DNA of 64,000 nucleotides, from NCBI GenBank assembly GCA_965218095.1, contig OZ244587.1, forward strand, positions 1,984,001 to 2,048,000. Reading direction: 5' to 3'. Positions 1 to 64,000 of this stretch are shown piece after piece (positions within the stretch are counted from its first letter, which is position 1; each line of letters opens with the position of its first letter). Both the position numbers and the translations under genes were made by a program. The stretch comes from Candidatus Poribacteria bacterium. GTDB lineage: Bacteria; Poribacteria; WGA-4E; PCPOR2b. Below the pieces are notes generated by a model. It searched no databases and had not been told where the DNA came from. It saw only the letters and a list, made by a program, of their open reading frames with translations.

Positions 1-1166
1 GCGGTAGACTTCGGCGGCTTTTTCATCTTCTCCGGCCTCTTCGTAAGCCCGTGCCAACTCTAAGTAGCTATCAGCCCTCTGAGGCTTGGATTCGATAGAG
101 CGCTCTAGGTCGGCAATCTGTCCCTTAACGGTAGCAGACAGGTCCGATTCGCTGCCAATCGAATTTCGTATTCATCAAGCATCCGGAGAAACTCGGAGAT
201 TTCCCGTTGTTCGGCGGCACTTGCCTCTCCGTTTTCGCTTGGCGGTTCAAAGTCAAGCGGCTCGGAATCAAAACCGGTTTCACCCTTCAACCTCTCAGTC
301 TTGTCGGGAATGGGAGGCGTCTCTTTTTGAGGTAGTGCTTGGGGAGGTGTTCCTTCGGGAGAGAGCTCTTTGGGCCCCGGCTCCTATGCCTCAGACGGTA
401 ACGGTTTTATGCGAGGATTCCCGGCTTCGATTGCTCGAATATGTGCGAGGCTCACCAGGCCCTGACTAATCGCATAGGCTTTCTTATAGGACGCCAATGC
501 TTCATCATATCGCCCCATTCTTTCGTAACTCGTTCCCAACACGTAATGTGGCGCAAAATACGATGGATCCTTTGCAATAGCGGCTTTGAGATAGAAGACC
601 GCTTCTCGTGGCTGATTATCACTGAGCATTTGTCCCAGTCCATATAGTGCATCGACAGAGGTGGAGTCTATTTCAACCAATCGTTCAAAAGCTGCTAACC
701 TCTCGCCACCCCGAGGAAGTAGCCGAGCGAACAGGAGCCGTGCTTCAAAAGAGTCAGGATTCTCTGCCACAGCCATCCGTGCATACTCCCGTGCGTAATC
801 CCACTCGCCTGCTTCTCTTAGTTTCTTGGCGACGCTCAACGGCGCCTCCCCCTTGAACAAAGCAGCTAATCTTTCTCGTTCAAGATCCGTTGCCCGATTG
901 CTAGCAGGAAGGGAAGTCGATTCTGATGTTTCGATAATTGGACGTGCAGAAACACGGGATTTCTGGTTTGCACTTTGATCCGCACGATTATTTTTTGCGG
1001 ACCCAGTCGATAGCTCAACTTCCACTTCAGGCAACGCAGCTTCTGAAGGGGAAAGGGTGCCGTTATCCAAAGTGGATTGTCGTCTACTCAAGGAAAACAA
1101 AACCACCATGAATACAGCGAGTACAATGACGAGAATTATCAAAATCAATCGGTGCCGGTGCATCAT
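1..1166 (-). pseudogene. TPR-repeat membrane-anchored protein, disrupted; continues past window start
   Basis: ORF 384..1166 has an N-terminal TM helix and TPR motifs. The same frame continues past TAG 384-386 (EPGPKE...EFLRMLDEYE). After a frameshift near 165 it reads GQIADLERSIESKPQRADSYLELARAYEEAGEDEKAAEVYR, another TPR. Confidence 0.75.
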
Positions 1167-1188
1167 AATCGCTCCTTCTTAAGTACCT

Positions 1189-2297
1189 GAGGGGTGTGCA
1201 TAGTAGTTCATTGGAAAACAGCCGCCATATGAGAGATATTGCGAGCAGGTAACTTCCATATGGCATTGGCAATCATAGCCACTTGCACTGATAACACCCC
1301 GATAGCTAAACAACAGCGTACATTGAAAAACCCCTTGACCGGTAACTGCTTCTGTTGAGGAGTGGTGCCTATCACTTTAGCAATCAAGTCAAACAACGGT
1401 TCAACCGAACTGCGACGTTTGCTTAAACAGAGACGCTGCTTGGGTTGGTTGATAAATCGATGATACGCCTTGGCAAACCGTCCCTTTGTCCATCTAAGTG
1501 CCGGGGTAATCAAAGCGACTTGTGCCTTCGCCCAACGACGGATACGGTCTGCTTGGGTATAGGCATCATCGGCAGTGAGTGTCTGCGGTGAAAGTTGTGT
1601 CAGAATCTCAGACGCTTTAGCATCTATCGCCCAACTTTCGGAGACCGACGCACGGTGCACAGTTATCAGTGTTGGGAACGCACCTTGTGTGCAGATAATG
1701 TGAAGTCCGTAGCCATAGACCCAGCCATGATAACCACTCTTGCTCCACGTGGCATCGGTGTCGAGGTTGCGTAGATGTTTAGGTGCTTTTCCTGCTTTGC
1801 GGTCAGTTTGATGCCAGACGGGTCCTCGTGCCTTAAATAAACTTTTGTCGGCTACCAGATGAGCCAAGTTGAATTGTTGGGACAAGTCAGTGGCATACTG
1901 ACCGATAAACAATACAAATACCTCTATCACTTCATATAATGCCTTATAGCGACGTGCAATCGTGGTTCGATGAGGGGGCTGTTGCCACCCCAGCATTTGT
2001 AACACTTCTGGGTGATTGATTAGCCACCGCCATTGCGTTTTGAAGCCATAGATGCCGTGAAACTGCATCAACATGAAGAAAATGATAAACGAGGTGGTTG
2101 AATATGTCAATGGTTTTGCGTGTGTGACACCTGGTTTGTCAATACGGTGTTGCATAAACTGCTCAAAGAGTTGCATAATAAGAGTGACATAATCAGCCAA
2201 CATTGGTCTTTGTACCATATTGGGGCTCCTTTTGCTATGATAACAATAGGAAACCCTTTTGGCTTGATTATGTCAACTATATTTATGCACACCCCTC
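1189..2297 (-). mobile_element. IS element (DDE_Tnp_1-type), copy A1
   Basis: 14-bp TIRs GAGGGGTGTGCATA / TATGCACACCCCTC. 8-bp TSD AAGTACCT at 1181-1188 and 2298-2305. Near-identical copy at 44327-45435. Confidence 0.95.
1208..2218 (-). CDS. DDE transposase (IS4/IS5/IS982-like clan)
   Basis: 336 aa inside the TIRs; motifs HLVADKS, DTDATWSK..HGWVYGYGLH, ADDAY, KRRSSVE. Confidence 0.9.
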   Translation of the reverse strand: MVQRPMLADYVTLIMQLFEQFMQHRIDKPGVTHAKPLTYSTTSFIIFFMLMQFHGIYGFKTQWRWLINHPEVLQMLGWQQPPHRTTIARRYKALYEVIEVFVLFIGQYATDLSQQFNLAHLVADKSLFKARGPVWHQTDRKAGKAPKHLRNLDTDATWSKSGYHGWVYGYGLHIICTQGAFPTLITVHRASVSESWAIDAKASEILTQLSPQTLTADDAYTQADRIRRWAKAQVALITPALRWTKGRFAKAYHRFINQPKQRLCLSKRRSSVEPLFDLIAKVIGTTPQQKQLPVKGFFNVRCCLAIGVLSVQVAMIANAIWKLPARNISHMAAVFQ

Positions 2298-2339
2298 AAG
2301 TACCTCAATTTTATGCAATAAACGGCTGTGCTAAAATGG

Positions 2340-2702
2340 GGTATAGCAGATCCAATTTAACCAGAAGGGGCGATCCGTCCGCGTGAGACAGACCACACCT
2401 CTAGCGAGAAGGCTAATCTTCTCTGAGTTTGTACCCCTTAAAGTTGGTCGCGTGATCCGAGTCATAGTTATCGGAAACTGAGTACTTTCTTTGGTCAGTC
2501 GGCGAATTGAGCCCTACTACAGAAGCATGACCACAAACATGGCGCGGAAAATCGTTGGCATCTTAACAGTGGGTTTCTGACGGGTATCGCCGATAGATGC
2601 CACCGTCTTATTGAACCCCACGACGCCACAGATGTAGCGAAAAAACCGGTTGAGACTACGATCCTCACAAAAGCGGTAACCTTTGTTAGTTTTTTGATTC
2701 AA
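2340..2702 (-). pseudogene. probable transposase remnant
   Basis: LNRFFRY...GDTRQKPTV..PTIF...**GSIRRL resembles the N-terminus of DDE transposases; contains stops. Confidence 0.35.
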
Positions 2703-2821
2703 CCTGAAAGATGTTTGCAGCGTCTATAGATTGCCTTGTAAAATTAAAAAGATTTGATGTTGATTGGCATAGATACTATATCTGATCTCTCGGATATTCC
2801 GATTCTTCAGGAGGATTAACG

Positions 2822-3052
2822 ATGGAACTGCGAGTTGAATATTGCTCGGCTTGAAACTACTTGCCCACAGCCGTCAGTCTGACGGACGATTTGTTGAGCA
2901 AGTACAAAACAGATGTGAAATCACTCACGCTTGTCCCTGGTGGTGGTGGGTGCTTTGAAGTCACCCTGAACGGAGAACTGATCTACTCCAAGTTACAAAC
3001 GGGAGAGTTCCCAAGCACAGGACAGATTACTTCTGCCATTGAGGGCAGCTAA
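2822..3052 (+). CDS. Rdx-family (SelW/SelT/SelH-like) selenoprotein, CxxU
   Basis: RBS AGGAGGA, then ATG 2822 reading MELRVEYCSA-U(TGA 2852-2854)-NYLPTA...GGGGCFEV..NGELIYSK...GEFP; SECIS-like hairpin follows the UGA. Confidence 0.93.
2858..2904 (+). promoter_or_regulatory. bacterial SECIS element
   Basis: Lower stem TACTTGC/GCAAGTA. Upper stem CCGTC/GACGG (2871-2885) with loop AGTCT, which starts after a 21-nt gap from the UGA. Confidence 0.8.
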
Positions 3053-3119
3053 AGAGTAGGTTGCGTGGTGCGTGATGTGGAGGTCAGAGAATCATCACGT
3101 ATCACGCTTTTTTTATGGG

Positions 3120-3962
3120 TCAACCGTCCGCAACAATTTCCCGCGCATCAAGTGGGGCATCATCAGGGTAAACATCAAGGTATCGCTGGATGAATGCTCG
3201 TGTTCCCGGCGGCATCCGATCGAGGTAGCCGGACGTGAGCATCGCATCCCGCTGACCATACTCATGCTGCCAGACCGGCAGTTCCGCTCGCCAGAACGCG
3301 GTGTGCATTGACCAACGTAAGATGCCTTCAGGGTTCAGCCCTCGGTGCCAAAGATTCGCGTTGTAGTACACAATATCGCCCGGTTCCAGTTCCACTGTGA
3401 TTTGTCCCGGCATATTGCCGTTGGGGTTGTCTGTGTAAACTTCTAACTCCGCTTCAGTCGAAGGTCGGGCGTGGCTGCCAGGAACAATCTGTAAAAAGCG
3501 GTCGCCGGGTTTCAGCGGGGCGTTAAACTGAACGTGACGCGACAGGTCTCGCTCCAGGATTTCCGCTTCATTCAGAGCACCCGGTCTGCACAAATCACGG
3601 TGCCACGGGTTGTTATAGGACTGTCCGCCGCCTGAAGCCAGCATACCGAAAAGGCTGTGTCGTCCGGGCGCATCAAAGATTGCCTCAACTGTCGGTATGA
3701 TGTCCGCATCAAGCCACGCCGCGAAGGCAGGGTCGTATTTATCCGGGTGCAGCATGTGACCGATCCGATTCGGCAAACGACACTCGCGGTCAATCCAACG
3801 GATTTCGCACGCCCTAGCCAACCCTCGATCTATCAGCCGCTCAACGCCATCAATCAGCGATTGCACACGGTCAGCGTCGTATGCGGCTCGGAAGATCAGG
3901 TATCCCTCCTCACGATATGTCCGCCGCTGTTCCTCACTCAATTTAACGGAAGCTATACTCAT
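3120..3962 (-). CDS. phytanoyl-CoA dioxygenase (PhyH) family protein
   Basis: LSEEQ...Y.EEGY, PWHRD, VPGSH, HRG facial-triad motifs. Confidence 0.88.
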   Translation of the reverse strand: MSIASVKLSEEQRRTYREEGYLIFRAAYDADRVQSLIDGVERLIDRGLARACEIRWIDRECRLPNRIGHMLHPDKYDPAFAAWLDADIIPTVEAIFDAPGRHSLFGMLASGGGQSYNNPWHRDLCRPGALNEAEILERDLSRHVQFNAPLKPGDRFLQIVPGSHARPSTEAELEVYTDNPNGNMPGQITVELEPGDIVYYNANLWHRGLNPEGILRWSMHTAFWRAELPVWQHEYGQRDAMLTSGYLDRMPPGTRAFIQRYLDVYPDDAPLDAREIVADG

Positions 3963-3984
3963 GATTTCGTCTCCCCTCAAAAAT

Positions 3985-4575
3985 CTAGGGACTTTTGGGC
4001 TTCACTGCCAAAGCAACCGTATGATGCCTTCCCTGCTTGACCTTCTGATAATTCCTGAAGACCTCCTTGAAATTCCGTTTGATAAACTCCCGCAAGCCTG
4101 AAATTGTGACGACATAAAGTCTGCCATTCGGCTTGAGATGTTCTCTAGCTTCGAGCAGTATAATTCTCAGGAGCTCCCTGCCAGCATTCGCGGGCAGATT
4201 TGATGCGATAATGTCGAACTTGACCTTCGGGAGATGACTGAAAGCGTTACTCAATAACACATCGCAGTTTTGCACCCGATTCTGTGCCACGTTTTTCTGC
4301 GCGTATTCTACCGCTGTAAAATCCTTGTCAACCATATAAACCTCTCCAGTCTTAGACAATTTCGCCATCACGATGCCGATTGCGCCGTAGCCGCAGCCGA
4401 GGTCTAAACAGGTATCTCCTTCCCTCACCTCAAGCCGGTCGATTAACAGCCTTGTGCCTTCATCGATTGCTCTTGGGCTAAACAATCCCCATGTGGCGTG
4501 AAAGCGGAGATCAAATCCCCTCAACCGTGCGTCAAAAACAGTATCGCGTTTGAGTTCCTTTAAGTCCATTATCAC
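3985..4575 (-). CDS. class I SAM methyltransferase, RsmC/MTS-like
   Basis: GLFSP..IDEGT, LDLGCGYG, FDIIASNLP. Confidence 0.88.
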   Translation of the reverse strand: MIMDLKELKRDTVFDARLRGFDLRFHATWGLFSPRAIDEGTRLLIDRLEVREGDTCLDLGCGYGAIGIVMAKLSKTGEVYMVDKDFTAVEYAQKNVAQNRVQNCDVLLSNAFSHLPKVKFDIIASNLPANAGRELLRIILLEAREHLKPNGRLYVVTISGLREFIKRNFKEVFRNYQKVKQGRHHTVALAVKPKSP

Positions 4576-4599
4576 GTCTCACGTTTTACAAAGCGGGAA

Positions 4600-4797
4600 T
4601 TACATCTGGACGATCATCGGGCTCCCTTCAAGCAATTGCTGGGCAATCCCGACGATACGCGGGTGGGTCGCCAGGTATTTCCATTGCGGATCGACCGTGT
4701 GGGTGAGAAGCCCCTTTTGTCGCTCCGTCTGTCCCACAACCGGCGCACACGAAACGGTCATACCGATGTGGCAATAGACATCAAAGTAAGGTCGCAT
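4600..4797 (-). pseudogene. PhyH-like internal fragment
   Basis: LATHPRIVGIAQQLL motif; truncated. Confidence 0.4.
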
Positions 4798-4848
4798 GTT
4801 CATATTCCTCCCAACACTCATGAGTTGTATTGCGTATTGCGTAAGATC

Positions 4849-6039
4849 CTATCGCCGGGGAAAGAAGGTATCGATTCCCGCTTCGACGTCATCAATCGGA
4901 TGGCCGTACTGCCGTTGATAACTTTCGTGTATGCCGCGCTCCGTTTCCGTGAGATCGGTCAGCGGGAAGGTCAAGGTCTCACGGCTTCGCTTGGCGGATT
5001 CACTCATGCCGATACTCATCATCTGATCTTGTCGCCCAAGTTTCGCGCCGTACTCCGGTGCCATATCGTTGATGACGGCATTTGCAATACTCAAGAGTTC
5101 ATCGGCGACGGCGACCTGTCCTTCGGAGACCGGATAATCCTTCAACGGGTTTTCCCACTTAATTACCTGGTCGCGGAGTTCCAACTCGATTTTCTCGATT
5201 ACCTCCACACCGTCTACATCAATCGTCGTGCGCTTCCCGCTATGCGGGACGCTTCTCGCGCCATTCTCCAAATCCTCCGGGGGCACAATATGAATTTCCT
5301 CTCCGACGATTGTTCCCTCGCTCCCATCAATCTGCGAAATGCTTCGCTGCCCGCGTCCGAGTGAACGAGCATGGATGACGTTGGAATAGACCATCAACGC
5401 CGTCGCGCTGTTGTCAAATTCCAAGAAGCCGAGCGTCCAGTTATCGCTCGTGTGGTGACGTTTCATGCGATCGATGATTGGAATGACCGGCGTCGATTGG
5501 GTGATGCCAAGAATCGACTTCGGCTCTCCATTCGCACGCAGACGGAGCATGCTCATGCCGTGATGGCCGCCCTCGTAAAAGATTCGGTAGATGCGCCCCA
5601 CTTCGCCGATGACGCCCATCTCAATCACCTTCGACAGAAAACGCTCCTTCGGCGCACGGTAGTAGTTTTCGGCGACTTCCAGCTTGACGTTGTTTTGCTT
5701 CGCCGCCTCGATCATCAGATCCGCCATCGACAGTGTCACGGCGATTGGCGTTTCGACGATGATGTTCACGCCAGCGTCCGCCATGAAACAAGCGATTGCG
5801 TGGTGAGTTGTGCCAGGCACGGTGATGTCCACAACGTCGAGTTGCTCGTGCGCGACCAGATCCCGGACGTTGGTATACGGGTTTCCGCCGTACTGTTCGG
5901 CGTACCGGTTGGCAACCGCTTCCTCCATATCACAGATCGCGACGAGGTTATAGACATCTTTCAGCCTGGCAATCACGGGGAGGTGAGCGCCCCCACCACG
6001 TCGCCCTGCGCCAACCAGTGCGATATTCAGTTTTGGCAT
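4849..6039 (-). CDS. Gfo/Idh/MocA oxidoreductase
   Basis: IALVGAGRRG Rossmann motif, VETP, AENY. Confidence 0.9.
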   Translation of the reverse strand: MPKLNIALVGAGRRGGGAHLPVIARLKDVYNLVAICDMEEAVANRYAEQYGGNPYTNVRDLVAHEQLDVVDITVPGTTHHAIACFMADAGVNIIVETPIAVTLSMADLMIEAAKQNNVKLEVAENYYRAPKERFLSKVIEMGVIGEVGRIYRIFYEGGHHGMSMLRLRANGEPKSILGITQSTPVIPIIDRMKRHHTSDNWTLGFLEFDNSATALMVYSNVIHARSLGRGQRSISQIDGSEGTIVGEEIHIVPPEDLENGARSVPHSGKRTTIDVDGVEVIEKIELELRDQVIKWENPLKDYPVSEGQVAVADELLSIANAVINDMAPEYGAKLGRQDQMMSIGMSESAKRSRETLTFPLTDLTETERGIHESYQRQYGHPIDDVEAGIDTFFPRR

Positions 6040-6139
6040 ATGGAATCTCCTTCTTAACAACCGAGAGTTGAGTTAGAAGTAAGTGTGTATAGACGTGAAA
6101 CGTACTGCGTGATGCGTATTGCGTAAAATGTAAAAGAAA

Positions 6140-7090
6140 TTAAGACGGTGGGAAGGGAATGGGGATAGGATTGAAAGCGCAAGGAGGATTTGCTAAGAAT
6201 CGATGAGCCTCCTCCAGTGTTGGCAAGCCGCTTCGCCCGCCGAGTTGACGACAGTTGAGTGCAGCGACAGCCGAAGCAAAACGAACCGTTTCCTCAACAC
6301 GCCAATCTTGCAGGGTGCTGTAGATAAACGCACCGTGAAAGGCATCCCCCGCACCGGTTGTGTCCACCGCATCGACAGGAAAGGCTGGAAACGCAAATAT
6401 CCCTTTTTCCCATTTAGCGACACAGCCGCACTCTCCAAACGTCACGACCGCGATTCGCGCTCCGAAATCGCACAGCCGCTGCACAACCACTTCGGCAGGA
6501 GCGTCAGGCATCCAACCCTGCACAAAAACATCCGACACAATGGGGATATCGACCAGGGGGAGAAGATCCATGAGAAATTCATTGTGCCACGTACCATCGA
6601 ATACAACACACACGCCCGCGGCTTTCGCCCATTTCGCGGCTTGAATCGAGGGTTCATCCGCATCGTCCAGGTGCAAGACTTTGGCAGACGTAATCTCTTT
6701 TCGATTCAGGTCGGATACGGTCAAAGGCGAGCAGGTTTCTGTGCAGAGGGTAAAGCAGCAATCACCGGTGGTCTGATCAACGAGAACGAGAACAGCGCGA
6801 GATAGGGTGTTCGGTTCGACAATCAATTGGCTGACGTCAACGCCTTCCTTCTGAAATTCTTCGCAGATGAACACGCCTTCGGGATCGTCGCCGATCTTTC
6901 CGATGAAACGAGTGGAGACACCCAATCGGGCAAGGGTGACAAGCGCCGTTGCGACAGGACCGCCTGACTAGCGGAGGTATTGAGAGGCATACGTCGCTCT
7001 CCCGAACGCCGGCGGTTGGGGGACAACAAAGAGCATATCGGCTGTGCATAAGCCAATGCCAATGACATCTGGGAAGGTGTTTCGGTTCAT
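6140..7090 (-). pseudogene. PfkB carbohydrate kinase with one internal amber stop
   Basis: ATG 7090 reads MNRKHLPDVIGIG...QYLR*(TAG 6968-6970)SGGPVATA, in frame with ORF 6140..6925 (DTTGAGDAF). Confidence 0.85.
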
Positions 7091-7125
7091 GGGAAGGTCC
7101 TGACTATCGAGCCTGGAACGACAGT

Positions 7126-7190
7126 GCTGTAGCCGAATTCGTGAGAGTTCGAGTTTGCCCGAAGGCCCGAACTCTCACGGGTTTGGCGGC
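7126..7190. repeat. REP-like palindrome
   Basis: CGTGAGAGTTCG...CGAACTCTCACG inverted repeat. Confidence 0.6.
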
Positions 7191-7427
7191 CGGCATTTAT
7201 GACCATGCCTCATTTAAATGCCAATGTGTGTTGTTAGGCTGACAAACCTGAAAAAAGGTTCCGCCATTCTACGCTCATAAATATGCGCCTTGCTTGCTTA
7301 TCAGAAAGCCTCCAGATTGTAATGGCAATCATCATTATTTGTAGGTTTGTGAACGACTGAGGCGACCTTCTATTTTAAGTCATGAGGAGAATGGCGTAAA
7401 ATATTATTCTGCATAAATCTTATGATA

Positions 7428-8270
7428 TTATTTCAGATCCCAAATCTCTGCCGCTGTGCTGCCCAAAATGCGTTCACGCTTGTCGTCCGTCAGGAAGGGC
7501 AGACCTTCCCGGATGAGGCGCAATTCCTGCTCCAGGGTTGGCCAATTGTGCTTGAGGCGATGATGACCGGGATACCCCGTCCCCCACACCATCCGTTCAG
7601 CCCCAAAGGCTTGCAGTAACTTCTGGATGAACGGGTGCACATCGGCGTAGGGAAAATTCTGGCTGGAGCGGCCGGCGACATCCGACAACTTCAGGTACAC
7701 ATTGTCGTATCGGGCGAGATCTATGATTGGCTGAAATGCCCTTTCGCCGGCATCGACCTGCGGATAGCCCATGTGGTCCAGGATGAGCTTCAAGTGTGCA
7801 TACCGCCCTGCAATCACTGCCACTTGGTCGGCGAACTCCGCCCGCAGGTGGAACTGGATAATCGCGTCAAGCGAGGCGATCTCTTCCCACAAGGGTTCGG
7901 TCTGTCGAGTTAGTAGAATCTTTTCACCGGGATAGTACAATGGGTGAAAGCGAAATCCGGCCAATCCGCGCTCCTTCACCCAATAGCGTGCTTGCTCCGC
8001 ATTGTTCGGGTCTTGAGGGTCGATCAATCCATGCCCGATGAAACGGTCTGGAAAGCGGGCGACAGAATCGGCGATGTAGCCATTGTCCCAGGTCGACCAA
8101 CTGGTCTGCACCAGTACCGCCCAATCTACGCCGTGTGCGTCCATCTCCGCCAAGAGTTCGTCGGCGGTACCCGGCTCGTCGGGATAGGAATTCCAGTTGG
8201 GCGCGGTCGGACCCACCGGATATTTGGGCGGATCTATTTCCCAGACATGGACGTGGGTATCTACAATCAT
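7428..8270 (-). CDS. amidohydrolase_2 family (sugar lactonase-like)
   Basis: DTHVHVW, LDHMG, YLKLS, WGTGYP. Confidence 0.9.
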   Translation of the reverse strand: MIVDTHVHVWEIDPPKYPVGPTAPNWNSYPDEPGTADELLAEMDAHGVDWAVLVQTSWSTWDNGYIADSVARFPDRFIGHGLIDPQDPNNAEQARYWVKERGLAGFRFHPLYYPGEKILLTRQTEPLWEEIASLDAIIQFHLRAEFADQVAVIAGRYAHLKLILDHMGYPQVDAGERAFQPIIDLARYDNVYLKLSDVAGRSSQNFPYADVHPFIQKLLQAFGAERMVWGTGYPGHHRLKHNWPTLEQELRLIREGLPFLTDDKRERILGSTAAEIWDLK

Positions 8271-8430
8271 AAAAGCTCCTTTTCATACCGGGATGTGTCT
8301 ATCACTAAACCTCATACAAACCCCGCATCAGATGCATTACGCTGTGAAACGTAAAACGTAACGATTCGAGGCTTTACGTTTTATGCGTTACAGGGTGTGC
8401 CAGAATCATAAAAATCCAAACAGTATAGTA

Positions 8431-9354
8431 TCAGTGACTTTCTCTCAGCGCATGTTCTTCCCTCATCAGGGCGCCTACCATGGCATGCACTCGCGGCAAG
8501 TCCTGCGGTACGACATCTTCGGCAAAAGGAATTACCGGCCCGCCGGCCAGCCCTGCGTGGTCCATGGCAGCGTGCAGCGCCGAACTGCTGTAGCGGGCAG
8601 CGTTCTCGCCACGCAAATCCTCGAACGGCACCATCAGCGCACGGAGGCGTTCAGCTTCTGCCTTATCGCCAGCGGCAAATTTGCACCGCAGCGTCAGGCT
8701 CATTCGCGGCACGAAATTCGCCATGCCCGAACTGAAACCAACCGCGCCGTGTGCCATGTAATCGATGCAGGGGTCTTCTGCCATACCACAGACCATCGCC
8801 GCGCGATCTCCTGCCCTTTCTGCAATTCTATCAAAGGCATCTAAGTCATCCACTGCATACTTTAGACCGACCACGTCGTCCAGTTCACAGAGATTGATCA
8901 CATCGTCCACCGGCATAATGTCCAACCGTCGCTGGTAAAGGACCGTGGGCAACTGCACCGCTTTTGTGAGCTCCCTGAGTCCGTTGTAAACGCCGTTGGC
9001 AGAGGCAGGGCCGACCACCGGCATAATCATCACGCCGGCGACGCCCAGTGACCGGACGATATGTCCCATCTCCAAGGCTCGCCCAAATCCCGGACCGATA
9101 CCCGGCACGATATACGCCGCATCCCCAGCTTCGTCAAGGAATGTCCCCACCACGGCTTTGTACTCCTCCAGACTGGCATCGTAGACCATGCCGGTGCCGC
9201 ACTCCGGCATGATGAAGTCCACGCCGTGCTGGATGAGGTAGCGGACGTTTTTCCTTACGCCTTCCAAATCCACTTGCCGGTCTTCCTGTCGTGGTGTAAT
9301 GGCAACCACCAGGACGTTGCGGCATGCTTCTCTATCCAAGCGCTTCTTACCCAT
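8431..9354 (-). CDS. DHDPS/KdgD-family lyase
   Basis: CGTG, LYQR, GLKY (Schiff-base Lys), GFSSG.ANF.P. Confidence 0.85.
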   Translation of the reverse strand: MGKKRLDREACRNVLVVAITPRQEDRQVDLEGVRKNVRYLIQHGVDFIMPECGTGMVYDASLEEYKAVVGTFLDEAGDAAYIVPGIGPGFGRALEMGHIVRSLGVAGVMIMPVVGPASANGVYNGLRELTKAVQLPTVLYQRRLDIMPVDDVINLCELDDVVGLKYAVDDLDAFDRIAERAGDRAAMVCGMAEDPCIDYMAHGAVGFSSGMANFVPRMSLTLRCKFAAGDKAEAERLRALMVPFEDLRGENAARYSSSALHAAMDHAGLAGGPVIPFAEDVVPQDLPRVHAMVGALMREEHALRESH

Positions 9355-9355
9355 T

Positions 9356-10396
9356 CTATGCTCCTCCTCGATATTTCGCCAGTTTTTCCTGAAACGACTT
9401 CCGCTCAAGAACCTCCTGATTCACCACATTATCTGGAATTTCGCCCTGTGAAACCTGAATCGCCTTCTGACAGTTTAGTCTACCGATGTCCCGGTAGCAC
9501 TCCTCCGTCAAAGCGATGGCGTGAGGGGACACAATGACGTTATCCAATTTTAACAACGGCTCATTGGGGTCCACCGGCTCTTGTTCAAAGACATCAATGC
9601 CCGCGCCCCGGATGCGCCTTTCCTGCAAAACCTGCGTCAACACGCGTTGATCAACGATGGGACCCCGGGCGGTGTTGATAAAAAACGCCGTCGGCTTCAT
9701 GAGTGCGAACTCTTTTTCGCCGATAAGTCCGCGAGTCTCGTCAGTCAGCGGACAGGTGACACACACGTAATCGGATTCCCGCATCACGGTAGGCAGATCG
9801 ACAATCTCCACGTTTAGAGATCTGGCAAGCTCCGGCGAAATATAGGGGTCAAACGTCAGGAATCGCATGCCGAACAGCTGTAGCAAGCGAAACAGTTCGG
9901 AGGAGATGTTCCCAAGCCCAACCGATCCCAGCGTGCGCCCTATTAGGTCAACACCGACCTCCAACCCGTCTCGCCAAGTTCCGGCGCGCGTCACGCGGTC
10001 ATGCCCGAAGATGTTTTTCGAGAGCGCAAACATGAGCCCAATAATGCCTTCCGCCACGGGACGGCGCACACCGCTTGGCGTGATAGCAACCATCACATCC
10101 GCTTCAGTCGCTGCCTGGAGATCGACGTTATCGTAGCCGACCCCGTGCCTTGCAAGCAGAACTAATCGATCCGCCCCCTCAAATGTCTCACGGGGATACT
10201 TCCCTCCTAGGGCGATGAAGGCATCCAGACCGCGTATCTCATCGGGCGGGACAAACGGACGATCGCGTTTGATAAAGGTATATTCGATGTGTGCTTCTTG
10301 ATCCAAGAGATCTAGCCCAACGTCCTTGAAGCGAACTTTGCCATCTGCCCCAAGGAAACCGGGCGTCAATCCGACACGGAATGTTTCGTGTTTCAT
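9356..10396 (-). CDS. D-isomer-specific 2-hydroxyacid dehydrogenase
   Basis: RHGVGYDNVD, GLGNI, INTARG, DVFEQEP, SPH. Confidence 0.93.
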   Translation of the reverse strand: MKHETFRVGLTPGFLGADGKVRFKDVGLDLLDQEAHIEYTFIKRDRPFVPPDEIRGLDAFIALGGKYPRETFEGADRLVLLARHGVGYDNVDLQAATEADVMVAITPSGVRRPVAEGIIGLMFALSKNIFGHDRVTRAGTWRDGLEVGVDLIGRTLGSVGLGNISSELFRLLQLFGMRFLTFDPYISPELARSLNVEIVDLPTVMRESDYVCVTCPLTDETRGLIGEKEFALMKPTAFFINTARGPIVDQRVLTQVLQERRIRGAGIDVFEQEPVDPNEPLLKLDNVIVSPHAIALTEECYRDIGRLNCQKAIQVSQGEIPDNVVNQEVLERKSFQEKLAKYRGGA

Positions 10397-10432
10397 AAAT
10401 TTCTCTCTTCAATTTCTCTCTTCCAAGTTTGT

Positions 10433-11740
<1,308 letters not shown>

Positions 11741-11749
11741 TCAAACCTC

Positions 11750-12460
11750 CTGAGATTCAGGCAAGATCCACCAGCGGTACATTCAATCTCGTAGTTATTC
11801 TTGCGGCACCATGATTGAGTGTCCTTTTGTATCGCATCCAGCTCATCATCAGTCCGATCGGGGTCGTGATGGTAAAGGATCAGGTGTTTCACCGCTACTG
11901 CCGCCGCCAACTCACAGGCTTGACTGACCAGGCTATGTCCTCAGCCACGTTTGTGAGGAATATCTTCCTCCAGATATTGCACGTCGTGAATCAGAACGTC
12001 GGCATAGCGACAGAATTGGGCAAATCTATCGAAATCCGTCACCGGCTTACCGGGCGGATCCAGCTCATTGTTTGGCATATACACGACCAATCTGCCATCA
12101 TGTTCGACACGATAACCATAGCAGCTACCGGGGTGGTTGGTGGCAATTCTTGAGACGTTAAAGCCGTGGTCATGCAGAAATGCCATTGGTATAGACTTTC
12201 CGATTGGGTTGGTAGAGCGGAAGAAAAAACGGAAATCCCTGGATATGGTCCCAATGATCGTGGGTGGGAAGCACATATATATCTGCAGCGTCTTCTGTCA
12301 GCACTTTTCCCAATTCACGGATGCCCGTATCGGCATCAAGAACCAAAATCTTATCTGAACCCTGTTTAATACTGACACAGGACGTGTTACCCCCATAACG
12401 CACCGTAGATGGACCTGGGCTCGGGATTGAACCGCGGATGCCCCAAATTTTACTCCCATT
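11750..12460 (-). pseudogene. MBL-fold metallo-hydrolase, multiple frameshifts and deletions
   Basis: Fragments in several frames: RYGGNTSCV, THDHWDHIQG, NHPG..YGYR, LYHHDPDRTD. Confidence 0.85.
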
Positions 12461-12579
12461 GATGATTTCACCTTTTTCCCTTCATCGTATGAGTTTTTCA
12501 AGGGGTAGGATCACCGCATCGCTGAAAAATCGTATCCATCATCTGATCTTTTTCCGACACTGTCCTTTACCTTTCGTTT

Positions 12580-13368
12580 CTATTCTCCCCAGAGTTCACC
12601 GTTATCGGTCAGGATCTCGGGTCCGTCGGAAAGGATGGCGACGGTATGCTCAAAAAGCGCCGATAAGCTACGGTCTGCGGTGATGGCAGTCCAACCGTCG
12701 TCAAGAACGCGGGCTTCGGATGTCCCTGCATTGACCATTGCTTCAATGGCAAATACCATACCGGGTCTCAACCGAACGCCTCTGTTCGGCTCACCAAAAT
12801 TGGGAATTTGAGGTTCCTCATGCATTTTTCGCCCGATCCCATGACCCGTAAAATCCTGAACCGCTGAAAATCCGTTTGATTCCGCGGTGCTTTGCAGGGC
12901 AAAACAGACATCGCCGAGTCGATTGCCTGGCCTTGCAGCGTCAACCGCTTTATAGAGGGCGGCTCTGGTAACATCGAGCAATTTGTGGGCTTCCGGGAAA
13001 ATTCTTCCAACGGGAAAGGTGAAGGCGTTATCGCCGTGATAGCCACCGAGGAAAATTGCCGTATCCACACCGATGATGTTCCCCTCTTTCAAAATACACG
13101 CTTCACTTGGAATGCCGTGAACAATCTGCTCATTGATTGACACACAGATTGTCGCCGGGTATGGGTCATGTCCCGGAAATTGATAACCGAGGAATGATGA
13201 AATGCCGCCTAGTTCCTTGATGGTTTGGCGTGAGATCTGATCTAATTCGTAAGTCGATACACCCGGTTTGACGGCTTCCCCGATTCTCTGTAATACAATT
13301 GATGCAGCTTTACCGCTACGCCGCATTGCCTCGATCTCCGATCGAGATTTGATTCTTATTCTTGCCAT
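12580..13368 (-). CDS. map: methionine aminopeptidase type I
   Basis: CVSINE..VHGIP, GHGIG..MHEEP, FEHTVA. Confidence 0.97.
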   Translation of the reverse strand: MARIRIKSRSEIEAMRRSGKAASIVLQRIGEAVKPGVSTYELDQISRQTIKELGGISSFLGYQFPGHDPYPATICVSINEQIVHGIPSEACILKEGNIIGVDTAIFLGGYHGDNAFTFPVGRIFPEAHKLLDVTRAALYKAVDAARPGNRLGDVCFALQSTAESNGFSAVQDFTGHGIGRKMHEEPQIPNFGEPNRGVRLRPGMVFAIEAMVNAGTSEARVLDDGWTAITADRSLSALFEHTVAILSDGPEILTDNGELWGE

Positions 13369-13473
13369 GTGACTCTTTTCTTGTTGTTTTTGCTGTGTCC
13401 ACGGAGTTGTAATCCAACAAACGCTTATTGTGGAATGGTTTCATTAGAGAGGTAAATATTCAACCCTGTTTAC

Positions 13474-13760
13474 CTAGTCAGATGGTTCTGAAGCCTTGGC
13501 GATGAGCTCCAATTCTCCTACGCACATACCAATTGAGGCGTCCCGTTGATGAACATAGACAACGCCCGCAAAGAATTTTCCACTTTGTTGGCTGGACGCG
13601 GCTATCTTCAGCGGGTCATCATCATGAGAAAACAGTACCCGATTCAGTTGAGTTGCGCGGTCCAAAAGATCTGAATCACCAACTTCATCATAGCCCTCTT
13701 CTTGAGCAGTTAATACATCAACGCCTCTCCTTCTCTAATCACCGGTACGCCTTTTGAATT
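13474..13760 (-). pseudogene. DUF5615 PIN-like toxin remnant
   Basis: DRAT.LNRVLFSHDDD..., FAGVVY.HQ....IG; N-terminus broken. Confidence 0.6.
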
Positions 13761-13853
13761 CAAAACAATATATTTGTGGTATGTTTCAGCAATCGCCATT
13801 TAGTTGACTCCTTTCGATTATTTCAGATAGCAGCCGATTTATCAGTCGAGAAA

Positions 13854-14795
13854 TTAAGCAACCCGTTTCGCCCAAAGATGCTTGATTGTGCTCTTGACAA
13901 TCCGAAGCGGCGAGAAGTTCACAGGCATCATCTCAGGGAACTTGAAATCGGTAGTTTGCACATCTGCGAGGCACTCACCGACAATCTCTATCCGTGTCAA
14001 ATCCGTTTCGCTGACGCCAATCTCTCGTGCGGCGTTCATCAGATCAAACTCTTCGTCAGACAAGCCAACGATTTCCGCATGTACACGATCCAATGCCACC
14101 ACATCCACGCCGCCTGTCAGGAGGCCAAGCGGATAGGCGTCCCCACCACGCGGCCCCACCCGATCCATGGCGACAATCCCATCGACAACGGTAAGCGCAG
14201 GCTTGATCAGTTCGCAATACTCGATCAGCATTTTTCCGAAGATGATCCGATCCTTCCCACGCGAGAGATGGAGATGTGCTTTCCGTTTGCCGGGCACACA
14301 ACCGAAGTTGTTTTTGATTGCCGCCGTCAGTTGCATCTGCTGATGCACTTTCAATTTTGGCACGTTGATGACGACATCCGCTTCGATAACCTCCCGTGCC
14401 AGTTTGTATAATCGCAAGCTGTAATGCGCGGGATGGGGAACTTTCACGGATTGGCTCCAGTCCGTAATCGGCACGCCAAATTCCTCCGCAACCGCCATGA
14501 GTCCAGATCTCCGAGCGACGGTTGTCACATTCCCAAACGCTGGCGAATCGCCGATGAATGGTTTTCCGCCGACCGATTGCACCTCTCGAATTAGCGAGCG
14601 AATGACAGTGTGATGGGTTGAGGTTGGATCATCGGGGTGGGAAGCACCTAGGAGGTTAGGTTTGAGTAAAACCCAATCGCCCGGCTTGACGTAACGAGTA
14701 ATTCCCCCAAGGAGATCCAGCAGATCGGAGACGCCTTGATCAACGCGATCTTGTGAATAGGTGGAACATTTGACGATAGCAACAGTTGCTGACAT
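13854..14795 (-). CDS. DUF362 domain protein
   Basis: VLLKPNLL, GDSP, INVPKLKVH, KNNFGC, DGIVAMD..GP. Confidence 0.9.
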   Translation of the reverse strand: MSATVAIVKCSTYSQDRVDQGVSDLLDLLGGITRYVKPGDWVLLKPNLLGASHPDDPTSTHHTVIRSLIREVQSVGGKPFIGDSPAFGNVTTVARRSGLMAVAEEFGVPITDWSQSVKVPHPAHYSLRLYKLAREVIEADVVINVPKLKVHQQMQLTAAIKNNFGCVPGKRKAHLHLSRGKDRIIFGKMLIEYCELIKPALTVVDGIVAMDRVGPRGGDAYPLGLLTGGVDVVALDRVHAEIVGLSDEEFDLMNAAREIGVSETDLTRIEIVGECLADVQTTDFKFPEMMPVNFSPLRIVKSTIKHLWAKRVA

Positions 14796-15064
14796 TGTTA
14801 GTCCTTTCCAAAGAGTCGTGCTGATTGATGGATTCATCAGGAAATTATCAATTTCAGAGAGACAAGATGTAGCGGTAGATGTACACTAATGTGTGAAACT
14901 ACGCTGAATCTTTTCCCAGGGAATGTTTAAACTGACAGCCTGTCACACACGTATGCAGCGAACATGCACCAACACAGGTTTTCTGTGTCCAACACTGTTC
15001 GACAGGTGTCATCTCCCGTAGGGTGTGCTTGAGTTTTTGGCTTCACACGTTAATGTAGATGTGC

Positions 15065-15208
15065 CTACGTTGTCGGTGGGTTTTTGGCGGCGCTGATGCC
15101 GTTTTGATTCGGTCCCCACCACCAGGGCCAATTTTCCTCTGCTGATGCGACTCCAATGGCTGTAAGCCCAATAAGCGTTAAAACCACAGAAACAATTTTG
15201 CGCTCCAT
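15065..15208 (-). pseudogene. N-terminal relic of a PQQ/BamB-like beta-propeller protein
   Basis: Signal peptide plus ENWPWWWGPNQNGIS....PPTT*, matching WPxWRGPxxNG. Confidence 0.55.
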
Positions 15209-15356
15209 TGTTTTTCCTCCGATTCGTAATCTTGAAGTGAGAAATTTGGCGCGTAGTCGTTCGCTGTTTTCACAAGGGACAACTGAATATTTGACTTTTA
15301 CGAACGACTACGCATAAGATACCTGCCTTGATAGCAGTCGAGCCCATGCCTCTGTC

Positions 15357-17615
15357 TCAGGGATTCCACCAATACGTCATCTTCCCGATGAGCGTCGATT
15401 CCGCGAGATCAATCTGTGAACCACCGCTTTCATAGATCTGGTTAAAAACAAGGTAGAAATCGCTGCCGGGACGATAAATATAGTTGAGCAGAAAGTTGGC
15501 CGAGATGACATCATCCTCGTTGTTCCACTGGGCGAACAGTTTTGCGAAGAGGATTGTGGAGAAGGAATAGGCGATGCGGGTCGCCAAGACGTTTGCATTG
15601 AAAGAACCGGCAGGGAGTTTGACCCGGTTAAACTGGTACTGAGATTCGACGGCGAGTCGCCTATTCGGTTTGAAGCTGGCATCGATGTCAAAACCCCTTC
15701 GCGTACCGTCGAAGAAATCGCCGACATTCACCCTGAACTCTCCCGCAATCAGTTTGCTTTCATCGGTTTCGACCAAAACACGAAACGATGTGAATTCGTA
15801 CTCGCCGATGGGGATAATGATATCATCCCGGATGTCGAAATTCTCGTCGAGGCGCTCTTTCGTCTGCTGGGCTTGAAGGCTAATCCGCCCACCGTTGTCC
15901 AGCTCAAGCCGTCCGCCGAATATGAGATTGCGAGTTTCCAGTTCATTCTCCTGAGTGAGGATGTAATCAAACTCGGGGCCCACCTGAATCTCACGAATCC
16001 CAAATTTACGTATCCGCGGCGCATAACGCATTTCGCTGCGGATATGACGGCTTCCCTCTCGCCGGACAAATCCAACTTCGGGGTTGAAATTGTCGCCGAT
16101 GTCTGTGTATGAACCTTCCAGTCGAAACAGATCGTCTCGCCAATCTGAACCGATGTACCATGCATCCCCTTGTCCGGAGGTTTCCTCTGAATCAGATGTT
16201 CGAGCCCACAGCCCGCGGATCTCCAGTTTGTCGTCTGGACGATACGAGAAGTCAAGCCCCCCAGCGCGATTGTATGTCTCGGAATCTGCCTGTTTATTGA
16301 TGGCGATTAACCCGATACGAGAACCCCTGAAAATGTCTCGCGTCATCCGCAATACCGAGTAGTTTGTGCGCGGTACATCAACGATTTCATCCGGATCGGT
16401 TACCGAGTCATCAGTGTGAAATTTATCTGTGAACACATTAAGCACACCCACCCCGTAAGGCCCAACCTTGCCCGTGATTTTGCCGCCGTGGCTGATTGGA
16501 ACAGCATGCTCTTCTTCGATACCGATGCGACGGCTATAAAAGAGGAGTAACGGCGGCGGGCGACGGAAGCTAGTGCGTGGAACGCCAAAATCAAAAAGCC
16601 CTGCGCCTTCTAAGAAGAAGGACCGCTTCTCAGGAAAGAACAGGCTGAAGCGAGTAAGATTGACCTGTCCCTCATCGGCTTCGACCTGCGCAAAATCCGT
16701 GTTGAGTGTCAGATCGGCGATGAGATTCGAGGTTAAACCGTACTTAAGATCTAATCCAATCTCGAATTCCCTATCCGTTTCATCATCTTCTTTGATTCGA
16801 CTCACACCGGGTAAAATATAAGGAAGCAACTCGATCTGTCTTTTCGGCGTAATCCCTTCTAATCCTACCAGATTGCCCAAGTAGGCGGTACGGTATTTCG
16901 CCCGTCCACCATACGATGCAGGTACCGATGCCCATGTCCCTTCCTCATTGGTTCGTCGGATTTTCCTCGCGAAATTCAGCCCCCAGGTCATCTGCTCGCT
17001 CTCCTTGAAACGGAGTTGACCGAAGGGGATGGCAATTTCTGAGGTCCAGCGGTCGGAATGGATCTGACTTCGACAATCTACCACTGCATCCCAATTTCGG
17101 TTGAAGCTATCTCCGCTATTGGTTATTGCGGTATCCTGTACCGCTCCCAACGCATTAACACGGAATGCAACACCGCTACGTTTATCGTTGTAGGTGTCGA
17201 GGATGAGAAAAATGTTGTCGTTCTCGTGCAAGTTGCGTGCGTCACGGCGCATCTCGTTGGCAACCAGTCTGGAGATGTCCGAATCAAAACAGGTAAAACC
17301 GAAGTAGATGTTTTTCTGATTATAGAGGATGCGGACTTCGGTGGGTTGGGTCATTGGCTTTCCTGCGTCTGGTTCGACTTGAGTAAATTGCCCGACAGGT
17401 TTGGCATCTTGCCAATCGGGCTCATTGAAATCGCCGTCAATCTCGATACTGCCAAAAGTCCGGTGGGCTTCTGCCTGATATTCGATGGGACCCAGATCCG
17501 CGCTCACGATAAAGGGAAATAACAAAAAGGCAATTGCAAAAAAGAAAAACCCATATTTCCAGCACGGTGATAACGAATCGCCGCGCTGGGAGTAGAGCGG
17601 TAGATGATGAATCAT
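15357..17615 (-). CDS. CBM9-like/DUF5916 outer-membrane protein
   Basis: IEIDGD..E..W, NTDFAQVEAD, NLTRFSLFFPEKR, FYSRRIG; aromatic C-terminus. Confidence 0.88.
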   Translation of the reverse strand: MIHHLPLYSQRGDSLSPCWKYGFFFFAIAFLLFPFIVSADLGPIEYQAEAHRTFGSIEIDGDFNEPDWQDAKPVGQFTQVEPDAGKPMTQPTEVRILYNQKNIYFGFTCFDSDISRLVANEMRRDARNLHENDNIFLILDTYNDKRSGVAFRVNALGAVQDTAITNSGDSFNRNWDAVVDCRSQIHSDRWTSEIAIPFGQLRFKESEQMTWGLNFARKIRRTNEEGTWASVPASYGGRAKYRTAYLGNLVGLEGITPKRQIELLPYILPGVSRIKEDDETDREFEIGLDLKYGLTSNLIADLTLNTDFAQVEADEGQVNLTRFSLFFPEKRSFFLEGAGLFDFGVPRTSFRRPPPLLLFYSRRIGIEEEHAVPISHGGKITGKVGPYGVGVLNVFTDKFHTDDSVTDPDEIVDVPRTNYSVLRMTRDIFRGSRIGLIAINKQADSETYNRAGGLDFSYRPDDKLEIRGLWARTSDSEETSGQGDAWYIGSDWRDDLFRLEGSYTDIGDNFNPEVGFVRREGSRHIRSEMRYAPRIRKFGIREIQVGPEFDYILTQENELETRNLIFGGRLELDNGGRISLQAQQTKERLDENFDIRDDIIIPIGEYEFTSFRVLVETDESKLIAGEFRVNVGDFFDGTRRGFDIDASFKPNRRLAVESQYQFNRVKLPAGSFNANVLATRIAYSFSTILFAKLFAQWNNEDDVISANFLLNYIYRPGSDFYLVFNQIYESGGSQIDLAESTLIGKMTYWWNP

Positions 17616-17672
17616 AAACGTCTATCCTTTCGTCTTTGATTTGAAAATGCGGCATTCAAACTTTACTCCATC

Positions 17673-20600
17673 TTACACTTCACGCCGAAGTTTCTCCCTT
17701 GCCGATTCAAACAAACTATACACCGTTGGAATAAAGAACAGCGTAAACACCATCGCAATCGTCAATCCCCCAACGACCACGCGAGCCATCGGCGCCTGCA
17801 TTTCCGCGCCGGCGCCGAGTCCCAAGGACATCGGCATCAATGCGAATGCGGTCGTCAAGGTGGTCATCAAGATCGGGCGGAGTCGGCGGCGTCCACCTTC
17901 CAAAATCGCTTCGCGCATCTCCAGCCCCTGTTTCCGCAACAGGTTGATGTAGTCCACAAGGACGATGGCGTTGTTCACCACAATTCCCACCAGCATGATG
18001 ATACCAATATACGTAGGTATGCTGACGTTTGTACCGGTCAGGAACAGGATGAGAATCACGCCGATGGCGGCAAACGGTATGGAGAACATGATCACGAAGG
18101 GATGGAGCAACGATTCGAATTGAGACGCCATCACCATGTAGACCAGCGCGACGGCAAGCAGTAGCACTATCATCAGATTCCGATAGGCTTCCTGTTGTTC
18201 CTCCTGTTCGCCGGCAAATTGGACGACGAAACCTTCTGGAACGTCAAACCCAACGAGTTTCTGGGTGATTTCTTCAGCGATACCGCCGAAATCCCGATTT
18301 GAAAAGCCAGCCGATACCGTAATCACACGTTCCTGATTCCGTCTGTCGATGTTGATGGGACCTTCGCGTTCTGCAATGTGTGCAATGTTGCTCAACACAA
18401 CCGCCGAATCCATCCCCGTCCACACAAAGACGGTTTTGACGCTATCCAACGACAGGCGGTCCGTTTCTTTCAGCCGTACACGAACATCGAATTCGTCACC
18501 GTCTTCTCGATACTGCGTGGCTATCTTTCCCGTCAAACCCGTGTTGAGGGTGTCCGCGATGGTGGAGAGATCCAAGGCAAGCGCATAAGCCTTGTCACGG
18601 TCAACGTGGACCGTCAATTCAGGTTTGCCTTCTTCCCGGCTGACGCGCACGTTCTCAGTTCCTTCGACGCCCTCAACCAACTCTTTGACACGTTCGGCTA
18701 AACGCTGTCCCCGTTGCAGATCATGTCCACGAACCTCGACCTCAATCCGATCTTGGCGTCCGCCGCGCGAAAGCAGACGGGTGATTAGAGAACCACGGCT
18801 GCTGATCCATATCCTCACATCAGGCACGCCGGAGAGTACCTTTCTCAGATGCGCCACCACCTCATTGGTTGAACGGGTTCGTTCGTCTCCGTCCACCAGA
18901 CGGATGCGAAGATTTGCGGCGTGGGTGCCGCTGGCGGACCTCCAGCCACTGCCGGCGCCGACGTTTGTGCGCAATGACAGTATCTCTGGCACTTCCTGCT
19001 GGACAACCGTTTCGAGCTGTCTGACAATCGCGTCGGTCGCTTCAAATTTCGTCCCTACCGGCAGTTGCACGCTGATGGCAATGTCTCCCTCATCCACGTC
19101 GGGCATCAACTCGGCGCCCAGCTTTGGCATCAGTGTCAGCGTCAAGCCCAAGACGAACAGCGAAATGACCACGACCCAGACCCGATGCCGCAGCGCCCAA
19201 TCCAATCCATCCCGATATTTATTGTTCAACCCCTCAAATCCACCTGTGATGCGTTGTCTGAATCTGCCTCCCACCTGTGTCCTCCCCCCACTGGGAGGAG
19301 GAATCGAAGAAGGGGGGTTGGAATTGACGCGCAGAAATTTAGCAGACATCACGGGAATGAGGGTTAAAGCCACCACTAATGACGCCAATAGCGCGAAGCA
19401 GACCGTATATGCCAACTGGCGAAAAAAGATGCCCTGCATACCCGTCCCGGCAAAAAACAGGGGCAAAAAGACGCAAAGCGTTGTTAAAGTGGAAGCGACA
19501 ATCGCGGCGCTGACTTCCTTGGTACCGATGGACGCCGCTTCGTTGGCGCTCTTTCCTGCCTGTCGATGACGGAATATATTTTCCAGCACCACAATGGCGT
19601 TGTCTAACAACATACCAAGTCCCAAGGCGATGCCACCCATCGACATCATATTCAATGTCAGGTTGGCGGAATCCATCATAATGAAGGTCGCGATAACGGC
19701 GGTGGGAATGGCAACAGAGATGATGAGGGTGCTGCGGAGGTTTTGCAGGAAGATGAACAGAATGCAGACCGCCAAAATTCCGCCCAAAGCGCCCGTCTGC
19801 TGGATTTGTGACATCGAATCCCTGATGAACGCTGACGTATCCCAGAGAACGGAGATTTCCATCCCGACTGGGAGTACCCGCTTGATGGATTCCACCCGTC
19901 TGAGGACGCGATCTGCGACCTGGACGGTATTTTCCCCCGGCTGTTTTCGGATGGCAAGCGAAATCCCCGGTTTGCCTTGAATACGGGTGTCGTCCCTTCG
20001 CTCTTTGAAGGAATCAGAGACTTCGGCGATTTGAAAGAGGTAAATCGGCGTGCCGCTCTGATGCCCAACAACAGTGTTGACGATCTGGCTGATACTGGTA
20101 TACTGTCCCGAGGTCCGCAGCAGTAACTCTTTCTGGTTGGTCTCTAAATAGCCGCCGGGCATGTCTAAGTTCTCTCTTCTGAGCGCGGAAACCACCTGAG
20201 AAAATGAGAGGCCAACGGCTTCCAACTGACTCCTGTCAACACTCACATGGATTTCGCGTTCCAAGCCCCCCCTGATGTCCACCGCCGCCACGCCTTTGAT
20301 CTGCTCCAGCTTGTATTGGATTTCGTCTTCAGCATATCGCCGAATTTTGTCGAGCGGCAGATTGCCGGATAAACCAAGATACAAGATGCCGATTCTGGAC
20401 GTATCGAACTTCCAAATTCTCGGTTCCTCGGTTTCTTCGGGCAATACCTGCTTAATTCGTGCGATCCGCTCGCGGATGTCATTAATGGCTTCCATCATAT
20501 CGATTCCCCATCCGAATGACACCCTGACGGTCGCCATCCCTTCACTCGATGTCGCTCGGACTTCCTCGACGTTCTGGACAGTGCTGACGGCGCGTTCAAG

Positions 20601-20798
20601 GTGCTCCGTGATAAGGGTTTCGACCTCTTTTGGACTCGCACCCGGATAGGGAACGGACACTGTCACGGTTGGGAATTCGATGTCTGGCAGCAGATCAATG
20701 GCTAACTGTGAGAGTGAAAACGCACCAATCAGCACGACAGCAATGAAAAACATGAACGTGGTAATCGGCCTTCTGATAGCGATGTCTGATAAACTCAT
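17673..20798 (-). CDS. RND efflux permease (AcrB/AcrD/AcrF family)
   Basis: 1041 aa; GMLLDNAIVVLENI, RLRPILMTT. Confidence 0.97.
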   Translation of the reverse strand: MSLSDIAIRRPITTFMFFIAVVLIGAFSLSQLAIDLLPDIEFPTVTVSVPYPGASPKEVETLITEHLERAVSTVQNVEEVRATSSEGMATVRVSFGWGIDMMEAINDIRERIARIKQVLPEETEEPRIWKFDTSRIGILYLGLSGNLPLDKIRRYAEDEIQYKLEQIKGVAAVDIRGGLEREIHVSVDRSQLEAVGLSFSQVVSALRRENLDMPGGYLETNQKELLLRTSGQYTSISQIVNTVVGHQSGTPIYLFQIAEVSDSFKERRDDTRIQGKPGISLAIRKQPGENTVQVADRVLRRVESIKRVLPVGMEISVLWDTSAFIRDSMSQIQQTGALGGILAVCILFIFLQNLRSTLIISVAIPTAVIATFIMMDSANLTLNMMSMGGIALGLGMLLDNAIVVLENIFRHRQAGKSANEAASIGTKEVSAAIVASTLTTLCVFLPLFFAGTGMQGIFFRQLAYTVCFALLASLVVALTLIPVMSAKFLRVNSNPPSSIPPPSGGRTQVGGRFRQRITGGFEGLNNKYRDGLDWALRHRVWVVVISLFVLGLTLTLMPKLGAELMPDVDEGDIAISVQLPVGTKFEATDAIVRQLETVVQQEVPEILSLRTNVGAGSGWRSASGTHAANLRIRLVDGDERTRSTNEVVAHLRKVLSGVPDVRIWISSRGSLITRLLSRGGRQDRIEVEVRGHDLQRGQRLAERVKELVEGVEGTENVRVSREEGKPELTVHVDRDKAYALALDLSTIADTLNTGLTGKIATQYREDGDEFDVRVRLKETDRLSLDSVKTVFVWTGMDSAVVLSNIAHIAEREGPINIDRRNQERVITVSAGFSNRDFGGIAEEITQKLVGFDVPEGFVVQFAGEQEEQQEAYRNLMIVLLLAVALVYMVMASQFESLLHPFVIMFSIPFAAIGVILILFLTGTNVSIPTYIGIIMLVGIVVNNAIVLVDYINLLRKQGLEMREAILEGGRRRLRPILMTTLTTAFALMPMSLGLGAGAEMQAPMARVVVGGLTIAMVFTLFFIPTVYSLFESAREKLRREV

Positions 20799-20980
20799 TT
20801 TTGTAAACCTTCGTTATGAATTTCCCCTTTTTTGTAATAGTCAGGAAAATGCTTCATACTGCTCTTGATGGATTGCCAAATTCACCCCGAGGGAGTCTCG
20901 TTGACCATTACGTTTTTTCCTTTCCGCTCATTTCTTCCCTTTCTTCCATCCTTCCGTCCAGAACGGACAAACTGGCCGCT

Positions 20981-22588
20981 CTACTTTCTTTCCATCTTCT
21001 CATTTCTTTTTCCGGCGATTTTCACCGACATCCCATCTCTCAGGCTATACTGCCCTGCCACAACCAGCGATTCGCCGGCTTCCAGTCCAGAAAGGATCTC
21101 CGTCCGAATCCCGTCGCTAATCCCGGTGACCACCTGCTTCCTGTGGGCGGCCCCATTATTGACGGTATAGACAAACACCGCATCCCCCTGCTTGAGCATC
21201 GCGTCAGCGGGAATCACAACCACCTCCGCGTGTTCCGATACCCGCAACTCGACGCGGGTGAACATACCCGGCTTGAGTTTGTGTTCTAGATTGGGGACTT
21301 CGATCTCAATATCACCGGTTTGACTGGTCCGATCGATGATCGGGCTGATATAGATGACCACCCCCGTGAACGTCTCGCCGGGATAGGTGTCAGGTTGGAT
21401 AATCGCTTGCGAACCAACCCGAATGGACGGAATATCCCGCCCCGGAACCTTCGCAGCAATTTTGACCACATCCATGTATACGATGGTGACGAAGGGGCGG
21501 TTTGGCGACGCCATATCCCCACGGTCTAAGAATCTCTGCGCGATGACGCCGTTAATCGGAGCTTTGAGAATCGTGTCGTCCAGATCGCGTTGCGCCAGTT
21601 CCAGGGCAGCCTGCGCACGGTCGCGTAGAGCCTCCGCCTGAGCGAGCTCGTGTTTCCATGTGGCCGCTTCTCGGGCGGCTTCCACTTCCTCAAAAGCTGC
21701 TTGCGCGCTCTCAACTTGCGCCTCCACCGACTCCAGATTCGCGCGTTTAATGTCAATCTGCATCTTGTTGTCCTGTGCGGATTCCACATTCGCCTTTTCA
21801 GCTTCCACCTGCGCTTTCAACACCTGGATATCCTCTGGCTTCGCCCCTTCCTCTAAAAGGGACAACTGTGCGCTGTAAATCTCATGCTGTAATTGCGCGG
21901 CTTCCACCTGATCTTCTGAAATGATCTCGTTCTGTAACAGGGCGTTCAGTCGATCCAACTCGCGCTTGGCATTCTCCTTTCTCACTCGCACCTGTTCGAT
22001 CTCCTGCGTCCGCGCCCCCGAAACCACGGCTTCCAAACGCGCCTCGGTGATTCGCAGATCGGCCAATGCTTTTTTAATCTGCACTTCTGCCTGTTTGGTT
22101 TGGAGTTCCAACTCCACTTCCGCTTGTTTCAGCGATGCGCGTAACCGATCTAGATTACTCTTGGCTTGTATGAACGTGGTTTCGGCGTTGATAAGCGCAA
22201 CAGACGCGTGTTTCTCATAATCGGCTTGTACGCCTGCCAGTTCCGCCTCCGCTTGTTTGACCTTAATCCCGAAGGGTTGCGATTCGATTCGGCCGAGCGT
22301 CTGTCTTACCTTGACGCGGTCTCCTTTGTCAGCAAGAAGTTCAACCAGTTCGCCCGCTTGTTTGGGATAGACCTCGACCTCTGCGCGGGCATTGACCGTA
22401 CCGGTGATGGCGACCGTCTGGGTAATATCGCCGGTGGTAACCGGCGTCACTTGCACAGGGACGCTCCGCGCACCACGCCCAGGAAGGCGTCCTCCACCTC
22501 CCGATCGTGCATTGCTAAAAAAGTGGGCGTACATCACGACGCCTATCAGCGCCATGAGGATGATGATAATTACGATAATCTTTTTCAC
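20981..22588 (-). CDS. RND membrane fusion protein with long coiled coil
   Basis: GTG start after GGAGG; TM anchor, APINGVI, LKPGMF. Confidence 0.92.
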   Translation of the reverse strand: MKKIIVIIIILMALIGVVMYAHFFSNARSGGGGRLPGRGARSVPVQVTPVTTGDITQTVAITGTVNARAEVEVYPKQAGELVELLADKGDRVKVRQTLGRIESQPFGIKVKQAEAELAGVQADYEKHASVALINAETTFIQAKSNLDRLRASLKQAEVELELQTKQAEVQIKKALADLRITEARLEAVVSGARTQEIEQVRVRKENAKRELDRLNALLQNEIISEDQVEAAQLQHEIYSAQLSLLEEGAKPEDIQVLKAQVEAEKANVESAQDNKMQIDIKRANLESVEAQVESAQAAFEEVEAAREAATWKHELAQAEALRDRAQAALELAQRDLDDTILKAPINGVIAQRFLDRGDMASPNRPFVTIVYMDVVKIAAKVPGRDIPSIRVGSQAIIQPDTYPGETFTGVVIYISPIIDRTSQTGDIEIEVPNLEHKLKPGMFTRVELRVSEHAEVVVIPADAMLKQGDAVFVYTVNNGAAHRKQVVTGISDGIRTEILSGLEAGESLVVAGQYSLRDGMSVKIAGKRNEKMERK

Positions 22589-22655
22589 GACGTCCTCCAT
22601 CTGTTGAGTGTCGAGCTCAGGACGAAGAGTTTTGCCTCGGCTCTCAGCTCTACGC

Positions 22656-24182
22656 TCATTCAAATTCAATATTCAACTGCACCAACGTCACACCTAAAAC
22701 CTGATATAGTGCAACAATCGATTGACGATAGTCGATAATCGATCTCAAGCTATCCCGGCTCACATTTGCCAGAATTGCTTGAAATTGCAACAGATCAAGG
22801 CTTGTAGAAAGTCCTACCTCATATTTTTTATTTTCCGCGGCAAGCGTCTGTCTGGCGAAATCCTCAGCGACTTTCGTGGCCTCGATTCTTTTTCGATTTG
22901 TCTCAAGTTGCCTGACCGCCTCACGCACGTCGGTGATAATCTGCTGCTCTAAATTCTGCAAAGCCAGTAAGCCTTGTTCTTTTTCAAGCTGGCTTCTTTT
23001 CAACTCACCCTTCGCTGCTCGGTCACCGAGCGGCACACGCAGAAACAGACCGACGCGCCACGAGTCGTGTTCGATTTTTCTGACCTGAGACAGTGCATCG
23101 TCCAATTGCCCGTCCAAGCCATTAAAAGCAAGGCTTCCCTCTAAGTCCAGTCGGGGCAATCGTTGATTCTTAGCGAATTTGATGGCAATGTTACTGTTCT
23201 CCAAATCGATTGTGGCTTGAGCGTACTCTGGGCGATTTTGCAACGCGGCAGCGACGCTTTCACCCAAATCCACATTCACTGTTTCAAAGGGAGGCAGGTC
23301 AACCGGCAGGATTGAGACTCCCCAGAGGGCTTCGTCCTGAATCATATTGGTGATACGCTTGAGTCTATCTTCGACGTCCTTGATTGTGTCTTGGGCGGCG
23401 ATGACATCCGCCTCTCGGGAGGCAACGGCGGCTTGTGCCTGTAAAACATCACTCACGGTCGCCTTGCCGACCTCTCTCCGCCGCCGGTTGACTGTGAGCA
23501 GATCTCGCGCCTGCTTTAAGGTAAGCTGTTGGGCGTTGAGATTTTCTCGTGCAAACACCAGCTCCCAATAGGTTTTTTGGACCTGAGACAATGTGTCAAT
23601 GAGTTGGGCCTTGAGTTGCAATAGGGAAATGTCCTTGTTATTTCTTGCAATCGCAATCGAGGCGTTGTTAACCGTGCCGAAACCTTCCAATAAAGGTTGC
23701 GTGACGTTTATGGTCAGATCGGAGCGGTAGGCCGGATTCACGGTTTGGCGGGTTGAATTACTTTCCGATCGGTTGCTGTTAAAGGTTAGCCCATAACTCC
23801 CGCCCATAAAAATGGGGTCATCAAAACCGAGGACGAATCCTTGGGCGTTGCTGGTACGGACATCTGCCCCTGAAATAAACGGCGTGAGGGATGGTTCTTC
23901 AGACCAGTCGGCGTCCGGTCCGAACGAGATGACGGGGTCAAATCGCCCCTTAGCTCGCGTTATAAGCGCGTCTTGAATTTGCGGACTGATGCGTTGGATA
24001 CGGATATTCAGGTTGGATTCTAAAGCGAGGGCGATGGACTGCTGAAGCGAAAGTCCGATCTGTTTTTCCGCTTCTTCAGCAGAAAAAGCACTTTGGCAAA
24101 GCACAACTAAAATCAGACAACAAAAAGAATAAAGCATTCGATACCTTGTGTCAATGTCGTCCACTGACCTTATACGAACCAT
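22656..24182 (-). CDS. TolC-family outer membrane efflux protein
   Basis: LSLQQSIALALESN, TQPLL, RPE, YEVGLST. Confidence 0.93.
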   Translation of the reverse strand: MVRIRSVDDIDTRYRMLYSFCCLILVVLCQSAFSAEEAEKQIGLSLQQSIALALESNLNIRIQRISPQIQDALITRAKGRFDPVISFGPDADWSEEPSLTPFISGADVRTSNAQGFVLGFDDPIFMGGSYGLTFNSNRSESNSTRQTVNPAYRSDLTINVTQPLLEGFGTVNNASIAIARNNKDISLLQLKAQLIDTLSQVQKTYWELVFARENLNAQQLTLKQARDLLTVNRRRREVGKATVSDVLQAQAAVASREADVIAAQDTIKDVEDRLKRITNMIQDEALWGVSILPVDLPPFETVNVDLGESVAAALQNRPEYAQATIDLENSNIAIKFAKNQRLPRLDLEGSLAFNGLDGQLDDALSQVRKIEHDSWRVGLFLRVPLGDRAAKGELKRSQLEKEQGLLALQNLEQQIITDVREAVRQLETNRKRIEATKVAEDFARQTLAAENKKYEVGLSTSLDLLQFQAILANVSRDSLRSIIDYRQSIVALYQVLGVTLVQLNIEFE

Positions 24183-24426
24183 TCTTCACCTCCTCCAAAT
24201 TCATCTTCAATTCACACCAGCAGGAAAACAGGCGCCCGATTGTCGATTGGCAGCGAATCGAAATGTCTCTTTGACGCATTTAGGTCGCCTCCGGTTGATC
24301 GCAAATCGCTTCCCGTCCAAACCGGGTTGGGTACAATCTTCGCAGATTTTCATTGCGGCATTGCACGGGCAAGGGGCATAGAGTGGGAGGCATGGCGCGA
24401 TACCCTTTTGCTCTTAGCTCGATCTG

Positions 24427-25641
24427 TTATTCACGCCGCAAGGCTTCAATTGGCGACAGCTTCGCCGCTTTCCACGCGGGATACGCCCCGAAGAAAACAC
24501 CCACCCATGCCGCAACGAAAAACGCCAATGCCGTGTACATCGGCGAAATAATCGTCCGCCACCCCCAGATCGATGGCACGACCTTCGACCCGAATACCCC
24601 AACGCCAATCCCAATGAGCCCACCAAGGACCGAAAGCGTCATCGATTCAATCAGAAACTGGATCAGGATGTCATGACGTTTGGCACCGACTGCCTTCCGC
24701 AAACCAATCTCCTTCGTGCGCTCCGTCACCGACACCAACATGATGTTCATTATCCCAATCCCGCCAACGATCAGCGACACGATTGCAATGCCCATAATCA
24801 TGTAGGTGAACGTCTGCCCCGATTCTTCCAGGGTCTCAAGGAACTCCGCTTGATTCCGCACGTTAAAATCTAGCTGCTTGTTAGCGGGGAGTTTGTGCTG
24901 TTTCCGCAAGAGATTCTCGATTTCGGATTCGGCCGGTTCCATCACCTCGCTACTCACCGCTTGGGCACTGATGCTTGAGAGGTAATCCCTGCCAAAAACC
25001 CGTTTCATCGCCGTTGACACCGGAATAAAGACTTGGTCATCGGGATTTCGCCAACCGGTGGCACCTTTCTCCTTCATCACGCCAAGCACCCGGAAGTTGA
25101 GTCCCCGAATCTTGACCGTCTTGCCAATCGGATCCCCCCTCTCGCCGAACAGCTCATCAACGACCGTCTTTCCCAACGTGCACACCCGACGCCGAGAACG
25201 CACATCGCTCTCCGTAAAAAAAGCACCTTTCTCAACAGGAAAGTTCGCTGTGATCTGATACTCCGGTGTTGTACCGACCACCGTAGTATTGTGGTTCTTG
25301 TTCCCGTGCTTGACCTGGGTACGCGAAGACGCTTCCGGCGAAACTAATAGGATATTCTTCGCCCGTTCCCTCAGTACCATTGCATCTTCATACTTTAGGC
25401 TCTGACGGTCCTGCCCCGAGCTCCGTCCACGAAAACGACTCTGTCCGGGACGGACGGCTAGGATGTTCGCACCGAGCGTCTGGATACGCTCGGTGATGTC
25501 GGCTTTTGCCCCTTCGCCGATTGAGGTTGTGGTCATAATTGCGCCGACGCCGATAATCACGCCAAGCATCGTCAGCGCCGATCGAAGTTTGTTCGCGAAT
25601 AAACTCTGTAGTGCGTTTGCTAAACTTTCGAGCGTTCCCAT
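24427..25641 (-). CDS. MacB-like ABC permease (no ATPase domain)
   Basis: RSALTMLGVIIGV, GGIGIMNIMLVSVTERTKEIG, PIEALR.E. Confidence 0.95.
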   Translation of the reverse strand: MGTLESLANALQSLFANKLRSALTMLGVIIGVGAIMTTTSIGEGAKADITERIQTLGANILAVRPGQSRFRGRSSGQDRQSLKYEDAMVLRERAKNILLVSPEASSRTQVKHGNKNHNTTVVGTTPEYQITANFPVEKGAFFTESDVRSRRRVCTLGKTVVDELFGERGDPIGKTVKIRGLNFRVLGVMKEKGATGWRNPDDQVFIPVSTAMKRVFGRDYLSSISAQAVSSEVMEPAESEIENLLRKQHKLPANKQLDFNVRNQAEFLETLEESGQTFTYMIMGIAIVSLIVGGIGIMNIMLVSVTERTKEIGLRKAVGAKRHDILIQFLIESMTLSVLGGLIGIGVGVFGSKVVPSIWGWRTIISPMYTALAFFVAAWVGVFFGAYPAWKAAKLSPIEALRRE

Positions 25642-25662
25642 CTAAATAATTCCCTCCCTTGT

Positions 25663-27726
25663 TTATCGCCGGCCCCCTCTTCCGCCACTAGCGCTCCGCT
25701 GCATCCGTCGCATTGTAGAAGCCGGATTTCCCATCATACGTCTAAACCGCTCCATGTCCCCGCCGCCCCTGCGCTCGAAACTGCCTGTGGCGACGACCTG
25801 CCCTTCGTCTAGTCCAGAGATGACTTCTGTTCTATCGAAACTACTCACGCCGGTCTCAATAGGCTGTGGACGTCCCGGCTGACCATCTTCGCCGATGACA
25901 CGGACCATTTTTCGGCTCCCGAAAGACAGAATTGCCTCATTCGGGAGTACCAATATATCCTGCCTGCTCGCGGCGGAAATCTCAACCGTCGCATTCATTC
26001 CCGGCTTCAAGGACGGCGTATCCGTATCTTCCGACGGACTCTCCTCACGCACCCAATCTCCTGCCCCTTCATCACCGAAGAAGTTGTCCGCCATTGCCAT
26101 CCAGGGATCTGGCGCACTCGTGGTCTCAGCGTCCGCTGAATTTTCGTTGGAAATTTCAGTGTTCTCTGACGCTGCCGCTGCCGCTTCTTGTTGTCGCTGC
26201 CGACGCATCTGTCGAAAGCGTTCTCCCTGCTCTGGCGTGAATTCGCCCCTCCCCTCGCCTTGGCGAAAACCACCTCCTTCACCGCGACCCGAGAATCCAC
26301 CGCCTCTCCCCCAACGTCCACGTTCCCTTGAGCGAGTATTCTTAATCTCGATGATGACTTCAAACGTCGTTACGTTCTGAACCACCTGTCCTTGCGGCGC
26401 AATTCGGAGAACCTCACCCTCCAGCGGCTGGTCAGGATAGGCTTCGACGGTGATGGTCACCGGTTGACCGACCTTCACCTTGCCGATATCGGTTTCATCA
26501 ACCTCCGTTGCCACATAAACCTTTTTGAGGTCCGCCATCGTTACCAGCACCTGACCTTCGGACGAAACAGAGCCGCCCCGCCCCCCCCCGCCAAAGCTGG
26601 AGACGATCACTTGCCCTTCCTCCACCTTTCTTTCGAGGATCGTTCCGGAGATGGGGGCACGAATGACCGTATCGTCATAACTCTCCTGTGCGAGTTGGAA
26701 GGCACTCCTACTGCGCTTGAGTTGTGCGTTGGAACTTTCAAGGTCTTTTTCTTTTAGGTTAATCTGCTTTTTATTGGCAATCGCCAAATTCAAAGCGTCT
26801 TTGGCTTGTGTGACACGGTGCTCTTGAATCTTTATCTCCATGTTACGATACTTCTCTTTCTCAATCTGTTCTTTCGCCGCATCAACCGCGTACGTCGCCC
26901 TCTTAATCTCAGCCTGTGAGAGCTCTAACTCCTCTAGACTTGCCGGTTGTTTAACTAGCTCGGCTTGCTGCACAGCCGAGTCGTGTTGCGCTTTCGCCGA
27001 TTCGCGCTGCGTCGCGGCGGTATCGAGATCTGATTTTGAGATGAATTCTTTCTCGAAAAGTTTTTGTTTTCGATCATACTCCTTTTCGGCAAGTTCAAGG
27101 TTGGCTTTCGCCTGAGTCACACTTGCCTCTGCACGCTTCTTTTCCTCCTCCCGCACTGTATCAGCAGTCAGGAGATTGTATCTTAACTGCGCCATCTTGT
27201 GGCTATTTTCCGCATCGGATAACTGGCGTTTATTGGTTATTTTTTCTATTCGTATCTGTTCTTTGAGTTGTTCCAGCTGTTTTTCTGCCTCAGCCAATTT
27301 TTCTTCGGCTTGCTTAATCTGGATCGCGGTTTGCTCCTTCTGCAATTCGATATTAATCTTCGATTGCTCAAAGCGTGCTTCGGCGGCGCGCAGATCCGCG
27401 TCTGCCTGATCCAGGTCCGCTGAAACATAGGTGGTTTCAATACGCGCAATCACGGCGTCTTGTTCCACGTAATCCCCTTCTTCAACGGTGAGTTCTAAGA
27501 TCTTGCCGCTCGCTTTGGAACTCACTTCGACAATGTTAAGAGGTTGAATCGTCCCAGTGGCATCAATTGTCACTTCAATGTTGCCTCTCTCGACTGTAAC
27601 AGTCTTGATTTCAGCAGTATCTGCTTCATCTTTGGTTGTTTTGGCCAACCTATCGCGCAACAGCAAACCACCGGAGGCAAGAACCACGACGGCAATCCCT
27701 ATGAGAATGATCCATTTCTTCTTCAT
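25663..27726 (-). CDS. MacA-like periplasmic adaptor with extended hairpin and RG-rich insert
   Basis: ATGTIQP, IRAPISGT, VDETDIGKV, LKPGMNA. Confidence 0.9.
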   Translation of the reverse strand: MKKKWIILIGIAVVVLASGGLLLRDRLAKTTKDEADTAEIKTVTVERGNIEVTIDATGTIQPLNIVEVSSKASGKILELTVEEGDYVEQDAVIARIETTYVSADLDQADADLRAAEARFEQSKINIELQKEQTAIQIKQAEEKLAEAEKQLEQLKEQIRIEKITNKRQLSDAENSHKMAQLRYNLLTADTVREEEKKRAEASVTQAKANLELAEKEYDRKQKLFEKEFISKSDLDTAATQRESAKAQHDSAVQQAELVKQPASLEELELSQAEIKRATYAVDAAKEQIEKEKYRNMEIKIQEHRVTQAKDALNLAIANKKQINLKEKDLESSNAQLKRSRSAFQLAQESYDDTVIRAPISGTILERKVEEGQVIVSSFGGGGRGGSVSSEGQVLVTMADLKKVYVATEVDETDIGKVKVGQPVTITVEAYPDQPLEGEVLRIAPQGQVVQNVTTFEVIIEIKNTRSRERGRWGRGGGFSGRGEGGGFRQGEGRGEFTPEQGERFRQMRRQRQQEAAAAASENTEISNENSADAETTSAPDPWMAMADNFFGDEGAGDWVREESPSEDTDTPSLKPGMNATVEISAASRQDILVLPNEAILSFGSRKMVRVIGEDGQPGRPQPIETGVSSFDRTEVISGLDEGQVVATGSFERRGGGDMERFRRMMGNPASTMRRMQRSASGGRGGRR

Positions 27727-27813
27727 CAGTCCTCCTCTGCTTCGATGACCGGGAGAGAAAGAGACAAGGTAGGAATTTCTCTTGTTTCTTTCTCTCTTGT
27801 CCCATGTTACGGC

Positions 27814-28254
27814 TTAGCGGCGTCCGCCGCCACCTCGACGCATCATCTGTTGCATCCGTTCCATTTCGAGCTTGTCGAGTTGGGCAATCTGTTTTTCGGT
27901 CAAAACTGACTTCAAATCCGCCTTAAACGCATCGCGAGTCTCTGTCATGGTGCCACGTGCGGCTTGGAAATCCCCGGATTTACGTGCTGCTGTGATGGCT
28001 TTTTCGAGATTGTCACGATGTTTCTGATAAATCGGACGGGCGTCGATGAGTGTCTTATCATCAACCTTGACGGCAAACGTTAAATCTGTCCAAGAACTAT
28101 CAATAACCGAGGTCGGTGAAAACCCTCGTCCGCCACGTCTTTCGCGCATGTCGCCGCGGTCGGGTCGTTGGGCTTGGGTGACTTGGTTTGTCACAAAAAC
28201 GGTAACTGCCGCCATTGCGAAAATAGCAAGTAGAATGAACCATTTGCTTTTCAT
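27814..28254 (-). CDS. periplasmic helical protein, Spy/CpxP-like
   Basis: Signal peptide, VLTEKQ (LTxxQ) motif, RG-rich termini. Confidence 0.6.
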   Translation of the reverse strand: MKSKWFILLAIFAMAAVTVFVTNQVTQAQRPDRGDMRERRGGRGFSPTSVIDSSWTDLTFAVKVDDKTLIDARPIYQKHRDNLEKAITAARKSGDFQAARGTMTETRDAFKADLKSVLTEKQIAQLDKLEMERMQQMMRRGGGGRR

Positions 28255-28449
28255 GATAAAAATCTCCTTTTGAGTTAGATTTTTGGGAGCTCATAACCTG
28301 TTAAAGCACACATTTGTTCTTTAGACAGATGAGTTTGGATAAAGTTCGCGTTTTTTGGAAAAAATTTTGCGGCCGCGCTGAAAAGGGATTTTCCACGGCC
28401 TCGAAAACACATGATAATATTACCTTGATTTTGGTGTGCTCTGGAGGTG

Positions 28450-28540
28450 CCCCCCCGGCCCCCCAATGCTGGGGGGAGAATCGCAAAAACTCCCCCAGCC
28501 TGTCCCGATCCCATCGGGGAATTGGGGGCCGGGGAGGCGA
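28450..28540. repeat. pair of REP-like C/G-rich palindromes, one with a nested mini-palindrome
   Basis: CCCCCCAATGCTGGGGGG, and CTCCCCCAG[...CCCGATCCCATCGGG...]AATTGGGGG. Confidence 0.6.
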
Positions 28541-28562
28541 ATGTAACAAAGTCAAGATACAA

Positions 28563-29987
28563 TCAGGACACCGGAGGCTTGCGTTGTATCCATGGACTCG
28601 CGCGCTCAAAGGCAGCGGACGCAGCCAGGACCGTCGCCTCATCACCCTTTCTCCCCACGATGTGGAGACCAATGGGCAAACCATCGGCGGAGAAACCTGC
28701 GGGAATGGTGGCGGCGGGATGTCCGATCACATTTATCGGCAATGTAAACGCGCCGTTCCAGTACTGATCGGGGAAGGCTCTTTCAGGCGACCATTTGCCG
28801 GGAAATTGGCCATAGGGAAAGGCCGTGAAGCACGCCGTCGGGGAAAGCAGAAGGTCGTATTCTTCAAACAGATCTGTCATACGAGCTTTCAAGAGATCGA
28901 TTTGACCGAGCGCCCTAGCGTATTCGACTGCGGTCACCGTTGCACCTCGTTCAAGGAGAAACAGTGCCGCTTCGGTGAGTTGGTCTGCGTGAGTTTGCAG
29001 ATATGTACCGAGATTAGCGTATGAGTGCGTCGCTATAATGGCTCCGAAAGTATCATAGGGCGCGGCCATCACCAGATCTGATTCCTCAACACGGCAACTG
29101 AGTCCCTCGAACACCTGCGCCGCCGTGGACGTGACCTCCAGAACTTCGCGATCTACGTCCGCGAAGCCGAAATCCGGGCTCCAGGCAATGCGGGAACCGC
29201 TAATCTCCCTATCCAACGCAGCGACAAAGTCAGGTGGTATTTCCCGCAGCGATGTCGGGTCTCTACGGTCGGGTCCGGCCAGCGCTTGGAGCAGCAGTGC
29301 CGAGTCTCGCACTGTGCGGCTAAGGGGGCCATTTTGGGGGAACATGGAAGGCATCGGCGAATCTTCCTGGCCACTGTAGCCGGATACCCGACCCTGTGTG
29401 GGCTTGATAGCGTAGATTCCGCAGAAGTTAGCGGGTATACGGAGCGACCCTCCTCCATCGCTGCCTGTAGCCAGGGGACACAAGTAGGCAGCCACTGCCG
29501 CCGCCGCGCCGCCGCTGGATCCCCCCGGTGTATAATCGGTGTTCCAGGGATTACGTCCGAATTCGCCTAAGCGATTCTCGCAGGAACCAACCATGCCGAA
29601 CTCCGGAACGTTGGTTTTACCCAAGATGATGGCGCCAGCAGCCCGCACCCGCTCCACCACGGCGGCATCCCTTTCGGGTATCCGGTCCTTGAATACAAGC
29701 GAGCCCGAGGTTGTCCGGAGTCCCTTGGTCATTTGGGAGTCTTTAATCGGAATCGGTAAACCGTGCAGCGGCCCCAACTCGTCACCGCGAATGATTGCCT
29801 CCTCAGCAGACTTCGCTGTCTCCATCGCCTCGTCGTGATTCAAGAGCAGGAAAGAGTTCAACCGTGAATCCAGTCTATCGATGCGTCTAAAGTACAACTC
29901 GGTCAGTTCGACCGGGGAAATTTGCTTTGTTGAGATAAGCTCCAAGAGATCGGCCGCTGAATCGAAAGCCAACTCTTCGTCTATCAT
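28563..29987 (-). CDS. amidase (AS/GatA family)
   Basis: PIPIKD, GGSSGG, GSDGGGSLRIPA. Confidence 0.95.
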   Translation of the reverse strand: MIDEELAFDSAADLLELISTKQISPVELTELYFRRIDRLDSRLNSFLLLNHDEAMETAKSAEEAIIRGDELGPLHGLPIPIKDSQMTKGLRTTSGSLVFKDRIPERDAAVVERVRAAGAIILGKTNVPEFGMVGSCENRLGEFGRNPWNTDYTPGGSSGGAAAAVAAYLCPLATGSDGGGSLRIPANFCGIYAIKPTQGRVSGYSGQEDSPMPSMFPQNGPLSRTVRDSALLLQALAGPDRRDPTSLREIPPDFVAALDREISGSRIAWSPDFGFADVDREVLEVTSTAAQVFEGLSCRVEESDLVMAAPYDTFGAIIATHSYANLGTYLQTHADQLTEAALFLLERGATVTAVEYARALGQIDLLKARMTDLFEEYDLLLSPTACFTAFPYGQFPGKWSPERAFPDQYWNGAFTLPINVIGHPAATIPAGFSADGLPIGLHIVGRKGDEATVLAASAAFERASPWIQRKPPVS

Positions 29988-30158
29988 GATACCTACTCCT
30001 TAAAAGTTATGCAAAATCCGACTTCTGCTAGTTTTTTAGAAATGTCTTCAGAATGACAGCCTGACTTTTGAAATTTGCCATCCAGTTCTGACGTAATCTC
30101 AACAGGGACGTGGCATTGTAGTGTTAGGATCTACTCGATTTTGTTTTTAGCTGCCAAC

Positions 30159-30365
30159 TCAAGCTACCCGTTCTTTCAGTTTACTTGGATGAAGTGAAAG
30201 ATACTCTCTCAATTCAAGATTCATCCGATCGATTTCTGCAAGAAAGCCTCCCGCCGATAATTGATAATTCTGCGGATTCATTTCAACCTGTCGTAGTTTC
30301 TCAACTCGTTGCTAAAAGTACCTGATGCGTTGCTTGGCTACTTCGAATTCTTGATCATTGTGAAT
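30159..30365 (-). pseudogene. small helical protein relic fused to the end of the upstream gene
   Basis: IHNDQEFEVAKQRIRYF*QRVEKLRQ...GFLAEIDRMNLELREYL is one reading frame across TAG 30312-30314. Confidence 0.5.
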
Positions 30366-31601
30366 CCTCGGCCCGCCCGTCAATTCCTTGTCGTAGCTCG
30401 GCCGAAGCAGCTCCGTGAGAACGGCTCCGACAGAATCGGGATTTGCAACTGGCAATTCGCCCCGTTGCGCCTTCATCGCCCAGACCGGAGGGACGGAGTG
30501 CGGCGGCTGGGCGTGACCGCTGACATCGCTCGGTTTCTTGTAGCAGTAAAGCGAGCACCAGCGGGTCTTTTTGCCTGGGGCTTTGGGAGCCACTGCATGT
30601 GCGGCGTGCGACAGGCAGCAGACGACCGACCCCGGCGGCAGCGAGAGGTGTTCGATTTGAAGCGGCTCGGAAGTGACGGGATGCACCCGCCCCGCTAGCC
30701 AGCCCCGCCGCATCTCTTCGTCACTGGAGGCTCGGCACCCCGCTGGGTCGCGAAAAAGATGACTGCCCCGAATCAGCTTCAGACCCCCGTCGTCGCCGGC
30801 TGCGAAGCCTTGCGGGTAACAGAGCGTGAGGTTGGAATTCGGCTGCGCCTGGTACTCCGATAGGCTCGCGACACCGCAATTGTCCGCCCCGCCGCCGATT
30901 CTGTGACTGTGCCATGCGCCGCCAGGATAGCCCGCCGGCCGATTCAACAGTTGGTTGTGATCGAAATAGATCTCGTCGCTGCCGAGGCACATCCGTTGCA
31001 GTTGGAGCGTCTGCGGGTGCGTGAGGACGTTCATCAAGAACGGAACGTGCCCCGCCGGAAAATACTCCGCGAAAACACCGTGGCGCCGCAACGTCTTCAC
31101 GCCCGCCTCATCGTCTGACTGCGGTACCTTCTGGCTTCCTCCGAGCGCATTGTTGATCTCATCTGCGGTGAGAGATTTTGTTGGCGGCGTTCGTCCGAGG
31201 CCATACCAGTCGATCTGGGCCCAGTCCGACGTCAGCAGCGTGTCGTTGAGCTGCTGACCGTATTTCAGCGCCGCCATCCACGCCTCAACAGTTTTCGGCG
31301 TCATGACCCCTCTCAGGACAGCGTATCCATCCCTCATAAAGCCGGCATGGTCGAATTGTGCCGCGACCGCCGACATGTCGAATATATCCTCGCAATTCGC
31401 TTCCAACCGGTCCCAGTCATTACGAAACCACTGCACGGGGGAGTGTTCGTTCGCGAGGAAGTCTGGGCGAGTGGCTTGAGCAAGTTCGCTGGTTGGTCGC
31501 CGCAGAAGCCTGGCCAAGGTCGAGTCTGACACTTCGGGGGTGAGAAGCGGGTTCTGTGGCATTGCGGGAGCAGATTTAGGAGACGATGCACTTTCCTTCA
31601 T
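30312..31601 (-). CDS. PhyH-like Fe(II)/2OG dioxygenase
   Basis: F.RDGYAVL, WHSH, IRGSH, H..HAV. Confidence 0.75.
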   Translation of the reverse strand: MKESASSPKSAPAMPQNPLLTPEVSDSTLARLLRRPTSELAQATRPDFLANEHSPVQWFRNDWDRLEANCEDIFDMSAVAAQFDHAGFMRDGYAVLRGVMTPKTVEAWMAALKYGQQLNDTLLTSDWAQIDWYGLGRTPPTKSLTADEINNALGGSQKVPQSDDEAGVKTLRRHGVFAEYFPAGHVPFLMNVLTHPQTLQLQRMCLGSDEIYFDHNQLLNRPAGYPGGAWHSHRIGGGADNCGVASLSEYQAQPNSNLTLCYPQGFAAGDDGGLKLIRGSHLFRDPAGCRASSDEEMRRGWLAGRVHPVTSEPLQIEHLSLPPGSVVCCLSHAAHAVAPKAPGKKTRWCSLYCYKKPSDVSGHAQPPHSVPPVWAMKAQRGELPVANPDSVGAVLTELLRPSYDKELTGGPRIHNDQEFEVAKQRIRYF

Positions 31602-31924
31602 AGTAGAGCTATCTTCTCAAGAGTTAGTAGCTGTATTCCCTATTTCTGATAACAGCGTCGTATGCAAACTTTCGTTCAAGTCTAGCACTTCATGCGTAGG
31701 CTGTCAAGCAGAAAAAAAAACAGTTTATCTGTCATATCATCAACAATCGAGACTATTTTCGCATTGAGATCTTCAAAAATTGTCTTTCTGACTGGAGTCT
31801 AGCGATTTTTCTAAAACCCTTGTCACATCAGGAATCTCGACTTGTCCCTTTTCGATGCCTGATCCAGTAAAATCAAGAATTAAGCGATGCTCTCCATCAA
31901 TTTTCTCCGGAGTCCAGTAATCAG

Positions 31925-32609
31925 GTGTTAATCATCGCCGGTTCACTCGTCGATGCATCGGGGATTATCCTGACTCATATTATGTGCAAGGCCATGAACC
32001 GCTCATTGGTGAATGTGCTTTTCGGTGGATTTGGTGTGATTAATATGGATGTCGCAGAAGTAGATGACATCTACGAAGGCAAAGTCAGATCCACCTCGCC
32101 AGAGGAGGTTACGATACTGTTGAAAGTCGCTCGTCGCGTGGTTTTGTGTCGGAATATGGCATGGCGGTGGCGCAAGCGCAACACGCGGTGAGGGATTTAT
32201 TTTACCTGTTGGAGGAGCGAGGGATTGACGTTGCGTTTGCCATCCACCCTGTTGCGGGACGGATGCCCGGTCATATAAATGCCTTGCCTACGGAAGCAGA
32301 TATCCCGTATAATAAGTTGAAAGAGATGGATGAGATCAATCGTAACCTTGAACAAACGGATGTCTGCATCGGGATCGGTGCAAATGATGTGGTCAATCCC
32401 GTCGCACGCATCGATCCGAGCAGTCCCATCGCTGCCATGCCGATTATCAATGTGGATAAGTCGAAAACGGTTGTTGTGATAAACGCAGTTTGAGCCCCGG
32501 CTTTGCCGGAATCCCAAACCCGATTTTTGCCGCCCTTAACGCACTAATGTTGTTTGGGGATGGGGAGCAGATGGTTCAGGAGTTAATAAGCGTAATCAAG
32601 GAAGGCTGA
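31925..32609 (+). pseudogene. pntB: NAD(P) transhydrogenase beta subunit, 5'-truncated and frameshifted
   Basis: MCKAMNRS, YGMAVAQAQH, HPVAGRMPGH, GANDVVNP, LSPGFAG spread over three frames. Confidence 0.92.
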
Positions 32610-32638
32610 AAAAACAGGAAAGTAGGAGTGTTGAAATT

Positions 32639-33469
32639 ATGCAGTACGTAATACGCAACACGGATTACGCCCCGATGGATCGGGATCTCGCTTCGCTAGG
32701 GACATTACGTTTCGTCTATCTGGCGTTGTTTCTTCTGATGTTCATCGATCCGATTTCCGTGCTGGCTGAAGACAGTCTATCATCGCTTGATGTCAAAGCC
32801 ATTGTCAAAAGAATTGATGAACTCTATCGTAGCGAAACCAGTCAGGCGCACATGGAGATGCAAATTGTCACGCCCCACTGGGAAAGAACCTTGGCTCTGG
32901 AAGTCTGGACAAAGGGGATGGACAGGACCTTCATCTTGATTACATCGCCCAAAAAAGAGAAGGGCGTTACGACCTTGCGGATTGGGAATGAAATGTGGAA
33001 TTATCTCCCCAAGACAAACAAGGTGATGAAAGTGCCACCATCAATGATGATGGGGTCTTGGATGGGTTCTGATTTTACGAATGACGACCTCGTCAAGGAA
33101 TCATCAATGCTTGACGATTACACCTACCAACTCATCACACCGGCAGATGCCCAACCTGACCATCTCTACATTCAACTGCTGCCAAAGGAAGACTCACCGA
33201 TTGTCTGGGGCAAACTGATTGTCGCTGTCCGAGCGAGCAATCTGATTCCGGTTTGGCAGCATTTCTACGACGAAAAAGGGCGCCTGATGCGGGTCATGAA
33301 TTTCAAAGATGTCCAACCGTTTGACGGAAAGACTGTACCATCGGTCATAGAGATGATACCGCAAAACAAAGAAGGACACAAAACCGTCGTACGGTTTGTG
33401 GACGCTGAGTTTGACAAGCGGATTGACGAAAAAATCTTCACGCGCCGAAACCTTCGGAAGAGGAGATAA
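32639..33469 (+). CDS. LolA-like outer-membrane lipoprotein-sorting protein
   Basis: PKKEKG...L, MWNYLP, SWMGSDFTNDDL, IFTRRNL. Confidence 0.9.
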   Translation: MQYVIRNTDYAPMDRDLASLGTLRFVYLALFLLMFIDPISVLAEDSLSSLDVKAIVKRIDELYRSETSQAHMEMQIVTPHWERTLALEVWTKGMDRTFILITSPKKEKGVTTLRIGNEMWNYLPKTNKVMKVPPSMMMGSWMGSDFTNDDLVKESSMLDDYTYQLITPADAQPDHLYIQLLPKEDSPIVWGKLIVAVRASNLIPVWQHFYDEKGRLMRVMNFKDVQPFDGKTVPSVIEMIPQNKEGHKTVVRFVDAEFDKRIDEKIFTRRNLRKRR

Positions 33470-33659
33470 GTCGGGGGCGAGGACGCGTGGATGTGAGTGA
33501 ACTTGTGAAGGTTCAATGTTTCAGTAGTTCATAGCATTATGTTTTATACTCAGCATGGGCATAGATTTGTACTCCTGAACCCCTCACGTCAGCAGATTCA
33601 GGGAAAGCTTATCACTCAGAACAACATATTGGAGCAGATGACCTTTTTCGGTATACGCT

Positions 33660-34877
33660 ATGATGACACTCAAAATTGCATTCCGCAACATTTTCCGTCA
33701 AAAACGACGCACAATACTAACCGCACTCGCAATGATTGTCGGATTTACGCTCTCGTCGGTGTTCATCGGCTGGTCCGACGGCGCGTATTCCGACATTATC
33801 GCGATGTTTACGCAGAACCGCATCGGGCATATTCAGGTGCATCGCCACGGCTATCTCGATAAGCCGTCGCTCTACAAGACGATAAGTAATTACGAATCTG
33901 TAGGGCAGACCATCAGGAGCGTAAAAGGGGTGGAGGCGTGGACGCCGCGGGTGTACTCGGCGGGACTTGGTTCGGTTGGCGAAAAGAGCACCGGCGTACA
34001 AATCATCGGTATCGATGTGGCACGTGAAGTCCAAGCGACCCGATTTGATAAAAAAATCATTGATGGAAGGGAGATCTCAGCGCAGCCAGCGCGTGAAGCA
34101 GTTTTAGGTCAGGGGCTTGCGAGAAACCTTTCTGCGACGGTCGGTGACGAAATCGTGATTGTTTCGCAGGGTGCCGACGGCTCAATCGCTAACGAGTTGT
34201 ATAAGATTGTTGGTATTGCAGAAAGCGGCGACGACACCACAGATCGGATGGCGTGTTACCTCCACATCGGAGACGCGCAGGAGTTGCTTGTTCTTGAAGG
34301 ACGCTCCCACGAAATTGTTGTGATTATATCAAACATCAACCGTGTCCACAAAATTACGAAGACAATCGAAGCCGGCCTCAATGATTCAACGCTCGATGTT
34401 GCCCCTTGGCAAGAAGTCGCTAAGGCCTTCTATCGGGCGATGCAGGCGGACAAGCAGGGTGATGCTATCGGACGGGTTATCATCATGCTCATCGTCGCTA
34501 TCGGCGTATTGAATACAGTCCTGATGTCGGTGCTGGAGAGAACGAGCGAATACGGCGTGTTGAAAGCAGTCGGAACGAAACCGGGACAAATCTTTTGGTT
34601 GGTGATTTGCGAAGTGCTCATCATCGCCCTTGGTAGCATCGTTGTCGGTGCTGGACTCGGTACTGCGATTAATCATCTGCTATCAATATATGGCATCACA
34701 TTCCCACAGGAGTTTACTTACGGCGGCATCAAATTTCAGACGATGTACGCCGAAGTCAACGCACGGAGTCTCATTATTCCTGCGATTACCGTCATTCTAT
34801 CGGCAGGTATAGTCAGTATATTTCCCGCGCTGAAGGCGGCGCGAATTATGCCGGCCAAGGCGATGCGAACCCATTGA
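33660..34877 (+). CDS. ABC permease, LolE/FtsX type
   Basis: IAFRNIFRQKRRT, GVLNTVLMSVLERT.EYG. Confidence 0.93.
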   Translation: MMTLKIAFRNIFRQKRRTILTALAMIVGFTLSSVFIGWSDGAYSDIIAMFTQNRIGHIQVHRHGYLDKPSLYKTISNYESVGQTIRSVKGVEAWTPRVYSAGLGSVGEKSTGVQIIGIDVAREVQATRFDKKIIDGREISAQPAREAVLGQGLARNLSATVGDEIVIVSQGADGSIANELYKIVGIAESGDDTTDRMACYLHIGDAQELLVLEGRSHEIVVIISNINRVHKITKTIEAGLNDSTLDVAPWQEVAKAFYRAMQADKQGDAIGRVIIMLIVAIGVLNTVLMSVLERTSEYGVLKAVGTKPGQIFWLVICEVLIIALGSIVVGAGLGTAINHLLSIYGITFPQEFTYGGIKFQTMYAEVNARSLIIPAITVILSAGIVSIFPALKAARIMPAKAMRTH

Positions 34878-34940
34878 GGTCAGCAGTCAAGGGACAAAAT
34901 AAATTACCTTATCACGCATCACGGTTCACGGTTCAAAATC

Positions 34941-36170
34941 ATGTGGCTAATCCTCATCAAACTGGCTTGGAGAAATCTCTTTCGGAATAAACGACGCACC
35001 ATCATTGCTTCGATAGCGATTGGTATCGGTCTGGCTGCGTTAATCTTCGCCGATGCGCTGTGGGTTGGGATGGAGCGGAACATGGTCAAAACTGCCACCG
35101 CTTCGTTTCTCGGCGATGGGCAGATTCATCGGAAAGACTTCCGCGACACGCAGGCGGTCGAAATGACGATCAATCAACTCGACGAAGTAATCGAGAGCCT
35201 CTCACAAGAAGCGATTGTCCAACAGTTTACCCCCCGAACATTCGCTTTCGGGATGATTACCTCGTCGGCAAATGTCAGCGCAATTAGCCTAGTGGGGGTC
35301 CAACCATCGACAGAACGATTCTTATCCCAGATCGATGATGCAATCATAGAGGGGGCATACTTTGAAGGGGATAACAATCGCGATATTGTGATTGGTGCGA
35401 AACTAGCGGAACTGCTTGAGGTTACATTTGGCAATCGGGTCGTCGTTACCGTTGCTCAATCAGAGAGCGGCGATCTATCCCAAGAGATGTTTCGGATTTC
35501 AGGAATCTATCATCTCGGCGATGATGCAATGAGTGGGGGCATGGCGTTTGTGCGGCTGCGAAAAGCACAAGAGATGCTTGCCATCGGTGCCGGCGTCCAT
35601 GAAATTGCTCTCAAATTTACTGACACAAAATATGGACAGGATAAAGATCTTCCATTTTGGGAGCGGTATTCTCAACACGACAACGAAGCGTTAGGCTGGA
35701 CGGAAATCCTACCCCAATTGCAAGCCGCATTTGAGATGTCCAAGTATAGCAAATACATCATGGGGGTTATCCTCTTTGGTGCTGTTGTGTTCGGAATTAT
35801 CAATACGCTCTTTATGTCGCTGTATGAGCGGATGTTCGAGTTTGGCGTATTACGCGCCGTTGGCACCCGCCCTTTCGGGATGGCGCGACTGATTTTATTT
35901 GAAGCTGGGGCGTTGGCGATTGTGAGTATCGTGCTCGGTGCCATCCTCGGTTTCGTCTTGACGTCGATATTCACAAAAGTCGGCATTGATTATACCGGTA
36001 TTGAAATGATAGGCGTGACGATACAGGAACTCATCTACCCTATCATGACCATCAAACCGTTCATTTTGTATCCGATCTGGGTGTTTGTCTTCACCATTAT
36101 CACTGGACTGTATCCGGCTCAATACGCGGCGAAGATATCCCCGGCAACCGCGATGCGTAGGAGTTTTTAG
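34941..36170 (+). CDS. ABC permease, LolE/FtsX type
   Basis: LAWRNLFRNKRRT, GIINTLFMSLYER..EFG. Confidence 0.93.
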   Translation: MWLILIKLAWRNLFRNKRRTIIASIAIGIGLAALIFADALWVGMERNMVKTATASFLGDGQIHRKDFRDTQAVEMTINQLDEVIESLSQEAIVQQFTPRTFAFGMITSSANVSAISLVGVQPSTERFLSQIDDAIIEGAYFEGDNNRDIVIGAKLAELLEVTFGNRVVVTVAQSESGDLSQEMFRISGIYHLGDDAMSGGMAFVRLRKAQEMLAIGAGVHEIALKFTDTKYGQDKDLPFWERYSQHDNEALGWTEILPQLQAAFEMSKYSKYIMGVILFGAVVFGIINTLFMSLYERMFEFGVLRAVGTRPFGMARLILFEAGALAIVSIVLGAILGFVLTSIFTKVGIDYTGIEMIGVTIQELIYPIMTIKPFILYPIWVFVFTIITGLYPAQYAAKISPATAMRRSF

Positions 36171-36231
36171 TGAGCAAAAGTGACGGAAGGAAAGAACGGA
36201 AGAATCTGTTTCACGCATTACGTTTTACGTT

Positions 36232-36945
36232 TTGCACAAGGAACTAACATTGACGAAGACTGATGTGATTGTCACAGAGCAGATTACGAAGGTGTATGCG
36301 GAAAATGGCGTACCCGTCGAAGCCCTTCGGGGAGTTGATTTAACGATTCGATCCGGAGAGTTTACTGCGTTGGTGGGACCATCTGGATCGGGGAAAACCA
36401 CGCTTCTCAACATCATTTCCGGGTTAGATGCACCGACGGAGGGGAAGGTCTGGTTGTCGGGCAAGCTACTGTCGGGCATGAGCGGCAATGAACTGTCCGA
36501 TTTTCGCCGAGACAACATTGGCTTCATCTTTCAGGCATACAATCTCATTCCCGTGCTGACGGTGGAAGAGAACGTGGAATATATTATGCTCTTGCAACGT
36601 GTGTCTAAAGCAGAACGGCATAAACGCGTCGCCGCAATGCTTGAAGAGGTTGGGCTAGCGGGATTTGCAGACCGAAACCCACCGCAGCTCTCAGGGGGAC
36701 AACAACAGCGTGTCGCCATTGCACGGGCGATGGTCTCTGAACCTACAATTATCCTCGCGGATGAGCCGACTGCGAACCTCGACTCTAGAACAGGTGCAGA
36801 CCTACTTGATATGATGAGTCACCTCAACGCGCAGACAAACATGACGTTCGTATTTTCAACCCATGACCCAATGGTGATGAAAAGAGCGAAACGTTTGATA
36901 ACGCTAAAGGACGGACAAGTTGAGAGTGACGAGATTAAAGGGTAG
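36232..36945 (+). CDS. ABC ATPase, LolD-like
   Basis: [25 protein letters not shown]. Confidence 0.96.
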
Positions 36946-38176
36946 AGTGGGCATCATCAGCCAAATGTATCTGTGGTGGGCGATGATCATGCTCCCAACC
37001 ATCGCCTTGGCCAACGATGAACTTCAAATCAGCGGGTACTACAAAAACTTTTCCACAGGTTTGGATTCCCCCTTGCCGGACGAACCAATTATCGGTGCGG
37101 TAAGCAACCGACTGCGACTGAATTGCACTTACGCGCCCACCAATGGGCTTTCGTTTGATCTCTCCTACAATTTCGCGCCCCGTATTCAAGACCCCTCGCT
37201 GTTTTCTGAGTCACCAATCGCAGTTGCCGCGGCTCCACTCCGCTATCGCGTTGCAGATTTTGATGCTGTTATCTATCCAGACCAGAATGATCCGGTTGGT
37301 AGTTTCGGACTCTTTCAGGATCTCGATCGCGCTTCAATCGCGTACAGCGCCGATTTTGGGGACATCACAATTGGTCGCCAAGCCATTGCATGGGGGAGTG
37401 CGCGGGTCGTAAACCCAACGGACGTTATTGCCCCCTACACCTACAACGAACTGGACACAGAGACCCGAATCGGTGTGGATGCGATTCGGGTTCAGATTCC
37501 GATTGGTGTGTTGGGAGAATTTGATACCGGCTATGTTTTCGGCGAGGATTTGGCATTTGAAAAGAGTGCCTTCTTCCTCCGGAGCCAACTGAATGCGGTA
37601 GAGACTGACTTCTCAATTTTACTGTTGGGATTTCGTGAACATCTGATGACAGGTTTTGATATGGCGCGGGCAATCGGCGGCGCCGGATTCTGGCTTGAAG
37701 CGGCTTACATTTACTCCAACGCATTCGATGGTGAAAACGGGAATGCGGAAAACTATCTCCGTGCGTCAATAGGCTTAGACTACAGTTTCGGCGGCAGGGC
37801 TTATGGGTTCATCGAATATCATTTCAGCGGCGCAGGTGCACAGGGACCTGAAGATTATCTTGCCAATCTGACCCAACCGGCGTACGCCGACGGGGCGGTC
37901 TACCTCATGGGCAGACACTACTTTGTTCCCGGATTCATCTGCCAAATCACGCCGCTCATCACGTTAAGTAGCGTGATGCTATCGAACATCTCCGATCCCT
38001 CGGTGTTCCCCTCTCTGCAGATTGAATACAACTTTGCACAAGACATCTATCTCTCCGCCGGTGGATTCATCGGGATCGGCAAACCTCCTGAAACCGAAGA
38101 CGAAGAAACACAATTCAGATCGGAGTTTGGTGGATATCCAAACCTCTTTTTTTCATCGTTCCGGATCTATTTCTGA
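36920..38176 (+). CDS. putative outer-membrane beta-barrel (true start probably 36947 or 36965)
   Basis: Signal peptide, LDRA, GRQAIAWG, C-terminal RIYF. Confidence 0.8.
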   Translation: MRVTRLKGRVGIISQMYLWWAMIMLPTIALANDELQISGYYKNFSTGLDSPLPDEPIIGAVSNRLRLNCTYAPTNGLSFDLSYNFAPRIQDPSLFSESPIAVAAAPLRYRVADFDAVIYPDQNDPVGSFGLFQDLDRASIAYSADFGDITIGRQAIAWGSARVVNPTDVIAPYTYNELDTETRIGVDAIRVQIPIGVLGEFDTGYVFGEDLAFEKSAFFLRSQLNAVETDFSILLLGFREHLMTGFDMARAIGGAGFWLEAAYIYSNAFDGENGNAENYLRASIGLDYSFGGRAYGFIEYHFSGAGAQGPEDYLANLTQPAYADGAVYLMGRHYFVPGFICQITPLITLSSVMLSNISDPSVFPSLQIEYNFAQDIYLSAGGFIGIGKPPETEDEETQFRSEFGGYPNLFFSSFRIYF

Positions 38177-38879
38177 ACGATGGGACGATTCTGGTTTAGG
38201 AACATAGGTACTTCTTGGACATTTTTGTGAATTTCCCCGTGAGAATTAGATGGGAATGGTATGAATGCGTGTTCGTACGAGTAGAGCCATTTAATTTTCG
38301 GAAGACCCTGTTCGTAGTGAGGCATAGCGAGAGTGTCATTAAAACGCGACTCCAATTCTCAACTCGCTTTGTAAATTTCTAGCGTTTCCATTTTTTGTTC
38401 ACCTTTTTTTACTTTTGTGCTATAATTTTGCCTCGATTGGCCTTTTAGCTTTGGGAGCGCTTGGCAGTCGAAACACGTTTCACGAGCCAGGGGCAAACCA
38501 TAAGAAGTTGCCTGGATTTACCTTCGATGGTGCCGACCCGATTACGAAGTCCAACCTGTCCCATGCTGTCTCCTGGGATGGTAGTGGTCACTCCTTCCAG
38601 TTTCGATAGCCTAGCGGCACCTTTCTCCAGGCATCTTGATGAAAGGAGTGTGGTTTTGTGGCGGGGATACAAGAACCATCATCGGATAGGTATTCAGTCC
38701 TCAACAAACCCAAATGGCTTGCGTTTTATGGACTTGATCCTTTTCTTATAACGACAATCAAAAGCAACCGAGATACAACAGTATTCCCAAGCAGGTTTCC
38801 CCTAAGGATTTTACGCAGTGAGTATTACGCACGCGATTACATCTGCGCCGCCGGAGCCTGATGTGTGATAATAGGAGAA

Positions 38880-39200
38880 CGCAGAGAGTACATCTTGGGC
38901 TATTTTGTATGGTCTGGTATATGTATGGAATCAGGAGGGTAGATCGCTAAAGGCCGATTCCGCAGCCATTCGGTGTTTGGACACATCATCGGAATCAATA
39001 ATCGCCTCGGGAGATGCCAATGGAAATCTAGGTATTTGGTCTCGAAGAGGTGACAAACTGCTTAAGATGCTTCAAATATCAACAGAGAATATTTCGGCGC
39101 TTTGTGTCTCACGGTGGGCTAAAGCCGCCCTCATCGCGACAGCCGTTCAAGACAACAGCATTGTCATCTAGTCATATGACGGTGCTCGAGAACGAACCAT
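38880..39200 (+). pseudogene. WD40-repeat fragment
   Basis: IASGDANGNLGIW, IATAVQDNSIVI*. Confidence 0.55.
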
Positions 39201-39329
39201 AACTACATCGGATGAACCCGCTACGCATCTCGCTTTCTTTCCAAGGGGCCTGCCTTATACCAGTTCCAGATCTAAAGGCTACTAACCCTTTTCCGAGGAT
39301 CAGTGATAGAGTATACTGTCTTCGTATTA

Positions 39330-40185
39330 GGTTCTGTTGACATTTCAAGGGAGCCATATAAGAGTGGAGACAAAGCTGAGAAATCCAAAATAACGGACAG
39401 CTAGCTTCTCAAACCGAGAGAAGATACGACGATACCATTTTATCTTGTTGATGAAACATTCAATCCGATGTCTCTCTTTGTAGATGCCTCTCTTTGTATA
39501 AGTGTTTGTCATACGTTCTTTGGTCAACACGATGACTTTTGGGCGGTATCACCGCAATCGCTCCATTCGCCTCAATAACCGCGATAAAAGCGTCTGAATC
39601 GTACCCCTTGTCTCCAATCACATATTCACTGTTATATCCGATTATCAACCCTTCCGCCTCAGTTATGTCATGTCTCTGACCGGGGGTCAGATGAATTCTT
39701 AGGGGATTGCCTAGTCCGTCAACTGTGATGTGAATTTTTGTGCTGAAACCGCCCCGAGACCGACCTAATGCTTGGTTTTCAGTGCCACCCTTTTTTTTAA
39801 GGCGCCAGCTTTTTAAGGCGCCCGCCGCAGACGGGTGAGCGCGGCAGATGGTACTGTCCACAATAAGCGACTTGATATCGGGGTCAGAGGCGAAGTGGGG
39901 GTGCATCTGTGTGAAGATACCTTTGTCGCACCATCGAGCAAACCGCTTGTAGCGGGTGTTCCATTTGCCATAGGTGTCTGGTAGAAGTCTCCATTGAGCC
40001 CCACTACGAGTCACCCACAGGACGGCTTCGACGAAGCGGCGTGTAGCAGCTTAGCAGCTTCGTCGCCAAGATGGTGGGACAGCTTAGAAGAAACCGGTAT
40101 ATCTTATTCCATTGTTCATCAGGTAAGGTTATTGGCGTCATTCTTCTATTATGCCACAACCTTATACTCAAATGTCAACAGAACC
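39330..40185 (-). mobile_element. IS5 family (IS427-like) copy B1, degenerate
   Basis: TIR GGTTCTGTTGACATTT, TA duplication; motifs VDST..RAH, GRSRGG..TKIH, GDKGYD, YKERH. Confidence 0.93.
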
Positions 40186-40315
40186 TAGGAGCCGGTTGAT
40201 CCAGATTTGGTATAAAGATGTTGATGAATATTTGGTATCGCGGCAAACAACCCATGACTGCTGAAGAGTGGAAACACATTCTGCAAACTATCCGAATTGT
40301 GGTTAGATAATAAAG

Positions 40316-40720
40316 ATGAGCATGAAATTTATAGATCTTTCCGCGGGGCTCGGCGGTTTCCATCAGGCACTTAAGCGGCTCGGTCATCAATGTGTTTTTG
40401 CATGCGAAATTGATGACCAACTCAACACGCTATACGAGAAGAATTTTGGACTCAAACCTGCTGATGAAGTCATGCGTGCCCTTCCTTCATATTCGAGAAG
40501 GCAACAGAAACAATTCCCAACATGGAAAATCCGATTCATTCGGGAGAACCGCGAGTTCTATGACACTCACAAGAATTGGATTGATAAATGGCCACCATAG
40601 ATTTTAGAAGTGCCTCAGAGTTACCAGAAATCAACCGATACCAAATTAACCAGATTGGTATTGGTTTTCCGCCTCGCATTTCCAGTCTTCCGCTCCAGCG
40701 GAGCGGTACGTGACTCATGA
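40316..40720 (+). pseudogene. C5 DNA cytosine methyltransferase relic
   Basis: Motif I FIDLSAGLGG (normally FxGxGG) and CVFACEID are joined directly to the variable region; catalytic PC motif missing; TAG at 40598. Confidence 0.8.
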
Positions 40721-40751
40721 AATTAATTTGGTATAAAAGGATTTCATAGCG

Positions 40752-41258
40752 ATGTTAAGATACCAGCTATTTCCGAGGTCGGTGGGAATAACAAAACAAA
40801 TTCAGCAAGTCATCGAATGCTTTGATCTAACCTACGACGAAATAAAATCTCCAGAAAACCAACTAAAAAGTAACGAAGTTTTAGACATCTTGAGACCTCA
40901 TCTTGAAAATATAGAATTCACAGTTGAAACCGGAAAAGCAAGGGGGAAGAAAATTCCTGTGCCCGTTCTCTTTGGTTTGAATAATAGCGTTGACAAATCT
41001 TTCAACGCAGATGGCATAAGCAATGATGGCAGAATTGTTCTGGAAGTTGAAGCAGGCAGAGCAACTATAAATTTTGCGTTTCTTAAAGATATCTTTCAGG
41101 CCTGTATGATGCATGGCGTTGAATTTTTAATTCTGGCTGTTAGGAACAATTACAGGGGGATGGACGATTTTCAACAAGTTTACACATTTTTGGAAACCTT
41201 ATACATCAGCAGTCGATTAGTTTTGCCTCTGAAAGGTATTACTCTTATTGGATATTGA
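40752..41258 (+). CDS. putative restriction endonuclease-like PD-(D/E)XK protein
   Basis: F.AD...IVLEVEAG motif, AT-rich, directly after the MTase relic. Confidence 0.6.
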   Translation: MLRYQLFPRSVGITKQIQQVIECFDLTYDEIKSPENQLKSNEVLDILRPHLENIEFTVETGKARGKKIPVPVLFGLNNSVDKSFNADGISNDGRIVLEVEAGRATINFAFLKDIFQACMMHGVEFLILAVRNNYRGMDDFQQVYTFLETLYISSRLVLPLKGITLIGY

Positions 41259-41302
41259 TAGTCAAACGATGTCATTTACAACCGTCATTTCCCTTGCCAT
41301 AG

Positions 41303-41750
41303 ATTATGGATACAAGCCGGAAGTGGCAACACTTCAAGAGTTCAGAACTTGACGAGGGGGATCATACCAAGATTGCTGATGCCTTGGCCGAATGGCGAGA
41401 CCCAACCGTTGATAATCGGCATACGGTTTACAATCTCGAAGTTCACAACGATCACACGTATGATGTCTCTAATCTGGGGATTTGAGTGCATAACAGTTGT
41501 GTAACACCAAAGGGTCGGACTTTGACAACCCATGCTCAAGAAAGTTTGCAACGGCATGGTTTTAACAATGTCGCTGATGTTGATAATGTCATCGATCACG
41601 CCACAAGAACTACGACTCAGACTGACGGTGCAACCGTCTATATCAAAAGAGTAGGCGGTAGGCGCCGAAGGTATGACATCGTTATTGTAGACGACACGGG
41701 GGTTTGACTAGTCTGCGAAACCAAACAACCACCAACTTGAGAACCTTCTG
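41303..41750 (+). pseudogene. polymorphic-toxin relic: pretoxin HINT C-terminus plus toxin tip
   Basis: W....SELDEGD...TVYNLEVHNDHTYDVSNLGI*VHN|SC, then LTTHAQESLQRHG...GATVYI. Confidence 0.75.
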
Positions 41751-41824
41751 ACGAGGTTATTCACACCGAAATCTAACAAGCCATATGACAGCAACCGGAA
41801 ACACCCTGGAGGGACTCCACGAAT

Positions 41825-42766
41825 ATGAACGCTGAAGACGTACGACGAATCGGTGTTATCGGCGCGGGCCTCATGGGCCACGGCATCGCTCTGCAATTTG
41901 CGATCGGCGGCTACGATGTTGTGGTGGTCGACACCACCAACGACAACCTCCGGCGGGCCATGGACAACGTCCGGAAATCTCTCGATGTGCTGGCGGAGTT
42001 GGGGCTTGTCGGCCAGCAAACGGCAGCGGCAGCGCCCGACCGCATCCACACCAGTATCTCCCTCGCCAACTCGGTTGCCGACGTGGACTTTCTGGTGGAG
42101 GCCGTGTTCGAGGACCTGTCGCTCAAGCAGAGCGTCTTCGCTGACCTCGACCGCTTCGCCCCAGAGCACGCCATCTTCACCAGCAACACGTCGTCCTTCA
42201 TGACCAGCCAACTCGCGCCATCAATGAATCGACCGGACAAAATCGTCGTTGCGAACTGGTGGAATCCACCCTACTTGCTGCCCCTCATTGAGGTCGTCCG
42301 TGGGCCGGAAACCAGCGACATGACCATCGACATCACGACCGGAGTGTTTTCCAAGCTGGGCAAGCAGCCCGTAGTGCTCCAGAAGGAGTCGCTGGGGTTC
42401 ATCGGCAACCGGATGCAGTTCGCCCTCCTGCGCGAGGCACTGTCCATCGTGCAGAAGGGGATTGCGACAGCGGAGGACGTGGACATGGTGGTCAAGACCA
42501 GTTTCGGGAGACGGCTCGCGGTGGCGGGTCCCCTGGAGGTCTTCGACATCGCGGGTTGGGACACGATTTCGGCGATCATCGACCAGCTCTTCCCCGACCT
42601 TGAGACTGGAAGCGAGACGCCGGGGCTAGTGAGTGACATGGTCGAGCGAGGCGACCTCGGCATAAAGTCAGGACAGGGCTTCTACGAATGGGATGACAAC
42701 TCGGTGGCAGCACTCCGTCGGCGCATATCGCGCGCCCTGGCGAGCATCGATCAGTTTTCGGCCTAG
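41825..42766 (+). CDS. 3-hydroxyacyl-CoA dehydrogenase family
   Basis: GAGLMGHG, EAVFE, SNTSS, GFIGNR.Q, G.KSGQGFY. Confidence 0.93.
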   Translation: MNAEDVRRIGVIGAGLMGHGIALQFAIGGYDVVVVDTTNDNLRRAMDNVRKSLDVLAELGLVGQQTAAAAPDRIHTSISLANSVADVDFLVEAVFEDLSLKQSVFADLDRFAPEHAIFTSNTSSFMTSQLAPSMNRPDKIVVANWWNPPYLLPLIEVVRGPETSDMTIDITTGVFSKLGKQPVVLQKESLGFIGNRMQFALLREALSIVQKGIATAEDVDMVVKTSFGRRLAVAGPLEVFDIAGWDTISAIIDQLFPDLETGSETPGLVSDMVERGDLGIKSGQGFYEWDDNSVAALRRRISRALASIDQFSA

Positions 42767-42842
42767 TGCCGGGGCGAGTCCTTCACCCTCACCCAAACCC
42801 TCTTTCTCGACGGAGGGGAAACCAGAAAATAAGGAAGAAACA

Positions 42843-43274
42843 ATGGTACAGCGATTACACCACACAGGATTCGTTGTTCGGGACCGAGACAAGGCCGTCG
42901 CCTTCTACCGCGACATCGTCGGCCTCAACGTCATCAGCGAGTACGAGCGCATCGGCCCGAAAATTGACCAGGTCGTCGGGTACGAGGATGTCCACCTGAA
43001 GTTGGCCCTACTTGACCTGGGCGGCGGCCACATCCTGGAGCTCATCCAATACGTAAATCCGCCGCCAGACGAGCGCCCGACGGCGGAACGCAGTGTACTG
43101 GGGGCGGCGCACCTAGCGTTTGAGGTGAAAGACATCTCGGCGATGTTCGCAAAAATGTCAGAGGGCGGAGCGAAAATGATGAATCCGCCTGTCCAAATCG
43201 CCCCAGGCCGGATCGCCTGCTACTTCCAGGACCCGGACGGTAACTGGTTGGAGTTGATGGAGCTTGACGAATAA
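42843..43274 (+). CDS. VOC/glyoxalase family protein
   Basis: LHHTG, LELIQY, HLAFEV, DPDGNWLEL. Confidence 0.9.
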   Translation: MVQRLHHTGFVVRDRDKAVAFYRDIVGLNVISEYERIGPKIDQVVGYEDVHLKLALLDLGGGHILELIQYVNPPPDERPTAERSVLGAAHLAFEVKDISAMFAKMSEGGAKMMNPPVQIAPGRIACYFQDPDGNWLELMELDE

Positions 43275-43759
43275 GGAGCCGAGTGGCTCTACCTTCACCA
43301 TCCACACGAATGCTGCGCCAGCCATCCGTTGGCGGCAAAAAAACGCAAAAAGCGCGGTGGGAAACCTTCCTGCCAGGCTTTTTTGTACCCATTTTCCGTC
43401 AATCCTACAACTTTTTCAGTTATTAGAAGGGGAAATCAGGTATATCCCGCCTCCAACCATTCCTGTCAGATTGCCAATCCTGACCGAGTTAAGTGAAAAA
43501 CTCGTATCAATCCCCCTAATCGGGGCAGATGTTCCGCTCCCCACAAGAATATTTCCAGATTCAGGTCACCGTGGATGACAAATGAGGTGCTTGATCTCAA
43601 CAACGTTCGAGCGTATCCCGCGCGTGATTTCGATACGGGTTTCGATACACTTCGCTGCTCAACCCAAGTCGCTACTCAATTCAGTGCTCGTTCCGGTCAG
43701 TCATGAACGTTTACACGAAGGTTTTACTTTACATGCAACGAATGAAAAGAGAGAAACCC

Positions 43760-44254
43760 ATGAAACGATTGAACAAAGAAGTTGTCTTTTCCATTGTCTG
43801 GACCATTTTGTGGTTCCTTCACCCTCTATTACTCGTTCAGGGACTCGCTGCTGAACCTGAGCGGATTACCGTAGTAAACCTCAAACGCTTATTAGATGCC
43901 GGAGATGACGTGGTTCTGGTTGATGTTCGCAGTCAGCGCCAATACAATGCCGGACACCTCCCCGGAGCCATCTCGATGCCGTTTCCAGGTCAGATTCAAG
44001 CCAGACATCAAGAACTTCCCCCGGAGGGGCTGATTATTTTATACTGAAGCTGACAGGCGGAAGCCACAAGTGCCCGTGCGGCACGCATGTTAATGGAGGA
44101 ATTTGGTTTTCCCCCGGAGCGACTGAAAATGCTCAGAGGAGGTTTTCCCGCATGGAAGCAGGCGGGCCATCCGATTGAAAGTGCGGCGGCAGTTCACCCG
44201 AAAGGAAAACGCTTCACCCTGTGGGGTCGGATCAAATCTGGAAGTCGAATGTGA
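43760..44254 (+). CDS. exported rhodanese-domain selenoprotein with U-x-U active site
   Basis: Signal peptide; VDVRS..QY.AGHLPGA; IILY-U(44045)-S-U(44051)-QAEATSARAA; L.GGF.AW..AG.P; C-terminal AVHPKGKRFTLWGRIK; SECIS-like hairpin. Confidence 0.85.
44070..44084 (+). promoter_or_regulatory. SECIS upper stem-loop
   Basis: GTGCC-CGTGC-GGCAC; 16-nt spacer after the second UGA, the same geometry as 2871-2885. Confidence 0.7.
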
Positions 44255-44326
44255 CGGAATTTTGGGGATTCCACGATTCATTTCATTTTTGATAGCCGCA
44301 AAAGTGAGAAACTAGAACACCTAATT

Positions 44327-45435
44327 GAGGGGTGTGCATAGTAGTTCATTGGAAAACAGCCGCCATATGAGAGATATTGCGAGCAGGTAACTTCCATATG
44401 GCATTGGCAATCATAGCCACTTGCACTGATAACACCCCGATAGCTAAACAACAGCGTACATTGAAAAACCCCTTGACCGGTAACTGCTTCTGTTGAGGAG
44501 TGGTGCCTATCACTTTAGCAATCAAGTCAAACAACGGTTCAACCGAACTGCGACGTTTGCTTAAACAGAGACGCTGCTTGGGTTGGTTGATAAATCGATG
44601 ATACGCCTTGGCAAACCGTCCCTTTGTCCATCTAAGTGCCGGGGTAATCAAAGCGACTTGTGCCTTCGCCCAACAACGGATACGGTCTGCTTGGGTATAG
44701 GCATCATCGGCAGTGAGTGTCTGCGGTGAAAGTTGTGTCAGAATCTCAGACGCTTTAGCATCTATCGCCCAACTTTCGGAGACCGACGCACGGTGCACAG
44801 TTATCAGTGTTGGGAACGCACCTTGTGTGCAGATAATGTGAAGTCCGTAGCCATAGACCCAGCCATGATAACCACTCTTGCTCCACGTGGCATCGGTGTC
44901 GAGGTTGCGTAGATGTTTAGGTACTTTTCCTGCTTTGCGGTCAGTTTGATGCCAGACGGGTCCTCGTGCCTTAAATAAACTTTTGTCGGCTACCAGATGA
45001 GCCAAGTTGAATTGTTGGGACAAGTCAGTGGCATACTGACCGATAAACAATACAAATGCCTCTATCACTTCATATAATGCCTTATAGCGACGTGCAATCG
45101 TGGTTCGATGAGGGGGCTGTTGCCACCCCAGCATTTGTAACACTTCTGGGTGATTGATTAGCCACCGCCATTGCGTTTTGAAGCCATAGATGCCGTGAAA
45201 CTGCATCAACATGAAGAAAATGATAAACGAGGTGGTTGAATATGTCAATGGTTTTGCGTGTGTGACACCTGGTTTGTCAATACGGTGTTGCATAAACTGC
45301 TCAAAGAGTTGCATAATAAGAGTGACATAATCAGCCAACATTGGTCTTTGTACCATATTGGGGCTCCTTTTGCTATGATAACAATAGGAAACCCTTTTGG
45401 CTTGATTATGTCAACTATATTTATGCACACCCCTC
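44327..45435 (-). mobile_element. IS element copy A2
   Basis: Same TIRs as A1; 8-bp TSD ACCTAATT at 44319-44326 and 45436-45443. Confidence 0.95.
44346..45356 (-). CDS. DDE transposase
   Basis: 336 aa; 3 aa differences seen versus 1208..2218. Confidence 0.9.
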   Translation of the reverse strand: MVQRPMLADYVTLIMQLFEQFMQHRIDKPGVTHAKPLTYSTTSFIIFFMLMQFHGIYGFKTQWRWLINHPEVLQMLGWQQPPHRTTIARRYKALYEVIEAFVLFIGQYATDLSQQFNLAHLVADKSLFKARGPVWHQTDRKAGKVPKHLRNLDTDATWSKSGYHGWVYGYGLHIICTQGAFPTLITVHRASVSESWAIDAKASEILTQLSPQTLTADDAYTQADRIRCWAKAQVALITPALRWTKGRFAKAYHRFINQPKQRLCLSKRRSSVEPLFDLIAKVIGTTPQQKQLPVKGFFNVRCCLAIGVLSVQVAMIANAIWKLPARNISHMAAVFQ

Positions 45436-45589
45436 ACCTAATTGAGGGGTGGTCATAAATACGAAACATGGGGGGAAGGCGTCAATTAACGAAAAGCCAA
45501 ATCCAGTGATTGTGGGGGGCGACCATCTGCCTTTCCAAATTTCTGAGAAAGTTCAACGGTGAATAGGGAGGTGAAAGAGGAAACAACGC

Positions 45590-45930
45590 ATAGAATTTCA
45601 AGTATCCGACAAACATATTGAAGAATACCATATGCTGGGTTACACAATTTTCCGAAAGATTTTGCTGCCGTCATTGATTCGGGATCCGCGGCGAGTCAGC
45701 GACAGGGCTAAAGCAATTGCCCGCGCGAAAGGTGGTCCTCAAGTGCAGTGACTCCAGCCCGTCGCAAACAACGACCTCGATCAGCAGCCGTTCATTGAGT
45801 ACACCAAACTACCGACACTGGTTGATGCAATTGCCAAGGTGCTGACGCCACGTCATCGCTATGGAAATCGAGATGACTTTGGCATCCTTTTTGAGAATGC
45901 GGAGATGCCATATTGTACGCCATGGCACCT
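45590..45930 (+). pseudogene. PhyH-like N-terminal half
   Basis: VSDKHIEEYHMLGYTIFRKIL...GPQVQ*LQPV...YCTPWH, then breaks off. Confidence 0.65.
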
Positions 45931-46224
45931 GGTCCCCGAACGTCACCAATATCCTAGTTTTCATCGAGTGGATTCGTGAAACGGTGGGAGACAAAACTAT
46001 GGTGTTGCCCTTTACCGCCGGCGTCGAGTACGAACTGGAAATGCTGGCAAAGAAAGTGCTGTGGAAGTGGAATTGGTTCAATACGTGGACGGTACCGCCG
46101 TGGCAGGAGGGGTAGGGTAGAAATAAACGATCGCACACGCCGAGTAATTCCCGCAATAGTATTGACTAACTCATGTTATGAAGAGGTAATTGGATGGTTT
46201 GCGAATTGTTTTGGAATTTTTCTC

Positions 46225-46253
46225 TTGACTAATAAGTGATATTTTGATATAGT
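46225..46253 (+). promoter_or_regulatory. sigma70-like promoter
   Basis: TTGACT-17 nt-TATAGT upstream of the aquaporin. Confidence 0.6.
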
Positions 46254-46516
46254 AACCCTTACCATCTGTAGAAAAAATAGGCAAAACTGAGTTTTCACAT
46301 CGAAACGCCATTAGGTTTTGCCAAAAAAGGTCCTCGAGCACAGCGAAGGAGCGAAGTTTTTAGGCGTCGAGGGGACTCGATACAAAAAATTACGTCATCT
46401 CGAAATCTTGAATCGGGGACTTCTACTCGGGGATCAGTTTTTCTAATGATGGGGCGTAACTTAGGTTATTATAGTTAGCCACAAAACCACAATCAACTTA
46501 AACAAGGAAGGTTATT

Positions 46517-47164
46517 ATGAGCTCCAAACCTTTGATTGCCGAATTGATTGGCACCTTCGCGCTAATTTTCATCGGTGCCGGGGCGGCTGCCTTGGGCATC
46601 GGGGGAGTGGTTGGCGTTGCGTTAGCACACGGATTTGTCATCGTGGCTTTTGTCTACGCTTATGGTCATATATCAGGCACGCATATTAACCCGGCGGTGA
46701 CTTTCGGCTTGCTTATCGCTGGTGAAATAAAGATCACTGATGCAATTGGATACTGGATTGCTCAGTTGATTGGAGGCATCCTGGGGGGATTCGCACTGGT
46801 CTTTGTACTCGGGGGTAAAGCCGGTGGCTTGGGTGCAACGGTCTTAGCGGAGGGCATCTCTCCGGGTCAGGGCTTTGTTTTGGAGGCCCTCCTCACCTTT
46901 TTCTTAGTAAATACAATTCTCAATGCGGGTGTGAGCGGAAAGGCGGGTAACTTGGCTGGTGTTGCTATTGGCCTCACTTTAGCCCTGTCCCTCCTTCTAG
47001 CCCAACCGTTAACCGGCGGATCGCTCAACCCAGCGCGCACGTTAGGGCCCGCTATCGCTAGCGGTAACTACGCTGACATTTGGCTCTATTTTGTTGGTCC
47101 GTTATTAGGCGGTGCAATTGCCGCTTTACTCTACATTGGGGTGTTTAAGGAAAAGGAGGGGTAG
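46517..47164 (+). CDS. aquaporin (MIP family)
   Basis: ISGTHINPA and SLNPAR motifs. Confidence 0.95.
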   Translation: MSSKPLIAELIGTFALIFIGAGAAALGIGGVVGVALAHGFVIVAFVYAYGHISGTHINPAVTFGLLIAGEIKITDAIGYWIAQLIGGILGGFALVFVLGGKAGGLGATVLAEGISPGQGFVLEALLTFFLVNTILNAGVSGKAGNLAGVAIGLTLALSLLLAQPLTGGSLNPARTLGPAIASGNYADIWLYFVGPLLGGAIAALLYIGVFKEKEG

Positions 47165-47253
47165 CCGGTTGTAGCGCCTGCTGCTAACTCCACGACACAG
47201 GCGTAAACTGAATTCTAGGTTCATCAACATTCTAACAGGCCAGCTCTGTTCAT

Positions 47254-47296
47254 ACAGGCCAGCTCTGTTCATAGCAGGGTGGGCCTGTTTTTTTTT
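47254..47296 (+). terminator. rho-independent terminator
   Basis: ACAGGCC...GGCCTGT followed by a T-tract; the 5' arm is duplicated (19 bp). Confidence 0.65.
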
Positions 47297-47428
47297 AGGT
47301 AAAGTTACCTGAATCGGAAAAAATTGAAGGAGAGTGCAGAAGCGAAATAACTATTTCGTTGAATCGTATCGGCGCTCTTGTTAGTGTGCGAAACCGTGTG
47401 TAGGCGCAAAATTACTCGCTACGTCTCA

Positions 47429-49366
47429 TCAGATAAAGATCTTATAGGTTTGAATACCGAAGGTCATCCCGATGATTGTCCAGAGGCTGCCAATCACATA
47501 GTCACCGAGTATCAGTCCTAAAAACAGGGGAGTCACCCGCCGGTGCACCCGGAGCCCGCCGTACCGCAGAATCAAATACTTGAGCAGCCAAGTCACGAGG
47601 CAGACAGACCAAAAATAATCCATCGCATAGCTCGTCGCCAGCGCGTATCCAGCAGGGTGGAAGGGCCACCACAGGAAGCGCATCCGCATAAACATGATGA
47701 AGAAACTCACAACCGCGCCGCCTATCATGTAAGAAGTTCCAGCCCAGTCTGAATCCCATGGATTGAGTAACCAGCCTCGCAGCAGTCCAAAAGACCGCCA
47801 GCCCATCCAATATTGCGTCCTCCTCGCCTGAGTGACGACGCCATCCCGAAAAGTCATGTCCAAGTTTGCCCAAAACGCAGCTAAAATTCCCACAACAGCG
47901 GCAATCAGCATAGCGACCAGGAAACCGCGATAGTTCATTCCGGTCACGTTGGCCATTTTGAACGCCTCAATCTGGTTTGGCATCGGGTGACTCCGATAGC
48001 CTCGATTGAACCAGGCGAACAACGCAATAATCGTTAAGCTCGCCGGATCGAACCGCCGCGTCCCACCTACTGTTGTCATGATGAGTTGAGGGCTGACGAA
48101 AAGGATCTCATGGGGCGTGCCGACCTCTACTCGAACACGGGTAATCGCAACGGCAAGTATGAAATAAAGCCCGAAGAAGCACCCCGCGACCCAGACCGCC
48201 ATCCCAGCGGCAGATGCGAACACCCCAAGACAGATTATCGACCCGAGAATACCCAGCGCTGCCCATCGATAAGGCATCGGTTCGTCGGAATCGTCCAGCG
48301 TTGACTCAAGTCCAACAATCTTTTCACCGACTTCCATCAGATGGCGACGCGTCATCCATACCGCCGTGCAGAAAATTGCAATCCACGCGCCATAAGACTG
48401 CTCGTTGAGCTGAGGGAAGTGCCATGCGCCCGTTGCGGCACCAATGACCCGTTCGACCATACGGATAGCGAAGAAGAACCAGCATGAGAGCAAGAGTTCG
48501 ATCGGGAGGAAGAATACCAATCCAATCACGAATGGATACAGATAGACCCGTATCCAGGCTATCACTGTCCACGGGCGTTCTGAGAAGATGCTGGGCCAGA
48601 TCGGCGTCGCCTTGATGTACGGAATTTCGGGAAAGAGTGGATAGAGAAAGTGGATACCATTAATCAAACCGATAGTTGTGGCAATACCGAACCCTATCCA
48701 CATCATTCGATTCTTCAGGAACTTGGCACCGCTATTTTCAGAGAGCCCAAGCCGCAACTGAATCACCGGATAGGCCAGCTTCTCTTCCTCCGCCCATCGT
48801 TTCCGGACGATTGTGTTGATACAGAACATCATGAACATCAACACGAGAAAGAACAATCCCCAGAATGCGAGTGGTTTTGCCCAGATGTAGAAGTGGTATA
48901 GGGTATAAAAGGTCGACTCCCCTTTGTAGAAATCTCGGAAATTTTTTTTATCGGATACCATCAGCCAATCTGGAAGGTAACGGAAAAACAGATCTTCCCA
49001 CTCATTCTCTATCGTTGCAAACCAGAAAGGGTGACCAATGCTTCCGAACAGATTTTGCATAGAGTCCCACCCGGCTACGGTGGAGGAAACCGCCGTCATC
49101 ATGTATATAATCAGGAGTTCCACCTGCGTCAAAACAACGTTTGGGCCGAGACGCTTCAATACTCGATTGAGCAGGACAAGGGCGAAAAGGGGAAGAGATG
49201 AGCCATCAAGGGAATTGTACTTGACCTCGACGATTGTCAGCCAGTAAACATTGACAGGAATCAACAAGGTCCCGATAAGTAGGGCTCTCCATGTGACTTG
49301 AGTTGGAGAATGTTGACTTTCAGATATCTGCGCCAATTCGACGATCCCCTTTGTAGAAATTTCCAC
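47429..49366 (-). CDS. DUF6785/DUF6784-like polytopic membrane protein (putative transporter)
   Basis: ENEW, W.EEEKL.YP, RF.WWPFHPAG, ILRYGG, P.FLGLILG. Confidence 0.8.
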   Translation of the reverse strand: MEISTKGIVELAQISESQHSPTQVTWRALLIGTLLIPVNVYWLTIVEVKYNSLDGSSLPLFALVLLNRVLKRLGPNVVLTQVELLIIYMMTAVSSTVAGWDSMQNLFGSIGHPFWFATIENEWEDLFFRYLPDWLMVSDKKNFRDFYKGESTFYTLYHFYIWAKPLAFWGLFFLVLMFMMFCINTIVRKRWAEEEKLAYPVIQLRLGLSENSGAKFLKNRMMWIGFGIATTIGLINGIHFLYPLFPEIPYIKATPIWPSIFSERPWTVIAWIRVYLYPFVIGLVFFLPIELLLSCWFFFAIRMVERVIGAATGAWHFPQLNEQSYGAWIAIFCTAVWMTRRHLMEVGEKIVGLESTLDDSDEPMPYRWAALGILGSIICLGVFASAAGMAVWVAGCFFGLYFILAVAITRVRVEVGTPHEILFVSPQLIMTTVGGTRRFDPASLTIIALFAWFNRGYRSHPMPNQIEAFKMANVTGMNYRGFLVAMLIAAVVGILAAFWANLDMTFRDGVVTQARRTQYWMGWRSFGLLRGWLLNPWDSDWAGTSYMIGGAVVSFFIMFMRMRFLWWPFHPAGYALATSYAMDYFWSVCLVTWLLKYLILRYGGLRVHRRVTPLFLGLILGDYVIGSLWTIIGMTFGIQTYKIFI

Positions 49367-49486
49367 AGCGTTGAGGAAGGAAAGGAAGGAAATAGAGGTT
49401 TTCTTCCTTTCCTTCCCTTTCTTCCTGTTTTTAAGCTGATTGAATATCGCATTTTGTTGTGGTTTGAAAGTGTTATATCCCGTTCA

Positions 49487-52128
49487 TCACCACATAATCC
49501 GATATCCAGGTTTTCCCGCCAAAAAATCAACTATCAGCCATAGCCCACCTGTGAGAAATTCACCCAATACCAAGCCGAGGAAGAATGGTCCGCATCGCCG
49601 GTATAGCCCAATCCCAGCGAACCGCAAGACAACCCACTTGCAGAGCCACCCGATTAACACCGAACACCACATCAGAATCATGGGCCAACTTGGGACCATC
49701 ACAAACCCGATTGGATGCAATGCCCACCAGAGAAAGCGGGTGCGCAAGGCTGCCAGCGAAACGGTGACAATCGCACCGATGCCCATCATCAAGATATTAT
49801 ACTGGTTGGGGTCTTGGGGGTCGAGAAGCATTGACATGAAGCGGCGGAAAGCCCGGTGTGGGGCACCGAAGAAGAACCAACCACCAAGATTTGTCCCACC
49901 ATAGCGATAGATGATGTAGAGCACCACGATCGATGACAGCACCATTGAGAGCACGACGCACACCCCAACGGGAATCAAGAAGTACCGTTGACTTAGGCGC
50001 TTATTATCTACCAATTTGAACGCATCCATCACGCTCGGCATCATTGATGAACGCACGTCGAACATAAAGACCATCTCCTGATACGCAAGGATTGTGAGAC
50101 TTGCGGCACCTAGCGGGCGTGTGCCGGTAAACGGCCTGATGAGATCGGTGGGACGGAACGTCGATTGAATGAATAGCATGCCCCCTTCATAGACCAATCG
50201 CGTCATCACAATCATAATGATCAGAAACAGGCAGATTACGGTGAGGCTGACGATAAAGGATACGCCAGCAATCACGCTCCACGCAGTCATGATACCGATG
50301 CCGATCAGCAGACCAAGCCATGCTGCTCGTGGCGACATTGGCTCATTTGTTGTTGCGGTTGGCGATATAGCGGCGGTATCCGATGGGCTCGAGGCTTGCC
50401 CCCCGGCTGGCTGGAACGCGAGGCGGATCATGTCCGTGAGATGACGCCTTGCTCGCCAAAGGATGACGAGGGCGAAGAACAGAAACCCACCAGCCATTTG
50501 ATAAGCCGCAAACTCGTGGGTGACATAGATCCGTTGCCCCAATGGCAAACCGAATTGCGTCATTACGACCGCTTCCGCATGATACAACAGATAGAAGAAC
50601 CAGAGGCTAAAGGCAAGATCTGTTGGCAGTAGGTAGACAAAGCCAATCGCGCTGAAGTAGATAATCGCCGGGAGCGGACGAACGACGTGCCACGGCTTCT
50701 CCGTGAGATACTGCGAGAGACCATGGGACAGCGAGATTCGGGGAAAGATTGGGAAGTGGAAGTGAAGCCCGTTCCAGCTATGAATAAGGGCCGGCAAAGC
50801 GATGCCAATCCATACCGCGCGCGATCGAAAAAATGCCGGAATCACACGGTTTTGGTTTTCTGCGCCAAGCATTTCGATTGGCAACTGGACAAGCGGGAAA
50901 CCGAGTTGTTCACGTTCGATCCATTGGCGGCGGAGCAGGACACATACGCAGGTCATAGCAAGAAATAGCCCAAGTGCAAAAACACTCCATGCCGCTATTG
51001 GTTTTATCCAAAACTCCCAAGGTACCCAGAAGGTTTGGGATGGCGTGCCTTCAAAAAAAAGCCGTGCTGCCTTCGCGTCCATTGGTGCAAACCAGTCCGG
51101 GATATGATGAAAAAAGGTGGTGCTCCACTCATTTTCGGGGGACTGATAGTAGGTGGGCGCGACGATAATTGGAATGAGGTAGGCGGCAAAACCCAGCGAC
51201 GAAATGCCTGCACTTACCAGCGTCATCGCGTAGATAGTGACCAACTCAGCCTAGCTGAGGGGCACCCCGATGCGGTGCAGGAGCGGGTTTACTACTAGGT
51301 TCTGTTGACATTTCAAGGGAGCCATATAAGAGTGGAGACAAAGCTGAGAAATCCAAAATAACGGACAGCTAGTTTCTCAAACCGAGAGAAGATACGACGA
51401 TACCATTTTATCTTGTTGATGAAACATTCAACCCGATGTCTCTCTTTGTATAAGTGTTTGTCATACGTTCTTTGGCCAACACGATGACTTTTTGGCGGTA
51501 TCACCGCAATCGCTCCCTTCGCCTCAATAACGGCGATAAAAGCGTCCGAATCGTACCCCTTGTCTCCAATCACATATTCACTGTTATATCCGATTATCAA
51601 CCCTTCCGCCCCAGTTATGTCATGTCTCTGACCGGGGGTCAGATGAATTCTTAGGGGATTGCCTAGTCCGTCAACTGTGATGTGATTTTTTGTACTGAAA
51701 CCGCCCCGAGACCGACCTAATGCTTGGTTTTCAGTGCCACCCTTTTTTTTAAGGCGCCAGCTTTTTAAGGCGCCCGCCGCACACGGGTGAGCGCGGCAGA
51801 TGGTACTGTCCACAATAAGCGACTCGATATCGGGGTCAGAGGCAAAGTGGTGGTGCATCTGTGTGAAGATACCTTTAAGAAGAAACCGGTATATCTTATT
51901 CCATTGTTCATCAGGTAAGGTTATTGGCGTCATTCTTCTATTATGCCACAACCTTATACTCAAATGTCAACAGAACCTAGTTGGAGAAATACGAAGACCA
52001 TCAGGACACCAACCGGCAGGTTGGCAGGAAGTGAGCCATGTACCTCGAATCCAGAAATCACCGATTGGCGTGACAATGGCAAGAATTATCGTTGCGAAAA
52101 GCCCTATAAATGTGCTACGTGTGGTCAT
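49487..52128 (-). pseudogene. DUF6785-like paralog interrupted by IS copy B2
   Basis: N-terminus MTTRSTFIG.. at 52128; frameshift near 52020; IS at 51298-51977; TAG 51251-51253; body ORF 49487..51244. Confidence 0.8.
51298..51977 (-). mobile_element. IS5 family copy B2 (internal deletion)
   Basis: TIRs GGTTCTGTTGACATTT, TA TSD; ORF 51313..51963. Confidence 0.93.
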
Positions 52129-52420
52129 AATCGGCTTATGGACTTATGCCAGGACAGAAGAAGAAGAAGGGCACTTAATGCGTAAAACGTAACAGTGAAT
52201 CCGTGAATCTGCGAAGCCGAAATCTGTTAATTCAGGCACGACGCATTGGGCGGATCTATGGTATCACACATTCGGAAAAGTGTCGATCAAGAAAGTAGCG
52301 GCCTGGTAGATGTCACCTCTGCTTGATTGCACCGTGTCAATTTGCGTTCAAATTCGTTGCTGAGCCCCGATCTTCGATCGGGGTTTCTCATGGGGAATTT
52401 CCAAGGAATAGGCATTTTTG

Positions 52421-52449
52421 TTGAATTAAGATTCAAGCGTTGGTATAAT
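52421..52449 (+). promoter_or_regulatory. sigma70-like promoter
   Basis: TTGAAT-17 nt-TATAAT with extended -10 TG. Confidence 0.65.
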
Positions 52450-52519
52450 ATCAGACGAAATTACAAGCCCAAATCGGTATCAAGAATATCTAACTTCAAC
52501 CAGGAAAGGTTAATCCGCA

Positions 52520-53215
52520 ATGAACCAGACACTATCACCGCAATTAACCGACGCGTTGCGACAGTTTGATAGCGCAACAGTCGCCAATGCGATTGAACAC
52601 TTTGAGGTGCGCGACCCGACCACGGGCTACGCCAACAATGAATTGATCTGCCAAATGCCTGAAATCGTCGCACCGATGGTCGCCTACGCCATCACGGTGA
52701 CCGCCGATACCACCACGCCCGGCGATACCAGAACGTCGCGCGTCGATGATCTGGTGGAGGCGATTGATGCCGCGCCTAAGCCGTCGGTACTCGTCGTCCA
52801 ACACGTCGGGCACGACCGCAAACGGTGCTGCCTGTTCGGTGACATGTTCTGCACAGTCGCGCAAAAGCTGGGCTGCGTGGGATTTGTCACCGACGCCAAT
52901 GGGCGTGACCGAAGTGCCATCCGTCAACGCACGCCAGATTTTCATGTTTTTTCGACCGGGTGGGTCGTCTCACACGGTTACGGCACGTACCTCGACTTCG
53001 ACGTTACGGTGTCAATCTGTGGCTTGACCATTTCACCAAGCGATCTGCTCCACGGAGATGAAAGCGGTCTGGTCTCCGTCCCAATCGACATCGCCGCGGA
53101 TGTGGTGATGCGGGCAGAGGCGGTTGGCGAGGAGGAGGCGGAATATTTCGACTTCTTGGAAAGCAATCGTTTCAGCATGGAAGAACTGAAGCGCCGCATC
53201 ATCCCTCATGAGTAG
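52520..53215 (+). CDS. RraA/HMG aldolase family protein
   Basis: ATVANAIE, FGD, G.VTD...RD, DLLHGDESG. Confidence 0.88.
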   Translation: MNQTLSPQLTDALRQFDSATVANAIEHFEVRDPTTGYANNELICQMPEIVAPMVAYAITVTADTTTPGDTRTSRVDDLVEAIDAAPKPSVLVVQHVGHDRKRCCLFGDMFCTVAQKLGCVGFVTDANGRDRSAIRQRTPDFHVFSTGWVVSHGYGTYLDFDVTVSICGLTISPSDLLHGDESGLVSVPIDIAADVVMRAEAVGEEEAEYFDFLESNRFSMEELKRRIIPHE

Positions 53216-53228
53216 GTTTCTTATATTA

Positions 53229-54152
53229 ACCCAAGTTGCGACCTATTCATCGAATATGTGAGTGAACTCAGAGCTGATTGATACTGCTAGCCAATACAAA
53301 CAAGACCACTTTCAATTCAAATCCGTGTTGCGTTACTGCATGGATTGAACGTGGAAGCAGTTTGTTAATCAAACTGCCAGCCGTCTCAACAGACTTACGA
53401 TGGTAATTAGCCAAGTAGGTCTCCCATGGTGGATACAGCCGCTTGGAATTCTTCTTGCGTACTGGCTTTAATTCGACTCCGACTGATGTAACAATATCTT
53501 CTATCTCATAATTATTGTATGCTTTGTCACCATAGCCCGGTGGCAAGTCGAAGTCAAACCACTGTAACCCTTCAACGTCCCCTGTACTGGCTGGGGTCAC
53601 AAAAAATTCAACAGGGTGTCGACTCGCAGTCACTAGCAGATGAACTTTCAAGCCATAGAAATACCGACGTTTGGACGCTTGATAGCCTCGATATGCCTTA
53701 TCGGTGTAGATTTTTGACCGACGAATGCGGAACAAACAGCAATTGGTATGGTATCCAGTGCATAGATTTTCTGTTGATTAAGTTGCACATAGCTTCGTCC
53801 CAAGATTTTGAACAATGTGGTGAACATCGGTTTAATTCGATGAAGTCGTCGGTTGAATCGACTTTTTGAAAGCATCTTGGGTATATAGCCATGAGTCTTT
53901 AGAAAGTCACAAGTGGTTTGCAAGTTTGCCCCGAAGAACAACGCAGCGACGATGCCGGTGGTCATCACTTCGGCATCAGACATCTGCGTTTGTGGGTGTG
54001 GTTTTGAGTTGAGTGCTTCTAAGAGCTTGTCACAGAGATAGAAAATGGTTGCAATTTGGATGTCCATGGGTTTCTCCTTTGAGGTATTATGGTTTGGATT
54101 ACCTCTACTTTAACGGAAAACCCATGGATTTTCAATTACTAGCAACTTGGGT
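53229..54152 (-). mobile_element. IS982-family element with frameshifted transposase
   Basis: TIR ACCCAAGTTGC, 7-bp TSD TATATTA; SDAEV.T, SRFNRR, YFYGLKVH, GDKAY, RK.VET split over 53648..54067 and 53268..53735. Confidence 0.92.
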
Positions 54153-54180
54153 TATATTAGGAGTACACTGGAGGTGCTGC

Positions 54181-55104
54181 ATGACATCACCTGAAAAATC
54201 GCGAATGAAGGGCGGACTCACCCCCCAGCAAATCCAGCAGTTCAATGATGATGGTTTTTTGATCATCCGTGATCTGCTCCCACGTGAAGCAATTCAACCG
54301 TTAATCGATGAACTCCAACAGAAGATCCGTGACCTGGCCAACGAAGCAGTGCAGCGGGGACTACTCGACGCGGCGAACACCTTTGAGGATTCGCCTTTTG
54401 AAACGCGCTTGGCACAGGTGGCGGATGCCTGCTCAGATCGCAACTGGATAGGAAAACAGTTATTACAGCCGGATCTCTACGGCAAGCCCAGAACCGCCGG
54501 AATGTTCACTCTTAGAACACATCCCGCGCTGCTAGACGTTGCTGAATCATTGATCGGCTCTGAAATTCTGGCGCACCCACAATTTGCCCTCCGGGGGAAA
54601 ATGCCGGATCAGGAGGAAACGGTGATACCCTGGCATCAAGACCTGGCCTACCTGAAGCCGGAAGAATCGGGGAACACATTGGTTGTGAATTTCTGGATTC
54701 CTCTTGTGAAAGCCACAGTCGCTAATGGCTGTATGCAAGTGATGCGGGGGTCGCATTGTTGGGGCCTGCTGCCGCACAGCCATCTCATATCAACCGCCGG
54801 TCACAAAGGTTCCACAGGTATCGCCGATGTCGATCTGCCACCCTGCGAAATCGCGATGGGCGAGGTGGACGCCGGCGATGTCTTGCTGACGATGGAACGG
54901 TTGGTGCATCGATCTCTTCCCAACCGATCCAATACCGTCAGGTGGAGTGTCGATACCCGCTACAGCGAGATTGGGCTTCCGACTGGCCGTTCAAGTGTAT
55001 CTGGCTTTGTAGCCCGCAGCCGCAAAAATCCTGAGAGCGTTGCCCAATCTCATCACGACTGGAATCGGCTGTTTAGCGGATTTGGCACGCTTCAGCACCG
55101 TTGA
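54181..55104 (+). CDS. PhyH family dioxygenase
   Basis: LTPQQIQQF.DDG, PWHQD, NGCMQ..RGSH, HRS.PN.S..VRWS. Confidence 0.92.
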   Translation: MTSPEKSRMKGGLTPQQIQQFNDDGFLIIRDLLPREAIQPLIDELQQKIRDLANEAVQRGLLDAANTFEDSPFETRLAQVADACSDRNWIGKQLLQPDLYGKPRTAGMFTLRTHPALLDVAESLIGSEILAHPQFALRGKMPDQEETVIPWHQDLAYLKPEESGNTLVVNFWIPLVKATVANGCMQVMRGSHCWGLLPHSHLISTAGHKGSTGIADVDLPPCEIAMGEVDAGDVLLTMERLVHRSLPNRSNTVRWSVDTRYSEIGLPTGRSSVSGFVARSRKNPESVAQSHHDWNRLFSGFGTLQHR

Positions 55105-55382
55105 GTTGGTTATGAAGGCACGGAGCACTGAATAACACGTCCAGATCCAGGCATCAAAGTCGAAATCCTGGGAGATAGTGGCAGGACATCTTTATACACG
55201 ACTTGGTTATGGAACGGATGTAGTATTCATTGGGATTTTGGGGATCGAGGGCATTGGAGCAAAAGCTCCAACGCTCCACTGCTCGTATAATAGGTCGCAG
55301 GCACATTGATGAAATTTTGCCCCCGAAGAGATCGTGAAAATCTGCTCTAATTTCGGTCGAAGTTGGGCGGTCGTAAAAGAAT

Positions 55383-55523
55383 CAGGACTTACGCACTTGA
55401 ATGTTCCAAATTGAGCCGCAACCTGTTATGAATCCTGTATCTTGAATCGTACGCCGGATGCAGGATACAGGATGCAAAGTTCAGCAAAGACACTCATTTC
55501 TTGTAGAAACCGCGTAAGTCCTA
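55383..55523. mobile_element. MITE-like element
   Basis: IR AGGACTTACGC/GCGTAAGTCCT; flanking 5-bp direct repeat AGAAT; non-coding. Confidence 0.6.
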
Positions 55524-55645
55524 AGAATAAAGAAAGTCAGCAAACGCTGTGATAACTTAACTTCTTGTCTGGTATCTGCGTGGTGCGATGCTTGGAAAGT
55601 CCGTGGGAGAGTCGTGTATAGATTACGCAAAGGAGGGATAGAAAA

Positions 55646-57070
55646 ATGGTAGTTCTGTTTCCGTTTGACGATTACAGCATTCCACTGACCTATGGTCTAC
55701 AGTTGGGACTGGTACAGGGTGAGCGTCAGGGAATCGTCCTGCCGCCGGGGAAACCCGGCGACCCCGACTGTAGCAGAGTGCGATACCACGAGACAGTGAT
55801 CCGCATTGATGGGGAGTTCAGGATGTAGTACTTCGGTCTTGGCGACCAGGACGAGGTAATGCGCGTGTGTTACGCCGTGAGCCAGGATGGTATCCATTGG
55901 GAGAAACCCGCACTAGGTCTTGTGGAATACGGTGGAAGCACTGAGAACAACTTGGTAGACTTGCCTATCGGTGATTACTCCGTCATCGCAAATACTCTCA
56001 TCTACGACCCGGAGGATTCCGACCCGGATCGACACTTCAAGATGGCCTTCGAGTCCGGCAAGTATGAGAACCGTCTCGCTGTTGCCTTCAGTCCAGACGG
56101 GCTTCACTGGAAGGAGTCGCCCCGCAACCCGGTAACCAAGTACCTCTTTGAGCAAAGTGGGCTCATCAAATTCAACGGGTGCTACTACGTGAACGGTCAG
56201 TGCTCCTGGCCAAGGCCGGGGGCTCACAGACAGATGGTGACACACATGTCCTACAATTTCGAGAACTGGACTCAGTCCACGGACCTTAGCTTCCGAAGGG
56301 ACGGGACGACGTCACGGTACAGGGGCGGCGAGGAAGACAGGACCAGATGGAATGTCGGTGAGCAGGTTCACCTGGGTGCTAGCCTTTGGAACCGGGGCAA
56401 CGTGATCATCGGTTTCTACGGGATGTGGCATGGACACGAGACCGATGACTGCCGCTTTGTGACGATGGACCTGGGGCTTGTTGTCAGCGACGACGCGACC
56501 CACTTCAGGGAGCCCATTCCTGATTTCAAGATCGTCCCCGCCTACGAGGAGCCTGAGAGTACTATCGGTAGGTACTATAGTACGAGCATCGGTATGTGCG
56601 CATTGGGGCAGGGGCAGGGTTTCGAGAACGTGGAGGAGCAGACCCTGCACTGGTACTAACTGTGGGGACAGGGTCAAGTTCGTTTGGCCACGTGGCCCCG
56701 TGACCGGTTGGGATACTACGAGGTGTATTGGCCAAGGCGGCCGTCGGTGAAGATGTCGGAGGCGCCGCATTTTATCTCATGCCCGATGGATCTTGATGAA
56801 ACAGATTGTCGGGTGTTCGTCAATACTAACGGGCTTTCGGAGAACAGCTTCTTGAAGGTCGAGATCTGCGATGAGCAGTTTCGCGTGATACCGGGCTATT
56901 CAGGGGAAGCCTGTGTCCCCGTCGCAGAATCGGGGTTCAAGCAGGCGGTTGCATGGCGCGACACAGGGAACCTCGCTGGGATCGATGGGCCGATCCGCGT
57001 GCGAGTGAACTATGGGGGTTTGAGGCCGGAGGACATCCGCGTGTACGCCGTGTACGTCTCCCCATCATGA
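55646..57070 (+). pseudogene. glycoside-hydrolase-like beta-propeller protein, disrupted
   Basis: RM*Y (TAG 55826), YAVSQDGIHWEKP, AFSPDGLHW Asp-box motifs, stop at 56657, C-terminal IPGYS domain in another frame. Confidence 0.8.
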
Positions 57071-57282
57071 TGTTGACGCGGGCTGGTTGCTTGCAGAGCA
57101 ACTGAGGCACCTGGCCTTTGATGCCGCACCTATATATTCTTCAGAAATTTCAACTTGGTTGGAAGCCCTTTGTATCATTTGAATAGAGTCGCAAATCATT
57201 TTTCGTCAAAATAGGGGTTCTGATCGCCAAACGGAGCGATTCCCTCAATGCCTGTTGTAAATTCTAAGCCTACCAATCAAGC

Positions 57283-59781
57283 CTAAGATGTATTGCGCCT
57301 GAGTTGGGTCGTTGCGGTTGACGGCGGCAAGCACCGGTGATCGTCACACGCTTGATAGTTGACATCCAGGTTCAATGGAAACGTCTTCTCAAGCAATTCG
57401 CCAGACTTCAGCTTGAGTTTCATCCGGATGGCGACCACCCCTTCGTAGACGGAAATCGGCTGCTCACTAAAACCGGTACGAAATGGCTTTCCCTTCGGAT
57501 ACGTCACGGACACGATTTCAACAGGAGCGTTTTGGCCGACGGATACGGTGGTGGGAATCAGCAGATCCAGGGAGGCCGGATTGGCGTTAATATGCCAGCC
57601 TTCAGCGAGCACCAGTTGTACCTCTACATCAAAGGGTGCTCCGACGGAGATCTTTTCCTTCGGTGATATTGATGCTGACAGTTTCAGTAGTTCGTTTTCT
57701 GCAGGTAAAGCGGATTGATTATCATTCACGGCTTTCGGTGGAGAAAAGATGTTAATTCCGCTCGCTTCCCCTGTCTTCAAACCGAATTGGGAAGGCTGTC
57801 CTTGTTTTGCCTCTCTAACTTTTGTCCAGTCCGTCGAAAGATAGCGGTTCACGGCAAAACACATGTGCATAAAGGCTCTGGGGGATTGCGCCATCATCCC
57901 AGCGAAGCTCTGAAGGGTTTTTTCCGCTTTGTCGAGATAGTCTTTCTTCCCAACCAACCGCGTGAGGGTGAGTAGATTGTTGACTGCTACGGCATTCCCT
58001 GATGGGAGCGCGGAGTCATACGGATTTTTGGTCCGCACCACCAGATGTGCCTGATCGGCAAGGGTGAAGTAGAATCCGCCGTTTTTGTCATCCCAGAACT
58101 GTTTGATCATTGTATCCGTCAGAGATTGGGCGTCATCTAGCCAACGCTGTTCGCCAGTTGCCTCATGCAGACTTAGCAAACCGCGCACGAGGAAGGCGTA
58201 GTCATCAAGGTAGCCATTGTATTTAACGACACCGTCCTTGTAAGTGCGCATCAACCGTCCATCGGATTTGCGCAGGCGCCTCAAATTAAACCCCGCCGCT
58301 TTCTCAGCCGCATCACGATACCGCTCATCGCCCAGCACCGCGTAGCCGTAAGCGAGTGCATCGATCATTAAGCCGTTCCAACTGGCAATTACTTTTGTAT
58401 CGAGCAGCGGTTGTTTCCGTTTCTCACGCGCTTTCAGCAACTTCGCCTTGAGCGGTTCGAGTTGTCTGTGGATGTCGTTTTCCGACTTTTTGAGTGCTTT
58501 TGCGACACTTGAGATCGGGGAGGGAAGATACAGGATATTGGTTCCGCCTTCAAAATTGGCACCCTTGTCCACGCTGTAAACCTTCATCAACAGTTTTGCC
58601 TCCCTTTTTCCAAGGATCTTTTGGATTTCATCCTTCGTCCAAATGTAGGATTTCCCCTCCTCTGTATCCACTTCCGCATCGATCGCAGAATAGAAACCGC
58701 CCTCCGCTGATATCATCTCTCGGGAAACGAACGTAAAAATTTCTTCAGCAATACGCCGGTAGCGTGGATTCTTCGTCAGTTGGTAGGTTTGCAGGTAGAC
58801 CTTCGCCAGTTGGGCATTGTCGTAAAGCATCTTTTCAAAGTGCGGCACCAGCCATCGGGCATCGACTGAATAACGGTGGAACCCGCCGCCAATCTGATCA
58901 TACATGCCGCCATACGCCATCATATCGAGCGTATGGGTAATCATTTTGAGCACGGAGTCATCAGGCTCGCGCTGATATTCACTCAACAGCAGATCAAGAT
59001 TTGTGGAGCTGGGAAACTTCGGCGCATCGCCGAAACCGCCGTATTTGGCGTCGTACCTTGATTGAAGGTTTTCCACTGCCGACGCGACCAGTTTTCGATC
59101 AAGGGGCGTTTCCTGGTCCGAAGTTTGATTGACACTCGTTGCCTGTATGACGACTTCTGTAATCTTCTCTGCCTGGGCGATGACCTCCTCCCGTCGATTC
59201 GTCCACACATCACGAAGTGCATTCAGGACTCGTGGGAAACCGGGGCGCCCCAAGCCATCCTCCGGCGGAAAGTAGGTGCCTGCATAGAAAGGCAGGAGAT
59301 CGGGCGTCAAAAAGACAGAGTTTGGCCAACCACCGTGGCCAGTCATGACCTGGGTCGCCGTCATGTAGATTTCGTCGAGATCTGGGCGTTCTTCTCGATC
59401 GACCTTGATGTTGATAAACCACTGATTCATTAGATCGGCGATGTCCGGATTCGAGAAAACTTTCCTTTCCATGACATGACACCAGTAGCAGGTCGAGTAA
59501 CCTACTGAAAGAAAAATCGGCTTATTTTCCGCCTTTGCCCGCTCCAATGCTTCGGGATGCCAAGCATACCAGTCAACCGGATTATGGGCATGCAAAAGCA
59601 GGTAAGGGCTTGTTTCATGGATGAGTTGATTCGTCCACTTCCATGTGCCATCGGGGTTTTTGAGTGCTTCTTCATGTGAATGGGCGTCCTCATCGGCATA
59701 GATAGCAACGCAAACACTGCTCGCAATGATAATTGCTCCCACAAATGAAAAGATGTTGAAAATGCGGAAATTGTGTCGCAT
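57283..59781 (-). CDS. YyaL/SSP411 (DUF255) protein with signal peptide and C-terminal DsbD-N-like domain
   Basis: [49 protein letters not shown]. Confidence 0.92.
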
Positions 59782-59816
59782 ATCGATTTCTCCTTGTCTT
59801 TGATTACGTTTTAGTT

Positions 59817-60396
59817 TTACGCATTACCTTCTATCTTCGCAAATATCATCGTATCCCGTAACTCTCCCGATGGCGAAAGCTGGTCATTTCGCAGTATGCC
59901 CTCCAACTCAAACCCAAGTCGTTCGGGGATGCGTCGGCTTCTGATGTTTTTCGGATCGCAACGGATTTCCACCCGTTTCGCTCCAAGCGTTTCAAACGCA
60001 AACTTCGTAATCGCTGCTGTTGATTCGGTGATGTAGCCTTGCCCCTGAAAACGCTTCCGACACCAATAACCGATTTCAAACTTTGGAATATCCCAATTTA
60101 TCCGATGCAAGCCGCTGCTGCCGACCATCGTGTATGTGCCTTTGAGAAAGAGCAATAGCCACAGTTCTTTCCGTCCAAGAAACCGACACCAGGCACGGCG
60201 GACACTGGCCTCAGACTCCTCCAACGTGGGAATTCAACGTGGGAATTTCCTGCGCCCACGGCATCCACACCTTGAGGTCATCGAAGGTTTCGCGAACGGC
60301 AGCGTTCATTTCGTCGCCATCTCCCGGTCGAGGGGCGCGGATGGTCAAGCGTTCTGACTCAAATGATTCTGAAAAGTCGATGAGAATTGGGTTCAT
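59817..60396 (-). pseudogene. RimJ/RimL-type GNAT acetyltransferase, frameshifted
   Basis: ESERLTIR...WMPWA plus FEIGYW...QGQGY; 13-bp tandem duplication at 60222-60247. Confidence 0.88.
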
Positions 60397-60449
60397 TGGA
60401 GTTCATCTTTTTACATGAGGCGTGATGTATCGGGTGAATCAGTATAATA

Positions 60450-60482
60450 AACCTTGCGAAGGTTCTAACCCTTCGCAAGGTT
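60450..60482. repeat. REP-like palindrome
   Basis: AACCTTGCGAAGG-TTCTAAC-CCTTCGCAAGGTT. Confidence 0.7.
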
Positions 60483-60550
60483 GGGTTTCGCTGAACAGTA
60501 TATATCAGGGGTCGCAAAAAGTCAAAACGAAAATGATCTGAAAAAATTCA

Positions 60551-60579
60551 TTGACATAGATCCAAAATCAATATAGAGT
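60551..60579 (+). promoter_or_regulatory. sigma70-like promoter
   Basis: TTGACA-17 nt-TAGAGT with an A-rich upstream tract. Confidence 0.6.
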
Positions 60580-60660
60580 ATTAGGAGGACAGTGGAGTGA
60601 TAGTGCCATTAAAAAGAAATCGTTAAACATCAGAAGTAAAAAGAAACATTTGGAGGGAAA

Positions 60661-60930
60661 ATGAGTGATTTGAACGTTGGTATTGTTGGACTAGGCTGGG
60701 TCGCCGGCACCCATATTGAGACATTCAAGGCGGTTCAAGGTGGAAACGTGGCGGCAATCTGCTCCCGTCGTGAGCATGACGAAGCGGAATTGGAGCAATA
60801 GTACGGCACGCCGCTGAAAGCCTACACGGACTATAAAGCGATGCTCGCCGATCCGGACATTCATATCGTGGACATCTGCACGCCGCCCCCTTTTCATGCC
60901 GAACAAGCCGTTGCAGTTGACGGTACGATT
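60661..60930 (+). pseudogene. Gfo/Idh/MocA N-terminal relic
   Basis: VGIVGLGWVA...EQ*(60799)YG...DICTPPPFHAEQ, then truncated. Confidence 0.85.
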
Positions 60931-61019
60931 CTCGGACAACTGAACTCTGGTCGTCAGGCAACTGCAACTGCTGTCTCTGAAGCGTCATTCTCTTGAAATT
61001 GAAAAAGGAGGTGTTTGCT

Positions 61020-61229
61020 GTGCGACAAGTCACTCTTGATGAGGCAATCATCCATCTGTCTGATTTAATCGAAGCGTCCGTGAGGAGTGAAAACGTTTTC
61101 ATTACAAAAGATCATGGCACTCGGCGCTTTGGAAGCGCCAAAGGACTTGTCGTCATGACTGAGGATTTTGACGATGAGCTTCGAGATTTCAAAGAGTATA
61201 TAAAGCAAAAAGCTGGATTGATAAAATGA
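61020..61229 (+). CDS. type II antitoxin-like protein (Phd/DUF2281-like)
   Basis: RRFGSAKG...MTEDFDDEL.DFKEY. Confidence 0.7.
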   Translation: MRQVTLDEAIIHLSDLIEASVRSENVFITKDHGTRRFGSAKGLVVMTEDFDDELRDFKEYIKQKAGLIK

Positions 61230-61388
61230 CAAAAGCGTCTATAGAACAGGGCAAAGTATTGCTTTATAGATATTCGCCAATACAAGAAACTCATAAAGCA
61301 GTGCAACTCGACTTGTTTCCTCACTAACACCTTGTCAGGGGGATTGGGGGATACGGCAGCAAATACATAACTTTTTAGGAGAAAATTT

Positions 61389-62498
61389 ATGAACGGGCTT
61401 TTCAAGCAACGACTGTTTTATGTAATCGCCGCAATGGTTTTAGTAACCCCCTGGTGTGCCTTTTCCTATAAGGGTGAGGCGGATCAGAAACTCTTTCAAT
61501 GCTTTCAACGGATACTGAAGTTGACGCACGACGAAGAAGAAGATAAACTGAAAATAGAGCGGCAACTCGTTTGGCTGACGGCGCAAGAAAAAGCAGGAAC
61601 AATCCCATCGGATAGGGTGATTGAACTAAAAAAAGAACTCCTCGATAAGTGGTCTGAAAATGCGGTGAAGTTCGCGATACAAGATTGCCTAAAGACCGAT
61701 AGGGTGATTGAACTAAAAAAACGCAGCCTCAAGTGGTCTGAAAAGGCGATGGAGTTCGCGGTACAAGATTGCCTAAAGACCGATTCAAAGGCCCAGTGGG
61801 CGGAGTTGAGGGAGTTGCCGCTGGTGGTGCAAGCCGGGATCAATATGGTAATAAGTAATTTGATGCCCAATTTGGCATTAATTAAAAAGCAGTTGGTTAT
61901 AAATGCTTGGCAACTCGATCAAAAGAGCAATGATACAAATTACAATGCCACGAAAGCGACCATGGCGAAGTTGGCAATGGACGGTGCCCTCAGGTTCCTC
62001 AGGGAGGACTGGAAAAGGGGCAGCGGTCGAGAAAAGACGCTAGTCGCGCTTGACACCATTGAAGAGCAGACGGGCATTCTGCTTAAAGCCGGTATCGACA
62101 CGAACATTTTTACCGGTACGATTGAGCAAATTGATCAAAAGCTCAGCACGACGCAACGCCCGGAACTCGCAGAAGCAGTGACTGCATTACGAAAGGCGAT
62201 TATTGCATATGGGAGTGCGCAATCAGACGTATTTTCGGACGCACTTGCCGAGAGTAAGGTATATCAAGTCATATATCCGTTTCCGAAGGTTGGCTCTACA
62301 CCCGAAGCCGACCTCGAGATGATTCGGGGGACGATTAGTGGGATACGTCAGTTTACAACAGTAATGCAAGGCTTTTTTTATGCGCGTTATCTCGGCCGCG
62401 ATGGCCCGATATTCATAGCCAATCGCAAATTCAGGTTGCCACACTTGATTACAGATCCCATTGAATTCATAATCAAGAAATTGCTGGAAGAGGGTTGA
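61389..62498 (+). CDS. secreted hypothetical protein with internal ~29-aa repeat
   Basis: RBS AGGAG; signal peptide ending AFS; DRVIELKK...QDCLKT occurs twice. Confidence 0.8.
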   Translation: MNGLFKQRLFYVIAAMVLVTPWCAFSYKGEADQKLFQCFQRILKLTHDEEEDKLKIERQLVWLTAQEKAGTIPSDRVIELKKELLDKWSENAVKFAIQDCLKTDRVIELKKRSLKWSEKAMEFAVQDCLKTDSKAQWAELRELPLVVQAGINMVISNLMPNLALIKKQLVINAWQLDQKSNDTNYNATKATMAKLAMDGALRFLREDWKRGSGREKTLVALDTIEEQTGILLKAGIDTNIFTGTIEQIDQKLSTTQRPELAEAVTALRKAIIAYGSAQSDVFSDALAESKVYQVIYPFPKVGSTPEADLEMIRGTISGIRQFTTVMQGFFYARYLGRDGPIFIANRKFRLPHLITDPIEFIIKKLLEEG

Positions 62499-62705
62499 AC
62501 TCGTCCGCAGATCGAGGCAGAACTCCTGGAATTTGCAGAACTCCTGAAATTTTATGGAGAGCGGCGATATGGAGATAATTTAGAGCAAGATAAAAGACAT
62601 TTAGACAGACTTTTTAGCTTATATCAATAACCCCCTGAGAACCCCTTACCCCTCAGAAAAGGGAGGTTGGGGGAAGCAAACACATAACTTTTTAGGAGAA
62701 AATTT

Positions 62706-64000
62706 ATGAACGGACTTTTCAAGCAACGACTGTTTTATGTAATTGCCGCAATGGTTTTAGGTTCTGTTGACATTTGAGTATAAAGTTGTGGCATATGAGT
62801 ATAAAGTTGTGGCATAGTAGAAGAATGATGCCAATAACCTTACCTGATGAACAATGAAATAAGATATACAGATTTCTTCTTAGCTGTCCCACCATCTATG
62901 TTGGCGACGAAGCTGCTACGCGCTGCTTCGTCGAAGCTGTCCTCTGGGTCACTCGGAGCGGCGCTCAATGGAGACTTCTACCAGACCCTATGGCAAATGG
63001 AACACTCTCTACAAGTGGTTTGCCCGCTGGTGCGACAAAGGGGTCTTCACACAGATGCACCCCCACTTCGCCTCTGACCCCGATATCGAGTCGCTTATTG
63101 TGGACAGTACAATCTGCCGCGCTCACCCGTCTGCGGCGGGCGCCTTAAAAAAAACAGTGGCACTGAAAACCAAGCGTTAGGTCGCTCTCGGGGCGGTTTC
63201 AGTACAAAAATTCACATCACAGTTGACGGACTGGGAAATCCGCTAAGAATTCATCTGACCCCCGGTCAGAGACATGACATAGCTGAGGCGGAAGAGTTGA
63301 TAATCGGATATAACAGTGAATATGTGATTGGAGACAAGGGATACGATTCGGACGAATTTATCGCGGTTATCGAAGCAAGTGGAAACCGATAAATTTCATT
63401 TATCAGTTTCCCGTATGGAGCGATTGCGGTGATACCGCTTCGCAGTCATCGTGTTGACCAAAAAACGTACGACCAACACTTATACAAAGAGAGACATCGG
63501 GTTGGATGTTTCATCAACAAGATAAAATGGTATCATCGTATCTTCTCTCGGTTTGAGAAACTAGCTGTCCATTATTTTGGATTTCTCAGCTTTGTCTCCA
63601 CTCTTATATGGCTCCCTTGAAATGTCAACAGAACCTAGTACCCTGGTGTGCCTTTTCCCACAGCGATAGAACCGGCAGCATGGGTGGGCATTATAATCGT
63701 AAGACGGGGGGATATCATTTTCACAACTCCAAGCCTGTGCCCTCTGCGGCGAAGCGGGTGTACGTCAGGGGCTACTATCGGAAGGATGGAACATATGTGC
63801 GCCCGCATTATCGGACTACGCCTGATGGCAATCCGTATAATAATTATTCGACGCGTGGCTTACGTATTTCAGTAGATCTTGGTCGCACTGCGTTGGATGC
63901 AGAAAGCATGAGTCAGTCTGCGTCGGACGGGCAGTTGGCGGCATTGATTCTCCACGCATATGGCACCAAAGCGTCGGATGACTCGATAAGGCGCAAGGCT
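62706..64000 (+). pseudogene. secreted YHYH-like domain protein split by IS copy B3; open to window end
   Basis: With the IS removed: MNGLFKQRLFYVIAAMVLVPWCAFS-HSDRTGSMGGHYNRKTGGYHFH...VRGYYRKDGTYVRPHYRTTPDGNPYNNYST. Confidence 0.85.
62760..63635 (+). mobile_element. IS5 family copy B3, degenerate
   Basis: TIRs GGTTCTGTTGACATTT, TA TSD; fragmented transposase. Confidence 0.93.

Follow-up and report, generated by a model that had tools for sequence, protein, structure and literature searches.

A predicted exported rhodanese of a Candidatus Poribacteria bacterium with two UGA codons, probably both read as selenocysteine, in its active-site loop

Two TGA codons lying 6 nt apart interrupt a reading frame in the window (the whole stretch of DNA analyzed, 64,000 nucleotides of contig OZ244587.1 of the Candidatus Poribacteria assembly GCA_965218095.1; all coordinates below are positions in it). 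The question raised by this locus is whether these codons end a protein or whether they encode selenocysteine (Sec, U) within a single gene. The reading favored here, at a probability of about 0.86, is that a single intact gene occupies the frame and specifies an exported rhodanese with the motif Y-U-S-U, in which both UGAs are read as Sec. The features on which this reading turns are as follows.

43760..44254, forward strand: frame of the proposed U-S-U rhodanese, 164 residues with TGA read as U, plus the terminal TGA
44045..44047, forward strand: UGA1, proposed codon of Sec96, at the canonical position of the rhodanese catalytic Cys, right after the beta-strand ...IILY
44051..44053, forward strand: UGA2, proposed codon of Sec98, two residues deeper in the active-site loop and invariably a Sec codon
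44252..44254, forward strand: true stop codon TGA, with the ortholog stops at the same place (plus or minus two codons)

A complete rhodanese domain is encoded across both in-frame TGAs (44045–44047 and 44051–44053). From the ATG at 43760, the frame reads MKRLNK...GLIILY-TGA-AGC-TGA, continues as QAEATSARAARML...LRGGFPAWKQAGHP..., and ends with the TGA at 44252–44254; the residues after the second TGA are QAEATSARAARMLMEEFGFPPERLKMLRGGFPAWKQAGHPIES onward, with ...KGKRFTLWGRIKSGSRM immediately before the terminal codon. Translated with table 11, the same frame yields two separate ORFs (43703..44047 and 44087..44254). The mechanical ORF begins further upstream, with an ATG at 43703, but the conserved start is the one at 43760, which the orthologs described below share as MK/MQ-RLN; a purine-rich stretch is located 5–13 nt upstream of it. 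The terminal stop in the orthologs, which is held to within two codons, is TGA in 29 and TAA or TAG in 14; in one ortholog (L048), 14 further codons are read, up to that gene's own TGA. When the whole genome was scanned with the Pfam Rhodanese family, the locus was listed as a match with “2 TGA” inside. In the public gene calls that were examined, the protein is truncated to 91–133 residues and ends at the first TGA. The 27 database proteins nearest to the query cover just 55–58% of it; 14 were fetched, of which 10 stop at the Tyr preceding the first TGA. An earlier note on this DNA had claimed that the ORF, although broken by TGAs, reads on into the C-terminal half of a rhodanese; the Pfam match, the frame and the orthologs all bear this out.

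Orthologs were assembled by a six-frame search of 61 related genomes, which yielded 43 orthologs in 42 genomes (43–70% identity across the whole length). At the first position, the codon is TGA in 36, TGT in six and TGC in one, and the seven Cys-first orthologs (Y-C-S/G-U) all derive from one family of the order. At the second position, all 43 have TGA. Neither TAA nor TAG was present at either position (0/43). Outside this order, three deeper orthologs (other orders or classes within the phylum) have U-S-U, U-S-U and C-S-U; thus, TGA occupies the first position in two of them (TGT in the other) and the second position in all three. A pattern scan of metagenomes returned at least 118 matches in at least 117 loci; among the matches listed, there were five rhodanese relatives, all of them C-S-U (TGA at the second position in 5/5), and no new U-S-U form. 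For the scan of genome contigs, Sec was back-translated as Cys, and therefore Cys-Cys forms only were recovered (five loci, of which four were rhodaneses). Cys is found at both positions in the homologs P0029 and P0030 (YCDCPAE and YCGCPLE) and, as YCSC(P/T)AEE, in four MAGs of other phyla (L060–L063). The homologs had been expected to carry Cys or Sec at both places if the proposal were correct, and they do so; Trp and Arg were never seen. In the sequences compared, the two UGAs are conserved, and where one of them is replaced, the replacement is always a Cys codon. With the arrangement shared by 43 orthologs in 42 of the 61 genomes, a chance origin is ruled out.

The protein that would result from reading both UGAs as Sec has three recognizable parts.

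43877..44164, forward strand: rhodanese homology domain, residues 40–135 (Pfam PF00581), spanning both TGAs
43760..43852, forward strand: predicted signal peptide, residues 1–31 (basic MKRLNK, a hydrophobic core, ...QGLA(A)/EPER), assigned by eye
44183..44251, forward strand: basic C-terminal tail, ...AAVHPKGKRFTLWGRIKSGSRM, conserved, behind the rhodanese domain

The match to PF00581 scored 58.3 bits against a cut-off of 22.2 (1.1e-15) and extends over profile positions 4–102 of 102. Rhodaneses were also matched in a profile search of the PDB, and in two of the three solved proteins whose alignments were inspected (6mxv and 3nhv/3o3w) the Cys directly after the strand (YC...) aligns with Sec96. 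An AlphaFold2 model calculated on 31 aligned relatives had a mean pLDDT of 87.5, and the best Foldseek matches to it were the rhodaneses 3tp9 and 3nhv (rmsd 1.7–2.2 over 111–112 columns). The loop has the form U-S-U-x-A-E; its Glu is invariant and a conserved basic residue is absent, which argues against a classical thiosulfate:cyanide sulfurtransferase site.

The protein is probably exported, as judged by eye, because in the orthologs, too, the N-terminus is hydrophobic and leads into FA(A)-EPER or a motif like it, because a distant ortholog (L080) features a lipobox-like ...FGC in place of that junction, and because residues 6–28 form a lone helix in the AlphaFold2 model. In the C-terminal tail, K148, W155 and K159 are near-invariant. 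The synonymous sites of the tail (...KGKRFTLWGRIKS) vary normally, and the constraint therefore acts on the protein; the confidence of the model is low in this part (pLDDT 53–62). Both of the terminal features that had been noticed at the outset, i.e. a hydrophobic stretch resembling a signal peptide and a short tail (23 residues), are present and are conserved in the orthologs. The tail was also considered as a shared sorting signal, but a loose six-frame motif search of the genome found only this gene.

After export, Sec96 and Sec98 would constitute a selenol pair. Its cargo could be sulfane sulfur or selenium; alternatively, the pair could cycle via an intramolecular diselenide. The C-S-U lineages would form a selenenylsulfide instead. 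We infer that such a pair, held in an exported rhodanese scaffold, would act in sulfur or selenium transfer or in redox chemistry. The main functional rival, which leaves the two-Sec reading unchanged, is that the U-S-U-x-A-E loop, instead of transferring sulfur or taking part in redox chemistry, binds a soft metal or a metalloid (Hg, Cu, As or Se) in the periplasm, the protein being a scavenger or chaperone. We consider this rather unlikely. The invariant loop Glu and the lack of a conserved basic residue would suit such a site, and there are weak NCBIfam matches to ExtH, a rhodanese of selenite/tellurite operons, and to ChrE. Additional evidence on this point, on both sides, comes from the genes nearby. 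In one related genus, a long open frame lies directly behind the stop at 10 loci, and its MerA/Lpd-like character speaks for a metal site. Pfam recognized a class-I flavoprotein disulfide reductase at three of these 10 loci and at one further locus (300 nt further on); at the one locus that was read, the ATG of the flavoprotein is 12 nt past the stop. MerA has a C-terminal Cys pair. No such pair was seen in the flavoprotein, however, and it falls below the MerA and Lpd cut-offs (393.9 vs. 454 for MerA). Moreover, neither the window nor the other families have it, and no metal transporter or regulator is located nearby.

The remaining neighbors differ from locus to locus. Upstream in the window are genes for a 3-hydroxyacyl-CoA dehydrogenase and a glyoxalase-family protein. 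A multi-copy insertion sequence is found 70 nt downstream of the gene (transposase at 44346..45356, minus strand), and the read depth rises 20- to 100-fold from about 44325; beyond the insertion sequence are an aquaporin-family gene and then two DUF6785/DUF6784 genes. At other loci, a metallo-beta-lactamase-fold gene precedes the rhodanese gene and DUF6785/6784 follows it, and a third family has HEAT-repeat genes. A conserved operon was looked for across genera and families, and none was found; the neighbors vary, and across the loci they include GH88, a metallo-beta-lactamase-fold protein, DUF6785/6784, HEAT-repeat proteins and the flavoprotein reductase.

Reading of the two UGAs as Sec calls attention to the RNA that follows them.

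44070..44084, forward strand: SECIS-type hairpin, 5-bp stem GUGCC/GGCAC, apical loop CGUGC

The stem of this hairpin begins 16 nt past UGA2 and 22 nt past UGA1. In all 43 orthologs, the second and fourth bases of the loop are G and the fifth is C (N-G-K-G-C). RNAalifold returned one helix, GUGYC/GRCAC at 44070–44074 and 44080–44084, in which 100% of the cells are paired across 33 distinct alignment rows. At alignment pair 35–43, the bases are CG in 19 rows, UG in 12 and UA in two, and the U-A form comes at the cost of an Ala-to-Thr change. Pair 33–45 is U-A in all rows and C-G in the distant C-x-U relatives L080, L115, L118 and L125. With the deeper and metagenome relatives included, compensatory changes are therefore present at two of the five pairs; within the order, four of the five are invariant. 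The synonymous sites tell of the same constraint. Normalized codon entropy is 0.26 in the 11 codons past UGA2 vs. 0.65 elsewhere (Mann-Whitney p = 3e-5), and individual codons behind UGA2 are frozen (AGC in 42/42, GAA in 43/43, AGT in 43/43, GCG in 43/43 and GCA in 41/41). A sliding window along the gene detected no second synonymous stretch of low entropy.

The free energy of the hairpin is -7.8 kcal/mol. Compared to shuffled sequence in three cuts, its folding was not significant (z of +0.43, +0.31 and -1.13); the support for the hairpin is thus taken from the ortholog comparison, because the free energy does not beat that of shuffled sequence. An Rfam scan of 43700–44330 at E-values up to 10 matched nothing, and no obvious loop or stem motif was shared with the SECIS elements of selD and of a second rhodanese selenoprotein in the same genome. 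PMC1088965 describes the bacterial SECIS element as a stem-loop that follows the UGA directly and whose small apical loop contains G. The hairpin at 44070–44084, with its 5-bp stem and its G-containing loop of 5 nt, agrees with that description. The SECIS-like hairpin that the earlier note had pointed out behind the UGAs is hence upheld by the frozen synonymous sites and by the compensatory changes, and it is very likely, on the alignments, that one SECIS is common to both UGAs.

A mechanism can be proposed on this basis. SelB with Sec-tRNA(Sec), bound to the hairpin at 44070–44084, would deliver Sec at UGA1, with the stem 22 nt behind; a second SelB complex would then serve UGA2, two codons on, with the stem 16 nt behind. 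Whichever of the two UGAs occupied the A site, the hairpin would still have its stem outside the ribosome. No such hairpin follows the UGA located 66 codons downstream, where termination would occur.

Another, smaller element was evaluated as a possible second part of the signal.

44056..44065, forward strand: tentative mini-hairpin (helix 1), GGC-GGAA-GCC, between the UGAs and the main hairpin

An arrangement of this type would comprise the hairpin and helix 1 together, and it was framed with a periplasmic diselenide redox or metal center rather than a sulfurtransferase; taken as a whole, it is unlikely. The ever-present hairpin (44070–44084) would serve the always-Sec codon, and helix 1, with its GNAA-type cap, would have arisen with the upstream UGA. 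Positioned at the mRNA entrance of the ribosome during the reading of UGA1, helix 1 could slow or position the ribosome and so let one SelB site act twice within two codons. Both sides of its pair 18–27 are third codon positions, and in the 33 rows this pair covaries, being GC in 18, CG in five, GU in two, UG in two, AU in one, UA in one and other combinations in four. Helix 1 is absent from six of the seven Cys-first forms of the 33-row set and from all five metagenome C-S-U relatives among the matches listed, and an alternative pairing is possible with GCU as the Ala codon. One U-S-U ortholog (L079) is without helix 1, which weakens the idea that the first UGA requires it.

The preferred reading, in which one hairpin serves both UGAs, depends on a functioning Sec apparatus. 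The genome encodes SelA (527 bits), SelB (646 codons, with a SelB winged-helix domain at 75 bits) and SelD (371 bits), the last of which itself has an in-frame TGA. Adjoining selB is the gene for a tRNA-Sec of 94 nt, in which the acceptor stem has 8 bp and the extra arm is long. A search for this machinery had been suggested as a check on the original proposal, and selA, selB, selD and a canonical tRNA-Sec gene (selC) were all located. The UGAs might instead be read by means other than Sec insertion, i.e. by a tRNA(UCA) derived from tRNA-Arg or by near-cognate tRNAs, and a 75-nt cloverleaf tRNA with the anticodon UCA does exist in this genome alone (G000:C1:4577829-4577903). We regard this as quite improbable. 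The orthologs of that tRNA have UCG in all seven relatives examined, several of which possess the U-S-U gene, and the homologs never have Arg or Trp at either position. Such read-through would also leave the conserved hairpin without explanation. Finally, TGA is the commonest stop in this genome, ending 1048 of the 2613 open frames of at least 300 codons, and it is therefore not reassigned genome-wide.

If the UGAs were plain stops, the gene would be dead or would yield only an N-terminal fragment of 95 residues. That all public gene calls examined end at the first TGA is in keeping with this, as is the insertion sequence close behind the gene in the window. Independent DNA provides evidence of both kinds. 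Contigs of three DNA runs from three studies (one of the runs may be the source sample) span 43500–44334 with both TGAs kept; in run X2, however, there is a 1-base insertion after 44131 that would put the last third of that strain's protein out of frame, and this counts against a universally intact gene. In an RNA run (X6), a 331-nt contig is identical to 43669–43999 and ends before the TGAs, with DNA carry-over possible; no contig of this strain in that run bridges them. Selection was estimated from pairwise comparisons. The dN/dS downstream of the TGAs is 0.08–0.49 (15 of 16 pairs computable), similar to that of the N-terminal part (0.06–0.41 in 13 computable pairs), and the distal 66 codons are conserved across genera, families and classes. 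Purifying selection beyond the UGAs, which the earlier note had named as a check, was thus found. Because the distal part is so constrained and completes the rhodanese fold, and since TAA and TAG occur at neither position in the 43 orthologs, a dead or fragmentary gene is highly improbable. Least probable of all is a split gene whose C-terminal half starts at ATG 44087 (Met110): an ATG-started ORF (44087..44254) is indeed present in the same frame, but Met is found there in only 22 of the 43 orthologs, so the gene is not split in two, and the residues from UGA2 to that ATG (AEATSARAA) are the most conserved of the protein. What annotation truncates is almost certainly a single, intact gene, and its product an exported rhodanese whose active-site loop has two selenocysteines.

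The family was compared to known proteins. A “rhodanese-related sulfurtransferase” of UxU type, said to have gained its second Sec in evolution, was described in 2007 from the metagenome of Olavius algarvensis symbionts (PMC1976440). By the description given there, it resembles the present protein in being a member of the rhodanese family with U-x-U and two UGAs 6 nt apart, so the two-Sec U-x-U motif in a rhodanese domain by which that form is defined is found here also. According to the title and tables of PMC1976440, the Olavius form belongs to a different phylum. In contrast to what that report describes, UxU is clade-wide here (36 of 43 orthologs plus two of the three deeper ones), and the protein has a predicted signal peptide and a conserved basic tail. 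A full-text literature search for UxU, selenocysteine and rhodanese together led to PMC1976440 only, and the gene appeared in no title or abstract of the papers returned by a search for selenocysteine in Poribacteria. As summarized in a 2026 review (PMC13188914), few of 119 prokaryotic selenoprotein families or subfamilies carry two or three Sec residues. The C-x-U rhodanese selenoprotein is cataloged as “form 3” in PMC13188914 and as “COG0607 form 2” in PMC9312934. The earlier note had called two UGAs with one SECIS unusual for bacteria; unusual they are, but, as far as the descriptions in PMC1976440 and PMC13188914 go, they are not new.

Closest among the NCBIfam families is NF041203, “rhodanese_LYCAU”, a C-x-U form that likewise has a single rhodanese domain with Sec at the same +2 position. 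It was the top family for 31 of 31 aligned members (best E-value 6.8e-23), and the protein of the window scores 69.9 bits against its cut-off of 115. Where NF041203 has L-Y-C-A-U, the window's protein has L-Y-U-S-U; unlike that family, it has Sec in place of Cys at the first position and 164 residues vs. a profile of 126 positions, the greater length being due to the extra C-terminal tail. One family of the relatives (f4) has exactly C-S-U. The Cys-Cys homologs (Eisenbacteria, Spirochaetota and two uncultured-bacterium MAGs; P0029/P0030) have the same loop with the invariant Glu, but they differ from the window's protein in having no UGA and no frozen hairpin (34–42% identity), and three of the four MAG homologs have a long, different C-terminal extension. 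The thiosulfate sulfurtransferases PspE and GlpE are also small proteins of a single rhodanese domain, and PspE is periplasmic. The window's protein scores well under both equivalog thresholds (GlpE, 21.3 vs. 102; PspE, 16.5 vs. 102); PspE and GlpE have one catalytic Cys and another kind of loop; the loop here is acidic and, aligned on the following helix, two residues longer.

Within the phylum, the gene was detected at E <= 1e-20 in 41 of 151 sampled genomes. Every sampled member of three families has it, as do most members of the family to which the window belongs; in the largest family of the phylum, it was found in none of 100 genomes, although SelB is present there. All of the 61 relatives but one, a genome that is 80% complete, have SelB (60/61). 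The presence of SelB is needed for Sec reading, yet it does not separate carriers from non-carriers.

The UxU type of rhodanese is rare but not new, having been described in 2007 (PMC1976440), and the existing picture of selenoprotein biology as a class is unchanged by the U-S-U rhodanese. Added here are a SECIS, supported by covariation and mapped for two UGAs, and a natural Sec/Cys toggle at the first position. The locus offers a natural case of two Sec codons 6 nt apart with, apparently, one very small SECIS for both. Because the first position toggles between Sec and Cys in sister lineages, U-S-U and C-S-U forms can be compared directly, and the gene may serve as a compact system for the re-use of SelB within two codons and for the benefit of a second selenium in a catalytic pair. 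As a result of the truncated calls, the U-S-U rhodanese is missed by counts of the Poribacteria selenoproteome and by annotation pipelines generally.

Downstream of the two-selenocysteine (U-S-U) rhodanese (window 43760..44254, plus strand), the window carries an insertion sequence, and two more transposase ORFs were located farther away, one on either side:

44322-45400: DDE-transposase insertion sequence, starting ca. 70 nt past the rhodanese stop (transposase ORF 44346..45356, minus strand)
39460..40014: further DDE transposase ORF
51313..51963: further DDE transposase ORF

At ca. 44325, the edge of this element, read depth climbed from about 5–20 to 280–1040 and the contigs from all runs ended; the insertion sequence is therefore multi-copy. 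It lies where relatives carry either a flavoprotein reductase gene or DUF6785/DUF6784. Genes of these two kinds were located in a related locus and, for DUF6785/DUF6784, in the window itself:

L077:4925-6430, plus strand: class-I flavoprotein disulfide reductase of ca. 500 residues, in a related locus (equivalent place in L021, L027-L030 and L032-L036)
Window 47429..49366 and 49487..51244, minus strand: two adjoining paralogous genes for DUF6785 plus DUF6784 proteins

One related genus has the reductase behind the rhodanese stop at 10 loci; in the one locus that was read, its start was located 12 nt past that stop, in the same frame. Its redox motif is GGDCLWTGC. It reached neither the MerA nor the Lpd cut-off, and inspection by eye for a C-terminal Cys pair revealed none. 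The gene is missing from the 64-kb window. In several related loci, the DUF6785/DUF6784 family was found immediately downstream of the rhodanese and convergent with it.

Elsewhere in the source genome (contig G000:C1), outside the window, two further selenoprotein genes and a tRNA gene with a TCA anticodon were located:

G000:C1:4792814-4793149, minus strand: second rhodanese selenoprotein (two-domain sulfurtransferase)
G000:C1:5447425-5448348, minus strand: SelD
G000:C1:4577829-4577903 (L065:1501-1575), minus strand: cloverleaf tRNA, 75 nt, called “tRNA-SeC(tca)” by aragorn

The second rhodanese contains the motif ...SYUQGGYRS, and the SelD gene is likewise interrupted by an in-frame TGA (...TCGUAAK). 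Both have a hairpin of their own downstream, unlike that of the U-S-U rhodanese. The aragorn label was rejected, as the gene is a tRNA-Arg(UCG) ortholog. Counterparts at 85–95% identity were present in 58 relatives, and the anticodon was TCG in all seven orthologs examined. Besides the anticodon, two bases in the 3' half of the anticodon arm (loop and stem) differ in the source genome, resulting in an A-C mismatch in the stem. Possible explanations for this tRNA are gene decay, a mistake in the assembly, or weak reading of UGA.

Rhodanese relatives with Cys at the first position and Sec at the second (C-S-U) occur as two tandem paralogous copies on the metagenome contig L151 (matches 514 nt apart); one copy carries the tail KLVTSWGRIKSK, and the other lacks it.

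Strain variation was evident within the gene itself. The DNA run X2 (depth 20) featured A>G at 44129 and one additional C after 44131, which would put the final third of that strain's rhodanese out of frame; of these two changes, run X4 had A>G at 44129 alone. Other members of the community contributed short contigs of high depth that matched just 44042-44084 (UGA/putative SECIS region) and 44199-44254 (tail region), at 90–95% identity; the same samples thus contain several related strains that carry the rhodanese gene.
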